From Acidobacteriota bacterium (GTDB taxonomy: Bacteria > Acidobacteriota > UBA6911 > RPQK01 > JAJDTT01), in contig OZ242374.1 in assembly GCA_965209055.1 (NCBI GenBank), positions 5,120,001-5,184,000 of the forward strand: a stretch of DNA of 64,000 nucleotides, written 5' to 3'. Under the pieces are notes generated by a model, which had not been told where the DNA came from, did no database searches, and was given only the letters and a program-made list of their open reading frames with translations. The position numbers were made by a program, and so were the translations under genes. Positions 1 to 64,000 of the stretch are shown here, one piece after another; position 1 is the stretch's first letter, and every line of letters starts with the position of its first letter.

Positions 1-94
1 CGGGAGACTGGGTGATTTTCCGGGTCGATGGGAATGGCAGGGGCCGGTCCTGGGTCACGAAGCGAATTCGGTCCGCCGGAGAGTAGCCGAGACC

Positions 95-1360
95 ATGCCG
101 ATCAGTCCGCGACTCCGGTGCAGATGGGTTCTCATCTTCTGGGTCCTGGCCGCCTCCTCAACGAGAGGTTCAGGACCCGAAGTCCCAGAGGTTCCCGATC
201 CGTTGCGTCAGCCGGTTTCCATGAGCCTGGTCGACGCCTCCCTGGTGGATTTCTTTCGCACCGTCGCGGAGTTGAGCGACCTCAACATGGTGATCGATTC
301 CGACGTGTCGGGAAACGTGACACTGCGCGTGGAGCGGCTGGCCCTGGACCGGATCGTGGAGATGGTCCTCAAGAGCCATTCCCTGACCCGGACGGTACAG
401 GACGACCTGATCCGCATTTCCCGTCAAGAGACTCTCCGGGCGGAGAAGGAGCGGGAACGGAAAATGCTGGAACTGGAACATGAGAGTCAGGAGCCGGCGA
501 CCGTGGCCCGGTCCCTGAACTACGCCTCCGCCGAGGAGGCGGCCAAGAGCCTGAAGAACCAACTGGGTGAGAAGGGCCGGTTGGATGTGGACACCCGGAC
601 CAATACCGTGTTGATGACCGACATCCCCCCTCGAGTCGCGGAGATGAATCGACTCCTCGACCGCCTGGACGTTGCGGAGCGTCAAGTCGAGATCGAGGCC
701 AGAATCATCGAGGCCACCACCACCTTCGCCCGGAACCTGGGCCTCCAGCTCGACCTGCTGGCGGGGGAGAGCGGCCGGGGCGCCTCGGGCTCCATCCGCA
801 TGAGCACCCCGGTGGGGCCGGCATCGGGTTCTCCCGGCGTGGCGGCCACGCCGGTGCTGGACACCGTGCGCCTGGATGCTCTTCTCACGGCCGCCGAATC
901 AGACGGAGAAGTTCGCATCCTTTCCAAGCCCCGGGTCACCGCCCTGAACAACGTCGAGGCCATCATCACCCAGGGAGCCCGGATTCCGATTCCAGTCGAG
1001 CACGACTTCACGACCACGGTCCGCTTCGAGACTGCCGCCCTGCGACTTCTGGTGACGCCGCAGATCACGCGCGAGAAGACGGTCCTGTTGAAAATCAAGG
1101 TGGAAAACAACGTCCCCGATTTCAGCCGGACCGTTCAAGGCATCCCCACCATCCTCACCAGCGAATCCCAGACCGTAGTTCTGATCCCCCATGAGGGTAC
1201 GGCCGTAATCGGGGGGATCCTCCTGGACATCGACCGTACACTGGAGCAGAGGGTCCCCGGTCTGAGCCGCATCCCGGTCCTGGGCAGGCTCTTTCGGAGG
1301 AACTCCCAAAGCCGGGAAACCCGGGAAATTATTTTCTTCATCACGCCCCGGATCAGGTAG
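95..1360 (+). CDS. pilQ: Secretin, type IV pilus PilQ-like
   Basis: STN/N0 domain (VSGNVTLRV), Secretin_N (LDVDTRTNTVLMTD, QVEIEARIIEA), secretin C-terminus (LSKPRVTALNN, VPGLSRIPVLGRLFR, REIIFFITPRI). Confidence 0.8.
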   Translation: MPISPRLRCRWVLIFWVLAASSTRGSGPEVPEVPDPLRQPVSMSLVDASLVDFFRTVAELSDLNMVIDSDVSGNVTLRVERLALDRIVEMVLKSHSLTRTVQDDLIRISRQETLRAEKERERKMLELEHESQEPATVARSLNYASAEEAAKSLKNQLGEKGRLDVDTRTNTVLMTDIPPRVAEMNRLLDRLDVAERQVEIEARIIEATTTFARNLGLQLDLLAGESGRGASGSIRMSTPVGPASGSPGVAATPVLDTVRLDALLTAAESDGEVRILSKPRVTALNNVEAIITQGARIPIPVEHDFTTTVRFETAALRLLVTPQITREKTVLLKIKVENNVPDFSRTVQGIPTILTSESQTVVLIPHEGTAVIGGILLDIDRTLEQRVPGLSRIPVLGRLFRRNSQSRETREIIFFITPRIR

Positions 1361-1376
1361 ATGGTAGAGTCCGGGG

Positions 1377-2447
1377 ATGCACGACTTTCGGGGCCGCTAT
1401 GGCCGCTTTCTGACCGCGATCGAGGGCCGTGGCCTCGACGGATTTCTGGTCCAGCACAGGCCCAATCTCGCCTACCTCTTCAACTTCAACGGCTCGGCGG
1501 GACTGGCATGCTGCCTGGGCCACGAAACCATACTCCTGGTGGACTCCCGGTATCATGAACAGGCCCGGGCCACGGCCGCGAACTGCACGCCCCGGCTGAT
1601 TCGGGGTTCGTTCGAACAGGCCCTGGAAGAGCTGTTGAACGACCGTTTTCCCGGCGGGAGCACTCGGCAACGACTCGGGTTGGAGGCCACTCACGCCAGT
1701 TGCGACCTCTGGCTGCGAATCCAGACCTGGTCGGCAGCCGTCGAGTGGGTACCGGAACACGACCTGATCGAGACCCTGCGCACCATCAAGGAACCCAGCG
1801 AAATCGAGGCGTTGGTCCATGCCTTCGAGCTGGCGCAGGGGGCCTACGCCCGCTTTCTCGACCAGATCTCCCCCGGGCTGGCCGAGGTCAGGATGGCAGG
1901 CATCCTGGAAATGGAGATGCGCGAGGCCGGAGGCGAGGGCACCGCTTTCCCCACGATCGTGGCCAGCGGGCCTCGATCGTCCCTGCCCCACGGCGTGGCC
2001 GGCGGCCGAATCTGGGGAGAGGAGGAACTCCTCCTGATCGACTTCGGGATCCGCTCAGGAGGGTATTTGAGCGATCTCACCCGCATCCACCTTCCTCGCG
2101 GAGTCGGAAAGCCGGAGATCTTCGACATTGTCTCGGAAGCGCAGCGCGCGGCGCTGGACTCCATCCGTCCCGGCGTCCGGTCCAGCGACGTGGACCGGGC
2201 GGCTCGACGCGTCATCGAAGAAGCCGGCCATGGGAACCACTTCCAACACGGCACGGGACACGGACTGGGCCTGGAAGTCCACGAACTGCCCCGAATCTCA
2301 CCGATCCGGCCCCAAACTCTCGAGCCCGGCATGGTCTTCACCGTGGAACCGGGGATCTATCTGCCCGGACGTCTGGGCGTCCGGATCGAGGACGTGGTTG
2401 CCGTGACCGAAACCGGGTACCGGCTGTTGTCCGACCAGGACCGGTGA
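1377..2447 (+). CDS. Xaa-Pro aminopeptidase, M24 family
   Basis: IDFG, SDLTR, HGTGHGLGLEVHE, TVEPGIY, GVRIEDVV motifs. Confidence 0.92.
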   Translation: MHDFRGRYGRFLTAIEGRGLDGFLVQHRPNLAYLFNFNGSAGLACCLGHETILLVDSRYHEQARATAANCTPRLIRGSFEQALEELLNDRFPGGSTRQRLGLEATHASCDLWLRIQTWSAAVEWVPEHDLIETLRTIKEPSEIEALVHAFELAQGAYARFLDQISPGLAEVRMAGILEMEMREAGGEGTAFPTIVASGPRSSLPHGVAGGRIWGEEELLLIDFGIRSGGYLSDLTRIHLPRGVGKPEIFDIVSEAQRAALDSIRPGVRSSDVDRAARRVIEEAGHGNHFQHGTGHGLGLEVHELPRISPIRPQTLEPGMVFTVEPGIYLPGRLGVRIEDVVAVTETGYRLLSDQDR

Positions 2448-2604
2448 GAAGCGAGGAAGGGGAGATTCCCCAGCCGGCAGAGGAATGGCCCTGACTGTCG
2501 CGCGCAGTGGATCGCCGGACGCAATGGGCCGTTCCGACTTGTTCCCGCGGGGCCGTGGAGACTAAACTTACACGGCGCGGGGAGAAGCCGGCGCAGGAAG
2601 AAAG

Positions 2605-3042
2605 ATGAATACCAGGGAGATCCGATCTTTACTGAAGCTCATCGACGAGTTCGATGTGGCGGAGTTCGAGTTGGAACGGGAAGGAGTCCGGCTCCGGATT
2701 CTTCGCGGCGGTGTCGACTCGCCGCCTGAACCCGCGGCTCCGTCCGTTCAGGAGGCCCCTCCCGTCGAAACTGCCCCGGCCGAGCCCGTGTCCGCCCCGG
2801 AAAACCTTCACGTCTTCACCGCGCCCATGGTGGGGACCTACTACTCTTCACCCAAGCCTGACGCAGACTCCTTCGTCCAGGTCGGAGCCACCATCCGCGA
2901 AGGGGACACTCTCTGCATCATCGAGGCCATGAAGATCTTCAATCAGATCGAGAGCGACGTGGATGGCCAGATCGTTCGCATCCTGGTTGAGACCGGCCAG
3001 CCCGTCGAATACGGTGAGCCACTGTTCGAAGTCCGCACCTAG
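2605..3042 (+). CDS. accB: Acetyl-CoA carboxylase biotin carboxyl carrier protein
   Basis: [12 protein letters not shown] biotinylation motif, VEYGEPLF; directly upstream of accC. Confidence 0.95.
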
Positions 3043-3043
3043 C

Positions 3044-4390
3044 ATGTTCAGAAAAATCCTCATCGCCAACCGGGGTGAGATCGCGCTCCGTGTCGTCGCC
3101 GCCTGCAAGGAATTGGGCATTCGCACGGTCGCAGTCTACTCGGAAGCGGATCGGGACCTGCTCCATGTCCGCTTCTCCGACGAGGCCGTCTGCATCGGCC
3201 CGCCCCGAAGCTACGACAGCTATCTGAACATCCCCAGCATCATCAGCGCGGCCGAAATCACCAACGTCGACGCCATCCATCCAGGTTACGGCTATTTGGC
3301 CGAGAGTTCCCACTTCGCGGAGGTCTGCGACAACTGCGGCATTCGGTTCATCGGCCCCTCGGCTTCTGCCATCAGCCTCATGGGAGACAAGTCCCGGGCA
3401 CGGGAGACGATTCAGGACCTGGGAATTCCCACCATTCCCGGCACCGGAGTCATCGACGGGGAAACCCCGGATCCTGCCGCATTGGCGCGGCAGGTCGGCT
3501 TTCCCCTCATCATCAAGGCGGCAGCCGGAGGCGGCGGGAAAGGGATGCGCATCATTCGCCGGGAACAGGATTTCCTGGATTCCCTGTCACTGGTCCAGTC
3601 CGAGGCGGGAAGCTCATTCGGCAACTCCCAGGTCTATCTGGAGCGGTATCTCGAGAACCCGCGCCATATCGAGTTCCAGGTCCTGGCCGACGAGCAAGGG
3701 AACATCGTCCACCTGGGGGAGCGTGACTGCTCCATCCAGCGGCGGCACCAGAAGCTGGTGGAGGAGTCGCCCAGCCCGTTTCTCAGCCCCGGCAGGCGAA
3801 TGGAGCTGGGAAGCCAAGTGGTGCGCGCCCTGAAGCAGATCGGCTATCAGAACGCCGGGACGGTGGAGTTTCTGTTCGACCAGGAGGGCAACCACTACTT
3901 CATCGAGATGAACACCAGGATCCAGGTCGAGCATCCGGTGACGGAGATGATTACGGGAATCGACATCGTGAAACAGCAGATCCTGATCGCCGCGGGCTTT
4001 CCGCTGGACTTGTCCCAGGAGGACGTGGCCTTCCGGGGAAGCAGCATCGAATGCCGGCTCAACGCCGAATCGTCCGAGACCTTCACTCCGTCACCAGGCC
4101 GAATCCATGCCTACCATGCTCCGGGAGGGCCCGGTATCCGGGTCGATTCCGCAGCCTATACGGATTGCGTCATTTCACCTCACTACGATTCCCTGATCGC
4201 CAAACTCATCGCCCACGGCAACGACCGGGACGAGGCCATCTCCCGGCTGAACCGGGCCCTGGACACCTTCATCGTGGAGGGGATCGAGACCACCCTGCCC
4301 TTCCACCGAAAGGTGATCCGCCACCCCGACTTCCTGAAGGGGAACTATGGGACCTCGTTCCTGGAGGAGTTCTCGGGAGGCGCGGCATGA
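3044..4390 (+). CDS. accC: Biotin carboxylase
   Basis: [14 protein letters not shown] start at ATG 3044; [29 protein letters not shown]. Confidence 0.96.
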
Positions 4391-5733
4391 GCGAACCCGC
4401 CGGGGCCAATCAGAGAGGCTACTGGGGCTCCGGGCTCGGTTTCGTCCTGGCTGTGGTCGGTTCAGCCATCGGGCTCGGCAATATCTGGCGGTTCCCCACC
4501 GAGGCGGGACAGAGCGGAGGGGGCGCCTTCGTTCTGGTCTACGTGATCGCTACTTTTATGATCGGGGTCCCGGTCATGCTGGCCGAGTTGGCCGTGGGCC
4601 GGAGAACCCAGCGAAATCCGGTCGGAGCCTACCGGAGCCTGGCTCCCGGAAGCGGCTGGGGACTGGCCGGAGGGTTCGCCGTCTTCACCGGCTTGATCAT
4701 CCTGAGCTACTACAGCGTGGTCGCCGGCTGGACACTCAAATACACCTGGATCGCATTCAGCGGCTCCCTGCACGGCGCCACTCCGGAGGCCATCAGCGCG
4801 ACTTTCAACAATTTCATCCAGGATCCGGTACCGGTGCTCGGCTGCCACCTTCTCTTCATGCTCATCACCATCCGGATTGTCATGAGGGGCATACGGCATG
4901 GGATCGAACGAGCCGCCAAGATCCTCATGCCCGTGCTGTTCGTGCTTCTGATTCTGCTGGTGGTCCGTTCATTGACCCTTCCGGGAGCCGCCGAAGGCCT
5001 CCGCTTCTACCTCAAGCCCGACTTCGGAATGCTGGATGTCAAGGTGATCCTGAAAGCCGTGAGTCATGCCTTCTTCTCGCTGAGCCTGGGAATGGGCGCC
5101 ATCATCACTTTTGGAAGCTACCTGTCGCCCAAGCAGAATTTGGTGTCCAGCGCCGTATGGGTGAGCTGCGCCGACTTCCTGATCGCATTCCTGGCCGGCC
5201 TGGCCATATTCCCGGCGATCTTTTCGGTTCCGGGCCTGGAACCCGACGCCGGGCCGGGGCTGATCTTCGTGGTTCTCCCCAACATCTTCAATGCCATCCC
5301 CCTGGGACACCTCTTCGGAGCGGCTTTTTTCATCCTGCTGGCCATAGCGGCGCTGACTTCCGCCATCTCCATGTTGGAGGTGGTCGTCTCCTTCACCATC
5401 GACGAGTTGGGATGGGACCGCCGCCGATCGGCCATCGGAGTCGGCAGCGTGATCTTCCTCCTGGGAATCCCCAGTGCGTTGGGCAACGGCGCCGTTCCGC
5501 TGTTTTCCGGAACCCTCGATTTCGTGAACGAATATTTTGGCGGGATGGGATTGGTCTTGGGTGCTCTGCTGGTAAGCCTCTTCGTGGGCTGGAAGTGGGG
5601 TATCGGCAACGCCGTCGCGGAGTTGGAGCGGGGCCGCGGCACTTTCCGCTTGGGAAAGGTCTGGGGGTTCCTGATCCGGTTCGTCTGCCCGCTGGCCATC
5701 CTCACGATCCTCTTTCAGCTCCTCAGGGGATGA
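4387..5733 (+). CDS. Sodium-dependent transporter, NSS/SNF family
   Basis: [27 protein letters not shown]; ATGA overlap with the accC stop. Confidence 0.92.
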
Positions 5734-5739
5734 GGCGCC

Positions 5740-6384
5740 ATGCCCAAGTCCCTGCCCGGCCCCCTCTATCCCATCACTCACTGCCCCAACCCGCAGGGCT
5801 GGGATCACGTGGCCTTCTCCGACTGCCTGATCCGTTGCGGGATCCGGTTTTTCCAGGTCCGGGACAAGACGCTTCCGGACGGCCATCTCTACCGGCAGCT
5901 CCTGAAGATCCGTTTACTGTGCCGGGAGGCGGGAGCCTGTTTCGTGGTCAATGACCGGGTGGACATGGCTCTGGCGGCCGAGGCCGATGGCGTCCATCTG
6001 GGCCAGGACGACCTTCCGGCGGCGGCCGCCCGGCGACTCCTGGGAGAGGGAGCGGTCATCGGACTTTCCACCCACAATTGGGACCAGTTCAGAAGGGGAC
6101 TGGAGGAGCCGGTGGACTACCTCGCGGTGGGCCCCGTTTTCCCCACCCATACCAAGGAGGATGCGGCTCCTGTCCTGGGCCTGGAGCTGCTCCGAAGGGC
6201 CTCCCGCAGCACCGATCTCCCCTTGGTCGCCATTGGCGGAATCTCGGTGGAGAAGGCCCCCGGCGCGTGGCAGTCCGGGGCCCGTTCGGTGGCGGTGATC
6301 TCCGACGTCGCCGGTGCCGAGAGTCCGGAGCGCCGGATTCGAGCCTACCTGGAACGGTCACGGGTACGGGTCGGGGCGACATGA
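5740..6384 (+). CDS. thiE: Thiamine-phosphate synthase
   Basis: QVRDK, VNDRVD, GVHLGQDD, GPVFPTHTK, VAIGGI. Confidence 0.93.
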   Translation: MPKSLPGPLYPITHCPNPQGWDHVAFSDCLIRCGIRFFQVRDKTLPDGHLYRQLLKIRLLCREAGACFVVNDRVDMALAAEADGVHLGQDDLPAAAARRLLGEGAVIGLSTHNWDQFRRGLEEPVDYLAVGPVFPTHTKEDAAPVLGLELLRRASRSTDLPLVAIGGISVEKAPGAWQSGARSVAVISDVAGAESPERRIRAYLERSRVRVGAT

Positions 6385-6977
6385 ATCTCCTGCTGTTCGA
6401 GTCTCGGCGAGGCCATGCACTGCCCGTGCTGGAACCCCTTCCGAAGGAGGCGTATCGCCAGCGGCGGAAGGAGACGACGCGGTGGTCTCGGCTGCAGGGC
6501 CGGGTCCGTTCCACGTATCGCCGATTGGAAGAGCGTTTCGATTACGACGAGAGGCTCTGCTCGGCGCTTCACCACGTTCCCGAACTGACGGTGCGCCACT
6601 CCAGCCGCCTGGGCGGAGAGGCCGCGCGAAACCTGCTGCATCGCTTTTTCAAGCGGCAGCGCCTGAAGCATTCCGCGTGGCTCAAGGTGGATCTGGTCCT
6701 CGCCGGACTGGGCAGCGTCCTCACCCCCATTCCGGGACCCAACGTCTTTTTCTTCTATCCGGCCATCCGGGCATTCGGCCACTATACGGCGCTCCGGGGA
6801 GTGCGGGATCCAGCCAGGCTGGATCGGTCGTCATTTGTGTCCGAGCCCCTGATCGACCAGGTTCAGGCGAACATGGATCGAATCGAAGACATCCGTCCGT
6901 TACTGGTCCAACTGGAGCGGCGTTACAACCTGACAGAATTGGAACGGCGCCTTTTTTCCGGGGGGACCCGGCGCTGA
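6381..6977 (+). CDS. Conserved hypothetical protein resembling the Mit_KHE1 (mitochondrial K+/H+ exchange-related) family
   Basis: ATG 6381 overlaps the thiE stop; LTPIPGPNVFFFYPAIRAFGHYTALRG segment. Confidence 0.6.
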   Translation: MNLLLFESRRGHALPVLEPLPKEAYRQRRKETTRWSRLQGRVRSTYRRLEERFDYDERLCSALHHVPELTVRHSSRLGGEAARNLLHRFFKRQRLKHSAWLKVDLVLAGLGSVLTPIPGPNVFFFYPAIRAFGHYTALRGVRDPARLDRSSFVSEPLIDQVQANMDRIEDIRPLLVQLERRYNLTELERRLFSGGTRR

Positions 6978-6993
6978 CTTCCGGCAGCGAGAC

Positions 6994-8082
6994 TCAGGTT
7001 GGGGCCAAATATCCGTCCAATAGGAAATCCCGGCCCAGTCTCCTGACCTTGAGACTCGAAACGGCGAGGGCATCGGCGAGGCGGTTGACCTGGAGCTCTC
7101 CCACCCCCGGTATGCCTGAGCTGCCGAGAATCTTGGGACCGTAGTAGAAGTGGACCCGCTGGATGACGCCCGCCTGCAGGGACGATCCGGCGACTCGGCC
7201 GCCCCCCTCCACGATGAGACTGTTTATGGAATCCCCGCCCAGAGACTCCAGCACCGCCGGCCAGGAAAGGAACGGTCCTTCTTGCGGTACTCGCACCAAG
7301 CGGGCTTTGCCCGCGAGGGGACTGCCGGGCGGACACGGACTACTGTGAAAAATCCATACGGGATCGCCTGACAGGAAGAGCCTGGACTTCACCGGCGTCC
7401 GCAACCGAGAGTCCAGAACGATCTTCCGGATCCGCTTCCTCGACCTCCACCGCACATCCAGCGACGGATCGTCCGTCAGGACCGTCTCTATTCCCACCAG
7501 AATGGCGTCGTAGAGAAAACGGTGACGGTGCACGTGCCGCCTCGCCTTCTCGCCCGTGATCCACTTGGAATCGCCTCCCGGCGCGGCGATCCTGCCATCC
7601 AGGGTGAGCGCCAGCTTGAGCAGGCAGAAAGGTTTCCGGTGCCGGACGAAGAAAAAGAAGGCTTCGTTGAGCCGGCGAGCCTCCTCCCCGCACAACCCCT
7701 CGTGGATTCGAATCCCGCGGGAACGAAGGTATTGCACCCCCTTGCCCGCGACTTGGGGCGAAGGGTCCGTCACGGCCACGAAGACCTCCCGGATCCCGGC
7801 TTCGGCGACTCTCTGCATGCAGGGAGGGGTCCGGCCCCAATGCGCACAGGGCTCCAAGGTGACGTACAGGGTGGCTCCCCGGGCGCGGCTTCCGGCCCGG
7901 TCCAGAGCGACCACCTCGGCGTGATGCCGTTTCCCATAGAGATGATAGCCCTCGCCCACTACATGTCCGTCCTGCACGACCACGGCTCCCACCATGGGGT
8001 TGGGGCTGACCCGGCCGGCACCTCGCCGGGCAAGTTGGAGTGCGCGGCGCATGAAACGGACGTCCGAGTCGGAGGCAGGCAT
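6994..8082 (-). CDS. ribD: Riboflavin biosynthesis deaminase/reductase
   Basis: PNPMVG, HAE, TLEPCAHWGRTPPC, SKWITG, VEGGG. Confidence 0.95.
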   Translation of the reverse strand: MPASDSDVRFMRRALQLARRGAGRVSPNPMVGAVVVQDGHVVGEGYHLYGKRHHAEVVALDRAGSRARGATLYVTLEPCAHWGRTPPCMQRVAEAGIREVFVAVTDPSPQVAGKGVQYLRSRGIRIHEGLCGEEARRLNEAFFFFVRHRKPFCLLKLALTLDGRIAAPGGDSKWITGEKARRHVHRHRFLYDAILVGIETVLTDDPSLDVRWRSRKRIRKIVLDSRLRTPVKSRLFLSGDPVWIFHSSPCPPGSPLAGKARLVRVPQEGPFLSWPAVLESLGGDSINSLIVEGGGRVAGSSLQAGVIQRVHFYYGPKILGSSGIPGVGELQVNRLADALAVSSLKVRRLGRDFLLDGYLAPT

Positions 8083-8228
8083 GGGATGTTGTCACCGGTC
8101 CTTCATCGTTCGCGCCAGCCTGTGGCCTGCACGGAATGCGCGCCCGGAATCCTCACCGGGTCACCGAGTGTATGACGAATCGGGTCTGATCCGCAGGCAC
8201 TGCCGCGTCGGAAATCGGACGGTCCGGG

Positions 8229-9506
8229 TCACGCCCCGGACTGGGCAGGAGTCTCCGCCAGCGCCAGGCGGATCCGAAGGGTGTTGATCCTTCTCTGATC
8301 GGCGGCGAGAACCTCGACTCGGATGCCGTTGATATCGGTCGTCTCGCCCGGATGCGGAACCCGGCCCATCTGGGAGACGACGACGCCGGAAACCGTCGTA
8401 AAGTGGGTGACCCCCAAGCTCAGACCCAGAGCCTTCTCCAGGTTCTCGATTTCGGCCGCGCCCCGGACGATATAGCTTCCGTCCCCCTCGGCAATCAGGT
8501 CCACCAACTGCATCTCGTCCTCATCTCGAATCTCGCCCACGATCTCCTCGATCAGATCCTCGATGCTGACCAGTCCACTGACCGCTCCATGCTCGTTGAT
8601 GACGATGGCAATGTGCTCGGCGCTCCTTTGCATCTCTCGAAAGAGGTCCGCCACCTTCTTGGTCTCAGGAACGAACAATGGCGACGTCATCAGCCGCGTC
8701 ACCGGTGCGTCACCACTCTCCGCGGTGAGATAGGAAAGCAGGTTCCGCACATAGACGATGCCCACGATTTCATCCAGGTCCCTTCGATAGACCGGTATGC
8801 GGGAATGCTTCCGGGAGACGATGAGATCCCGCATCTCGGAGATGGTGGTGGTCTGAGGAGTCGCCACGACCTGGGTCCGGGGGGTCATGATCTCCTTGAC
8901 CCGCGTGTTCCCGAACTCCAGCGCCGAAAGGATCAGATCACCCTCCCGGCCCTCGATGATCCCCTCCTCCTCCCCGACGTCCACATAGGCTTCAAATTCG
9001 CCTTCCGTCGATTCTTCCTCCTGGCCTCCCGTTTCGTCACCGTTGGCGGACACCCGGTCGAAGGGCTTGAGCAAGGACGCCATGGGACGACTGATCCAGG
9101 CCATGAAGGGGTAACACCGGGACAGCACCGGCACCAGGCGCAGAAGGGCCTGTTCCGGATACCGGGTCGCCATGATGGGAAGCACCAGCAACACCAACAC
9201 AAAGGTCGACAGAATCGCCAGCAACGCCCACCAGGCGCCCTGAATCGGCCGGAGCTCAAGGAAGAACCCGGTCGCGAAAACGACCAGCGCAATCTGAATG
9301 CAAAGGAGCACGAGGCGAACCGGAAGCAGGAAGCGGCTCCGGTCCGAGGTGATGGTCTCCACAAGACCCGGCGCCTGAGACGCCCCCCGCATCGAGAGTA
9401 TCCTGAGAGTGAGGCGGGAGATTCGAATGACGGCAGTCTCAACCACCGAGAGAAAGAGGAGAATCAGAAGAGAGAGCGCCAACAACAGGGCGACCGCCCA
9501 ACTCAA
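8229..9506 (-). CDS. HlyC/CorC family CNNM-CBS-CorC membrane protein
   Basis: N-terminal TM region, EIMTPRT, HSRIPVY, FVPETK, EDLIEEIVGEIRDE; follows ybeY. Confidence 0.9.
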   Translation of the reverse strand: MSWAVALLLALSLLILLFLSVVETAVIRISRLTLRILSMRGASQAPGLVETITSDRSRFLLPVRLVLLCIQIALVVFATGFFLELRPIQGAWWALLAILSTFVLVLLVLPIMATRYPEQALLRLVPVLSRCYPFMAWISRPMASLLKPFDRVSANGDETGGQEEESTEGEFEAYVDVGEEEGIIEGREGDLILSALEFGNTRVKEIMTPRTQVVATPQTTTISEMRDLIVSRKHSRIPVYRRDLDEIVGIVYVRNLLSYLTAESGDAPVTRLMTSPLFVPETKKVADLFREMQRSAEHIAIVINEHGAVSGLVSIEDLIEEIVGEIRDEDEMQLVDLIAEGDGSYIVRGAAEIENLEKALGLSLGVTHFTTVSGVVVSQMGRVPHPGETTDINGIRVEVLAADQRRINTLRIRLALAETPAQSGA

Positions 9507-9916
9507 TGAAGTTGAAACTCCCTTCTCAACTGCACTTCCATTGATTCCATTTCACCTGAGTCGACCTCATGGTCATGCCCCATGAGATGGAGAAGACCAT
9601 GGAGAGCCAACACTTTCAGTTCCGTCTGCAGAAGCCCTCGGCGCTGCCGGTCGGCGGTTTCCACTGAAATCAGGATATCACCCAGGTAGGACTCCTCGCC
9701 CATGGGGAATGCGAGAACGTCAGTCGGTTCAGGCACCCCCCGGAAGCGGCGGTTGTAGAGCCGGATTCCGCGGTCGCTGACGAGGACGGTGGAGAACTCC
9801 GCCGTGATCCCCAGCCTGTGAGCCAGACGTCCCAAGAACTCCTCGAGACGCCGTGTCTCGACCAGGATCTTTTTCTGCCTATTGAATACGTGGATGCGGG
9901 AGTTGCTCTTCCTCAA
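9503..9916 (-). CDS. ybeY: rRNA maturation endoribonuclease YbeY
   Basis: PTDVLAFP, LGDILIS, HGLLHLMGHDH. Confidence 0.93.
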   Translation of the reverse strand: MRKSNSRIHVFNRQKKILVETRRLEEFLGRLAHRLGITAEFSTVLVSDRGIRLYNRRFRGVPEPTDVLAFPMGEESYLGDILISVETADRQRRGLLQTELKVLALHGLLHLMGHDHEVDSGEMESMEVQLRREFQLH

Positions 9917-12248
9917 TACGCTTGTTGAACTCGAATCCAGGGTACTCCACCCGATGGTGATACATTCCCCTGAGGACCCGTTCGAAGGCGTTGCCGATCC
10001 GGCCCAGCTCCTTGATGGTGACGTCGCACTCGTCGAACTGTCCGTCCTCGACGGTGGCCTGGGTCAAACGTTGGATCATGCTCCGGATCTGTCCCGGCCC
10101 CGGATCTTCCAGGGTGCGCGACGCCGCCTCCACCTGGTCGGCCAGCATGAGGATCGCCGCCTCTCGACTCTGCGGTTTGGGGCCGGGATAGCGGAACTCA
10201 CTCTCGCTGACCTCCATGCCCTTTGTCCGGGCGGCCTCCTTGGCCTTCTCGTAGAAATACTTCATCACCCGCGTCCCATGGTGCTGCGGTATCAGGTCCC
10301 GGACCTTGGGAAGCAACTTGATTTCGTCGGCAATGGCAAGCCCGTCCTTCACGTGACTGCCCAGGATGAGGCTGGACATGCTCGGAGTCAGGTTTTCGTG
10401 CTTGTTGCCGCTGTAGATCTGGTTCTCGACGTAGTATTCGGGCGCCTTGAGCTTGCCGATGTCGTGGTAATAGGCACCCACCCGCACCAGGAGATTGCTG
10501 GCTCCGATGGCTTCGGCTCCAGCCTCGGCCAAGGTCCCGACGCTGATGCTGTGGTGATAGGTCCCCGGAGCTTCCAGGGCCATCCGCCGCAGGACGGGGT
10601 TGTTCAGATTCGAGAGCTCGAGCAGGCGGACGTCGGTGGTGATCCGGAAAAAGGACTCCAATATCGGGAGCAGCAGGGACGCCAACATGGCGGCCAGGAA
10701 TCCACTCGCGAGCCCGCTGGCCGATCGCAGGCCAAAGAGCAACCAATCGAACCGCGCTTCCATCGAAAAAAGCTGATAGCCCAAGGCGATCGCCACGTTG
10801 ACCAATCCGATGATCAGACCGGCCCGGGTGACGACCGAGCGCTCCCGATACTGGTCCAGGGCATAGACGGCCGCCAGCGAACCGGCCAGGGTATAGGTGA
10901 CCATGAGACCTTCGCCCGTCATCAGTCCGGCGAAGACGGCAAACGTCAAGGCGTAGAAGACGGTCAGTGGGACGTTCGTCAGCAAGACGGCGATGATGGC
11001 GCCGGCCGCCGTGGGCACCACCAGGTAGAAATCCACCGGATTCTGGAATCTCTCGTCTCCGATCCCCTCCACCACGAAGTCCGCCAAGACCACGAAGACC
11101 TTGCAGACCACCAGCGTGCAGATGAGCACCAGCGACAACAGGACATGGTATCTGGGGGCCTCCGCCTTCTTCCCTCTCGCCATGACGGCATAGTGTCCCA
11201 GAGCGAACAGGAAGAACCCGGCCAGGATCAGGACCCCGAAGAACTTGCCCGCAACCCGGCGCGGCTGCTTGATGCTCTTGAGACCGCTGAGCAACAGGAG
11301 TTCATCGGGGCCGACCTCGTCGCCGCTCCGGACGAGGGTACGGCCCTTGCGGACCTGAATCAGAGCCTGATCCACTTCTTCCGACGCCAGGTTCTCCAAG
11401 TCCCGGGTGGCCCTCTCGTTGAAGCTGACATTGGGAACGACCCACGTGTCCAGGAAGCTGATGACCCGCTTCTTGGACACTCGGCCCACTGCCGTCAGCT
11501 CGTATTCGTTCTGCCGCAGGACGTCCCGAGCCTGCCCCAGGTCCCGAATCGCGATCCAATCGTCCAACGGTTCCTGCCGGCCGGTGATGGCATTCTGGAG
11601 AATGATTCCCCGGTCCCGATAGAGCAGGAGAATCTGGCGATTGAGAATGACCCCGGGAGATTTCATCGATTCCCGCAGCACGGCCAGCATCTGGTTTTCC
11701 AGTTCGGAGGAGAAGCCCTGCGCGAGGCAGATCTCCAGCACCTTCCCCTGGGCAAACCGCGGGAGGGCGTGGCTCAACTCGGAGAGCAGCTCGGCTTTCG
11801 CCCTTTTGGGAAAAGACCGCTTCTCCCCCAGTTGGTACCGGGTCCGAACCGCCGAGATAATTTGCCGGGCATCGGCAAAGGCGCTCTTCAACTCCGATTC
11901 CAGACGGTGGTTGACGGAGAGATCCAGATCGAAGACACCCGGGACACCCTGGATGATCTCCCGCTTCTTCTCATCGGTCTCCTCCACGTCCACTACCTGG
12001 AAGTCGCGGGGCGCTTCGATGGTCCGATCCGCAATGTCGCCCAATTGGTAGTCGGGAATGGATTGAAACTGAAAACCGGCCAGGACAGCGGCGACCACGA
12101 CCGAGAGGACCAGTCCGACCACCAGTTGCCGCGTCGTCAACTGGCCAAATATGCTCTGGCGCCAATGGGTGAGGCCGAGAAACCGCCTCGCCAGCGCACT
12201 TCTCTGGCTGGACCCGCCGACCCTTTTCGGACTGTTTCTATATTCCAT
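9879..12248 (-). CDS. 7TM-HD phosphohydrolase (PgpH-like HDIG)
   Basis: Extracellular 7TMR-HD region, TM helices, APGTYHHS, YYHDIGK, QHHGT, YPGPKPQ, MLADQVEAA. Confidence 0.9.
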   Translation of the reverse strand: MEYRNSPKRVGGSSQRSALARRFLGLTHWRQSIFGQLTTRQLVVGLVLSVVVAAVLAGFQFQSIPDYQLGDIADRTIEAPRDFQVVDVEETDEKKREIIQGVPGVFDLDLSVNHRLESELKSAFADARQIISAVRTRYQLGEKRSFPKRAKAELLSELSHALPRFAQGKVLEICLAQGFSSELENQMLAVLRESMKSPGVILNRQILLLYRDRGIILQNAITGRQEPLDDWIAIRDLGQARDVLRQNEYELTAVGRVSKKRVISFLDTWVVPNVSFNERATRDLENLASEEVDQALIQVRKGRTLVRSGDEVGPDELLLLSGLKSIKQPRRVAGKFFGVLILAGFFLFALGHYAVMARGKKAEAPRYHVLLSLVLICTLVVCKVFVVLADFVVEGIGDERFQNPVDFYLVVPTAAGAIIAVLLTNVPLTVFYALTFAVFAGLMTGEGLMVTYTLAGSLAAVYALDQYRERSVVTRAGLIIGLVNVAIALGYQLFSMEARFDWLLFGLRSASGLASGFLAAMLASLLLPILESFFRITTDVRLLELSNLNNPVLRRMALEAPGTYHHSISVGTLAEAGAEAIGASNLLVRVGAYYHDIGKLKAPEYYVENQIYSGNKHENLTPSMSSLILGSHVKDGLAIADEIKLLPKVRDLIPQHHGTRVMKYFYEKAKEAARTKGMEVSESEFRYPGPKPQSREAAILMLADQVEAASRTLEDPGPGQIRSMIQRLTQATVEDGQFDECDVTIKELGRIGNAFERVLRGMYHHRVEYPGFEFNKRIEEEQLPHPRIQ

Positions 12249-12323
12249 GGAAGAGTCCGGGAACGGTCGTATCTCCCCAAGCCGGCCTTCTCATCCGGCA
12301 AATTTCCTCAAGTACAGGCCGAA

Positions 12324-13565
12324 TCAAGGAACGTGGCGCTTGAACAAGAGGCAGGCATTGGTTCCCCCAAACCCAAAGGAGTTGGACATAGCATACCGAA
12401 TATCCGCCTTCCGTGCCTGGTGGGGAACATAATCCAGGTCGCAGTCCGGGTCGGGAGTTTCCAGGTTGATAGTAGGAGGAATGACCTGGTCCTTCAGGGT
12501 CTGCACCGCAACGCCCCCTTCCAATCCGCCGGCCGCTCCCAGCAGATGGCCGGTCATGGATTTGGTGGCGCTGACAGCCAGCTTGCGGGCATGATCCCCA
12601 AAGACCGTCTTGATCGCCAGAGTCTCGATCCGATCGTTTGGAGGGGTACTGGTTCCGTGGGCATTGATGTAGTCCACCTCTTCGGGAGAAACCTGGGCAT
12701 CTTCCAAGGTCTTCCTCATGGCCCGGACAGCACCCGCGCCATCTTCCGGAGGAGACGTGATGTGGTGAGCGTCGCCGCTCATGCCGTAACCCACGACTTC
12801 AGCCAGGATTTCAGCTCCCCGCTTGCGGGCCTGTTCCAATTCCTCCAGAACCAGGATTCCCGCCCCTTCGCCCATGACGAATCCATCCCGGTTCCGGTCA
12901 AAGGGGCGGCTGGCCTTCTCCGGAGCGTCATTTCGCTTCGAAAGGGCTCTCATGGCGGAGAAGCCTCCCATGCCCATGGGGGTGATGGCGGCTTCTGTGC
13001 CTCCGGCAATCATGGCGTCGGTTTCACCGCGCTGGATCATGCGGAAGGAGTCCCCCAGCGCGTGGGAGCCGGCTGAACAGGCGGTGCAGGTGGCGGAATT
13101 GGGTCCCATGGCGCCGATCCGGATGGACACTTGACCCGCCGCCAGATTCACGATGGTCGAGGGAATGAAGAAGGGGGAAATCCGCCGCGGCCCCCGGGCC
13201 AGAAAATTGTTGTGCTCGCGTTCGATGATGCCGAATCCGCCGATGCCCGATCCGATGTAGACGCCGACTCGCTCGCCGTTTTCGGGCGTGATCCGGAGTC
13301 CCGAAACATCTACGGCATAGTCACTGGCCGAAATGGCGTATTGAATGAAGAGGTCCATCTTCCGGACCTCCTTGCGGCTCAGGTAAAGGAGGGGATCGAA
13401 ACCCTTGACTTCGGCGGCAATCTTGGTGGGAAACTTGGAAGTGTCGAATCGGGTGACGTATCCGACACCGCTCCTGCCGTGTAGCAGCGCCTCCCAGGTT
13501 TCGCGCGTGTCCAAACCGACGGGCGAAACCATGCCCACGCCCGTTACCGCGACCCTTCTCTTCAA
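12324..13565 (-). CDS. fabF: Beta-ketoacyl-ACP synthase II
   Basis: TACSAG, YINAHGTST, KSMTGHLLGAAG, SNSFGFGGTN. Confidence 0.96.
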   Translation of the reverse strand: MKRRVAVTGVGMVSPVGLDTRETWEALLHGRSGVGYVTRFDTSKFPTKIAAEVKGFDPLLYLSRKEVRKMDLFIQYAISASDYAVDVSGLRITPENGERVGVYIGSGIGGFGIIEREHNNFLARGPRRISPFFIPSTIVNLAAGQVSIRIGAMGPNSATCTACSAGSHALGDSFRMIQRGETDAMIAGGTEAAITPMGMGGFSAMRALSKRNDAPEKASRPFDRNRDGFVMGEGAGILVLEELEQARKRGAEILAEVVGYGMSGDAHHITSPPEDGAGAVRAMRKTLEDAQVSPEEVDYINAHGTSTPPNDRIETLAIKTVFGDHARKLAVSATKSMTGHLLGAAGGLEGGVAVQTLKDQVIPPTINLETPDPDCDLDYVPHQARKADIRYAMSNSFGFGGTNACLLFKRHVP

Positions 13566-13614
13566 GATGCCGTCGCTCCCGAAGTCCCCGGTGGGGCTTC
13601 GCGTTAAATTGGAA

Positions 13615-13851
13615 TCACTTCTGCTGAGCGTCGATATAGTCTATGGCGTCACGGACGGTTCGGATCTTTTCCGCGTCTTCATCGGGTATCTCCAGTTCGA
13701 AGTCCTCTTCGAACTTCATGACCAACTCCACCGTGTCCAGCGAGTCGGCGCCCAGATCCTCAATGAAGCGGGCGTCGGCGCTCACGTCCGAATCGTTGAC
13801 TCCAAGCTGGTCCACAATGATCGCTTTCACTTGCTCCTCGACCGATGACAT
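13615..13851 (-). CDS. acpP: Acyl carrier protein
   Basis: [14 protein letters not shown]; ATG 13851 with GGAGGA RBS. Confidence 0.96.
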
Positions 13852-13988
13852 GGCTCCTCCAATCGTGTTTCCGATAATGATCGATACCGCGTTATCCACG
13901 ACCGATGACCTGGTTCCTCCACCAAGTTATTCATGGGGACCGGTGGCACCGGGCCCGCGCCGTATGAGGCTCGCGAACGCGGGGTGAA

Positions 13989-14732
13989 CTACATATACAT
14001 GCCGCCGTTTACGTTTAGCACATGCCCCGTTACATATCCAGCGTCCCTTGAAGCCAGAAACTGCACTCCGTAAGCCACTTCTCCGACGGTTCCGGGCCGC
14101 CGCAGGGGGATGGTGGCTTCCAGTCCGGAACGGGCTCGGGAAGGGAGGCTGCGAGTCATATCGGTGTCGATGAATCCCGGGGAAACGGCATTCACAGTGA
14201 TGTTTCGCGCGGCAACCTCCCTGGCCAACGCCTTGGTGAAACCGATGATTCCCGCTTTGCTGGAGACGTAGTTGATCTGACCCGGGTTTCCGGTCTGCCC
14301 CACCACGGAGGTCAGGTTTACGATTCTGCCGTAACGCTGCCTGATCATGCTCCGGACGACCGCCCGGGTGACCCGAAAGACGCCGTCCAGGTTGGTGTTG
14401 AGAACCTGGCGCCAATCCTCCTCCGACATTCGGAGCAACAGCTTGTCCCGGACGATTGCGGCGTTGTTCACCAGAATATCGATCCTTCCGAACTCGTCCA
14501 GCACCCGCTTCACCCCCTCCTGAACGGAGGAAGGCGACGAGATATCCATGGCGACCCCCAGCGTGGGCTGGCCCGACTCCCCAACAGTGGCCGCCACACT
14601 CTCGATTTCCGCCTGCGTCCGGGAAACGAGGGCGACGCTTGCCCCGTGGTTCGAAAGGTCCTCCGCGACGCGGCGGCCGATGCCGCGCGAGGCTCCTGTC
14701 ACCAGTGCGACCTGCCCGGAAAAATCAAACAT
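13989..14732 (-). CDS. fabG: 3-oxoacyl-ACP reductase
   Basis: TGASRGIG, NNA, YVSSKAG, NGGMYM; position in the fab operon. Confidence 0.95.
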   Translation of the reverse strand: MFDFSGQVALVTGASRGIGRRVAEDLSNHGASVALVSRTQAEIESVAATVGESGQPTLGVAMDISSPSSVQEGVKRVLDEFGRIDILVNNAAIVRDKLLLRMSEEDWRQVLNTNLDGVFRVTRAVVRSMIRQRYGRIVNLTSVVGQTGNPGQINYVSSKAGIIGFTKALAREVAARNITVNAVSPGFIDTDMTRSLPSRARSGLEATIPLRRPGTVGEVAYGVQFLASRDAGYVTGHVLNVNGGMYM

Positions 14733-15639
14733 AGGCCTCCACCTCGGCACGGTTCCCGATCCACATCGCCTCGGCGTCGGGCACGATCTGCCGTATCAGA
14801 CGGCTCAGCACCCGGCCCGGCCCGACCTCGACGAACGTCCGGGCGCCCATTTCCCAGAGCGCCTCCACCGAGCGGCGCCATTGGACGGGGGCGGTCACCT
14901 GGCGAATCAGGCCGTCCCGCGCCTCGGCGCCAGCAGTAACGGCCCGTCCATCAACGTTATTGATCAGAGGACAGGCCAGGTCTGCAAACCGGGTCTCCTC
15001 GAGTATCGGCTTCAGGCGTTGCCGGGCCGGCTCCATCAGAGCACAATGAAACGGAGCGCTCACCGGCAACCGCAGCGCCCGCCGGGCGCCCCGCGACCGC
15101 GCCAGCCGGCAGGCACGATCCACGGCGGCGCGGTGCCCCGCAATGACGACCTGCTGAGGAGAGTTGAGGTTCGCGGCAGAGACCACCTGGCCCTGCGCGG
15201 CTTCGCGGCAGACTTCCTCCAGGGGGCCGGCGTCCAGCCCCAGAATCGCAGCCATGCTTCCCTTTCCCACCGGGACCGCCTCCTGCATGAACCGGCCGCG
15301 CCGGCGCACCAGGCGAACGGCATCGGTGAACTCCAAGGCCCCGGCCGCAACCAGCGCGGAATACTCTCCCAAACTGTGACCCGCGACAAAATCGGGCCGG
15401 CGTCCCCGCTCGCCCAACGCCCTCAGGAGAGCAACCGACGTGCTCAGAATCGCTGGCTGGGTATTGGCGGTCAGCGCCAGATCCTGGCGGCTGCCCCGGT
15501 GGCAGATTTCGCTGAGGCCGAATCCCAACGCGGCGTCGGCCTGAGCGAAGACCTCCCGGGCCGCCGGATAGGCTTCAGCCACGTCCAGGCCCATTCCGGG
15601 GGCCTGGGACCCCTGACCCGGAAACACGAAAGCGATCAT
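14725..15639 (-). CDS. fabD: Malonyl-CoA:ACP transacylase
   Basis: FPGQGSQ, GHSLGEY, VSAPFHC. Confidence 0.95.
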   Translation of the reverse strand: MIAFVFPGQGSQAPGMGLDVAEAYPAAREVFAQADAALGFGLSEICHRGSRQDLALTANTQPAILSTSVALLRALGERGRRPDFVAGHSLGEYSALVAAGALEFTDAVRLVRRRGRFMQEAVPVGKGSMAAILGLDAGPLEEVCREAAQGQVVSAANLNSPQQVVIAGHRAAVDRACRLARSRGARRALRLPVSAPFHCALMEPARQRLKPILEETRFADLACPLINNVDGRAVTAGAEARDGLIRQVTAPVQWRRSVEALWEMGARTFVEVGPGRVLSRLIRQIVPDAEAMWIGNRAEVEAYV

Positions 15640-15686
15640 GAAACCTCAAGACGGGAAGCCGGACGGCAACGCGGCGCCACGGCCGG

Positions 15687-15869
15687 CTACGCCTCCCCCG
15701 CCTTGATGACCTGCCGCCCCTTGTAATATCCGCACTCGGGACAGACGCGATGGGGAAGCACGGTGCTGCCGCATTGGCTGCAGGTGGCCAGACTGGGGGC
15801 CGTCAGGAAATCGTGAGATCTCCTTCGTCCCCTGCGGGCCCTGGAATGTCGTCTCTTGGGATTGGCCAC
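15687..15869 (-). CDS. rpmF: 50S ribosomal protein L32 (zinc-binding form)
   Basis: GTG-ANPKRRHS, CSQC, PHRVCPECGYYKG. Confidence 0.95.
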   Translation of the reverse strand: MANPKRRHSRARRGRRRSHDFLTAPSLATCSQCGSTVLPHRVCPECGYYKGRQVIKAGEA

Positions 15870-15938
15870 AGTCTTGTCCTCTGGCGGGCCCGGGCGCTCC
15901 ACCCGCGATTCACGCGGCGGAGGTCCCGTTCCGGCCTT

Positions 15939-16481
15939 TCACTGTTTGCGGTTCATCTTGAGCTTAAGATCGGCCAGCATGGCCAGCCGGGGATCCAGGG
16001 GACGCCCGGAACAGGAACAGGGCCCTTCGTTCAGATCCTGCCCGCACTGGTCGCACAGGCCCTCGCAGCTCTCCTTGCATACGGGCTTCATGGGGAGTTC
16101 CAGGACGATCTGCTCGCCCACCGAAGCACCCACGTCCAATTGCTCGTTCCGGTAGAACCCAACCGTCAACTCTCCAAACTCGAGCTCGATTTCCTCCCCT
16201 TCCCGGCTGACCTCCGGGTCCGGGTGGTACTCCAAGTCGAACTCCTTGTTCAGGGACCAGTCGACGGGCTTGAGGCAGCGGCTGCAGGAGACCTGCAGAT
16301 CGGCCTTCACGGCGCCCGCGACCCGAACGGCGTCGCCGGCGACCGCCAGACTGACCTGGGCCCGGGCCGGGCGGTTCATATTGCAGACCGACGGACCCAA
16401 AGCCAAGTCCCGGTTGGTGATCGCCAAGTCCAGCGACCGGGGCTCTCCTGTCTTTTTCAGCCGCCCGATGTCCACCACCAT
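15939..16481 (-). CDS. yceD: YceD/DUF177 protein
   Basis: CSRCL, LELPMKPVCKESCEGLCDQCGQDLN, DPR; upstream of rpmF. Confidence 0.9.
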   Translation of the reverse strand: MVVDIGRLKKTGEPRSLDLAITNRDLALGPSVCNMNRPARAQVSLAVAGDAVRVAGAVKADLQVSCSRCLKPVDWSLNKEFDLEYHPDPEVSREGEEIELEFGELTVGFYRNEQLDVGASVGEQIVLELPMKPVCKESCEGLCDQCGQDLNEGPCSCSGRPLDPRLAMLADLKLKMNRKQ

Positions 16482-16519
16482 TTCCTGTCCCCAAAACGAA
16501 GATTGGAATGAAGTTTGGG

Positions 16520-16549
16520 AATCTACTCCAAAAACCGCCTTCTTGTCAA
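16520..16549 (-). promoter_or_regulatory. Sigma70-type promoter of the yceD-rpmF-fab operon
   Basis: TTGACA-18 nt-TAGATT on the minus strand, about 40 nt upstream of the yceD start. Confidence 0.65.
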
Positions 16550-16602
16550 GGGGAACCGATCCCGAATAAAAGGCTCAACCCTTTTCTTTTCAATATGTTC
16601 CG

Positions 16603-17736
16603 CTATCCCGCATGACTGGAGATCCGGCCCCGGATCTTGCGGGCGAAGGAATCCGTCATGCCCGCGATGTAGTCGCAGACGACTCGCTGAACTCCGCGCT
16701 CCCCGATCCGGTCGAAATGGGGCGGAGGCAGTTTTGCCGGATCTTCCTCATAGTAACGGAAGAGATCGGCGATCAGCGCCTTGGCGCGCCGCCGGGGACG
16801 CTCCAAGTCGGGATGGTGATAAAGATTGTCGCGCAGAAAGCCCTTGAGCTGCCGGCTGAGACCGCCGATCTCCGGGCCGAACCGGACCACCCGGCTCGGA
16901 AATCTCCGGACGGCTTCCACCGAATCGAGCGCCTCCGTGCGGATCCGGTCACGAGTGGCCCGAACCAGATCCGTCACCAGCACGTCGATCAGCCGGCGAA
17001 TGGCCTCGCTGACCAGAATTCCCTCGGAAGATCCGGGGAAATTCTCCTCGATCCGCAGGTACAGGCGCCGAAAGAGAGCCGATCCCTCCATCATCTGGTC
17101 AAGAGTGATCAGCCCGGACCCGTAGCCGTCGTCCAGGTCCGCAGTGTTGTAGGCCACCTCGTCGGCCAGATCGATCAATTGGGCCTCCAGGGGCGGGCGC
17201 TCCCCTTTTCGATAACCATCGATGTCCACGTAGGGTTGGTCGCCGGGAGCGTAGTCGCGGCTGTGCTTCACGATCCCCTCGCGAACCTCGAACGTCAGGT
17301 TCAAACCCGGGAAGCGAGCGTAGCGCTCTTCGAAATCTTCGACGATCCGCAAGGCATGGAGGTTGTGCTCGAACCCCGAACCGTGCGACCTCATGATACG
17401 GTCCAGAACCTCCTCTCCGGCGTGGCTGAACGGCGGGTGGCCGATGTCGTGACTCAGCGCCAGGACCTCGCAAAGATCGTTGTTCAGGCAGAGAGCGGAG
17501 CTGATGGTGCGCGCGATCTGGCTGACCTCGAGGGTATGGGTCAGCCGATTCCGGAAGTGATCCGAATAGTTGGGGTTGAAGACCTGGGTCTTCTTCTCCA
17601 GCCGGCGAAACGCCTTGGCGTGAACGATGCGGTCCCGGTCCCGCTGGAACGGGTTGCGATAGGGGTGCTCCGGCTCGGCGTAGCGCCGCCCCTCGCTGTC
17701 TTCGACTCTCATGGCGAAAGGCGCCAGGGAAGACAT
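16603..17736 (-). CDS. dgt: Deoxyguanosinetriphosphate triphosphohydrolase (dGTPase-like)
   Basis: FQRDRDRI, KTQVF, RNRLTHTLEV, HDIGHPPFSHAGE, DYIAGMTD. Confidence 0.92.
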   Translation of the reverse strand: MSSLAPFAMRVEDSEGRRYAEPEHPYRNPFQRDRDRIVHAKAFRRLEKKTQVFNPNYSDHFRNRLTHTLEVSQIARTISSALCLNNDLCEVLALSHDIGHPPFSHAGEEVLDRIMRSHGSGFEHNLHALRIVEDFEERYARFPGLNLTFEVREGIVKHSRDYAPGDQPYVDIDGYRKGERPPLEAQLIDLADEVAYNTADLDDGYGSGLITLDQMMEGSALFRRLYLRIEENFPGSSEGILVSEAIRRLIDVLVTDLVRATRDRIRTEALDSVEAVRRFPSRVVRFGPEIGGLSRQLKGFLRDNLYHHPDLERPRRRAKALIADLFRYYEEDPAKLPPPHFDRIGERGVQRVVCDYIAGMTDSFARKIRGRISSHAG

Positions 17737-17963
17737 GCCGGGGATTATAGTCCTTGGGCGAGGAGCGAGGAGCGTGGAATGAGAACTTTCGGAAGCTGGA
17801 GCCCCACCCGGGGCGGGACGCAGACCATCTACCAAGACGACCCCTACCCGTCTCATGTGACCCTGCCGGTCATTTCCGAATGATGCGAATCGGGATGGAA
17901 GCCAGCCTCGATTCGATGGGTTGACCCGCTCCGGAAGGCCGTGGCCGCTTCCCGCGACCGGCG

Positions 17964-19208
17964 CTACAGGCGAGTCAGGCTTTTTCGCAAACTGTCCAGA
18001 AATTGGGCGGCCTCGGCGCCGTCGACCACCCGATGATCCGCCGCCAGCGTGAGGGACATCTGGGACCGGATGCCGATCACACCCTGGTTCACGAAGGGGC
18101 GTTCACGAATCTCGCCGACTGCCAGCAACGCACTCTGGGGCGGATTGATCAGGCCGTTGAACTCACGGATCCCGTACATGCCGAGGTTGCTCAGAGTGAA
18201 GGTCCCTCCGGCAAACTCTTCGGGACGGGTTCTTCCCTTTCGGGCACGATCGACCAGACCGCTCAGTTGTTCGTCGATCTCATCGATGGTCTGGGAGGCG
18301 CAATCACGAAGGACGGGAACCAGCAGGCCTCGATCAGTGGCCACGGCGACATTGATATTCACCTGGCGGTGGATCTCGATGTGATCCCCCTTCCAGGAGG
18401 CATTGAAACGGCGATTGCGCTCCAGCGATTCCGCCAACGCCTTCACCAGGAATGCGGTAATCGAGACGCGCCGGCCCGCCTGCCGCCGTTCTCGTTGCGC
18501 TTTCAACAGGACACCGGCGTCGACGTCCACCGTCAGATGGAACTGGGGGATTGTGGCGCTCTCAATCATTCGCTGAGCCACCACGCGCCTGATCTGCGAG
18601 AGTTCCTCTCGTTCCGCCGCGCCAGGAGGGGCGACTTCCAGTCGCCCGGTCATTTTTTGCGCCACTCGCCCTCGGGAGGTCGGCGACTGGAAGTCGCCGC
18701 TCCGGCCACCAATCCGCCGTTCCACGTCAGCCCGGACGATCCGGCCTCTGGGCCCGGTTCCGCGGATTCCGGCCAGATCGATACCATGCTTGCGGGCCAG
18801 GCGCCGGGCTGCGGGCGCCGCGCGCACGTTGGGCTCGGCCGATAGCCCGGCCGAGCGGGCCCGGCCCCGCGGCACGGCCGGAGCTTCCGGAACGCCTTCG
18901 GCGACGGATCCCACCTTCGCTGGTTCGGCGGGAGTCGGACGCGAGATTGGAGATTCACCGGCGGCAGCCCCGTCCTCGATGACGGCCAGGAGTTGGGCGA
19001 CCGCCACATGACCTTCCAGGACACAGATCTCCCGCAGGATCCCGGTGGCCGGAGCCTCCAGCTCCACCGCCGCCTTTTCGGTCTCGACCAGGACAAGTGA
19101 TTCGCCCGCTTGAACGGCGTCCCCGGTCTGCTTCAGCCACCGAATCACGGTGCCGCCGGCATCGGAGATTCCGTATGCGGGCATTCTGAGTTCGGTCATG
19201 GCCGACAC
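17964..19208 (-). CDS. Dihydrolipoamide acyltransferase (E2)
   Basis: Lipoyl domain ETEKA, E3-binding GTGPRGRI, GGTFTLSNLG, DHRVVDG. Confidence 0.92.
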   Translation of the reverse strand: MSAMTELRMPAYGISDAGGTVIRWLKQTGDAVQAGESLVLVETEKAAVELEAPATGILREICVLEGHVAVAQLLAVIEDGAAAGESPISRPTPAEPAKVGSVAEGVPEAPAVPRGRARSAGLSAEPNVRAAPAARRLARKHGIDLAGIRGTGPRGRIVRADVERRIGGRSGDFQSPTSRGRVAQKMTGRLEVAPPGAAEREELSQIRRVVAQRMIESATIPQFHLTVDVDAGVLLKAQRERRQAGRRVSITAFLVKALAESLERNRRFNASWKGDHIEIHRQVNINVAVATDRGLLVPVLRDCASQTIDEIDEQLSGLVDRARKGRTRPEEFAGGTFTLSNLGMYGIREFNGLINPPQSALLAVGEIRERPFVNQGVIGIRSQMSLTLAADHRVVDGAEAAQFLDSLRKSLTRL

Positions 19209-19257
19209 CCCAAGCCGAGCGGCGTTCCTGATTTCAAACCGATTGCACCATGGCGGC

Positions 19258-21234
19258 TCAAAGATCGAGCTGTTCCCGGACCGTGTCCTTCAGCAATTCG
19301 GCATTGGGAATCAACTCTTTCTCCAAAGCAGGAGAAAACGGAATGGGCGTATGTCGCATTCCCAACGCGACGACGGGAGCGTCCAGCCAGTCGAATGCCG
19401 CTTCGCCGATTTGGCCGGCCAGGCAGGCCGCAAAGGAGCCCTGGCGCGGAGCTTCGTTCAAAACCACCGCCGCGCGCGTCTTTCTGACCGAAGAGACGAT
19501 GGTTTCCAGATCGAGGGGCACGATGGTCCGGGGATCGATCACCTCCAGTTCGACATTCTCCAGCCGGGACAAATCGTCGGCGGCCTTGAGAGCCTCCTGG
19601 ACCATGGCTCCGGTGGCCACCACGGTGACATCGTTTCCGGGCCGGCGGACGACCGCTTCCCCGAAAGGAATCGCATAGTCCATCCGGGGCACCGGACCCT
19701 TGGCCTGATAGAGCAGCTTGTGCTCCAGGAAAAGGACCGGGTTGTCATCCCGGATCGCGGTCTTCAGCAGGCCCTTGGCATCGTAAGGCGTGGCCGGCAT
19801 GACCAACTTCAAACCGGGCACATGGTAGAGCCAGGCCTCCAGGCTCTGGGAATGGGTCGCGCTGCCGCTGCCGCCGGCGCCCGTCGCCGTCCGAATCACC
19901 ACCGGCACCTTGACCTGGCCGCCGGTCATGTAGTGGAGCTTGGCCCCAAGATTCACGATCTGGTCCATGGCCAGGGTCGTGAAGTCCACGTACATCAATT
20001 CCACCACGACCCGATAGCCCCGCACGGCCGCCCCGATCCCCACTCCGGTGAAGGAATTCTCCGAGATCGGCGTATCCCGGACGCGGTCTTTGAACTCGCG
20101 GGCCAGACCGCGCGTGACTCCGAACAACCCTCCCAGGATTTCGACGTCCTCTCCAATGACGATCAGGCCATCGTCACGCTCCATCTCCTCCCGAAGCGCC
20201 TCGTTGAGAGCCTGGGTACAGGTGATGTTGCGGGCGCCTGCCGGTGGCTCCGGCTGCGGTGGAGCATACGCCGGCGCGTAGACGTCCGTGGCGGCTTCTG
20301 ACGGATCCGGCCAATCCGAATCCAACGAAAACCGAAGGGCGCCCGCCACACGAACGCGCACACGATCACGAACGGCCGAATCCTCTTCCTCCGTCAGGAC
20401 TCGCGCCTGATCACGACGGAAAAGGGTGATGGGATCTCGACCCTTCCATTCCTTGACCTCATCCGCCGGCGCCGGATGCAGGGCGGGTGGAAAGACGGTG
20501 GCGTGCGGCTCATAGCGGAAGGTATTGCAGACGATCAGGGACGGGCCCTTGCCGTCCCGGGCCTCCCCCACCGCCCTCTTGGCCGCCTCATGGACGGCGG
20601 CGAAATCGTTCCCGTCGACACTGCACCCGGGAATCCCATAGGAAACGGCCCGGACGGCCAGGTCCTTGACGGAAGTGACGTTCGACGACTTCACCGTCAT
20701 GGCATAGCCGTTGTTCTCGCAGACGAAGACGACGGGAAGCTTCCAGGCCGCGGCGAGATTGAGACCCTCGTGAAACGTCCCCTGGTTGGCGGCTCCGTCG
20801 CCGAAAAAGCAGACGGTGACACGGCTGTCACGTCCCACTTGGCTGGCCAGGCCACTTCCCACCGCAAGGGGGATTCCTCCGCCCACGACACTGACGGCCC
20901 CCAGCATCCCGATCTGGAGATCGATGACGTGCATCTCGCCGCCCTTGCCCTTGCAATACCCGGTGGCCTTGCCGGCAAATTCGGCCATTGAGCGGCGCAG
21001 GTCCGCCCCTTTGGCGATGAGATGGCCATGGCCCCGGTGAGTGCTGGTGATGAAATCGTCCGGCTCCAGGGCTTGGCAGACTCCGACCGCGACCGCCTCC
21101 TGTCCCTGGCAGGTGTGGGCGTGGCGGGGGAAATTGCCGCCCCGAAACTGGCGAGTCACCTCCTCCTCGAACGCCCGAATGACCAGCATGTCTTCGTAGG
21201 CCTTCAGGACCAGTGACCGGTCCATCTCTTCCAT
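19258..21234 (-). CDS. Fused 2-oxoacid/acetoin dehydrogenase E1 alpha-beta
   Basis: HRGHGH, GDGAANQG...ENNGY (TPP binding), then beta domain DTPISE, HSQ, EVIDPRT. Confidence 0.9.
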   Translation of the reverse strand: MEEMDRSLVLKAYEDMLVIRAFEEEVTRQFRGGNFPRHAHTCQGQEAVAVGVCQALEPDDFITSTHRGHGHLIAKGADLRRSMAEFAGKATGYCKGKGGEMHVIDLQIGMLGAVSVVGGGIPLAVGSGLASQVGRDSRVTVCFFGDGAANQGTFHEGLNLAAAWKLPVVFVCENNGYAMTVKSSNVTSVKDLAVRAVSYGIPGCSVDGNDFAAVHEAAKRAVGEARDGKGPSLIVCNTFRYEPHATVFPPALHPAPADEVKEWKGRDPITLFRRDQARVLTEEEDSAVRDRVRVRVAGALRFSLDSDWPDPSEAATDVYAPAYAPPQPEPPAGARNITCTQALNEALREEMERDDGLIVIGEDVEILGGLFGVTRGLAREFKDRVRDTPISENSFTGVGIGAAVRGYRVVVELMYVDFTTLAMDQIVNLGAKLHYMTGGQVKVPVVIRTATGAGGSGSATHSQSLEAWLYHVPGLKLVMPATPYDAKGLLKTAIRDDNPVLFLEHKLLYQAKGPVPRMDYAIPFGEAVVRRPGNDVTVVATGAMVQEALKAADDLSRLENVELEVIDPRTIVPLDLETIVSSVRKTRAAVVLNEAPRQGSFAACLAGQIGEAAFDWLDAPVVALGMRHTPIPFSPALEKELIPNAELLKDTVREQLDL

Positions 21235-21557
21235 GTCAGGTCAGCTTCCAGTGATCGGTCTGTTGTGGTGTCGAGACAGTGCCCTTTCGGGGCTGGACAT
21301 GGTCCCTGCTGCCCTGAGGAAAAGGATAGCCCAAATGCCCCGAACCGACTACGCATTGTCCGGCGCCGCCTGAACCCGTGGAACCGGCCTCTCCAAGAAC
21401 CCCAGCAGGGAACGATGGAGCGTTGGACTCTTGAACCAGTAAACAGTGCAAGTTAGGCTACTTTCCCACGGAGAAGACACTTCGGAGGTGACGGTTCCCG
21501 CACGTCCAACTCCAGAGGAACACCCGAAAAGCCGGCACGTCTCCCGATGATTGAAAT

Positions 21558-23651
21558 ATGAGCCACCAACAAGAACAGATTCGGATCGGCGCTGATGTCG
21601 GCGGGACCTTCACGGACGTGATCCTGCTGGACGCCAAGGGCAGAATCTGGAGTCGCAAAGTGCCGTCGACGCCTCCCGATTTCGAGCAGGCGGTCCTGCA
21701 CGCCAGCGAGAGTCTATTGCGCCAGAGCAAAACCGGCGGTCCTGCGGTGAGGCAGGTCGCCCACGGAACCACCGTGGCCACCAACGCCGTCCTGGAACAT
21801 CGGGGCGCCAAGACGGCCCTGATCACCACCAAGGGCTTCCGGGACGTCCTCGAGCTGCGCCGCATTCGGGCTCCCCAGATCTACGACGTGTTCTTCGACA
21901 AACCGGAAATTCTGGTCGAACGCTATCTGCGTTTCGAAATCGACGAACGGATCGCGGCTGACGGCGCCGTCCTGACGCCACTGGACGAAGCCGATCTCTG
22001 GCGCGTCAAGGAGCGGCTGGAAGCCGAGGCGGTGGAGTCCATCGCCGTCTGTTTCCTGCATTCCTACGCCTTTCCGCAGCACGAGGTTGCCGTGGGCCGG
22101 TTCCTGCGCCGGCACTTTCCCGACACGCCCGTGTCCCTTTCCCACGAGGTTCTGCCGGAGCGCAAGGAGTACGAACGGACGGCAACCACAGTGGTCAACG
22201 CTTACGTGCGGCCCATCATGCACGTCTACCTGAATGCCCTGCGCCACGGACTCAACGATCTGGAGATCGACGCGCCGCTGCACATCATGCAGTCGGCGGG
22301 CGGATTGACGCCGGACGACAATGCGGCGCGGCGGCCCGTCTTCGTCCTGGAATCGGGTCCGGCGGCCGGAGTCCTGGCCGCGGGATTCACCGCCCGCCGT
22401 CTCGGGATCGGCAACGTCATCACCCTGGACATGGGGGGAACCACGGCCAAGGCCTCAATGATCGAAGGCGGGAAGATCGACTACAGTCCGGAATACGAGG
22501 TCGGCTCCTCATTGTCGGTCGTCAGCCGGCTGGTGGGGGGCGGGGGAGAATTGATTCGGGCGCCCAGCATCGACATTGCCGAGGTGGGAGCCGGCGGCGG
22601 AAGCATTGCCTACCTGGACCGGGCCGGAGGCCTTCGCGTCGGTCCGCGCAGCGCCGGAGCCGTGCCCGGCCCCGTCTGCTACCAGCGGGGTGGCCAGGCG
22701 CCCACCCTGACGGACGCCAACGTGGTCCTGGGCTACATCCGGCCCGGCGACCTGGCGGACGGCCAGGTCAGCATCGACCGCGAATCCGCCGAGAGAGCGA
22801 TCACGGACATGATCGCAACACCCTTGGGCCTGGATCTCATCCAGGCGGCCGAAGGCATCCACCGCATCGGAAATGCCCGCACCATGCGGGCCTTGCGGGC
22901 CGTCTCCACCGAACGAGGCCGCGACCCGAGAAGTTTCGTGTTGATGGCGTTCGGGGGGTCGGGACCGATCCATGCTGCGGGGTTGGCGCGTGAACTGGGC
23001 ATCAGTCGGGTGATCGTTCCTGCGTTGCCGGGCCTTTTCAGCGCCTTGGGGCTCCTCTTCTCCGGAATCGAGCACCACGACGTTCGGAGTTGTCTGCTTT
23101 CGGGTCCGGATTTGACGGCGGCGGCGCTGCGCAACGTGCGAGACGAGATGCGCCGGAACATGCTGGCGCAGTTCAAGGCCGAGGGCTTCCCCGCCGAACA
23201 GGTCCGGCTGTCGGCTGCCTGCGACGTGCGCTTCAAGGGACAGACCTCCGAGATCCGCTTGGAGATCACCGCGGACCGGATCGGAGACCAGACCGTCCAG
23301 GATCTGTGCAGCGATTTCGTGGCGGAGCACGAGAAACTCTACGGACATCGTTCCGACCCTGACAACCCCATCGAGGTGGTGGCCGTCCGCTTGATCGGCC
23401 GGGCCGGGGAACCGCGCCAGGAGGGGGCCTTGAAGCCCGCCGAGTACCTGGGCACCCGGGCGCCCAGCCGCAGGGCCTGTTTTTCCGGAAACGTCATGGA
23501 CACCCCCGTTGTGGGCCGAAGCGACCTGAAAGACCCCCGGAATGGTCCCCTGTTGATCGACGAATACGATTCCACCATCGTCGTGCCGCCCGACGCGCGC
23601 GCCTCGCTGGACCCGCAGGGAAATCTGAACCTGGAGTTCACCGATGGCTGA
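21558..23651 (+). CDS. Hydantoinase A / 5-oxoprolinase subunit
   Basis: DVGGTFTD, HGTTVATN, ESGPAAG, DMGGTT, GPRSAGAVPGP. Confidence 0.92.
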   Translation: MSHQQEQIRIGADVGGTFTDVILLDAKGRIWSRKVPSTPPDFEQAVLHASESLLRQSKTGGPAVRQVAHGTTVATNAVLEHRGAKTALITTKGFRDVLELRRIRAPQIYDVFFDKPEILVERYLRFEIDERIAADGAVLTPLDEADLWRVKERLEAEAVESIAVCFLHSYAFPQHEVAVGRFLRRHFPDTPVSLSHEVLPERKEYERTATTVVNAYVRPIMHVYLNALRHGLNDLEIDAPLHIMQSAGGLTPDDNAARRPVFVLESGPAAGVLAAGFTARRLGIGNVITLDMGGTTAKASMIEGGKIDYSPEYEVGSSLSVVSRLVGGGGELIRAPSIDIAEVGAGGGSIAYLDRAGGLRVGPRSAGAVPGPVCYQRGGQAPTLTDANVVLGYIRPGDLADGQVSIDRESAERAITDMIATPLGLDLIQAAEGIHRIGNARTMRALRAVSTERGRDPRSFVLMAFGGSGPIHAAGLARELGISRVIVPALPGLFSALGLLFSGIEHHDVRSCLLSGPDLTAAALRNVRDEMRRNMLAQFKAEGFPAEQVRLSAACDVRFKGQTSEIRLEITADRIGDQTVQDLCSDFVAEHEKLYGHRSDPDNPIEVVAVRLIGRAGEPRQEGALKPAEYLGTRAPSRRACFSGNVMDTPVVGRSDLKDPRNGPLLIDEYDSTIVVPPDARASLDPQGNLNLEFTDG

Positions 23652-25389
23652 AATCGATCCCATTACTCGTGAGATCATCCAGAACGCCCTCTCGTCTGCC
23701 GCCGACGAGATGTCTCTGGCGCTCTATCGCACGGCGTACTCCACCATCGTCCGGGACTGTCTCGACTATTCCACCTCGCTGTGCAACGCCCAGGGCGAGA
23801 TGATCGCGCAAGGCGTCACGATTCCCCTCCATCTGGGATCGGTTCCTCACGCCATGGAGACGCTGTTGGAAAAGTACGGTGACGACATGGAGCCGGAGGA
23901 CGTTTTCATCATGAACGATCCTTTCGGCGGCGGAATGCACATCCCCGACATCTACGTCGTCAAACCGATATTCATCGAGGGCCGTCTGGTCTCCTTCGCC
24001 GTCAGCACGGCCCACCACCTGGATCTGGGCGGACGCCTGCCCGGAAGCTCGGCTTGTGACAACACGGAGATATTCCAGGAGGGATTCCGCATCCCGTGGC
24101 TCAAGCTCTTCCACCGTGGGGAACCGGACGTGTCGATCTTCGAGTTGATGCGAACCAACGTCCGGGTTCCCGAACAGACCATCGGCGATCTCCGGGCGCA
24201 GGTCGCCGCCTGCAATATCGGCGCCCGCGCGGTCCAGGCCCTCGTGGAGCGGCACGGCCCTCAGACCTTTGCCGACTGCGCCGACGATCTCATCGCATAC
24301 ACCGAGCGTCTCATGCGGGCCGAGATCGCCACTTGGCCCGACGGCAGCAACACCTTTACCGACTACATGGACAGCGACGGGGTCGACGGGCCGAGGGTGC
24401 GCATACAGGTGAAGATCACTGTCGAAGGCGATTCCCTGACCGCCGACTTCACCGGCACCGATCCGCAGGTCCGGGGTGCGCTCAACAGCACGCTCTCCTT
24501 CACCGAAGGCGCCGTCGCCGTCTGTGTCCGTTGCGCCATGCGGGAGGAGGTGCCCAATACCGCCGGCATGTTCAGACCCCTGAGCATCATCACCGAGCCC
24601 GGCACCGTGGTCGACGTCGTGATGCCCGGGGCCTCCTCCATGCGCGGCGTGACCGGGTTTCGCATGGTCGATACCATCTTCGGCGCGCTGGCCGGCCTGC
24701 TGCCCGATCGGATCCTGGCGGCCGGCGAAGGGGGTAACACCTTGGTGGTGATCGGAGGTTTGCGAAAGGACCGCTCGCCCTATGTCTACTACGAACTGAT
24801 GACCGGGACCTGGGGCGGCCGCCCCGACCGGGACGGCAACGACGGCCTTTGCAATCCCATCAACGTCGCCAGCAACATCCCCGTGGAGCACGCCGAAACC
24901 GAGTACCCGCTCCGGATCCGGCGTTACGGTTTGGTGGGAGACTCGGGAGGCGCCGGAAAGTACCGGGGCGGCCTGGCCGTCGAACGGGAATGGGAGTTGC
25001 TGGAGGGCGAAACCCATCTGGCCATCCGTTCCGACCGGCGCGACCACCTTCCCTATGGACTCTATTCGGGGAAACCTGGAACCGGTTCTCTCACCATTTT
25101 GACCCGGGATGAGGACCAGGAAGTGCTCCCCGTCATGATCTCCAGCACGCTGAAGGAAGGCGACGTCCTCTACCATCGGCAACCCGGGGGCGGCGGCTGG
25201 GGCGAACCCCTCGATCGGCCTCCTCTGACCGTTCAGCGGGACGTCAAGAACGAGAAAGTGTCGGTCCAGGCGGCTCGCAATGAATACGGCGTGGTTCTCG
25301 GCGACGATCTGGCACTGGACCACGAGGCCACGGAAGTCCGGCGTCAGCAGCTCCGCCATGAGCCGGTAGCTGCGGGGCACGAAGTATGA
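23644..25389 (+). CDS. Hydantoinase B / 5-oxoprolinase subunit
   Basis: NDPFGGGMHIPD, HHLDLGG, DSGGAGKYRGG, GGGGWG. Confidence 0.92.
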   Translation: MAEIDPITREIIQNALSSAADEMSLALYRTAYSTIVRDCLDYSTSLCNAQGEMIAQGVTIPLHLGSVPHAMETLLEKYGDDMEPEDVFIMNDPFGGGMHIPDIYVVKPIFIEGRLVSFAVSTAHHLDLGGRLPGSSACDNTEIFQEGFRIPWLKLFHRGEPDVSIFELMRTNVRVPEQTIGDLRAQVAACNIGARAVQALVERHGPQTFADCADDLIAYTERLMRAEIATWPDGSNTFTDYMDSDGVDGPRVRIQVKITVEGDSLTADFTGTDPQVRGALNSTLSFTEGAVAVCVRCAMREEVPNTAGMFRPLSIITEPGTVVDVVMPGASSMRGVTGFRMVDTIFGALAGLLPDRILAAGEGGNTLVVIGGLRKDRSPYVYYELMTGTWGGRPDRDGNDGLCNPINVASNIPVEHAETEYPLRIRRYGLVGDSGGAGKYRGGLAVEREWELLEGETHLAIRSDRRDHLPYGLYSGKPGTGSLTILTRDEDQEVLPVMISSTLKEGDVLYHRQPGGGGWGEPLDRPPLTVQRDVKNEKVSVQAARNEYGVVLGDDLALDHEATEVRRQQLRHEPVAAGHEV

Positions 25390-25482
25390 CGCGGCAAACC
25401 ACCGGCTCCATCGCCCAGCGGCGCGGTCTCGGCAACCGCCGATAGACGCATTCCGGCCACCAGTCCGCAGGTTGGGAGACCA

Positions 25483-26628
25483 ATGAAGATTCGAGATATC
25501 CGCCTCCTCCCGCTTCGCGGTGAAACTCCCGACGGCGGTTGGGATGACAAGTTCTCCGATCTCGAGAACAACCTGCACACGCTGGTCGAGGTCGTCACCG
25601 ATGAAGGCGTCACCGGAGTGGGCAGCGTGTTCACCTCGGAACGGCTGATCCGGGGCGCCATCGACGTGATGCGGCCCTTCCTCATCGGCGCCTCCGCTCT
25701 GGACCCGACGGTGACGACCGAAATCTGCCACCAGCAGACCTTCTGGCAGGGCCGCGGCGGGTCCGTCACCCATGCTATTTCGGGTATCGACATCGCTCTT
25801 TGGGACATTCTCGGGAAGGTCACCGGCCAACCCGTCAGCCGGCTGCTGGGAGGCCGCTACCGGGAAAAGATCAAACCGTACGGGTCCCTGCTGATGGATG
25901 AACCCGGAATTCTGCGAGCCTCATTGGAAGACGGGCTCAACCGGGGATTCCGCGCCTTCAAGATCGGTTGGGGTCCGTTCGGCCGCCGCGACCGGAAGAC
26001 CGACGAGGCCATCGTCAAGGCTGCGCGCGAAACGGTGGGGGCTGAGGTCGAATTGATGGTGGACGCCGGAGGGTCGGACGCCTTCTGGCCCCACGGCTAC
26101 AAGTGGGGGCTGCAGACCTCGCGGATGCTCTCCGACTACGAAATCGCCTGGTTCGAGGAACCGTTGCGCCCGGATGATCTCGACGGATACGTAAAACTGA
26201 CCGGAAATGCGCCGCTGCCCATTTCCGGCTGCGAGGTCTTCACCCGGCGGCAGTCATTCATCGAGTGGATCGAACGGCGAGCTGTGGACTACATCCAGCC
26301 CGACGTCACCAAAGTCGGAGGGATCAGCGAGGAATTCCGGATCGCCCAATACGCGGACGACCACTCGATCCGTTTCGTCCCTCACGGCTGGAATACGGCC
26401 GTCGGGCTGGCCGCCGACCTTCAACTCGTCGCGGCGGTCCCGTGTGCGCGCTGGGTCGAATACATCACGCCGGCACCCTACATCGAAGACCTGCTGGCGG
26501 TTCCGATTCATCCCGATGAAGACGGTCTGATTCCGATTCCGGACGGTCCGGGACTCGGCCTGGAGTGGAACCCGGACGGCATTGCCCGGTTTACCGGGGG
26601 AATGAAGTTGACGCCTTCTTCGATTTAG
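25483..26628 (+). CDS. Mandelate racemase/enolase superfamily enzyme
   Basis: SGIDIALWDILGK, MVDAG, WFEEP, QPD, PGLG. Confidence 0.9.
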   Translation: MKIRDIRLLPLRGETPDGGWDDKFSDLENNLHTLVEVVTDEGVTGVGSVFTSERLIRGAIDVMRPFLIGASALDPTVTTEICHQQTFWQGRGGSVTHAISGIDIALWDILGKVTGQPVSRLLGGRYREKIKPYGSLLMDEPGILRASLEDGLNRGFRAFKIGWGPFGRRDRKTDEAIVKAARETVGAEVELMVDAGGSDAFWPHGYKWGLQTSRMLSDYEIAWFEEPLRPDDLDGYVKLTGNAPLPISGCEVFTRRQSFIEWIERRAVDYIQPDVTKVGGISEEFRIAQYADDHSIRFVPHGWNTAVGLAADLQLVAAVPCARWVEYITPAPYIEDLLAVPIHPDEDGLIPIPDGPGLGLEWNPDGIARFTGGMKLTPSSI

Positions 26629-27530
26629 TGAAGCGCCGCCACGCCACCCTCAAGCTGGTGGAGCGTCTGGACTTCTTCGTCGCTGAGGGCTTTGTCAAAC
26701 ACCGCCAACTCATCGAACAGGCCGACGTAGTTGATTCCCAGCCGGATCGTGCTGCCGGAAAGATCCCAGGTGAACGGTTCGCGAATCCCTTCCGCAGCGC
26801 CCTGGTATTCCGCATCGAGATAGAGGCGTGCCGTGCCGCCGGCAGAGCTGTTCAGGCCAGCGTAGGCGATCACAACGTGGGTCCAACTGCCGCGCTTGAA
26901 TGGAGGACTCGCGACCGCGACGAGTCGGTTTGTGAAGTCGGGATTGTCATTGGGAGAGATTTTCTCGGGATTCCAAACCTCGAGATCTCCGAAGACCCCG
27001 AGCCTGAATTCCCGCGGCGGGTCCTTGCTGAAATCCACCCAGATGGCGGCGTCGTTGTAGGCGATGTCCGTCACCTGGATGGGATCGCAATAGCCGGGCT
27101 CCAGATCTTCGTCGGGATCCAGATTGAGCCAGAAGGAGATCGTGCCGGCCCAGTCTTCGGTCGAGTAATCCAGGTTCTTCTCCGTCCTGTAGAAAAGGGC
27201 GCGTTTGGTGCTCCGGCTGAATTTGAGCGCGCTTCCGATGCGGCCGGCGTTGTCTTCGATAGTGACGTCCGGGTCATTGATGCCCGGCGACGCTTGATCG
27301 AGCTGGTCGTATTTGGGCGCGGTGTAGATCTGCGCATCGCCACGGGAGAAATCGGCGGCGGATCCGTGGTCAAAGGAGGCGTGAAAGCTGAGGGCTGAGC
27401 GCAGACCGTCCGGCGGCGGCGACTGCTCTTTCGTCACCTCGGCTTGGTCCGAAACAGAACAACCTGCGGTCCCGATGACGAGCAGGAGTCCGGAAAGATA
27501 CCCTCTGAGACCGGTGAGTCGATCCAGCAT
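26625..27530 (-). CDS. LamG-like jelly-roll lipoprotein
   Basis: ATG 27530, lipobox-like IGTAGC, GTISFW, WTHV, GLFDELAVFDKALS. Confidence 0.75.
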   Translation of the reverse strand: MLDRLTGLRGYLSGLLLVIGTAGCSVSDQAEVTKEQSPPPDGLRSALSFHASFDHGSAADFSRGDAQIYTAPKYDQLDQASPGINDPDVTIEDNAGRIGSALKFSRSTKRALFYRTEKNLDYSTEDWAGTISFWLNLDPDEDLEPGYCDPIQVTDIAYNDAAIWVDFSKDPPREFRLGVFGDLEVWNPEKISPNDNPDFTNRLVAVASPPFKRGSWTHVVIAYAGLNSSAGGTARLYLDAEYQGAAEGIREPFTWDLSGSTIRLGINYVGLFDELAVFDKALSDEEVQTLHQLEGGVAALH

Positions 27531-27574
27531 GATTCTATCTCCTCCAGGAAACAATCTGTCCGGTGGGACGACAG

Positions 27575-29029
27575 TTACTCGCCCCTTTTTCCCTCCCGAG
27601 TCGGCGACAGGAAAGTCGCCGCCCCTGTCTCCAGCCGCTTGCCGACGACGAGGACCAGGGTGGACACCAACACGCCGATCAGCACCGGATCGAGGGCCCA
27701 GACGAAGAAGCTGGCGCCCGCCTTCAACTCCCGGGGTGTGACGGCCTGTGAGACGATGACCACCACCGCACTGACCGCCAACGCAGCCAGCACCGTCCGG
27801 GATTTCTTGCGCATGGACGGGAAGAGCAGTACGGCGATCAGGACCGGCGACAGCGAGCCCGCCACCAGCCGGCCCCCGGCAAAGAACAGCTCCAGCAGAA
27901 GCGGTATGTAGTAGTAGGTGACGCACGCCAGAACGGCCGTCAGCAAGATGCTCAAACGGGACACCAGGAGCATCCGAGACGCGCCGGCCTTGGGATCGAT
28001 GAACCTCTGGTAGATGTCCACGGTCACGTTCGACCCCATGGTCCCGATGGTGGAGCTCAAGGTCGACATGTTGGCGCTCAGGATGGCGATGAAAATGATG
28101 CTTCCCAGATAGGGCCCGGCCATCTGACCAGAGAGGTTCAAGAAGACCTGATCGGCTTCGACCTCCTTGCCGAAGAAAGCGATCCCGGCAACCCCCAGCA
28201 ACGCCGGGATGATGTACCACAGGATGGTCAGGAACCCGCCATAGATGAACCCCCGGCGCGCCACCCCGGCGCTGGATGCGGAAAAGGCCCTCTGCGCCAG
28301 GCTCTGGTACCCGCAGGCCAGGAAGAAGCCCATGGAGAACCAGCCCAGGATCTCCAGCGCCTCGAAGTTCCCGGTGAAGGAGAAGAGCGCCGGCTCGTCG
28401 ACCTTCTCCACCATGGCCCCGAGACCGCCCAGATTCACGATGGACAGGACCAGAAGCAGGACCGTCCCCAGCACGATGATGAAAAACTGGATCGTGTCGG
28501 TGAGCAGAACCGCCCACATCCCCCCCAGCGCCACGTAGAGGACGGTGATGAAATAGGTCAGGACCAGGGCGGTGAAGATGCTGATGTCGAGCGCCGACGA
28601 CGTCACGATCGCCGTAGCCCCGATGGTCCCCGCCGTGGCGCCGAAATCCCGCAGCATCGCCACCCCCAGCGCCACCAGGCGATGGGTCGGACCGAAGAAC
28701 CGCTCCAGAATCTGGGGAGTGGTGATGACCCGGAGCTTCCACATCCGGGGAATGAGGAAGATCCCGATCCACAGGGTTCCGATTCCCACGGCGCTGGTAT
28801 GCCAATAGGAGCTGAGGCCGAAGCTCTTCCCGAAACCGGTGATGGTGATGAGGGTGACGCCGTTGATCCAGGTCGCCGCCACCGAACAGCCGATGAGCCA
28901 GGGGCCCACGCTCCGACCGGCGACGGTCATGTCCTCATAGGTCGTAACGCGCCGCTTGGCGCTCCAGACGCCGATCCCGACCACGACGATCAGATAGAGG
29001 GCGACCAAGGGCCAAAGGATCTCGTTCAT
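27575..29029 (-). CDS. Sodium:solute symporter (SSS) family
   Basis: AGRSVG, YVALGGMWAVLLTDTIQ, SANMSTLSS; polytopic membrane protein. Confidence 0.9.
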   Translation of the reverse strand: MNEILWPLVALYLIVVVGIGVWSAKRRVTTYEDMTVAGRSVGPWLIGCSVAATWINGVTLITITGFGKSFGLSSYWHTSAVGIGTLWIGIFLIPRMWKLRVITTPQILERFFGPTHRLVALGVAMLRDFGATAGTIGATAIVTSSALDISIFTALVLTYFITVLYVALGGMWAVLLTDTIQFFIIVLGTVLLLVLSIVNLGGLGAMVEKVDEPALFSFTGNFEALEILGWFSMGFFLACGYQSLAQRAFSASSAGVARRGFIYGGFLTILWYIIPALLGVAGIAFFGKEVEADQVFLNLSGQMAGPYLGSIIFIAILSANMSTLSSTIGTMGSNVTVDIYQRFIDPKAGASRMLLVSRLSILLTAVLACVTYYYIPLLLELFFAGGRLVAGSLSPVLIAVLLFPSMRKKSRTVLAALAVSAVVVIVSQAVTPRELKAGASFFVWALDPVLIGVLVSTLVLVVGKRLETGAATFLSPTREGKRGE

Positions 29030-29190
29030 GGAGAAACCAGGCGGAACAGGAGAATCCAGAAGATATAGAAGACGCCCGCTGCGAGGAAAATGAGGACGAA
29101 TCCGACGGCGGCACGCTGCCAGGAGGGCTCGTTCCGATCCAGTTGCGCCAGGTTCAGCGGAGCGTCGCCTTGGGGGCCGTGTTTGTCCAT
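29026..29190 (-). CDS. 54-aa single-pass membrane protein, putative SSS accessory subunit (absent from the ORF track)
   Basis: Translated by hand: MDKHGPQGDAPLNLAQLDRNEPSWQRAAVGFVLIFLAAGVFYIFWILLFRLVSP; its TGA overlaps the SSS ATG and it fills the intergenic gap. Confidence 0.7.
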   Translation of the reverse strand: MDKHGPQGDAPLNLAQLDRNEPSWQRAAVGFVLIFLAAGVFYIFWILLFRLVSP

Positions 29191-29199
29191 GCGTCGAAC

Positions 29200-30372
29200 C
29201 TACATCTGGGGAATGAGGGTGACCGGGAGATCTTCGCGCCCTTCGCGGGCCGCGTAGGGCCCGTCACGCTGATAACGCTCGGCGGCTTTTCCCACCGCCT
29301 CCGGGTCCAGTTCGACCCCGATCCCGGGACCGTGCGGAATCTCGACGCATCCCTGCTCGACCCTGGGCGGACCTCCCCGGATGATATCTTCCTCACGCAT
29401 CGAGAGATAACTCTGATTGGCGTAGAGGAAATTGGGGCTGGAGGCGGCGACGTGAAAACCGGCGAAGTGGCCGACGCTGGTTTCCCCCCAGGAATGGTGA
29501 TTGACCCCGACGCCGTAGGCCTCGGCCAACGCCGCCGTCTTCTTGTAGGAGAGCAGTCCCCCCATCTGCCACTGGTCGACGACCAGAACGTCGGCGGCAT
29601 TGGCCTGCAGGATTCGCTTGGCGTCATACAGCGTCCAGGAGGACTGGTTGGCGGCAATGGGGGTGTTGACCGAACGCCGAACGTGGGCCAGGGCGTTCAG
29701 ATCGTTGATGATCACCGGCTCTTCCACCCACTCGAGATCGAACTTCTCCACCTGTTTGATGAAGCGGATCGCCGTCCCCGGGGTCCAGGCCTCGTTGGCG
29801 TCGACCCGGATGTTGGCTTTCTTCCCGACGGCGTCACGGACCGCTTCAATGGCGGCAATGTCGTCGTTCAGATCGCCTCCGACCTTGAAGAAGATGGTCT
29901 GGAAACCCTGGGAAACCGCTTTCCTGGCCCTCCGGACCATTTCGTCCAGAGGAAAGCGGAGAAGGTAGTAGAAGATGGGAATGCGCTCCCGCAGGCACCC
30001 GCCGAGCAGGAAATAGAGCGGCTGGCCCGACACTTTCCCCAGGATGTCCCAGAGCGCGGTTTCCACTCCTCCCATCATCACGTTGCCGACACGTTCGAAA
30101 TAGCTCCAGTTTCCGAGGCCCCTCAAATCATTGAGTATCCGCTCGATGTTTCTTGGATCCCGTCCCAGCAGGAACGGCTTGGCAGACAAAACGGCCGCTT
30201 CGATGACTTGTGCATTGGGCCGGCAGATGCACTCTCCCAACCCCGTCACGCCTTCGTCGGTCTCGACTTCAATGAGAATCTCGGTCGTCCCGAGACGATA
30301 TCCGGTGGAGACGAATTCCGGCTCCCGGTGGGGCAGATTCAAGCAGGTCGTCTTGATGTCGCTGATCTTCAA
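29200..30372 (-). CDS. Enolase superfamily enzyme (mandelate racemase/glucarate dehydratase-like)
   Basis: ETALWDILGK, RVDANEAW, WVEEP, AANQ, HHS, PGIG. Confidence 0.88.
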   Translation of the reverse strand: MKISDIKTTCLNLPHREPEFVSTGYRLGTTEILIEVETDEGVTGLGECICRPNAQVIEAAVLSAKPFLLGRDPRNIERILNDLRGLGNWSYFERVGNVMMGGVETALWDILGKVSGQPLYFLLGGCLRERIPIFYYLLRFPLDEMVRRARKAVSQGFQTIFFKVGGDLNDDIAAIEAVRDAVGKKANIRVDANEAWTPGTAIRFIKQVEKFDLEWVEEPVIINDLNALAHVRRSVNTPIAANQSSWTLYDAKRILQANAADVLVVDQWQMGGLLSYKKTAALAEAYGVGVNHHSWGETSVGHFAGFHVAASSPNFLYANQSYLSMREEDIIRGGPPRVEQGCVEIPHGPGIGVELDPEAVGKAAERYQRDGPYAAREGREDLPVTLIPQM

Positions 30373-30413
30373 ACCAACGTCCTTTCAGAATCCCCGCCGG
30401 TCTCCCGCCATTT

Positions 30414-32201
30414 TCATCGAGGAATGACGGGAAGCACCAAGGCCGACGGGTACCGGGCGTCATGGTGGATGGCCTGCTTCGCGATCTTCGTTTCGGCGCT
30501 GGTTCCCAGGCGGTTGCCGGTATTCAGATTTCTCGCATAGCGGGGAAAATTGCTGCTGGAGACTTCGAGCCGGAATCGGTGGCCCGCCTTGAAGACGGTG
30601 CTGGTCTCCCAGAGGCTGATTCGGTACTCATAGATCTTGCCCGGTTCGATCAGGCTTGGATTCTCCAGAGACTCCCGGAACGAAGCCCGCATGATGCCTT
30701 CGCAGATGTGGATCGCGCGCCCGTCCGGATAGACTTCGGTGAGGGTCGCCGCGAAATCGGTGTCCTTGGCGGTCGAGGCTGCGTACAGCCTCAACTCGAC
30801 CGGCCCGGTGACTTCCATGTCCCGCTCCAGGGGCTGGCTCGTATACACGAGCACGTCGTCCCTTCGCTGCACCGGACGCCGGTCTCTCGGACCCTTCAGA
30901 TCGCCGTGGGTCGAGATCTGCCCTCCCAGCGTCGGCACCGGATCGTGGGGATTGTAGTGATAGGAATCCTTGGGGGCGGACGAGTTGTCCGGTTGTAGAG
31001 AAAGCCGGCCGTTCCCGTGAAGAGAGTTGGCGTTCCCGCTGCTGGAAAGGAAATAATTGGCCCACTTGGTCCGGGCCAGGGGCCACTCCGTCTCGTCTCT
31101 CCACCGGTCGTCTCCCATCACGAAGATGCGGATCGGCGCTTCCTGGTCAATTCCGTTTTCGATCCCCTTCAGCCAATAGTCGTACCATCGCAGGTGGACG
31201 GACTTCAGATCGGCGCCGTCGCCGAAGGTGACGGTCTTTCCGTCCGCCATGCGATAGCCACCGTGAGCCCAGGGACCCACCAGGATCTTGGTTCCCTTCC
31301 TCGCGGTTTCCGATCCGCCTTCCTCGCGCATGCCCTTGAAATTGCGAAACGCTTCGTGCACCAGGTTGTCGTACGAGCCAGTCATCAAGTAGGCGGGAAC
31401 CGTGATCTGGCCATATTTTTCCTTGACCCCATAGGCCTTCCAGTACGAGTCATACTTCCAGTGGCTCAGCCAATCCTTGTAGTAGGAACCTTACTGCAAG
31501 TCGTCCAAGGCCGTCATCAGGGGGAGCCTGCGAAAGACCTCCTCGTAATTCACCGTCACTTCTCCATGGGCGAAACGGGAGATGTTCGGCTGCAAGGTAT
31601 GGCCCGCGAGAAAGACTCCAGCCATGAATATGACGCCCAACTGGGGGACGCCGTCGTTGTAAAGATGGCCGAAGTTGGTCTGCTGGTTGGACGCCGGAAC
31701 CATGCATTTCAGGTAGGGGCTGCCCAGGGGAGCCGACATCAGGGCCGTGAAGCCGTCATAGGAGCGGCCGAACGTCCCCACCGAACCGTTGCACCAATCC
31801 TGCTGTCCCAGCCACTGCTGGGTGTCGTAACCGTCTTGCGGTTCATCGACGTAAGGTTCCCAGACCCCCTCGGCGTCGTAGCGCCCGCGCACATCCACCA
31901 GGGCGACTCCGTAGCCGCGGCGGGCAAAGTAGAGCCCCCAGGACACCTTCAGCGGACCGATGTTGTTCCCCCAGTAGGTCCGAAGCAGGAGACAGGGGAA
32001 CTTCCCGGGCGCGTCGGGACGGTAGATGTCGGCGGAGAGATTGATCCCGTCCCTCATGGGAACCTTCACGTTGATTTTGACTCTGACCTCGAACTGTGCG
32101 GGGCCGGGTTCCCAATCTGGCTGGGCCATGGCTGCGAACACGGATAGGAACAGGGTCAAAGCCGGAACGATCAGAATTCGCGTGGTCACGCTTCGAAACA
32201 T
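30414..32201 (-). pseudogene. CocE/NonD family hydrolase with an in-frame TAA at 31491-31493
   Basis: ORFs 31491..32255 and 30414..31388 share one frame; ALDDLQ*GSYYKDWLSH aligns without gaps to ALDDIADLPWFRTWIKH of the intact paralog; VPMRDG, GRSYDG, GPWAH. Confidence 0.85.
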
Positions 32202-32356
32202 GATCTCTCCAGAAACTGAAGGAGCGGTCTGGCGAATGAGGGCAGGATAGCCCATGTGATCACCGGGAGGCGAATCGGGAACAAGACGAACGTTCTTGTC
32301 CCGCAGTCTTCTCCCCCGCTGTTTTCGGCTCTCCCGGCAAACCGCGAAAAAGAAGA

Positions 32357-32458
32357 GGGGGACACAGAGACTGTCCCGTGTATCCCCTGTATCCAGACTG
32401 TCCCCTGTTCACGGCCGGACTGTTCGCCTGTATCCAGACTGTCCCCTGTATCCGTCCC
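32357..32458 (+). repeat. Stuttered array of an AGACTGTCCCCTGTATCC motif
   Basis: AGACTGTCCC at 32368, 32395 and 32436, a degenerate copy at about 32417, repeated CTGTATCC; begins with the GGGACA-cagagac-TGTCCC hairpin. Confidence 0.85.
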
Positions 32459-33592
32459 GGTTCCAGGGATCTGAATCAGGGGAGGTCCCAGGAGGCGATC
32501 AAGCAGTTCAAGACGGCGATCACCCTCGATCCCCGGTCAGCCGGCGCCCACCTGATGCTCGGTTACGCTTACCGTCTCCTGGGGTCCTACCGCATGATCG
32601 GCGAAGCCAAGGGCGAGTTCAGGCAGGCACTTTCCCTCGATCCCGGGAATACCAGCGCGCGGTTCCACCTGGCCCGCGTCTATCTCGATCTGCGTACGGG
32701 GACACAGAGACTGTCCCCTGTATCCTGTGTATCCGTCCCCTGTATCCTGTTCCGTCTCCTGGGGTCCTACCGCATGATCGGCGAAGCGAAGGGCGAGTTC
32801 AGGCAGGCACTTTCCCTCGATCCTGGGAATACCAGCGCGCGGTTCCACCTGGCCCGCGTCTATCTCGATCTGGGCCGGATCCGCAAGGCCCGGGAAACGC
32901 TGGAGGAGCGCCTCGAGATCACTGAGAAGACGCCGGAACTGCTCTCTCTCCTGGGCGAGGTGAATCGCCAGTCGGGCGATCCCCGGCTTTCGATCCGGCA
33001 GAACGAGTCGGCCGCTATTCTGGACCCGGACTTGGCTCAAGCCCACTACTACCTGGGCCTGGCGCACCTGGATAAGGGAGACACGGAAGAGGCGCTCAGC
33101 CGGCTGGAACGCGCCATCGCAGCGAAGGGGGCCACCTCCGACATGGTCCGCAAGGCCGGTTCCGTCTACCTGCAGGAGGGCGCGCTGCAGAAGGCGGTCG
33201 ATCTGCTCCGGAAGGCCGTGGAAATCAGTCCGGCGGTGCCGGAAGGCCGTTTGGAATTGGCACGCGCTCTTCGCGTTACGGGTCAACCCGACTCGGCCCT
33301 CGCGGAATTGGATGCGGCCCTCTCCCACGCCGGCGGATTCTCGGCTTCCGGCAAGTACTTGGGGTTCGAGTTGGACGTCTACCTGGAACAGGGCCGGGCG
33401 TTTGACGCCAAGAGCTCACCGGAGGAGGCGATCCGTTCCTATCTGCGAGTCGTGGAACTCGACCCCGGACATGGAGAGGCTCACCACCGGCTGGCCCGGT
33501 TGTTCGCTTTGACCGGTGATCCGGCCAAGTCGCGGAAACATGCCTCCCGAGCCGGCAAGGCAGGGTACTCGGAGCCGGCCGTCGGGCGTTGA
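32378..33592 (+). pseudogene. TPR-repeat protein with its 5' end replaced by the repeat array and an internal in-frame duplication (possibly still expressed)
   Basis: TPR motifs (AHLMLGYAY, ARFHLARVY, AHYYLGLAH); ORF start lies inside the repeat array; 40-aa block duplicated. Confidence 0.7.
32572..32872 (+). repeat. 121-bp direct duplication (32572-32692 / 32752-32872) flanking a 59-bp AGACTGTCCC-motif insert
   Basis: Copies match except at 32608/32788 and 32644/32824; insert 32693-32751 reads cgtacGGGGACACAGAGACTGTCCCCtgtatcctgtgtatccgtcccctgtatcctgtt. Confidence 0.92.
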
Positions 33593-33594
33593 GA

Positions 33595-35249
33595 TTACGG
33601 CTCGGTGACTTTCAGGATCTGATTGGCAGATACATTCGATAGAACCTGCTGGCTGCCGCTCGGCCAGCGCACCTCGACGTTCTTGACTTCCCGTTGCCGG
33701 CCCAGGCCGAAATAGACCCGGAGTTCGTTGGCGCTCAGGTAACTCGCCACGTTGTTGACCTGTCCCACCTGAGTTCCCTGCTCCGTCCGGACCCGCACGG
33801 CGGCGCCCAGGCCGAAGGCGTTGCTCTGCCGGCCGCGGGCCTGAATCGCGATCCAGTTGTTGCGGTTTCCACCCTCGTTTCTCATCAGGACCGCATGCCC
33901 GCCCGAGTTGGACAATGCGATGTCCAGGTCGCCGTCACTGTCATAGTCGGCAACTGCCGCTCCCCGCCCGACAGCCGGAATTCCGAATGGAGCCCCGCTC
34001 TTGGCCGACACGTCGAGGAAGCCTGTGCCCTGGTTCTCGAAGAGGAGGTCCGTCTGAGCGTAGGTGAGGTTGGCGAAATAGAGATGAACGTTGTTTTCAA
34101 TGTGTCCGTTGGCGACGTAGATATCCACGTCGCCGTCATTGTCATAGTCGAAGAGTTTGGCTCCGAATCCCAGGGGAAGAAGTCCGGATCCCAAACCCAT
34201 CCTCTCCGACACCTCCTGAAAGAGGAGGTTCGGGCCGTTCCGGTAAAGCGCATTGAGTTCGTACGCGAAATTGGTGACCAGGATGTCCGGACGACCATCG
34301 TTGCCCCAATCGGCGGCGTCCACACCCATTCCCGCCTGAGGCTCGCCGTTGGCGTCGAAGCCGACCGCGGCCGCGTAAGTGACGTCGGAGAAGGTTCCGT
34401 CCCGGTTGTTGCGATACAGGAAGTCCCGAATCGTATCGTTGGCGACGTAGATGTCCGGGTACCCGTCGCCGTCGAAGTCGGAAAAGGTCAATCCCAAGCC
34501 CTTGCCGGCCGGATTGGCGATCCCCGCGGAATTCGAAACATCGGTAAAGGAACCGTCCCCATTGTTCCGGTAGAGCTGATCCGCCGCACCCTCGAGCATG
34601 CGGATGTCGCAGTAGAGGCGGTACCCCTCCTTGGGTAGTCCACAGTAGGGATTGTCTGCCGGATCGTAGTCCAGGTAGTTGACGACATAGAGGTCCAGGT
34701 CGCCATCAAGATCGAAGTCGAAAAACCCGGCGCTGCTCCCCCACTGCCGGCTGTCCACACCGGCCTTGCCAGCTACGTCATCGAAGGTGCCGTCCCCGCT
34801 GTTGCGAAAGAGCTGATTGGCACCATAACAGGTCACGTAGAGTCCAATCGGCCGTCGTTGTCGTATTCTCCCACCGCCACGCCCATCCCGTAGGATCCGT
34901 TGCCCGCGACTCCAGCCTTCCGGGTGACGTTTTCGAAGCTCCCGCGGCCCCCGTTTCGAAAAAGCGCATTTCCGGGAGAGGGTTTCTCCTCGGACATCCT
35001 GAAACCGTTCACGAGGTAAAGATCCAGATGCCCGTCATTGTCGTAGTCGATCCAGGCCAGTCCGGACCCAACGGTCTCGACGATCAGTTTCTCTCTCGAA
35101 AGACCACTCTCGTGCAGAAAGTCGATCCCGGCCGCCCGGGTGACGTCGGGAAACACCACGCGGTCGCCCGGCGGCCGTTGTGCGGAGAGCTGGCCCCAGA
35201 GGAGAACCATTGCGACTGCAATCATTGCGATAGACAGGAGCTCCCCCAC
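33595..35249 (-). pseudogene. CRTAC1/ASPIC-UnbV (FG-GAP repeat) protein with a 1-nt frameshift near 34843
   Basis: DYDNDG repeats and C-terminal ASPIC (VYFGLG, VRWPSG); GAC TCT ACG TGA where GAC CTC TAC GTG (DLYV) is expected. Confidence 0.85.
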
Positions 35250-35306
35250 CGGCCCGTGCCCGGCGAACTCCGGTGTGACAGCTTGACGACGAAGACCGGG
35301 CGATAA

Positions 35307-35339
35307 GAAGTCCCCCCTCCTCGCAGGAGGGGGGACTTC
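35307..35339. terminator. Perfect 15-bp hairpin downstream of the intact CocE gene (terminator or mRNA stabiliser)
   Basis: GAAGTCCCCCCTCCT-cgc-AGGAGGGGGGACTTC; only a short T run follows. Confidence 0.55.
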
Positions 35340-35451
35340 CCTGCCCCCCTCTCCCTTGTTTCGTTGGATGCAGCAGGACGTGCGTGCCCTGTTGCCGGGA
35401 GTTCGGAGAACCCTTGCTCGATTTGCGCGATCGGACGGTTTCTCTACGGAA

Positions 35452-37260
35452 TTACCGGGGAATCACCGGCAGAATCACATGCGAGGGATACATCTCGTTG
35501 TGATAGATCGTCTGCGTGGCGACCTTCATCTCCGAGGTCATGCCGAACTCGGCTCCGGTGTTCAGATTGCGGGCCCAGCGGGGGAAATTGCTGCTGCTGA
35601 TTTCCAGCCGAATCTTGCTCCCCGGCTGGAACTCCCAGCTCGTCTCCCAGATATGGATCGTGTACTCGTAGATCTTGCCCGGCTCGATATGGGTTGGATT
35701 CTCCAGAGAGTCGCGGAAGCTGGCTCGAACGATCCCTTCGCTGATATGGACGGACCGGCCGTCGGGCAGGACCTCGGTCAGAACCGCCGTGAAATCGGTG
35801 TCGACGGCGCTCGACGCGGCATGCAGCTTGACCTCGACGGGCCCGGTGACCTCCAGCGGTTCGGACAGCTCGTCGGAGGTATAGATCAGGACGTCCTGCC
35901 GCCTCTGGACCACCAGCCGGTTCTGCGGGCCTCTCTGGTTGGCCGGAAACTCGGTCTGCCCGCCAACGGTCTCCACCGGATTGGCGGGATCGTAATCGAA
36001 TGTATCCTGAGGGGAATCCGCCGCAGGCTCGGACGTGCCCAGCGTCCCGTCGCCGTAGAGTGAATTGGCCGATCCGCCGCTGCCCAGGTAGTACTTGGTC
36101 CACTGGGTGCGGGCCAGCGGCCATTCCCACTCGTCCCGCCACTTGTTGGCGCGCATCACGAAAATCCGGAGCGGCGCTTCGGTGTCCACACCGGTGTTCA
36201 TTCCCTTGAGCCAGTGGTCGTACCACCGGACGTGTTCATCCAGAATGTCGACGTAGATGTCGGGACCGAAGTCCAGGATCGACGTCTCCATCCGCCTGTT
36301 GACGCCGTGATCCCAGGGCCCCACCAGGAGCTTGGTCCCCTCCCGGGCCGCCTTGGAACCGCCCTCCTTCCGGAACCCGTTGAAGTTGCGGAAGTTCTCG
36401 CGCACCAGGTTGTCGTACCAACCGGTGATGAAATAGGCGGGCGCCTTGATCTGCCCGTATTTCTCTTTGACCCCGTAGCTCTTCCAATAGTCGTCGTAGG
36501 TGGGATGCTTGATCCAGGTCCTGAACCAGGGCAGATCCGCGATGTCGTCCAAGGCGGTGATCAGGGGAAGACGCCAGAAGAACTTGTTCCAGTCGAGAAT
36601 GGGATTCTCGGTGATTCCGGGGCCGTGCAGAAACTGCATGGTGTGGCCCGCCCAGAAGAAACCGGCCACGAAGGTGACGTTGAGTTGCATGACGCCGTCG
36701 TTGTAGAGGTGGCCGAAGTTGGACTGCTGGCAAACCGACGGGACCATGCACTTGAGGTATTTGCTGCCGTAGACCGACGGCATGACCTGGGTGAACCCCG
36801 GATAGGAATACCCGAAGGTCCCCAGATTACCGTCGCACCATTCCTGCTGGCCGATCCACTCGTGGGTATCGAACCCGTCCTTGGGATCGTTCACGTAAGG
36901 ATCCCATTCCCCTCCGGAATCGTGACGGCCCCTCAGATCCACCAGCACGACCGCATATCCGCGCTTGGCGAAGTAGAGGGCGTGCTCCATGTCGTTGCCG
37001 CCTCTCATGTTGTTGTACGGCGTCATCAGGAGCACGGCGGGAAACTTGCCCGGAGCGTCGGGACGGTAGACGTCCGCCGAGAGATGGACGCCGTCCCGCA
37101 TGGGAACCGGATTGTGAATCTTGAACTTCACCTGGTACTGAGGTTTCGACCGCTCGTTTTGACCCACTGCGAGCACCATGGTTGCGCCCAGAAGAATGGG
37201 CAGGACCAACAGGACCGGCCGAAAGCTCCCGGAAAGCATATTTTCAACTTCAGAAAGCAT
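35452..37260 (-). CDS. CocE/NonD family serine hydrolase, secreted
   Basis: Signal peptide, VPMRDGVHLSADVYRP, GYSYPG, GWYD, GPWDH, SSSNFPR. Confidence 0.92.
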   Translation of the reverse strand: MLSEVENMLSGSFRPVLLVLPILLGATMVLAVGQNERSKPQYQVKFKIHNPVPMRDGVHLSADVYRPDAPGKFPAVLLMTPYNNMRGGNDMEHALYFAKRGYAVVLVDLRGRHDSGGEWDPYVNDPKDGFDTHEWIGQQEWCDGNLGTFGYSYPGFTQVMPSVYGSKYLKCMVPSVCQQSNFGHLYNDGVMQLNVTFVAGFFWAGHTMQFLHGPGITENPILDWNKFFWRLPLITALDDIADLPWFRTWIKHPTYDDYWKSYGVKEKYGQIKAPAYFITGWYDNLVRENFRNFNGFRKEGGSKAAREGTKLLVGPWDHGVNRRMETSILDFGPDIYVDILDEHVRWYDHWLKGMNTGVDTEAPLRIFVMRANKWRDEWEWPLARTQWTKYYLGSGGSANSLYGDGTLGTSEPAADSPQDTFDYDPANPVETVGGQTEFPANQRGPQNRLVVQRRQDVLIYTSDELSEPLEVTGPVEVKLHAASSAVDTDFTAVLTEVLPDGRSVHISEGIVRASFRDSLENPTHIEPGKIYEYTIHIWETSWEFQPGSKIRLEISSSNFPRWARNLNTGAEFGMTSEMKVATQTIYHNEMYPSHVILPVIPR

Positions 37261-37340
37261 AGCTTCAACTTCTCCTTGGATTCGGAACCCGTTAAGGCCG
37301 ACTTGGCGACAGTTCTCTTTTCCGGGGCGTCCACCGGTTG

Positions 37341-39918
37341 CTAGAAATCGATATCCAGGCCGAATTGCAGATGCCGCGAATTGCCGGCGTTGCCCATCGT
37401 TGCAAAGGCTCCCCCGGTGAACAGAGTATTGGGGAGATCGAAATTCGTGTGGTTCGTGATGTTGAAGAAATCAACTCGAAATTCGACCCGGGCCCTTTCC
37501 TGCGCCACGTGCCATGACTTCCAGATCGAGAAGTCGACCGTGGTCCAACCGGGACCGTCAATGACCTTTCGTCCGGCGTTTCCAAAACGGTAGACGCCCG
37601 TATCCGCCGGATTCGGCACCCGCGTAAATGCCCTGGTGTTGAACCACTGCTGGGCGTTGCGCGGCGCCCCGCTGTTGGGGTTCCCGGTGAGATCGGGCCG
37701 ATTGGCTCTGCCCGAGTTGTCGGGGTCGAAGGGGCTGGCGACATCCACCGCCCCCGACGAGGAAAAGGTCCCGATGCTGCTGATGTTCCAATCACCCAGG
37801 ATGGCTCCCGCGAGTCCGTGGCCGGACCCTCGCATGATGGGGATCTGATAGACGAAATTGTAGACGAACCGCTGCCGGTAATCGGAAGAGCTGCGTCCCC
37901 ATTCGGCGGAACAGTCGAAGGGATTCCTCTTCACGCTGTCGCCCAAATCGGCGAACAGGTTGTTGCCGCCGCAGTCGAGCCACTTGGAATAGACGTAGAA
38001 AATGTTGCCCAGGAAACCGTTGCTGAACCCCTGCTTCAGATTGACTCTCATGCCGTGGTAGGAGGAGTTGGCGGTGGGCTGCCTCCAGCCGACCGTTGCC
38101 CAGTTCTGATAGGGCCTTCGAGCCACGCGGCTGCCGGGGCCCGGAGGGGCCTGGTTCAGATTGCCGTCCCGGATCAGCTTGGTGCCCTTGTTTCCGATGT
38201 AACCAAGCTCGAAGACGGCCGTCTGGGAGAGCGCCTGCTCCACGGTGACGTTGTACTGCTGGTTGTAACCATGGGCCCAATCCGCCTGAAATCCCTGCCC
38301 CGTCGACGACGGAATTCCGGAGCCCTCGGGGAAGGGCCGGTCGATGGTGAATACGGGAACACCCGACTCGTCCAACTGATTCACGAAGGTCTGCTGATTC
38401 ACGAAGGGCTTGTTGAAGCGGACCCGCTGCATGTAGAAGGTGTCGAAAGGCGTGTAGAAAATGCCGTAGCTGGCGCGAATGACTGTCGCGTTCCCGCCGA
38501 AGGGACGAAGGGCCAGCCCGACCCTGGGGGCCCAGTTGTTCAGGTCGCGCGCCTGCAGCAGCCTCCCATGGGGCCAGCTCGCGTCGGAGATCAAGGGATC
38601 GAGCATCCGCTCGGCCACGCCGTATGCGTCCGGCAATGCGTAGTGGGAGGCGTCGGTCGGCCGGGGAGAGCCGAGCATCAGATCCGCCATGGAGTAACCG
38701 GTGTAGAAGGGACCGAAGATGAAGTACCCGTTGGGGATCGGTTGGGATCCCCCGTTCTGCTCTCTCTCCCGCCACTCGCCGCCGAATCCGAGGGCGTGGG
38801 AACCCACGTTCCACGAAATCGTGTCTCCGGCGAGATAGGTGTTGTCCACCCGGTTGTTGGGCGCGTTCAGGAGGGTGCCGGTCCGGGTGAACCCGGACGC
38901 GGCAACCCACGGATTGTACTGAAACAGGGTCGACGTCCCTTCGATTCCCAGGAGCTTCGAAACCGGCGTGCCGTAGATCTCATCCTCCAGCGTCTGCGTC
39001 ATGCGGTTCACGCCCAGTTTCAGCTCATTGACCGCCGACGCTCCCATGACCTTGGTCCAACCGACTCGCGCGTTGTGGGCGGGAGTGGCGAAGATGTCGT
39101 TGTAGTCGGGGAGCTGGTGCAGGAACTTGTTGTAGCGAAGGACGCGGTCCTGCTTGTCGTAGATGTAACGGACGTAGACGTTGTCGGAGTCCGTGACGCT
39201 GTGGTCCACACGGAAGACGAACTGGTCGAACACCTGCTCCTGCACGCGGCTGGGCAGGATGTTGTTGGCGAGTCCGGGACGATCGGGCACGGGCCAAAAC
39301 GGCATGACCTCACCCACGCCGAACATCATGTTGCGCGCCACCGGATGGATCCGGTTCTCGGGGATGATGTTGCCCGGGAAGGGATCGCCGGTGAGCGGAT
39401 CCCTGATCACCGTTCCGGGAAGTATCTCGGAGAAGTCCCCGTTTCTCATCTTCATGGTGGGAACGCTGGCCGGACGGGTGAGGGACTTGTTCTCCCGGGT
39501 CCCCTGGTCGTTGAAGAAAAAGAAGGTCTTGTCGTGGACGATGGGCCCCCCGATGGAGGCGCCGAAGATGTTGAACTGCAGGATGGGAACTTCGGACAGG
39601 CCCTCCCGGACCCGGCTTTCCCGGGACGGATCGAAGAAATTCCGCGCGTTCACCGCCGAGTTGCGGTGATCCCAGAAGACGTTACCGTGGATTTCACTGG
39701 TCCCGGACTTGGTCACCATGTTGACCTGGATGCCGCTGTTCATGCCGAACTCCGCCGAGTGGGAGTTCATCTGAGACTTCATCTCCCGGGTGGCGTTGCC
39801 GCTCAGCCGGATGTCGATCCGGGAATAGGCCGTGTCCATGTTGGTGATCACGACTTCCACGCCCGGAAGCACGCCTCCCGTTTCGTCGGTCACCATTGCG
39901 CGAGACCTGGCTGGCCAT
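37341..39918 (-). pseudogene. Degenerate Oar-like TonB-dependent receptor
   Basis: TKSG, NNWAPRVG, FRVDFFNITNH, terminal Phe. No signal peptide, apparent frameshift just before MVTDETGG, and two internal blocks missing relative to the 1064-aa paralog. Confidence 0.75.
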
Positions 39919-39963
39919 CTCCGTGGCAGCCTTCAGCCCGGGGGTGCTAGACTATTCGCGATT

Positions 39964-40037
39964 GCGCCTGTAGCTCAGAAGGACAGAGCAAGGGGTTCCT
40001 AACCCCTGAGCCGCAGGTTCGAGTCCTGCCAGGCGCA
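39964..40037 (+). tRNA. tRNA-Arg (anticodon CCT)
   Basis: GCGCCTG/CAGGCGC acceptor stem, AGGGG-ttCCTaa-CCCCT anticodon arm, GGTTCGAGTCC T arm; CCA not encoded. Confidence 0.93.
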
Positions 40038-40080
40038 AAAACTTCGACTCAGGGACTGAATACCGCAGGAGGGTTGTTCT

Positions 40081-40860
40081 GTGGCTCGCAGGTTGACACG
40101 CAAGGAGATCGTTCAAGAAGACCGGATCTACTCGGTGCTGAGCGGGATTTCTCAATGGGCGGTGGTCAACCGGACTCCATTGGTGGTGGGGTCCGGAATC
40201 GTCGTGGCGAGCCTGCTGGGATTCTACGTCTGGCAGGGTTACCAGGATAGCGCCAACCAGGAAGCCCAGAAGCTGTTCGCCGAGGCCCTGGACACGTACC
40301 ACGCCCCGGTCAAGGAACTGGCTCCCGATCCCGATACCGACAGTGAAAACCAGAATCAGCCGCCTGAGCCGCCGCCGGAATACCGTTTCGACACCGTTGC
40401 GGAACGGCGGGAAGCTGCCGAAGTGGCGTTCGAGAGAATATCAGACGACTTTTCCGGCACTCGTCTCGGATTCTTCTCCCGTTATTACCTGGGCCTCATC
40501 GGACGCCAGAAGGAAGACGCCGGGGCAGCGCGCCAACACCTGAAATGGGTCGTGGAGAACAGCGGCGACAGCGACGTCAGGAACCTGTCGCGCAACGTCC
40601 TCGCAGACATCGAGCTGGGGGAGGAGAATCACGAAGAGGCCCTGACTTACCTCCAGCAGCTTCTGGGAGATCCCACGCCCCAGGTCCCGGAGCAGACGGT
40701 CCTGATGCGGATCGCCCGGACCCATGAGGCCCTGGGCAATGTCGAGCAGGCTCTGGAGAACTACAGGAAGATCACCAACGACTATCCCACCAGTTCACAG
40801 GCCGAAGAAGCCCAGTCCGAAATCGACCGCCTGGAACCGGCCCCGGTTCCGGAGGCCTGA
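40081..40860 (+). CDS. YfgM-like membrane-anchored TPR protein
   Basis: RLTRKEI N-terminus, one TM helix, TPR helices, YPTS C-terminal motif. Confidence 0.75.
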   Translation: MARRLTRKEIVQEDRIYSVLSGISQWAVVNRTPLVVGSGIVVASLLGFYVWQGYQDSANQEAQKLFAEALDTYHAPVKELAPDPDTDSENQNQPPEPPPEYRFDTVAERREAAEVAFERISDDFSGTRLGFFSRYYLGLIGRQKEDAGAARQHLKWVVENSGDSDVRNLSRNVLADIELGEENHEEALTYLQQLLGDPTPQVPEQTVLMRIARTHEALGNVEQALENYRKITNDYPTSSQAEEAQSEIDRLEPAPVPEA

Positions 40861-40897
40861 CCTCCCTGATCCGGGCCCTCCGGAGCACCGCCGGTGA

Positions 40898-41413
40898 TCA
40901 GTATTTGAGCAGGGAGAAGATCTCCACGCCGGGGATCCTGGTTCTTCCCTGCAGAAACTCCAACTCCACGAGAAAGGCCGCGCCGACCAGGTTTCCCTTC
41001 AGGCGGCGGACCAGCTCGACGGCCGCAGCGGCCGTGCCGCCGGTGGCCATCAGATCGTCCACGATGAGGACCCGCTCTCCGGCTTCGATGGCGTCCTCGT
41101 GGACCTCGATGCGATCCTGTCCGTATTCCAGATCGTAGGCGACCTCGATGGTCCTGGCGGGAAGTTTTCCCGGCTTCCTCACCAGGACGAATCCGGCATC
41201 CAAACGAATTGCCATGGCCGGAGCCAGGATGAATCCCCTCGATTCGATCCCCACCACCTTGTCGATCCCGGCGCCGACATAGGGGTCCACCATAAGATCG
41301 ACGGCTTGACGCAGTCCGTCAGCGTCCTTCAACAGAGTCGTCACGTCATAGAAGAGGATTCCCGCTTTGGGAAAGTCGGGGATCTCCCGGATCTTCTTCT
41401 TCAATTCTTCCAC
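40898..41413 (-). CDS. apt: Adenine phosphoribosyltransferase
   Basis: IPDFPKAGILFYD, ESRGF, RKPGKLP, LEYG, VDDLMATGGT. Confidence 0.96.
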   Translation of the reverse strand: MEELKKKIREIPDFPKAGILFYDVTTLLKDADGLRQAVDLMVDPYVGAGIDKVVGIESRGFILAPAMAIRLDAGFVLVRKPGKLPARTIEVAYDLEYGQDRIEVHEDAIEAGERVLIVDDLMATGGTAAAAVELVRRLKGNLVGAAFLVELEFLQGRTRIPGVEIFSLLKY

Positions 41414-41416
41414 GGC

Positions 41417-41695
41417 TCACCTCTCAATGGAAAAGTTCAAGAAAGGGCCCGGCGAGACCTTGTTCCACTCCAGGCCCAGAACCCGGGCAAAGAACGGCCC
41501 TGTCCGCAGTTGAGCTTCGAACTCCTTCAAGGTGGTGGCCTCGGCCTCGGCGTGGACCTCCACGTCTCCGTCGTCCCGGTTTCGGACCCAACCGGTCACG
41601 CCCAGGCGCTGGGCCGACCGGTATGTGAAATACCGAAAACCCACGCCCTGGACCCGGCCCGTCAATCGATACCGTCGAGCAGCCATGACATTCAT
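41417..41695 (-). CDS. acyP: Acylphosphatase
   Basis: GRVQGVGFR, GWVRN, GDVE. Confidence 0.92.
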   Translation of the reverse strand: MNVMAARRYRLTGRVQGVGFRYFTYRSAQRLGVTGWVRNRDDGDVEVHAEAEATTLKEFEAQLRTGPFFARVLGLEWNKVSPGPFLNFSIER

Positions 41696-41759
41696 CCGTA
41701 GTTCGCCCGTGCTTGTGTCGAGCGACCATGAGAAAAGCCTTCGGTAACCAGATTGTGTC

Positions 41760-41836
<77 letters not shown>

Positions 41837-41850
41837 AGGCAGGAGAAAGG

Positions 41851-42516
41851 CTAATAAATAGCATATTTCAAGAGCAGGAATCCACCGATCAGCAGGACCG
41901 TGAAGACCACGGTCAGCCAACTGAAATAGGAATCGATGAACCGCTTGACCCCGGGACCGAAGCGGTAAATCAGGGCGCCGACCAGCAGGAATCGAGCTCC
42001 CCGGCTGACGGCCGAAACCAGTACGAAGGTCGGAAAATCGATTCGGAAAGCCCCCGCCGCGATGGTGAAGACCTTGTACGGAAGCGGGGTGAACCCGGCG
42101 ACGAAGATGGCGACGGCGTCCCATTCCCGGTACAGGGCCTGGACCTCCATGTACGCGCTCTGGGCGCTGTAGACCTCGATGATGGGCCGGCCCACCAACT
42201 CGTAGGAGTACAGGCCGAGAGCGTAGCCCAGCGCGCCCCCCGCCACCGACCCGGCCGTGCAGATGGCCGCGAATCCCAACGCCCTGCCGGGGGCCCCCAA
42301 TGCCAGGGCGATCAGCAGCACGTCGGGAGGAACCGGAAAGAAGGAGGACTCGGCGAATGCGATCAGAAACAGGATGGCGGCGGCATACCGCCGGTCGGCC
42401 AACGAGAGGACCCAATCGTAGAGGCCGCGGATGATGCTCAGCGGCCGGGACACGACCCCGCCCGGCGTGCCACCGGAATCCGAGGAGACATTTACCGGGA
42501 GTTCCTGCTTGCGCAT
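41851..42516 (-). CDS. YqaA/DedA family membrane protein
   Basis: [35 protein letters not shown]. Confidence 0.9.
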
Positions 42517-42645
42517 ATCTCACGCCCGTGGAGACGCCACCGAACCGGGTGGATTATACCCGGAACGCGCGGGTACAGTGGGTCCGGGACGGCGGGAAAG
42601 ACCGGAAGCGGCTGGCGGCTGGAGAGTTCGGCGAGGTCACCACCG

Positions 42646-44367
42646 ATGGCGACGGGAACCGATCTGGAAACAATCCTCAGACGGATCGACGGCCGCGGCT
42701 ACAAGGCTTACCGGGCCATCCGGGGAACCTACGATCTGGACGGGTTCCGGCTCTCGGTGGACCATGTTCAAGGGGACCCGTTTGCCGCGCCCTCCCGGAT
42801 GAGCGTGCGCGTGGAGTCAGGCCGAGCCGGCTTTCCCGATTTCCTGAGCGCCGGCCGGATTCGGCGCATCGCCTGGGCCGACTTCCTGACTCGTGCCTTT
42901 CATCGAGCCATCCGCGTCACCGCCGTCGGACGCCGGGGCACCGGACGCAGTGGCCTCTTCGAGATCGACCGCGGGCACCAGGAGGTCCTGGAAGCCAACA
43001 GTGTCGTCATCCACCGCGGATTCCTGGAGGCGCGTTTCACCACCGGCCTTCCCGCCGCCGGGCGGTCGATCCGTGGCCGCCAAGCGGCTGAGATGCTGCT
43101 TTCGGAACTCCCCCGGATCGTTCGCCGGTCCCTCTTCTACGCCCGGCTTCCCCGGGAGGAGCTCCGGCGGCAGGTCCAGGTCGTGGAAGATCAGGACGCG
43201 CTCCGCAACCAGCTCGAGGAGCGGGGACTCGTGGCCTTCGTGGCCAACGGGTCCTCCCTGCCCCGGCGAAGCGGCGTGGACGATCGCCCTCTCGTTCCCA
43301 CTCCCGCGCAACCGGTGATCGATTTCCGGTCTCCCTCGAGCCTGGAAGTCGAACTCGATAGGCCAAACGGAGGACCGGTCCGGGGAATGGGCCTGAGACC
43401 GGGCGTTACCCTTATCGTAGGAGGGGGCTTCCACGGCAAGACCACCCTGCTGAACGCGCTGGAGCGGGGGGTCTACAACCAGATTCACGGCGACGGCCGA
43501 GAGGGTGTGGTCACCATCGAGTCCGCCCTCAAGATACGGGCAGAAGATGGACGCTACGTGGAGAGGGTCGACCTGTCTCCCTTCATTCGAAATCTTCCGC
43601 TGGGCCGGGAAACGGTCAACTTCTCCACAGACAATGCGTCCGGGTCAACGTCCCAGGCGGCCGGCATCGTGGAGGCCCTGGAGATGGGTTCCCGGCTCCT
43701 GCTCATGGACGAGGACACCTCGGCCACCAACTTCATCATCCGGGATGCCCGGATGCAGGCGTTGGTGGCCAAGCCCAAAGAGCCCATCACCCCCTTCATC
43801 GACAAGGTCCGGCAAATGTACCGGGACTATGGCGTCTCGACGATACTGGTCATGGGCGGGTCCGGAGACTATTTCGACGTGGCCGACTCGGTGGTGATGA
43901 TGGACGAGTACCGTCCCCGGGATGTCGGCGGCCAGGCCCGATCCATCGTCGCGGCACAGCCCAGCCGGCGCTTGCGCGAGGGAGGCGACCGCTTCGGGCG
44001 GGTGCTCCAACGCCGTCCCCGGGCCCGCAGCTTCGACGCCAGGCGGGGAAGGCGAGCTGTCAAGATCGATGCCAGGGGATTGCGAAAACTCCACTACGGC
44101 CGCACCGACGTCGATCTGTCCGCCTTGGAGCAACTGGTGGACTCCTCGCAGACCCGGACCATCGGACTCGCCATCCACCATATGGCGACTCGCTGCTTCA
44201 CGGACGACCTGACCCTGGAGCAGGCTCTCGCCCGGCTCGTCAAAGATCTGGATGCCGGGGGTTTGGACATCCTGTCTCCGTTCAAGGTGGGCAACCTGGC
44301 CCGTCCCCGGCACTACGAGGTCGCCATGGCCCTTAACCGGATGCGGACCCTCTCGGTCCGGGCCTGA
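42646..44367 (+). CDS. Uncharacterised ABC-class ATPase (ABC_ATPase / MRB1590-like family)
   Basis: DHVQGDPFAAPS, GGGFHGKTT Walker A, ASGSTSQAA, LMDEDTSATNF, NRMR C-terminus. Confidence 0.88.
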   Translation: MATGTDLETILRRIDGRGYKAYRAIRGTYDLDGFRLSVDHVQGDPFAAPSRMSVRVESGRAGFPDFLSAGRIRRIAWADFLTRAFHRAIRVTAVGRRGTGRSGLFEIDRGHQEVLEANSVVIHRGFLEARFTTGLPAAGRSIRGRQAAEMLLSELPRIVRRSLFYARLPREELRRQVQVVEDQDALRNQLEERGLVAFVANGSSLPRRSGVDDRPLVPTPAQPVIDFRSPSSLEVELDRPNGGPVRGMGLRPGVTLIVGGGFHGKTTLLNALERGVYNQIHGDGREGVVTIESALKIRAEDGRYVERVDLSPFIRNLPLGRETVNFSTDNASGSTSQAAGIVEALEMGSRLLLMDEDTSATNFIIRDARMQALVAKPKEPITPFIDKVRQMYRDYGVSTILVMGGSGDYFDVADSVVMMDEYRPRDVGGQARSIVAAQPSRRLREGGDRFGRVLQRRPRARSFDARRGRRAVKIDARGLRKLHYGRTDVDLSALEQLVDSSQTRTIGLAIHHMATRCFTDDLTLEQALARLVKDLDAGGLDILSPFKVGNLARPRHYEVAMALNRMRTLSVRA

Positions 44368-44439
44368 TCAGAAACAGCTTGAGGCCCAATTGGATGTGCC
44401 GCGGTTCACCCGCAGAAAGGATCCGGCCGAAGGTGGGCG
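44313..44439 (+). repeat. Left copy of a ~128-bp imperfect direct repeat (partner 45944-46072)
   Basis: CTACGAGGTCGCCATGGCCCTTAACCGG...GATCCGGCCGAAGGTGGGCG; 10 substitutions and a 2-nt indel relative to the right copy. Confidence 0.92.
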
Positions 44440-44443
44440 CAGC

Positions 44444-44524
44444 GGAAATAATGGCAAGTGAAATAATGGGGACAGTCTGTTTTTCCTCAAGAAGGGGACA
44501 GTCTGCTTTTTCCTGCTTTTTCCC
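44444..44524 (-). repeat. Left-end motif array
   Basis: GAAATAATGG twice, GGGGACAGTCTG at 44468 and 44494, (C/T)TTTTCC runs three times. Confidence 0.85.
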
Positions 44525-44623
44525 AATTTCCTTCGCCGTTTCCAGTTCTGAGTCGTTGTTTTCATCAGGGACGTGAACCGACGCCCCATCGTGCCCGAGT
44601 CGGTTGAACCGAGTATCGTAGCC

Positions 44624-45559
44624 ATGGCCCGAACCGCACGACACAAAAGCCCGGACGCCGCCTTCTACCACATCACCAATCGTGTCACCGGCTCGCCCGA
44701 TTGGTTCCCCTTCGAAGACCCGCAAGCCCGTCAGAAACTCCTGGACATGATTTTGTTCTACGTCAACGCCTACCGGTGCCGTCTGGCCGCATTCCAGATC
44801 ATGGGCAACCATTACCACTTCATCGTCCATTTTGAAAAACCCCGCCCCTTGTCCCGACAGGAGTTGAAGGAGAGCGCCCACAAGCTTTATGGACGAAAGA
44901 CCGAGAAAAATACCGCCGATTGGACCGACGCCGATTGGAAGACGTTCAATGAGCGTCTCTTTGACGTGTCCAAACTGATGGCGAACGTGGGCGGGTTCTA
45001 TGCCCGGTGGTACAACCGCACGTTTCGACGGCGGGGCCACTTGTGGGGTGACCGGTTCAAGAACCCGGAGCTAATGGGACTTGAAGCCGTGCAGGACGCC
45101 GTCCTTTACGTGGAACTCAATGCCGTCCGGGCCGGAATGGTCAACCGGCCCGAGCAGTGGAAGTGGGGCTCGGCCCGCTGGAGAGTCACCGGCCAGGATC
45201 AGGACCTGATTCCCCTGGAGGAACTGTTCCCGCCGGCTCCGGGAACCGATGTCTACGGCAGTTACCGGGCTCGCTTGTACTATCGAGGCGCCGTCCCCAC
45301 CCGGGACAACCAGGCGGCGATCCCCGGGTGGATTGTCCTTCAGGAGCAGCGCCGTGGCTTTACCCGCGCCGGGGCTTTTCGCCGGCGTTTGCGATTCCTG
45401 ACGGACGGAATAGCCGTCGGGCCGGCGGAGAAGGTGGCGCAGCTGCTGGAGGCCTATCGGCAGCAAGGTCGATATCGACGTCGCCGACACCCCATTCCCC
45501 AACTGGACGGAGTGCTGTATTCCCTGCGAGAGCAACGCTCAAACGCGTTTGTCACGTAG
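44624..45559 (+). CDS. REP-associated tyrosine transposase-like HUH endonuclease (Y1_Tnp) with C-terminal extension
   Basis: MARTAR..FYHITNR, MGNHYHF (HUH), YNRTFRRRGHLWGDRF, YVELNAVRAGMVNRPEQWKWGS. Confidence 0.9.
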   Translation: MARTARHKSPDAAFYHITNRVTGSPDWFPFEDPQARQKLLDMILFYVNAYRCRLAAFQIMGNHYHFIVHFEKPRPLSRQELKESAHKLYGRKTEKNTADWTDADWKTFNERLFDVSKLMANVGGFYARWYNRTFRRRGHLWGDRFKNPELMGLEAVQDAVLYVELNAVRAGMVNRPEQWKWGSARWRVTGQDQDLIPLEELFPPAPGTDVYGSYRARLYYRGAVPTRDNQAAIPGWIVLQEQRRGFTRAGAFRRRLRFLTDGIAVGPAEKVAQLLEAYRQQGRYRRRRHPIPQLDGVLYSLREQRSNAFVT

Positions 45560-45784
45560 ACTCGCCCGATCGCCGATCCTTCCACCGGAGCACCGAACGC
45601 CTCAAATCATGAAACTACTCAATACCCGTGGGCTCTTCCCAAATTTCTGACGGTTCAGGAGAACAGGGAAGCAGAGTTCAATAAGGATCGCGAAAAGGCG
45701 GCCCGTTCCCGATGGCACCATCAATCAAGAGCTCCGCGATCCCATCCGTAATCGCGTAGAAACGAATCTCGCGAATGCCTTTGC

Positions 45785-45943
45785 GGGAATCGAGACGACT
45801 GCAACAATCGGGACTGTCCCTTTGTTCCGGGGAATAGAAACTGTCCCTTTATGTTGGGAAATCGAGACCGCTCGGAAATCGAGACTGTCCCTTTAATACG
45901 CTCGGAAATCGTACGCGGAAATCGAGACTGTCCCTTTACTACG
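45785..45943 (+). repeat. Right-end motif array, consensus GGAAATCGAGACTGTCCCTTT
   Basis: ACTGTCCCTTT at 45813, 45840, 45884 and 45927; truncated GGAA(A)TCG(AGAC) copies at about 45786, 45857 and 45904. Confidence 0.88.
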
Positions 45944-46072
45944 CTACGAGGTCGCCATGGCCCTTAACCGGATGCGGAACCTCTCGGTCCAGTCCTGATC
46001 AGAACAACAGCTTGAGGCCCAACTGGATGTGGCGGGGCTCTCCCGCCGAGAGGATCCGGCCGAAGGTGGGCG
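45944..46072 (+). repeat. Right copy of the ~128-bp direct repeat
   Basis: Matches 44313-44439 and contains the real 3' end of the TonB receptor gene. Confidence 0.92.
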
Positions 46073-49000
46073 AGCCCAGAAAGAGATCCGGGAGGTGCAG
46101 ATTGGGCCGGTTGAAGAGGTTGAAGAACTCGGCCCGGAACTGGACCGTGGCCTCCTCGGAAATCTTCGTATCCCGCACCAACGAAAGGTCCACCGTTGCG
46201 TATCCCGGTCCTTCGAGAATGTTCCTTCCCGAGTTGCCGAAACTGCCATAGCTGGGAAAAACGAAGGCCCGGGTGTCGAACCACCGATCCGGACCGGGAT
46301 TGGAGATGGTCCCGGTGGCCGTGCGATGAGGCCGGTCGTTGGCGCCGAAGCCCAGAATCGACCGTCCGGTGTTGCTGTTGTCGATCTCCGGAAGCAGGGC
46401 CACGGTGAACGGATGACCCGTCTGGAAGGTCAGGATCCCGAAGCTCTGCCAGTTGGAGAGGAGACTGGAGAGAATTCCCAGATCCCCCAGGAACGACCGG
46501 CCCCGGCCCACCGGAATCTCCCAGGAATAGCTCACCGAGAGCCGATGGGTCAGGTCGAAGTTGGACCGCGCCCGCTCCGTCCCGACGTTCGAGCTGTCCT
46601 GGGGAAAGTTGGGATCACCGGTGCTGGAAAAGAAGCTGGACGAGTCATCGATGGACTTGGCCCAACTGTAGGAGGCCAGCAGCGAAAACCCGGAACTCAA
46701 CCGGCGGTTGAACCGCGCCTGGAGCGAGTGATAGCTGGAGTTCCCGCGCGACTCCAGCATGTTGATGTCATCGAACTGCGGGATCGGCCGGCGATAGCGC
46801 CCCACGGGACTGGGATTCGGCTGGTTGAAGTCGCGCGCCGTCAGGAGCTTGGCCCCCTTGGACCCCACGTAGCCCACCTCGATCATCTGCCGGGTTCCCA
46901 GCTCCCGCTGCAGATTCAGGTTCCAGTGCTGGCTGTAGGCCTGGGCCAGGTCCCGCTGGTAAAAGAGGACCGACGGGGGGATTCGATAAGGGTAGTTTTG
47001 AGGAAAGGGATCATACAGCGTCAACAGCCGTTCGGGCAGCGGGAAGTAGAGGCGGAAATCGAAATACGGCGGATTGAAGTAAAGGCCTTCGCCAGGCGCC
47101 AGGGGCGATTGGTCGTAGAAAACCCCGTACCCCGTCCGGAGCACCAGGCGTCCGCCCCGGTCCAGTCCCCAGGCCAGTCCGATCCGGGGAGCCCAGTTGT
47201 TCCGGTCGGGCAGATACCCGCCCCGGGGCACGCCGCCGCTTCCGACGCCGACCAGCGTTCCGCTCTCCGGATCGTAGACGTTGGCCCGATCGTCCTTGTC
47301 GACGGGCGGTGAGTTGTACTCATAGCGCACGCCCAGAGCCAGCGTCAGGTTGGGCCTCAACTTGAAATGGTCCTGAATGAAGAAGCTGTAGCTTCGGTTG
47401 CGAAGGTGCTGGGGATTGTCGAGCCGCGCCACGCCCGTCAGCGAGGGCAGTCCCAGGAGCAGATCGGCCAAGCCGTTTTCCGTGATTCCGGTCTGGCCCA
47501 CGAAGTTGAGAAAGCCGCGGGACTGGACGTCCCGGTAGGCGTCCTGCCGGACGATCCGGACATCCCCGCCCACTTGCCAGAGATGTTTGCCGCTGGCGTA
47601 GGTGGAATGGTTCAGAATCTGAAAGGTGTCCGACGCGCTGTGCTGAGGGTTGTTGTATTCGTCCCCCAAAGACGAAAACCCGGAGACGGTGATGAGACTC
47701 ATCCCCAGATCGCGGGGACGGTCGGAGAGATCGGGCAAACCCAATTCGGAGTTGATGCTCCGGCCCATGTTCTCGTGGAAAGCGCCGGCTGCAACCCGGT
47801 TGAAGGCGAAACGCACCTGATTCAGGAAGCGGGAGGTGAAGGCATGCGATTCGCTGACGACCAGATTCTGGGCGCGCCTGGGGACGTTGGTTCCGTATCC
47901 GGGCACGGCTGAGAAGAGGGGCCCGGAAAAGGGATCGAAGAGGTCCCGGTCGCCGAAACTGTAGCGAATTGCCAGGTTCGAGGACGAACTCGCGGCGTGA
48001 TCGATCCTCACGTCGAAATGGTCGTCCCGATCCTCCAGGGTGGGCGAAGAGACGAAGTTGGGACCCTCCCCCGAGCGGTTGGGGTCGGGATAGAGCTGAG
48101 CGATGGCGCGGCCCGTGGGATGCATCCAGAAGGTGGGGATCGCGTTTCCGGGAAACGGCTGGCGGGTCAACGGATTCACGGGCAACGGACCTGAGGAGCC
48201 GGAAAAATCGCCCGAACGCTCGGCGAGAGTGGGGACCGTGGTGCCCCGGGTGACTCCCTGCCGAACCCGCCGTCCTTCGTAGTCGGCAAAGAAGAACGTC
48301 CGGTTCCGGACCACGGGCCCTCCCAGCGAGAACCCGAACTGGCTTCTCCGATACTCCGGGTCCGGCCCCTGAGGCAATGAGAAGTAGTTCCGGGCATCCA
48401 GAGCCGCGTTCCGGAAGAAACCGTAGACGGTTCCATGGAACCGGTTGCCGCCCGACTTGGTCACGACATTGATCTGACTGCCCACGTTTCGTCCGAACGA
48501 GGCGTCGTAGGTGCCCATGAGCACTTCGAACTCCCGGATAGCGTCGACGGGAGGGTTGACGCCGACCCCGTTGAGCTTGGGGTCTCCGTTGTAGACGCCG
48601 TCCAACAGAAAACTGTTGGACGCCTCGCGCTGCCCGTTGATGTTCAACGCGAAGTCGCCGCGGACCGAACCGGCCGATCCGGGCGCGGCGGGTGCGCTCC
48701 CCGGGAGCAGCAGGCTCAACTCGAAGAAGTTCCTCCCATCCAGTGGGAGGCCCGCGACCTGTGAGTTCTCGATGACGCTTCCCAACGCCAATGAGTCCCG
48801 CTTGAGCCACCCGCGGCTCTCCACGACCAATACCTCCTCGGTCAGTTCGCCCGGCTGCAGCGTTACTCGAAGCTCCAACCGCTCGTTGACCCGCAGGGAG
48901 AACTTCTCCACATGCTTCCGGTAGCCGGCGTGGGCGATCTCCAGACGGTAGGTTCCGGACGTAAGAAGCGGGATCAGCAGGTGGCCGTCCCGGTCGGCGA

Positions 49001-49193
49001 CTCCGGTTCGCCGGCGGTTTGTTTCCTCTTGGACCACCTCGGCAGCGGCTCCCTCCACAGGACCGGTTCCGTCCCCGATCAGCAGCCTCAGCGAGCCTTC
49101 AACGGTCTGGCCGTGAAGCGTACCCCCGGCGCAGAGCAGGAGAATCAGGATCAACTCGGTTCGATGTTTCAGTCCCAATGGCATGGATTCCAT
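45999..49193 (-). CDS. Oar-like TonB-dependent receptor with carboxypeptidase-regulatory-like N-terminal domain
   Basis: Signal peptide, LPLDGRNFFEL, VTKSGGNRFHG, FIQDHFKLRPNLTLALGVRYEY, FRAEFFNLFN, terminal Phe. Confidence 0.92.
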   Translation of the reverse strand: MESMPLGLKHRTELILILLLCAGGTLHGQTVEGSLRLLIGDGTGPVEGAAAEVVQEETNRRRTGVADRDGHLLIPLLTSGTYRLEIAHAGYRKHVEKFSLRVNERLELRVTLQPGELTEEVLVVESRGWLKRDSLALGSVIENSQVAGLPLDGRNFFELSLLLPGSAPAAPGSAGSVRGDFALNINGQREASNSFLLDGVYNGDPKLNGVGVNPPVDAIREFEVLMGTYDASFGRNVGSQINVVTKSGGNRFHGTVYGFFRNAALDARNYFSLPQGPDPEYRRSQFGFSLGGPVVRNRTFFFADYEGRRVRQGVTRGTTVPTLAERSGDFSGSSGPLPVNPLTRQPFPGNAIPTFWMHPTGRAIAQLYPDPNRSGEGPNFVSSPTLEDRDDHFDVRIDHAASSSSNLAIRYSFGDRDLFDPFSGPLFSAVPGYGTNVPRRAQNLVVSESHAFTSRFLNQVRFAFNRVAAGAFHENMGRSINSELGLPDLSDRPRDLGMSLITVSGFSSLGDEYNNPQHSASDTFQILNHSTYASGKHLWQVGGDVRIVRQDAYRDVQSRGFLNFVGQTGITENGLADLLLGLPSLTGVARLDNPQHLRNRSYSFFIQDHFKLRPNLTLALGVRYEYNSPPVDKDDRANVYDPESGTLVGVGSGGVPRGGYLPDRNNWAPRIGLAWGLDRGGRLVLRTGYGVFYDQSPLAPGEGLYFNPPYFDFRLYFPLPERLLTLYDPFPQNYPYRIPPSVLFYQRDLAQAYSQHWNLNLQRELGTRQMIEVGYVGSKGAKLLTARDFNQPNPSPVGRYRRPIPQFDDINMLESRGNSSYHSLQARFNRRLSSGFSLLASYSWAKSIDDSSSFFSSTGDPNFPQDSSNVGTERARSNFDLTHRLSVSYSWEIPVGRGRSFLGDLGILSSLLSNWQSFGILTFQTGHPFTVALLPEIDNSNTGRSILGFGANDRPHRTATGTISNPGPDRWFDTRAFVFPSYGSFGNSGRNILEGPGYATVDLSLVRDTKISEEATVQFRAEFFNLFNRPNLHLPDLFLGSPTFGRILSAGEPRHIQLGLKLLF

Positions 49194-49328
49194 CCAACGT
49201 TCGGGTAGCCGGTCGAGGCGGGCTCATGTTACCAGCCCGTCCCCGAAGTCTCCACGCGGAAACGAATTGCGCCCACCGGAATTTCCACATCTTGCAGCGG
49301 GGACCGGCCCCGGCGTAATCTTCTTCCC

Positions 49329-51344
49329 ATGAGGGTCGTGTACATCACGGCGGGCGCAGGCGGCAGATACTGCGGGGCCTGCTTTCGGGACAACACCCTG
49401 GCCTCCGACCTCCTGGCCCGGGGACACGACGTCGAGTTGGTTCCCCTCTACACTCCGACCGTCACCGACGAACCCAACGTGAGTCTTGGGACCACCTTCT
49501 TCGGCGGCGTCAACGTCTACCTGCAGCAGCGTTTTTCCTTCTTCCGTTCGACTCCCTGGTTTCTGGATCGGTTCCTGGACTCCTCCTGGCTGCTGAACTC
49601 GGCCGGCCGCTGGGGAACCCGGACCGACCCCGGCGAACTGGGGGAGACCACAGTCTCGGTCCTCAGGGGAGAATCGGGTTTCCAGCGCAAGGAGCTGGAG
49701 AAGCTGTTGAGTTGGCTCCGAAGCCGCCGCCGTCCGGACATGGTCCACCTGGGGAACAGTCTGCTCAGCGGACTGGCTCCCGCCTTGAAAAAGGCCCTGT
49801 CCTGCCCCGTCTGCTGCACCCTCCAGGGCGAGGACCTGTTCCTGAAGGCGTTGAACGAACCCTACCGGGCCCAGGCCCAGGAGAGGATCCGGGCCAATGC
49901 CGAGTTCATCGATCAGTTCCACGCCGTGAGCCGCTACCACGCCCGAGCGATGCGGGACTACCTGGAACTCCCCGGCTCCAAGGTCGGCGTAATCCGTTCG
50001 GGAATCCACGTCGACGACTTTCAGCCGCGCGACTCCTCGCCGTCCCGTCCCTTCACCGTGGGATACCTGGCCCGGATCGCGCCCGAGAAGGGGTTGCACC
50101 TCCTCTGTGAAGCGTATCGCGGCGTCGCCCGCAAGTCGGGTCCGGGCAACACGCGCCTGCTGGTGGCGGGTGATCCGTCCACCGATCATTCCGGCTATCT
50201 GCAAGGGATCAGGAAGAAGATGCGCCGGTGGGGCCTGGAGGACAGCTTCCAGTACCGGGGCAGCCTGAGTCGTGCGGAGAAGATCCGGTTCCTGCAGGAA
50301 TTGGACGTTCTCTCGGTGCCCGCCTGCTACGACGAACCCAGGGGACTCTACACGCTGGAGGCCCAGGCCTGCGGCATTCCCGTGGTCCAGCCGAGGCGCG
50401 GGGTCTTCCCGGAGATCGTCGCGGCCACCGGCGGCGGCCTGCTGGTGGAGCCGGACGACTCCGCCGACCTGGCTCGCGGGATTCTGGATCTCCAACGCGA
50501 TCCGGAACGGACAGCCGAGTTGGGCCGGCGCGGGCGGGAAGGAGTTCGGGCGCACTACGACGCGCGTCAAATGGCGGCCGCCACGCTGCAGTCCTACGAG
50601 CGCCTGACCAGTCCCTCCAAACCCGGACGCATGCCCGCCGGGAGCGGCAGCTCTCCCCGGGGACCGGGCGGCCTGCAGGTCCGGCAGCTGAGCAAGGACT
50701 ACGCCACGCCCCGGGGCACCCTTCCGGTGCTGTCAGGAGTTTCATTGTCCCTCTCCCGGGGAGACGCGGTTTCGATCGTGGGACCCTCCGGTAGCGGCAA
50801 GAGCACGCTGCTTTACATCCTGGGAGCTCTGGAGCCGCCCACGGCCGGCACCGTCCGGCTGGAGGGGCAGAATCCGTTCGAATTGGAGCCGGGAGAACTG
50901 GCCCAATTCAGGAACCGGCAGGTGGGCTTCGTCTTCCAGGATCACTGCCTCCTGCCCCAATGCTCCGTCCTGGAAAACGTCCTGATACCGACCCTGGTCA
51001 CCCGTGCCCGGTCCAACGGCGGGGATCAGGTGCGCAAGGCCCGCGGCCTGCTGGAACGGGTGGGTCTCGGCGGTCGCCTCGATCACCGGCCCTGGGAACT
51101 CTCGGGCGGGGAGAAACAGCGCGCGGCCCTGGCCCGGGCCTTGATCCTGGATCCTTTTCTGCTGCTCTGCGATGAGCCCACGGGCAACCTGGACCGCCGG
51201 TCGGCGGAAACCGTCAGCGACCTCCTGTTGGAGTTGCACGGGCGCCGGCGCACGATTCTCATGGTGGTCACCCACAACCTGGAGCTGGCGGCGCGGTTTC
51301 CCAACCGTTATGAGCTCCGCGAATGCCGGCTCCACCCGCGATGA
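49329..51344 (+). CDS. GT4 glycosyltransferase fused to a LolD/MacB-type ABC ATPase
   Basis: N-terminal YCGACFRDN, GYLARIAPEKG, EPRGLYTLEA..CGIPVV; C-terminal GPSGSGKST, VFQDH, LSGGEKQR, LLCDEPTGNLD, VTH. Confidence 0.85.
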   Translation: MRVVYITAGAGGRYCGACFRDNTLASDLLARGHDVELVPLYTPTVTDEPNVSLGTTFFGGVNVYLQQRFSFFRSTPWFLDRFLDSSWLLNSAGRWGTRTDPGELGETTVSVLRGESGFQRKELEKLLSWLRSRRRPDMVHLGNSLLSGLAPALKKALSCPVCCTLQGEDLFLKALNEPYRAQAQERIRANAEFIDQFHAVSRYHARAMRDYLELPGSKVGVIRSGIHVDDFQPRDSSPSRPFTVGYLARIAPEKGLHLLCEAYRGVARKSGPGNTRLLVAGDPSTDHSGYLQGIRKKMRRWGLEDSFQYRGSLSRAEKIRFLQELDVLSVPACYDEPRGLYTLEAQACGIPVVQPRRGVFPEIVAATGGGLLVEPDDSADLARGILDLQRDPERTAELGRRGREGVRAHYDARQMAAATLQSYERLTSPSKPGRMPAGSGSSPRGPGGLQVRQLSKDYATPRGTLPVLSGVSLSLSRGDAVSIVGPSGSGKSTLLYILGALEPPTAGTVRLEGQNPFELEPGELAQFRNRQVGFVFQDHCLLPQCSVLENVLIPTLVTRARSNGGDQVRKARGLLERVGLGGRLDHRPWELSGGEKQRAALARALILDPFLLLCDEPTGNLDRRSAETVSDLLLELHGRRRTILMVVTHNLELAARFPNRYELRECRLHPR

Positions 51345-54300
51345 GGCTCCGCCGGGTCGTCATACGAAGCCTCGTCCACTTCTGGCCCACCCAACTGGCC
51401 ATCATCGGGGGCGTGGCCGTGAGCGTCGCCACGCTGGCCGGCGCCCTCCTGGTGGGAGATTCGGTCCGCTCCAGCCTCAGGGCGCTGGTGCTGGAGCGCT
51501 TGGGCAGGACGCACACCGCCGTCACGGCCTCCATGCCCTTCCCCGAGGATCTGGCCCGGAGACTCCAGGCCAATCCCGGCTTTTCCCAGGCTTTCGGGGG
51601 CGTCTGTCCCCTCATGGCGGCGGAAGGCGCCGTGGTTCACGCCGGCACCCGGCGACTGGCGTCCCGGGTCCAGGTCTACGGAGTGGACGAGCGGTTCTGG
51701 GCATTCCACGGACAGCCGTCCGAGCCCCTGGACCGCCGCAGCGCCCTCCTCAGTCCCGAATTGGCGCGGGAGCTGGATTGGAAGGAAGGGGACAGTCTGC
51801 TGGTGACGCTGCAGCAGCAGGCTGCGACTCCGGCCGAAACTCTTCATGGCCGGAGGGACTCCTCGGGAACCACGCTGAGGGTCCGGGGAAGCCGCGTCCT
51901 GCAGCCGGAGAACCTGGGAGAGTTCTCGATCCTGCAAAGAGGCGCCGCAGTCCGGACCCTGTTTCTGCCCCTGGCCGAGATTCAGCGGGCCCTGGAACAG
52001 GAGGGCCGGGTCAATGCACTGCTCCTGTCCGAAAGCGAGAACCCGTCCGGGAATGACGGGAACCGGCTTCCTGGAATGCTCCGGAAATCCTTTACTCCGG
52101 ACGATGCCGGACTCCGGATCCGGGCCCTGGAACATTGCTCCTGCCTCTCGTTGGAGCATGAAGGGGGCCTGCTGGACGAACCCGTGGTTGCCGCGTCCCG
52201 GCGGGCGGGCGCCGCCCTGAACCTGGAGTCCCGGCCCATCTTCAGCTACGTCGTCAACTCCATCGCCCATGGCGAGAAGAGTGTCCCCTACTCTCTGGTG
52301 ACGGGGCTCGAATCGGACCACCTGGCCCTGATCTCGGGGGGGGCGCCATCAGATTCCCAAGAGGAGGATTCTCCCGCGCCGATCTGGCTCAACGACTGGA
52401 CCTCCGGGGATCTGGGGATCGGCCCCGGCACACCGGTGACGCTGGAGTATTTCCTTTGGGATTACCGACGGGGGCTCTCGACGCAGACGGCGGAATTCCG
52501 GGTGGCCGGGGTCGTTCCCCTCTCCGGCCCGGCCGCGGACCGGGACCTGGTTCCCGAGTTCGAGGGCATCAGCCAGACCGAGTCCATCTCCCATTGGGAC
52601 CCGCCCTTTCCCGTCGACCTCTCGAGGATCCGGCATCAGGACGAAGATTATTGGGAACGCTACCGCACCACCCCCAAGGCGTTTCTCCCTCTTGAAACCG
52701 TCCAGAAGCTGTGGGGGTCCCGGTTCGGCGACGTGACCTCGCTTCGCTTCGGGAAACCGGACGAACTCACGCTGGGCGAGACTCTCGACCGCTTTCGGAA
52801 GAGCCTGCTGGCAAACCTCACCCCCGAGGACATGGGATTCGCGCTGCACCCGGTCAGGGTCACCGGCATCGAGGCGTCGCGCGGGAGCACCGACTTCGGC
52901 GAGTACTTCCTCTACTTCAGCTTCTTCCTGGTCATCTCCGCCCTGCTCCTGACCGTCCTTTTCTTCAAGCTGGGCCTGGAGCAGCGGCTGCGCCAAGTCG
53001 GCCTGTTCAAGGCCCTGGGGATTTCGGAGCCTCTGATCCGGCGCATCTTCGCGGCCGAAGGCCTGGTCCTGGCCCTCGCCGGGAGCCTGGTGGGCCTGGC
53101 GGGAGCCGCCGCCTACGGCTGGCTGATGATGTGGGGCCTGCGAACCCGCTGGATCTTCGCGGTGGGAACCACCAGGCTGACCCTGCACGTGGAACCGGCG
53201 ACCCTTCTGGTTGGGGCCGCCGCCGGGGTGGCGGCCGCCTTCGCCTGTATCCTGCTGACCCTTCGAAGACTCGGCAAGGCGCCTCCCCGGCTCCTGCTGG
53301 CGGGCGAGAAGGAGCCTTTGGCCCCCGGCTCCGGACGGCGGTCCCTGCTGGCGGCGCTGGCGCTGGGAGCGGCCGGACTGATCTTCCTGCTGGCGGCGAT
53401 CCAGGAGTGGATCGGCCAGACGGCCGGATTCTTCGGCTCCGGCGCCCTGCTGCTGGTCTCTCTCCTGGCGTTCCAGTGGTGGTTCCTTGCCTCGGACCGG
53501 GGGCTGCGATTCCAGGGACGGGGGATCGCGGCCCTGAGCCGGATCGGACTCCGGAACATGAGCTACCGGCCGGGCCGGTCCCTCCTCTCCATCGGCCTCA
53601 TCGCGCTGGCCTCCTTCATCATCGTGACGGTGGGAGTCTTTCGCCGCGAGGGTGGCCCCTCCCTGGCGCCAGGGTCGGGAACCGGCGGATTCTCCCTGGC
53701 GGCCGAGTCGTCGCTTCCCTTCTTCCAGGACCCCGACGACCCGGAGAGCGCACCCGAACTGAACCTGGACCGGCTGCCCTCCCGGGAAAAGCTCCGCTTC
53801 TGGTCGTTCCGGCTCCGTCCCGGGGACGACGCCAGTTGCCGCAATCTCTATCGCCCGGCCAACCCGAGAATCCTGGGCGCACCATCCGCGTTCCTGGACC
53901 TGGGACGCTTCAGCTTCAGTTCCTCGCTGGCTTCCGAAGACCAGGACAATCCGTGGCGCCTGCTGGAGGCGGACCCGGAAGACTCGGCGATTCCCGCCAT
54001 CGCCGACGCCACGTCGATGGCGTATTCGCTGCACACGGGCCTCGGAGAAGAGATCGTTCTGAACCGGGCGGAAGGGGAGCCGGTCCGGCTGAAGCTGGTG
54101 GGAGCCCTGTCCGACAGCGTCCTGCAAGGCGAGATCGTGATCTCCGAGCGGAACTTCCTGAAGCTGTTTCCGAAACAGCAGGGTTACCGCTACTTCCTCA
54201 TCGAGACTCCCGACCGGAAGGACGGGGACTGGGTTGAACGCCTGGAGCGGAGCCTCTCCGACTACGGGTTCGACGCCACCTCCACCGCCGACCGCCTGGC

Positions 54301-54703
54301 CAGCTTCCACCGGGTCGAGAATACGTACCTGTCCACCTTCCAGAGCCTGGGGGCGCTGGGCCTGCTGCTGGGAACGTTGGGAACCGCGGTGATCCTGCTC
54401 CGAAACGTCCTGGAGCGCCGCAGAGAGCTGGCCTTGATGCGGGCCGTCGGCTACGGACCGGGCCACCTGGGCGCCATGGTGCTGGCCGAGAACCTGCTGC
54501 TGGTGGGATTCGCCCTGGTGACGGGGGTCTCCTCGGCCCTGGTCGCCGTGGCCCCGGTTCTCCTCGCCCGCGACCTGGGCCCCGCCCTGGCCCCCACCGG
54601 AGCCCTCGCCGGCCTGGTCCTCCTGGTGGGGCTGCTGGCCTCGCTGGCCGCCGTCGCCGCCGCCATCCGCACCCCCGTCATCGCCTCCCTCCGCTCGAAA
54701 TAG
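51341..54703 (+). CDS. FtsX/MacB-like ABC permease with duplicated architecture
   Basis: ATGA overlap with the upstream stop; two FtsX units (EQRLRQVGLFKALG; ERRRELALMRAVG). Confidence 0.9.
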   Translation: MRLRRVVIRSLVHFWPTQLAIIGGVAVSVATLAGALLVGDSVRSSLRALVLERLGRTHTAVTASMPFPEDLARRLQANPGFSQAFGGVCPLMAAEGAVVHAGTRRLASRVQVYGVDERFWAFHGQPSEPLDRRSALLSPELARELDWKEGDSLLVTLQQQAATPAETLHGRRDSSGTTLRVRGSRVLQPENLGEFSILQRGAAVRTLFLPLAEIQRALEQEGRVNALLLSESENPSGNDGNRLPGMLRKSFTPDDAGLRIRALEHCSCLSLEHEGGLLDEPVVAASRRAGAALNLESRPIFSYVVNSIAHGEKSVPYSLVTGLESDHLALISGGAPSDSQEEDSPAPIWLNDWTSGDLGIGPGTPVTLEYFLWDYRRGLSTQTAEFRVAGVVPLSGPAADRDLVPEFEGISQTESISHWDPPFPVDLSRIRHQDEDYWERYRTTPKAFLPLETVQKLWGSRFGDVTSLRFGKPDELTLGETLDRFRKSLLANLTPEDMGFALHPVRVTGIEASRGSTDFGEYFLYFSFFLVISALLLTVLFFKLGLEQRLRQVGLFKALGISEPLIRRIFAAEGLVLALAGSLVGLAGAAAYGWLMMWGLRTRWIFAVGTTRLTLHVEPATLLVGAAAGVAAAFACILLTLRRLGKAPPRLLLAGEKEPLAPGSGRRSLLAALALGAAGLIFLLAAIQEWIGQTAGFFGSGALLLVSLLAFQWWFLASDRGLRFQGRGIAALSRIGLRNMSYRPGRSLLSIGLIALASFIIVTVGVFRREGGPSLAPGSGTGGFSLAAESSLPFFQDPDDPESAPELNLDRLPSREKLRFWSFRLRPGDDASCRNLYRPANPRILGAPSAFLDLGRFSFSSSLASEDQDNPWRLLEADPEDSAIPAIADATSMAYSLHTGLGEEIVLNRAEGEPVRLKLVGALSDSVLQGEIVISERNFLKLFPKQQGYRYFLIETPDRKDGDWVERLERSLSDYGFDATSTADRLASFHRVENTYLSTFQSLGALGLLLGTLGTAVILLRNVLERRRELALMRAVGYGPGHLGAMVLAENLLLVGFALVTGVSSALVAVAPVLLARDLGPALAPTGALAGLVLLVGLLASLAAVAAAIRTPVIASLRSK

Positions 54704-54823
54704 CGGCGACCTCCCCTTTGCCGGGACCGGCCGGTTTCCAACCGCCGAACTACGGAGTGGACATCTGGCAATGAGTGCAGGACGACTGGAAGTCTCCCCT
54801 CCACCCGTCCGCCAAATTCCGTC

Positions 54824-54832
54824 TGATAGAAT
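54824..54832 (+). promoter_or_regulatory. Possible extended -10 promoter for the radical SAM operon
   Basis: TGaTAGAAT about 50 nt upstream of the ATG. Confidence 0.35.
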
Positions 54833-54883
54833 GACCCCGCGCGGCGGCAGGCGATCCGGCCCCGCCGCGGCCGGGCTTGCGTG

Positions 54884-56191
54884 ATGCAATCGGACAAGGA
54901 CACCGTCGCCAGCAACTACTTCATCGCCAACTATCCCCCCTTCTCCTTCTGGAAGCCGGAGGGCGTGACGGACGCACTGGCGGCTTTGGCGCGCCCCGCG
55001 GACCCCGAGACGCCGCTGGGCCTCTACCTCCACATCCCCTTCTGCCGCAAGCGCTGCCATTTCTGCTATTTCAAGGTCTATACGGGCAAGGGTTCCCGGG
55101 AGATCCTGGGCTATCTGGACGCACTGGTCCGGGAGCTGGACCTCTACTCCCGGCTTCCTTTTGTGAACGGCCGGGAACTGGACTTCATCTATTTCGGAGG
55201 CGGGACTCCGTCCTACCTCTCCACCCGGCAACTCTCGGCCCTGGTCGGGGAGTTGAAGCAGCATTTCTCCTGGGATCACGCCCGGGAGATCACCTTCGAA
55301 TGCGAGCCCGGCACGCTGACGCCGGGGAAGCTGGAGCTTCTGCGCGACCTCGGCGTCACCCGCCTCAGCCTGGGGGTGGAGAACTTTGACGACCATGTCC
55401 TGGAGATCAACGGCCGGGCGCACCGTTCCCGCGAGATCTGGGACGTCTACGAGCGGGCCAGCCGCCTCGACTTCCCCCAGGTCAACATCGATCTCATCGC
55501 CGGGATGGTGGACGAGACGGAGGAGAACTGGCTCCGGTGCGTGGAGAACACCCTCCAGCTTCAACCCGACAGCGTCACCGTCTACCAGATGGAGATTCCC
55601 TTCAACACCACCATCTACCAGCGTATGCGCGAGCAGGGGAAGACCCGGGCGCCCGTGGCCGACTGGCCCACCAAGCGCCGCTGGGTGGACCTGGCTTTCC
55701 AGGAACTGGAACGGAACGGCTACCACGTGGCCAGCGCCTACACCGCCGTCCGATCACCGGAACGGAGCCGGTTCCTCTACCGGGACCAGCTCTGGTCGGG
55801 GGCCGACATGATGGCCCTGGGAGTGGCTTCCTTCTCCCACGTGGGAGGGACCCATTTCCAGAACGAGCACGACATGGGCCCCTACCTGCGCCGCCTGGAC
55901 CAGGGGGAGCTCCCCTTGCACCGCGCCCTGACGCCGACCGGTGAGGAGCGCCTGATCCGGGAGCTGATCCTGCAGTTGAAGCTGGGCAGGGTCCGGACCG
56001 GATATTTTCGGAACAAATTCCAAGTGGACATTCTCGAGAGGTTCGCGGATCCCATCGGCGAACTGGCCGGGGAGGGCTACATGACGGCCTCCCCCGAAGA
56101 ATTGGAACTCAGCCGGGAGGGCCTGCTGCAGGTGGATCGGCTGCTGCCCCTATTCTTCCTCCGGGAGCACCAAGATTCACGCTACACGTAA
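54884..56191 (+). CDS. HemN-like radical SAM protein
   Basis: YLHIPFCRKRCHFCYF (CxxxCxxC), GGGTPS, RLSLGVE, NIDLIAG. Confidence 0.9.
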   Translation: MQSDKDTVASNYFIANYPPFSFWKPEGVTDALAALARPADPETPLGLYLHIPFCRKRCHFCYFKVYTGKGSREILGYLDALVRELDLYSRLPFVNGRELDFIYFGGGTPSYLSTRQLSALVGELKQHFSWDHAREITFECEPGTLTPGKLELLRDLGVTRLSLGVENFDDHVLEINGRAHRSREIWDVYERASRLDFPQVNIDLIAGMVDETEENWLRCVENTLQLQPDSVTVYQMEIPFNTTIYQRMREQGKTRAPVADWPTKRRWVDLAFQELERNGYHVASAYTAVRSPERSRFLYRDQLWSGADMMALGVASFSHVGGTHFQNEHDMGPYLRRLDQGELPLHRALTPTGEERLIRELILQLKLGRVRTGYFRNKFQVDILERFADPIGELAGEGYMTASPEELELSREGLLQVDRLLPLFFLREHQDSRYT

Positions 56192-57505
56192 ATGACGGAG
56201 ACAGTCCGAGATTACGACGTGGTGGTGGCCGGGGGAGGACCCGCCGGCGCCACCACCGCCGCCTTGCTGGCCCAGGCCGGGTGGAAGGTGCTGGTGCTGG
56301 AGAAAGAGCGGTTTCCCCGCTACTCGGTGGGGGAATCGCTGATGCCCTACTGCTACTTCACCCTGGAGCGGCTGGGACTGATCGAGCAGCTCCAGCGTTC
56401 GGCCTTTCCCCGCAAATACAGCGTCCAGTTCGTCTCCACCGCGGGACGCGTCTCCCAGCCCTTCTACTTTTTTCAGCACCTGGACCACGAAGCCTCCACC
56501 ACCTGGCAGGTCCTGCGCAGCGAGTTCGATTCTCTCCTGCTGGACAACGCCCGGGCCAAGGGGGCCACGGTCCGGGAAGAGGTCTCGGTCACCCGCCTGA
56601 TCCGGGAAGCGGGTTCGGTCACGGGCGTGGAGGCCGTCACCCGCGACGGCGAGAGGTTCCGGGTCCTGGCGCCCATGACCGTCGACGCCACGGGCCGAGC
56701 CGCCGTGTCCGCCGCCTCCAACCGCTGGAGGATACGGGACCGGGCCCTGAACCGGGCCGCGCTCTGGACCTACTATCGGGGCGCGCTCCGGGACCCGGGC
56801 CTGGACGAAGGAGCCACCACCATCGCCTACCTGCCCGAGAAGGGGTGGTTCTGGTACATCCCGCTCCCGGACGATCAGGTCAGCGTCGGCGCCGTGGCCC
56901 ACAAGAGCTACCTGTTCCGCGACTCCCGGGACCTCCAGACCGTGTTCGACCGCGAGATCCAGCGCAATCCGTGGATCCGAAAGCACGTGGCCCCGGGACG
57001 CCAGGAGGGTCCGGTGAGGTTGACGGGGGACTACTCCTATCGTTCACGCTACTGCGCCGCCCCGGGCTTGGTGCTGGTGGGAGACGCCTTCGCCTTCCTG
57101 GACCCCATCTTCTCCTCCGGCGTGTTCCTGGCGCTGAAGAGCGGAGAGATGGCCGCCGACGCCATCGACGACGCCCTCAAGGCGGGTGACGTCGGCGCGG
57201 ACCGGTTCGCCCGGTATGGGCGCGACCTGACTCGGGGCATCGAGGCCATGCGGCGCCTGGTCTATGCCTTCTACGACCAGGAGTTCAGCTTCCGGCGGCT
57301 TCTGAACCGGCATGGGGACCTGAGGGGCGACCTCACCGACTGCCTCATCGGCCACCTCTTCCGGGAGTTCGACGATCTTTTCGGCGCCATCGAGGAGCTG
57401 GTGGAGTTGCCTCCGCCCTTGAAACATGGCCATCCGCTGGCCGGGGAGGGCTTTCGCCCGCCCCTCCGCCGGGCCGCAACCGCAACCGGACCAGCGATCA
57501 GGTAG
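56192..57505 (+). CDS. FAD-dependent halogenase-type oxidoreductase
   Basis: GGGPAG, FPRYSVGESL, DATGR, WFWYIP (WxWxIP), GDAFAFLDPIFSSG. Confidence 0.82.
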   Translation: MTETVRDYDVVVAGGGPAGATTAALLAQAGWKVLVLEKERFPRYSVGESLMPYCYFTLERLGLIEQLQRSAFPRKYSVQFVSTAGRVSQPFYFFQHLDHEASTTWQVLRSEFDSLLLDNARAKGATVREEVSVTRLIREAGSVTGVEAVTRDGERFRVLAPMTVDATGRAAVSAASNRWRIRDRALNRAALWTYYRGALRDPGLDEGATTIAYLPEKGWFWYIPLPDDQVSVGAVAHKSYLFRDSRDLQTVFDREIQRNPWIRKHVAPGRQEGPVRLTGDYSYRSRYCAAPGLVLVGDAFAFLDPIFSSGVFLALKSGEMAADAIDDALKAGDVGADRFARYGRDLTRGIEAMRRLVYAFYDQEFSFRRLLNRHGDLRGDLTDCLIGHLFREFDDLFGAIEELVELPPPLKHGHPLAGEGFRPPLRRAATATGPAIR

Positions 57506-57514
57506 TCGAGTCCA

Positions 57515-57967
57515 GTGGCATACGAGTTCAAGGCCAGCCGCCGGATCCAGTTCGCGGACACCGACATGGCCGGCATCGTCCACTTCGCCAACTTTTTCCG
57601 CTTCATGGAGGAGACGGAGCACGAGTTCTACCGCTCGCTGGGATTCGCGGGTCACTTCAGCGGGCCCCGGGGGACGTTGGGTTGGCCCCGGCTCAGCGCC
57701 AGTTGCGACTACCGGAAACCCCTCCGCTTCGAGGACGTGGTGGAGATCCACCTCCTGGTGCGCGCCAAGGAGGAAAAATCCCTCCTCCTGGATTTCATTT
57801 TCCGGAAACAGTCCCGCAACGGTCTCCAGGTGGTGGCGGCCGGCGCCCTCAAGGTCGTCTGCGTCCGGGTCTCCGAGGAGACGGGCCTCATGTCCTCCAT
57901 CCCCATCCCGCCTGAAATCTCCGCCCGGATCGACGCCGCTCCTTCGCGCCTGCTGGAGAGCCTTTGA
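57515..57967 (+). CDS. Hotdog-fold acyl-CoA thioesterase (4HBT family)
   Basis: FADTDMAGIVHFANFFRFME, YRKPLRFED. Confidence 0.88.
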   Translation: MAYEFKASRRIQFADTDMAGIVHFANFFRFMEETEHEFYRSLGFAGHFSGPRGTLGWPRLSASCDYRKPLRFEDVVEIHLLVRAKEEKSLLLDFIFRKQSRNGLQVVAAGALKVVCVRVSEETGLMSSIPIPPEISARIDAAPSRLLESL

Positions 57968-59238
57968 GTCTTATGGAGCCCCCCGGACCGGAAGCCATCC
58001 GGAAACGGCAGCGTGAGAAACTGCAGCGGCTGCTGGAAACGGTCCTGGCCTCGAACCCGTTCTACCGGGAGAAGCTGGACCCCACACCGCTGACGCGGAA
58101 GCCTCCGAGCCTCCGCCAGTTTCGGCGCCAGGTTCCGTTCACCGGGAAACGGGAACTCCTGGAGGACCAGGTCCGGAATCCTCCCTTCGGCCGCAACCTG
58201 AGCTTTCCGCTGCACCGTTACACCCGTTTCAACCAGACCAGCGGCAGCCGGGGCGAACCGCTCCGTTGCCTGGACACCGCCGAGACCTGGGACAAGATGC
58301 TGGAATGCTGGAAGACCGTCTACCGGATGTCGGGAGTGAGGCCCGGGGACCGCATCTTCTTCGCCTTCTCCTTCGGCCCCTTCCTCGGTTTCTGGACCGC
58401 CTTCGACGCGGCGCAGGCCCTGGGGACACTCTGTATTCCGGGCGGCGGGCAGAGCAGCCTGGGGCGCCTGCGAGCCATTCTGGGCAACGGAGTGGACGTC
58501 CTCTGCGCCACACCGACCTACGCCCTGCACCTGGCCGAGGTCGCGGCGGAAAACGGCCTCTCGCTGGAGCAGTCCCCGGTTCGAATCCTTTTGACGGCCG
58601 GAGAACCGGGGGGGTGCATCGAGGCCACCCGGACTCGCCTGGAAGCCGCCTGGGGCGCCCGCCTTCGCGATCACCACGGCATGACCGAGGTGGGCCCCGT
58701 CAGCTACGAGTGCCCTTCCCGGCGGGGCGTCCTGCACGTCCTGGAAAACGCCTATCTGGCCGAGGTGGTGGACCCGGCCACCTCCCGTCCCGTCGCGCCG
58801 GGGGAGACGGGGGAATTGATTCTGACCACGCTGGACCGGGTCGGGTCTCCCGTCCTGCGCTACCGGACCGGAGACCTGGTGAAACCGTCCACCATGAGCC
58901 CCTGCGCCTGCGGCCGATTCGAGCTGGCGCTGGAAGGCGGCGTTCTGGGGAGGGTCGACGACATGGTGGTGATCCGGGGCGTGAACCTGTTTCCGGCCGC
59001 CGTCGAGGAGGTGATCCGGAAACGCCCGGAAATCTCCGAGTACCGGGTGGAGGTCCACGAGTCGGGCGTGCTCAAGGAAATGACGATCCAGATCGAGTCG
59101 AGCCTGGGGGAAGGGGGAGCCCGGCAACTGGAGCGGGAGCTTCACGCCGCCTTCGCGCTGAGAATTCCCGTCTCGCCGGTGCCGCCGGGGACTCTGCCCC
59201 GCTTCGAAATGAAGTCACGGCGCTGGATCATGAAGTGA
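57964..59238 (+). CDS. Phenylacetate-CoA ligase (PaaK)-family adenylate-forming enzyme
   Basis: TSGSRGEP, TPTYAL, GMTE, RYRTGD, GRVDDMVVIRGVNLFP, KSRR. Confidence 0.88.
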   Translation: MSLMEPPGPEAIRKRQREKLQRLLETVLASNPFYREKLDPTPLTRKPPSLRQFRRQVPFTGKRELLEDQVRNPPFGRNLSFPLHRYTRFNQTSGSRGEPLRCLDTAETWDKMLECWKTVYRMSGVRPGDRIFFAFSFGPFLGFWTAFDAAQALGTLCIPGGGQSSLGRLRAILGNGVDVLCATPTYALHLAEVAAENGLSLEQSPVRILLTAGEPGGCIEATRTRLEAAWGARLRDHHGMTEVGPVSYECPSRRGVLHVLENAYLAEVVDPATSRPVAPGETGELILTTLDRVGSPVLRYRTGDLVKPSTMSPCACGRFELALEGGVLGRVDDMVVIRGVNLFPAAVEEVIRKRPEISEYRVEVHESGVLKEMTIQIESSLGEGGARQLERELHAAFALRIPVSPVPPGTLPRFEMKSRRWIMK

Positions 59239-59272
59239 GGGCCGAGTATCGAGCCCGGGTTGGCGCGGGGAA

Positions 59273-60385
59273 TCACCGGGAAGCGGCGCCGAAACAGTAG
59301 AGCAGTCCGTCCTGGGACCCGACGATGACCCGGCCGGCCGCCACCGCGGGGGAAGCGGAAATCCTTCCGCCCGTTCGAAACTCCCACAACGGCTTCCCGG
59401 TCTCCAGGTCCAGCGAGTAGAGCCGGCCGTCAAAGGAACCGACCCAGACCCGCCCATCGGCAACGGCCGGAGAGGAGTCCACTCGAGCCCGGGTGGCATG
59501 GGTCCACAATGCCTTTCCGGTGTCGGCATCCAGGCAATGAACCCGTTTGTCCCGTCCTCCCACCACGACCTTCCCGCCGAACCGGGCCGCGGACGAGTAG
59601 AAGGGAGCCGCCCGCTCAGGAGCCTGGTAACGCCAGAGAACGGCGCCGGATTTCAGCCCCACGGCCAGCACCTGGTTGTCGAAGGTTCCGAAGACGGCGC
59701 GGTCCCCTTGCAGGGACGGGGAGGCCCCGGTGTAGGCGCCCACATCCACCGTGACCACCGGCTCTCCGTCGGAAACCCGGATCCCGCGCAACATGCCGTC
59801 GCATCCTGAGACGTAGGCGATTCCGTCGAGAACTCCGGGGGTGCAGTGGAGCGGTCCGTCCGTCTCCCGCTTCCAGCGAAGGTCCCCTCCGCCGGCGGAA
59901 ATGCAATAGAGGTACCCGTCGTAGGAACCGACCAGGACCGAGTCTTCCAACACCACCGGGGAAGATTTCACCTCACCGTCGGTCTGAAAGGTCCAGCGCT
60001 TGGTCCCGTCGGCCTCGGACACGGCGTGGAGCATTCCCGACAAATCGGCGATATAGACGCTGCCGCCGGAAACGGCAGCCGAGGACTCTCCAATGGCGTC
60101 CTGCGCCTCGTACCGCCAGGCCAACGCGCCCGATTCCAGGTCGACGGCGTGCAGCTCGCCTCCCGCCGTACCGACGAAGGCGCGCCCACCACTGACGGCA
60201 GCCGAGGACTCGATGGGATCGCCCGCCTCATGAGTCCAGGCGAGTTCGGGGGAGGACGGCAACCGGGCGCCGGACACGCCGGTCAGGGAGGGATTCCCCC
60301 GGAACTGGGGCCAATCCCCGGCGCCGCACACGCCGACGGTCGCCACCGGAAGCGCCAACACCAACAGCCAGACCGGTTTTCGCAA
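59273..60385 (-). CDS. Secreted PQQ-type beta-propeller repeat protein
   Basis: Signal peptide, DWPQFRG, repeated SSP(A/V)V..VGS.DG..W units. Confidence 0.85.
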   Translation of the reverse strand: MRKPVWLLVLALPVATVGVCGAGDWPQFRGNPSLTGVSGARLPSSPELAWTHEAGDPIESSAAVSGGRAFVGTAGGELHAVDLESGALAWRYEAQDAIGESSAAVSGGSVYIADLSGMLHAVSEADGTKRWTFQTDGEVKSSPVVLEDSVLVGSYDGYLYCISAGGGDLRWKRETDGPLHCTPGVLDGIAYVSGCDGMLRGIRVSDGEPVVTVDVGAYTGASPSLQGDRAVFGTFDNQVLAVGLKSGAVLWRYQAPERAAPFYSSAARFGGKVVVGGRDKRVHCLDADTGKALWTHATRARVDSSPAVADGRVWVGSFDGRLYSLDLETGKPLWEFRTGGRISASPAVAAGRVIVGSQDGLLYCFGAASR

Positions 60386-60529
60386 GCGCAGTTTCTCCCG
60401 CCGGCCAGTTTACTACGGGAAGGCTTCGGCCGATGCCTCTTCGCCGCCTCGCAGGGCGCCCCTATGTGGATGCACAGGTCGAGGATATAATGCCGGCCCG
60501 AGCTTCTCCGCGGATTCTCATCTGCCGAC

Positions 60530-63500
60530 ATGTCCAATCGAATTCAGGAGGTCACCCGATACGAGTCGGTCCCCGCCGCCGTGGATCTCTGGATCGATTC
60601 CCTGGACTGCCCCGGCGAGATCCTGATCCTGGCGCCGACCCGGGCGGCGGCCGATGAATTGGCGAGAACCCTGTCTCTGAGCGACCAGGGCCGGATGGGT
60701 CTCCATCGGTGGACACCGGCTCAACTGGCGGCGGCGCTGGCGACCCCGGAATTGGCGGAAGGGGGCCTGGCTCCCCTGAGCCGTCTGGGACTGGAGGCCC
60801 TGGCCGCTCGGGCCGGTTACCGGAGCCGGGAAGCAGACAGCCCAGGTTACTTCGCTCCCGTCTCCGGTATGCCCGGCTTCTCCCGCGCCCTGGCGTCCAC
60901 GCTTCAGGACCTGCGTCTGGCTCAAGCCCGCGGTGACCGGTTGGCGCAATGCAGCCGGGGCGGACCCGATCTGGCCGTCCTGTTGGAACTGTACACGCAG
61001 GAACTCCAGGCACATGCCCTGGCCGACCGGGCCACGATGTTGGCACTGGCGGCAGGGGCTCTGGCCGGAGAGTCTCCGTGGGCCGGCCTTCCCGTGGTGC
61101 TGTTGGACGTTCCTCCCCGTTCCCGGGCCGAGTTCCGCTTCTTCGGCTCTCTCATCGGCAGGTCTCCGGCGACGTTGGCCCTGGTTCTTTCGGGGGACGA
61201 ACCGGGCATGGAGGCCTTCCGGGCGCTGCTGAAAGTCGCGGCTCCAACCCCGCCCCGGAACGGAGGAGAGGCCGGCGGTGCCGCTCTTGGCCGGATCCGA
61301 TCGAGCCTCTTCGCTGCCGGAGAGGTCGCGGGCGGTCCCATGGATCCCGGCTTTCGACTCTTTTCGGCCGTGGGCGAGGGTCACGAGTGCGTGGAGATCG
61401 CCCGGTCCCTCTTGGAGGAGGCCAAGCGGGGAACGGCCTTCGACCGGATGGCGGTCCTGTTGCGCAATCCGGAGGCCTACCAGTCCCAGATGGAGGAGGC
61501 GCTGACCCGTGCGGGCATCCCCGGCTACTTCAGCCGGGGCATCTCGCGTCCCGACCCGGCGGGACGCGCTCTTCTGACCCTCCTGGAGTGCGCCGAGGAG
61601 GGCCTCACGGCCAGCCGATTCGCGGAGTACCTCTCCCTGGGCCAGGTTCCGCGCGGCCACCCCTCCCCGGATCGGATCGAGCAGCAACCTCCCTGGGCCG
61701 GTCCGGGAGAAGACCTGGAGGTGAGCTTCAAGTCGGGCGGCGACGCGCCCGCGGCGGCGGAGGGCGACCCGGACCCGGAAGACGACCGTTCTCCGGTGAT
61801 CGCCGGCACCCTCAGGACCCCGGCTCACTGGGAACGGCTCCTGGTGGATGCCGCCGTCATCGGCGGCAGGGACCGCTGGGAGAGCCGGCTCGCCGTCCTG
61901 GAATCGGACCTCCTGGCGAAACGGAGACGAAGGGAGGCGGAGGGGAACGAAGCGGCGGGACAGGCGCTCCGGAGCCGATTGGACCGGCTCAGGAACCTCA
62001 GGGATTTTGCCCTGCCGGTCATCGAGTTTCTGGGAGACTTTCCTCACCAGCAGAACTGGCGGGCCTGGTTGGAGCGGCTCCGCCAGCTGTCCGCCCTGGC
62101 TCTGCACCGGCCGGACACGGTGCTGTCCCTCCTGGCCGAACTGGAGCCCATGGGACAGGTGGGACCGGTGACCCTCACCGAGGTGAGAGAAGTCCTGAGC
62201 CAACGCCTCGGCGAACTGAGACGGGACCCGCCGGAAAGACCCTACGGCCGGGTCTTCGTCGGAACGCCGGGGGAGGCGTGCGGCCGGTCCTTCCAGGTAG
62301 TCTGTCTTCCCGGACTCTCGGAGGGAATCTTCCCCCGCAAGGCAACCGAGGACCCGCTGCTGCCGGACCCGCTGCGCCAGCGGGTTTCGGCCCACCTTCC
62401 CTTGCTGGCGGACAGGATCCGGGAGGAGCGCCGGTTGTTGCGCATCGCTCTGGCCGCGGCCTCCCGGCGCCTCATCGCTTCCTACCCGCGCATGGACCTG
62501 GTGCGGGGACGGTCCCGGGTCCCCTCCCTCTACGCCCTGGAACTGATGCGCGCAGCCTTGGGACAATTGCCCGACGTCCAGGAACTGGAACGGACGAGCG
62601 CCGCGGCCTCCAGCACCCGTCTGGGTTGGACCGCGCCCCGGGATCCCGCTCGAGCCATCGACGACGCCGAGTACGATCTGGCCACGCTGGGGCCGGTCCT
62701 GCAGGCGCCGAAATCTCAGGACACGGGCCAGGGGCGGTACCTGCTCCTGGTGAATCCGTGGCTGGCGCGGTCTTTGCGGGCACGCTACAAGCGCTGGCGC
62801 CCGGCCTGGTCGGACGACGACGGGATTCTGGCCCGGTCCGATTCCGCGGCCCGCGGGATTCTGCACAAGCACCGGCTCCGCAATCGAAGCTATTCCGCCA
62901 CGGACCTGGAAACGTTCGCCTCCTGTCCGTACCGCTTCTTCCTCCACTCCATCCAGAGGTTGCGGCCGAAAGAGGAAACCCTGGCTCTGGAGCGCATGGA
63001 TCCCCTGACCCGGGGCTCCCTCTTCCATGAAGTCCAGTCCCGGCTCTTTCGCCGGCTCCGGGAAGAGGACCTGCTGCCCATGAATGCGGGAAGGTTGGAG
63101 GACCTCCTGAGCCGGGCGGACCAGGTGCTGGACCAGGTCGCCGGGGGCTACCGGGAGCGCATGGCTCCCATTCTCCCTTCGGTCTGGGAGTCGGAGGTCG
63201 AGGACCTGCGAATCGACCTCCGGACCTGGATCCGCGGCGCCAGCCAGGAGCGGGACGGATGGGTGCCGATCCACTTCGACTACGCTTTCGGCCTTGCCGG
63301 GGGCGACGACCGGGACCGGGACAGCACTCCCGTAGAGGCCGTCATCCTGGACGGGATGCGGCTCCGGGGGATCGTCGACCTGGTGGAAATGCATCCCTCT
63401 CACCGCGTCCTCCGGATCACCGACCACAAGACCGGCAAAGCCAGGGAGCCCGTACCCCAGTCGGTGGGACAAGGCGAAACCCTCCAACCCCTCCTCTATT

Positions 63501-63805
63501 CCCTGGCTGCCCAGGAACTCCTGGGCGTCCCGGTCGTTGGGGGACGCCTCCACTATTGCACCCAGAGAGGGAACTTCCGGATCCACCGGCTCCGGCTCGA
63601 CCGGGAGGGCCGGAACCGGATCGGATCAGTGCTGGAGACCATCGACCAGGCGGTGGGCGAAGGCTTCCTTCCCGCCGCGCCTCGCGAGGAGAGCTGCGCC
63701 ACCTGCGATTACCGGGCGGTCTGTGGACCGTACGAAGAGCTGCGCGCCGGCCTCAAGGAAAGCCGGCCCCTGGAGCCTCTCCTGCAGCTTCGCAAACTTC
63801 CCTGA
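60530..63805 (+). CDS. addB: AddB-like helicase-nuclease subunit with PD-(D/E)XK domain
   Basis: [61 protein letters not shown] (four Fe-S cysteines). Confidence 0.85.
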
Positions 63806-63813
63806 GCGGCCTC

Positions 63814-64000
63814 ATGAACGATTCCTTGAAGTTCGGTCCCCAGGCCCCCTCAACTTCCGATTCCGCCGGACGCCGGGCCATCCGCGATTCCCTGGACGCG
63901 AGCCTTCTGGTGGAGGCGGCGGCGGGCACGGGCAAGACCACCGAGCTGGTCCGGCGCCTGGTGGCCGTCCTGGCGAGCGGCCGGGCCCGCGTCGACGGGA
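63814..64000 (+). CDS. addA: AddA/UvrD-family helicase, 5' part only (runs off the window)
   Basis: Translated by hand: ..[19 protein letters not shown]..; 8 nt after the addB stop. Confidence 0.85.

Follow-up and report, generated by a model that had tools for sequence, protein, structure and literature searches.

Among described systems, those closest to the locus reported here are RAYT loci with their REP or REPIN sequences, the exchange of outer-membrane receptor genes between species, concerted evolution by gene conversion, the target duplications of the IS1634 family and Campbell-type integration. Homology-facilitated illegitimate recombination and Campbell-type single crossover leave an insert between direct repeats, which are chimeras of donor and recipient alleles. 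Vertical inheritance of RAYTs is stated in passages of two preprints (bioRxiv 10.1101/119735 and 10.1101/2021.07.10.451892), and a passage of another report gives direct repeats of 8-514 bp for IS1634 and IS1549 (PMC2266710). In this work, we analyzed a locus of an Acidobacteriota bacterium in which a RAYT-like gene stands between duplicated ends of its two neighbouring genes. It lies in a window of 64,000 nucleotides, this being the whole stretch of DNA under study. The source genome (G000) is one contig of 6.08 Mb with 62.8% G+C, and it was compared with eight other genomes of the same genus (G001-G008).

The features of the locus, and of a second site in the window that also carries a duplicate, are collected in Table 1. 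The genes for an ABC-class ATPase and a TonB-dependent receptor are convergent, and 1504 nt (44440-45943) between them are enclosed by a direct repeat with 90.7% identity over 129 aligned columns. Either copy of this repeat is a junction, in which the last 55 nt of the ATPase gene abut the final 72-74 nt of the receptor gene. The left junction copy combines a living ATPase part with an orphan receptor part; in the right copy the situation is the opposite. The non-coding stretch that follows the RAYT-like gene gave no Rfam match, and it is not conserved at two of the other RAYT-like gene copies of G000 (B and C, below).

Table 1. Coordinates of the features discussed in the text (positions within the window).
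Feature	Position	Strand	Remarks
TPR duplicate, 121 nt	32572-32692 and 32752-32872	+	Around a 59-nt repeat-bearing insert, 32693-32751
ABC-class ATPase gene, living copy	42646-44367	+	573 aa, ends ...RTLSVRA*; Pfam ABC_ATPase 1e-121, ABC_N, MRB1590_C
Left junction copy: living ATPase tail, then orphan TonB tail	44313-44439		Direct repeat with 45944-46072
Orphan 3' end of the TonB-dependent receptor gene	44368-44439	-	21 matching codons, 7 silent differences, 2-nt deletion before the stop
Left repeat array	44440-44572		Two GGGGACAGTCTG units, 44468-44479 and 44494-44505
RAYT-like Y1 (HUH) transposase ORF	44573-45559	+	328 aa; conserved ATG at 44624
Non-coding stretch 3' of the RAYT gene	45560-45800		Kept at this locus in G004, G005 and G006
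Right repeat array	45801-45943		GACTGTCCC at 45812, 45883 and 45926; inverted relative to the left array
Right junction copy: orphan ATPase tail, then living TonB tail	45944-46072		Orphan ATPase tail 45944-45998 (RNLSVQS*)
Living TonB-dependent receptor gene	45999-49193	-	1064 aa; Pfam OMP_b-brl_4 1.6e-240; mosaic between species

The RAYT-like ORF scored 27.9 bits with Pfam Y1_Tnp, above the cut-off of 23. It also matched NCBIfam REP_Tyr_transpos over profile positions 6-145 of 146 with an E value of 2.5e-12, its 46.9 bits lying below the cut-off of 80. An HYH motif (GNHYHFIVH) together with YVELNAVRAGMV and LYVELNAVRAGMV can be read in the protein, so that both the HUH and the catalytic tyrosine motifs are present; a PDB sequence search with the protein gave no match. 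Six RAYT-like gene copies (A-F) are held by G000, copy A being the one at this locus. Identity to it is 98% for B and C and 76-83% for D, E and F, and the three copies A-C are 97-98% identical. Inverted repeats flank copy A, with two occurrences of GGGACAGTC to its left and three of GACTGTCCC to its right; the units, GGGGACAGTCTG on the left and GAGACTGTCCCTTTA on the right, stand in opposite orientation. Minus-strand units on the left and plus-strand units on the right were also found at copies C and D, and minus-strand units to the left of copy E. The number of units varies, since the contigs of run X1, which comes from another study, skip 36 nt (44476 to 44513) and G008 has one unit.

When compared with shuffled sequences, the arrays beside copy A showed no better folding (z 0.68 on the left and 0.39 on the right); of the sequences tested, only the 59-nt insert of the TPR gene folded better (z -2.15). 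Genome-wide, the repeat 9-mer occurs 186 times against about 75 expected. Judged as REP sequences, which are palindromic and abundant, the repeats at copy A thus show no excess folding and an abundance of about 2.5-fold. As the arrays beside copy A are not hairpin-rich, we call the system RAYT-like and not a proven REP/RAYT pair.

ATPase orthologues were found in all eight other genomes of the genus, with 87-95% DNA identity. In each of the seven with long enough contigs (G001-G007) a RAYT orthologue comes next after the ATPase gene, and in six of these seven the receptor gene then follows within the retrieved DNA; the G008 contig stops inside the left repeat array and was left out of this count. 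Orphan receptor tails lie between the ATPase gene and the left repeats in G000 (72 nt), G008 (~55), G004 (~45) and G001 (~17). On the other side of the block, orphan ATPase tails separate the right repeats from the receptor gene in G005 (232 nt), G006 (~105), G004 (~57), G000 (55) and G001 (~20). The orphan ATPase boundary CTACGA is common to G000 and G004, and a CTTG>CTCG change is common to the orphans of G001 and G004. The presence of orphans in many species, together with the shared boundary, indicates a duplication older than the species, whose copies were shortened from the side of the repeats. Furthermore, the RAYT tree agrees with those of the ATPase gene and the right flank (for G006 and G007, 98% identity in the RAYT gene and 95.5% in the ATPase gene), from which we take the block to be an old resident, passed on vertically, and not incoming DNA. 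At this locus the RAYT block is long-resident and no fresh insertion, yet the same genome holds six copies of the gene. Outside the genus, the four ATPase loci compared, from the sister genus and one more, all have other neighbours, with no RAYT gene and no such receptor gene within 6 kb, so no ancestral empty site was visible there.

These results bear directly on the model of the first-pass annotation, according to which the orphan halves came with foreign DNA as the functional alleles of a donor. The DNA might have entered as a tract joined illegitimately at the motif and by homology at the other end, or as a circle of the RAYT block plus one junction that integrated by single crossover. 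A direct repeat around an insert is indeed the product of single-crossover integration, CTACG is common, at the junction, to the end of a right-array unit and the ATPase sequence, and RAYT copy E likewise has on its left side a 37-nt orphan of the 3' end of its right neighbour. The agreement of the RAYT tree with both flanks speaks against such an import, as does the lack of flanking duplicates at copies B and C, the most recent ones (copies D and F have none either). On the whole evidence, including that given below, we regard this explanation as doubtful.

Variants specific to one genome were found in both of its junction copies, namely GGTCGCC and CCCTTAAC in G000, which are absent from the living tail of G008, and GAAGTGG and GCGGTGGGGACC in G004. 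The orphan ATPase tail differs from the living tail of its own genome at 3/55 sites in G000, against 5-10 from other genomes; the corresponding figures are 0/56 against 2-9 in G004 and 9/232 against 15-33 in G005. The orphan of G006 is about equally far from every living allele (13-23/112) and has decayed, with ten replacements, seven silent changes and indels. The occurrence of genome-specific variants in both copies of G000 and of G004 shows gene conversion between the copies, which accounts for the stretches of identity between them. That the ATPase-tail variants specific to G000 are present in both of its copies also counts against an origin of the orphans in foreign DNA. An analogue was found in G005, where the orphan ATPase tail has retained the states that prevail in the genus and the living gene carries a unique 90-nt patch, with nine differences (seven of them silent) between identical flanks.

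In coding orientation, the living TonB tail reads CTC TCG GGA GAG CCC CGC CAG at the codons where the orphan tail reads CTT TCT GGT GAA CCG CGG CAA. All seven substitutions are in third positions and silent, and the 2-nt deletion lies just before the stop codon, exactly as the first-pass annotation had listed them codon by codon. Its three non-synonymous changes in the ATPase half were borne out as well, the three differences between orphan and living ATPase tail all being replacements. Its argument that a dead copy decaying neutrally should not look like this holds in part. Among the possible single changes in the 21 codons, 52/189 (0.275) are silent, so that seven silent changes out of seven have a probability of 1.2e-4 if every change fell on the dead copy, and of 0.043 under a mixed null that assigns half of them to the living gene, which is constrained. 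By parsimony against the seven living alleles, six of the seven differences are unique to the orphan lineage and all of them are silent, for which the probability on a dead copy is about 4e-4; the sole derived difference on the living side is CGC/CGG, CGC being common to G000, G001 and G004. Six silent changes out of six on the orphan lineage suggest an origin while the sequence still belonged to a working gene, and to this extent the argument stands. It is weakened by the mixed null and by the pooled count over the seven orphan-versus-living comparisons of the locus and its relatives, in which 26/44 substitutions are silent where the mixed null predicts a fraction of 0.64. The silent and replacement changes of these comparisons were 7/0 for the receptor tail and 0/3 for the ATPase tail of G000, 7/2 for G005, 7/10 for G006, 3/0 for a TonB fragment of G007, 0/1 for G004 and 2/2 for RAYT copy E. 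The silent-only pattern is therefore real, yet by itself only moderately beyond chance.

Since the pooled count is close to the mixed null, we retain ordinary divergence as a serious, if unlikely, rival. According to it, the differences arose after an old duplication or the last conversion, in part on the living gene, where only silent changes survive, and in part on the dead copy, the seven out of seven being a lucky draw picked out by the reader of the sequence. The absence of silent changes from the ATPase half (0/3) and the plain decay of the G006 orphan agree with it, and the orphan changes towards A/T fit relaxed mutation. It has more difficulty with the six silent-only changes of the orphan lineage, and even with mutation targeted to G/C the chance of third-position changes only would still be about 0.02 (22 of 47 G/C sites). 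A second rival is that the orphan tail has been under protein-level selection as the C-terminus of a small translated product. The G008 orphan retains the ...KLLF* ending and the G000 orphan tail is in frame in a 235-codon antisense ORF (44333-45040), although antisense ORFs are common at 63% G+C. The 2-nt deletion of G000, besides, removes the last residues and the stop codon, G008 has a Q>R replacement, and the orphans differ in length between species (72, 55, 45 and 17 nt), with a repeat array as the sequence upstream. Selection of this kind is thus highly improbable.

The orphans of G000 and of its sister species G008 have CTT, GGT, GAA and CCG in common, and G008 has TCC where G000 has TCT; five silent variants were counted as common to both. 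These shared differences hence predate the split of G000 and G008. This disagrees with the orphan being a recent arrival, and an orphan older than the split also speaks against foreign DNA. The changes that followed the split, a 2-nt deletion and CAG>CAA in G000 and CAG>CGG (Q>R) in G008, look neutral. They include a frame-breaking deletion and a replacement, unlike the earlier silent-only phase, a difference that counts against ordinary divergence.

The orphan states of G000 and G008 occur in none of the seven living alleles, and CCG is otherwise found only in the duplicate fragment of G007. This 820-nt TonB fragment was considered as an imported allele and rejected, as it is a recent tandem duplicate with three differences. 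A strain whose intact TonB gene carries the orphan codons, which the first-pass annotation had envisaged, was sought in the species-genome collection and none was found, the scan for the codon combination returning a contig of a sister-species MAG with the same orphan and a chance hit in Roseburia. Likewise, a metagenome scan with a conserved 23-mer of the tail gave a single unrelated chance hit and no further alleles. That neither scan yielded a donor allele is a further point against foreign DNA. The derivation of the orphan from a paralogous receptor tail by conversion was also rejected, because the genome itself holds only two copies of the tail (E <= 0.001). The living TonB gene of G008 is assembled in its 5' half only, its 3' half missing, and for this reason it is not demonstrable that the lineage's own gene carried the orphan codons.

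The history of the living TonB gene differs from that of its surroundings. Third-position divergence between G000 and G008 is 0.089 in the ATPase gene and 0.064 in the right flank, and 0.156 in the available 5' half of TonB. Between G000 and G001 it is 0.223 and 0.147 in the same two regions, and 0.112 in the 3' half of TonB and 0.087 in its last 450 nt. A similar disagreement was found for G006 and G007, with 0.095 in the ATPase gene, 0.032 in the right flank and 0.158 and 0.162 in the 5' and 3' halves of TonB, and for G006 and G003, with 0.19-0.27 in both flanks and 0.08-0.12 in TonB. At columns 2100-2300 of the TonB alignment, G000 is 96-98% identical to G001 and 83-88% to G008. The tree of TonB conflicts with the single tree given by RAYT, ATPase and the right flank. 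Together, the discordant divergences and the patches of changing affinity indicate that the receptor gene has been repeatedly exchanged between species and that the RAYT gene and the flanks have not. An ancestry change at this locus, as the first-pass annotation expected, is thus present; it lies in the TonB gene itself and not at the motif. A discordant segment that is the TonB gene, and not a motif-bounded segment, adds to the case against foreign DNA.

The position of the exchange in G000 can be narrowed from the right junction copy. A zero-nt spacer between the two stop codons is found in both copies of G000 and otherwise only in the G008 orphan. In the right copy of G000, this spacer and the G000-type variants of the ATPase tail persist up to the TonB stop codon; from about 30 nt into the TonB tail the sequence is G001/G004-like, with two differences from G001 in 142 nt. 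The switch between these two stretches puts a crossover at the very 3' end of the TonB gene, at a distance of 55 nt from the motif. The proposal that the motif sites mark the ends of incoming tracts does not agree with this, as variants and spacer run past the motif to the TonB stop, the comparison with G008 in TonB being one with its 5' half only.

Taken together, these results lead us to put forward, tentatively and as a reading with almost an even chance of being right, that an earlier functional TonB allele survives as a fossil in the orphan, the living gene having been exchanged later by homologous recombination. The RAYT-like gene, with GACTGTCCC repeats on both sides, would be a long-standing resident between the convergent ATPase and TonB genes. 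Remnants of an old duplication of the ATPase end and the TonB end would flank the RAYT block, trimmed to species-specific lengths and now and then re-homogenised with the living gene ends by gene conversion. The orphan TonB tail would last have been copied from a working TonB gene before the divergence of G000 and G008; it would in this way preserve the silent codon choices of that allele and would since then have taken few neutral hits only. The living TonB gene would have been exchanged between species by ordinary homologous recombination, its 3' part in G000 being now of the G001/G004 type, and the silent differences would consequently be those between two functional alleles of different ancestry. 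The earlier interpretation that two diverged functional alleles meet here is retained, in line with the six of seven changes that are silent on the orphan lineage, but the roles are reversed: we infer that the living TonB end is more likely the newcomer and the orphan the old resident. The anatomy, the synteny, the orphan variants shared with G008, the gene conversion and the TonB discordance are shown, and the way in which the duplication arose is, like the direction of replacement, inferred.

Several observations run counter to the fossil reading. First, five shared third-position changes in 21 codons exceed the 1.6-2.3 expected on the stem of G000 and G008, an expectation that is an estimate from flank divergences; this excess, in states found in no living allele, is what the import of foreign DNA would account for. 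Second, four of the five shared changes are A/T-ward and resemble relaxed mutation more than they resemble the living alleles of this genus, in which 22/24 third positions are G/C. Third, the right flank as a whole is nearer to G001/G004 than the left one, and the divergence in the 3' part of TonB is hence only about 1.3- to 2-fold lower than in the flanks.

A variant in which the RAYT block plus one junction copy is a unit that pops out by recombination and re-enters relatives by single crossover at the ATPase/TonB junction seems to us a long shot. The 37-nt orphan at RAYT copy E leaves room for such integration of the block with a junction. If true, it would mean homology-addressed spread or refresh of a "domesticated" transposase locus between species, whose footprint would be chimeric donor/recipient gene ends, the silent-only orphan being one example and the 37-nt orphan of copy E a second.

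Besides biological explanations, an assembly artefact had to be considered, namely two co-assembled strains stitched together at a shared 35-mer. The short-read public contigs do break at the 35-nt identical stretch and leave the two copies unphased, and the contamination estimate of the genome is 7.4%. None of these contigs links the two copies directly without the block, a result that carries no weight with contigs of this kind. The locus lies, however, within the single contig of G000. Each of the four junction sequences was found on contigs of run X1, with 0-1 differences and one repeat unit variable. The G008 contig joins the ATPase gene, the orphan and the left repeats, and the same layout is present in the single-contig genomes G004, G001 and G005. 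Furthermore, the ATPase proteins of all six strains end in RTLSVRA, RTLSVRS or RTLAVRT (one in ...VRS), that is, in tails of the RT type, and in none of them was the orphan ending RNLSVQS found, a result that also disfavours a donor allele brought in by foreign DNA. Co-assembly, which the first-pass annotation had named as a possible refutation of its own model, is contradicted by these junctions and by the shared layout in other species, and is scarcely credible. The runs that hold sequence of the locus are sponge and coral-reef metagenomes.

The second site concerns a TPR gene, in which a 180-nt addition, made up of one copy of the duplicate and the insert, is in frame inside the ORF 32378-33592, which reads through both copies. 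Between the two copies there are two differences, gcc/gcg and ccc/cct, neither of which alters the protein read in the frame of this ORF; that observation of the first-pass annotation is thus confirmed. As the frame is kept and both copies are translated, these two silent differences say little. The TPR gene of G008 has a single copy without insert, so the duplication is specific to G000, and each G000 copy has one change relative to G008. The 59-nt insert matches only a local repeat cluster at 32358-32394, 340 nt upstream. The TPR site is a local rearrangement beside a repeat cluster and is no evidence for imported tracts.

As to the origin of the duplicates, a long target duplication made by insertion of the RAYT gene or its repeats was rejected as a general process, flanking repeats being found at 0/24 motif clusters and 2/72 controls; for single motifs, direct repeats flank 5/242 against 2/242 controls. 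RAYT copies B and C lack duplicates, and an empty ATPase-TonB site was found in no relative; an empty site does exist at the TPR gene in G008, but the TPR insert is a local copy. G000 also contains an element of the IS1634 family, 1905 nt long and present in three identical copies, whose DDE transposase scored 335.9 bits with NF033559 (cut-off 100). Perfect direct repeats of 107, 129 and 147 nt flank its copies and are unique to each of the three. Scars of this element were considered for the two sites and rejected, neither CCTGACTTCGAC ends nor a DDE gene being found within 44440-45943 or 32693-32751.

Altogether, an earlier allele can be preserved, as a dated fossil, in a dead gene fragment beside a resident RAYT-like locus. 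Comparison with such a fossil would show the outer-membrane receptor of this sponge- and coral-associated genus to have been swapped between species while its neighbours were inherited vertically. Fossils of this kind would offer a direct handle on the direction and the timing of allele replacement. They also call for caution, as a recent foreign import is not the necessary conclusion where a pseudogene fragment and its parent differ by silent changes only.

In comparison with known systems, the locus is like RAYT loci with REP or REPIN sequences in its Y1 HUH protein with the HYH and Y...N.VRAG motifs, its inverted short repeats and its vertical position in the genus. It is unlike them in the length of the protein (328 aa), a profile score below the cut-off, the six copies of the gene, arrays that are not hairpin-rich and the orphan gene ends that flank the block. 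The 121- and 127-nt duplicates of the window are close in size to the target duplications of the IS1634 family (107-147 nt); the duplicates described here, in contrast, are diverged and shared across species. As against homology-facilitated illegitimate recombination or Campbell-type integration, the enclosed RAYT block is not foreign by its phylogeny and the structure predates speciation. As in the exchange of outer-membrane receptor genes between species, the TonB tree conflicts with those of the flanks and the RAYT gene and affinity switches along the gene, although no donor was found here and the crossover on the left, beside the orphan ATPase tail, is no more than about 30 nt away from the stop codon. 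The genome-specific variants in both copies and the mosaic identity are those of concerted evolution by gene conversion with a "fossil" pseudogene fragment, with the difference that each repeat measures here only about 130 nt and spans the ends of two convergent genes, one half of it living and the other dead. Since gene conversion, receptor-gene exchange and RAYT loci have each been described before, we regard the locus as a neat example and not as a system of a new kind: what was found, in an uncultured lineage, is of a known kind, with gene-end remnants, conversion and receptor exchange at a RAYT-like locus.

The gene for the TonB-dependent receptor gives a tree, built with the orthologues in L013-L018 and L020, that disagrees with those of the ATPase and RAYT genes and with that of the right flank. 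The conflict spans several species pairs, within both G006/G007/G003 and G000/G008/G001 (G000, source genome; the others, genomes of the same genus), and a hypervariable patch of the receptor gene is common to G000 and G001 only. In G007, a tandem duplication of approximately 1.17 kb takes in the final ~820 nt of the receptor gene; its two copies differ at three sites, all of them silent, and one of these differences, CCC>CCG, matches the orphan 3' end of G000 and of the sister species G008 in both site and state. In the living ATPase gene of G005, a 90-nt patch carries nine states unique in the genus, seven of which are silent, and both sides of the patch are identical to that genome's orphan copy; the patch looks like a short imported tract. 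Another RAYT copy of G000, copy E, has a 37-nt orphan on the left of its left repeat array; this fragment corresponds to the 3' end of the convergent gene on the right, a 671-codon ORF, and differs from it by two silent changes and two replacements.

In G001, the RAYT gene of this locus is inverted with respect to the ATPase gene, the left array consists of five GGGGACAGTCT units, and ~2.4 kb of other DNA separates the RAYT gene from the receptor gene. The ~240 nt 3' of the RAYT stop codon in G000 are kept at the same locus in G004, G005 and G006, are not conserved at RAYT copies B and C, and have no match in Rfam; they may represent a small gene or a regulatory RNA.

At the second duplicate site, the 5' coding part of the TPR gene is about 400 nt shorter in G000 than in G008; the stretch present in G008, judged from its sequence, reads like a putative PpiC/SurA-type rotamase segment, and in G000 a cluster of GACTGTCCC repeats adjoins the truncated gene. 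Within the window, direct repeats with 68-75% identity probably correspond to tandem paralogous genes.

Coordinates of the features described
Feature	Position	Detail
Receptor gene	window 45999-49193	
G007 tandem duplication	L018, G007:C2:404000-414500	oriented 4396-6737
G005 ATPase patch	L014, G005:C1:798500-807000	1872-1960
Copy E orphan	G000:C1:4989370-4989409	
Copy E source 3' end	G000:C1:4991104-4991143	
G001 RAYT locus	L016, G001:C1:1650500-1661000	
Stretch 3' of RAYT	window 45560-45800	
TPR 5' comparison	window 32256-32460	versus L036 (G008:C563) 400-780
Direct repeats D1-D3, D6, D12	window 30418-32096 and 35456-37140	spacing ~5044 nt
IS1634-family copies	G000:C1:1179803-1181921 (L025); 3009595-3011756; 5284576-5286774	all outside window
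IS4-family element	G000:C1:3902295-3904105 (L031)	

Elsewhere in G000, an IS4-family element encoding a 391-aa DDE transposase is bracketed by 129-nt direct repeats with three mismatches between them, and a GACTGTCC motif lies close to its right end. An IS1634-family element of 1905 nt, with ends CCTGACTTCGAC and a 562-aa DDE transposase, is present in three copies that are 100% identical to one another. The direct repeats at these copies (107, 129 and 147 nt) are perfect and different at each locus, and are target duplications of unusual length.
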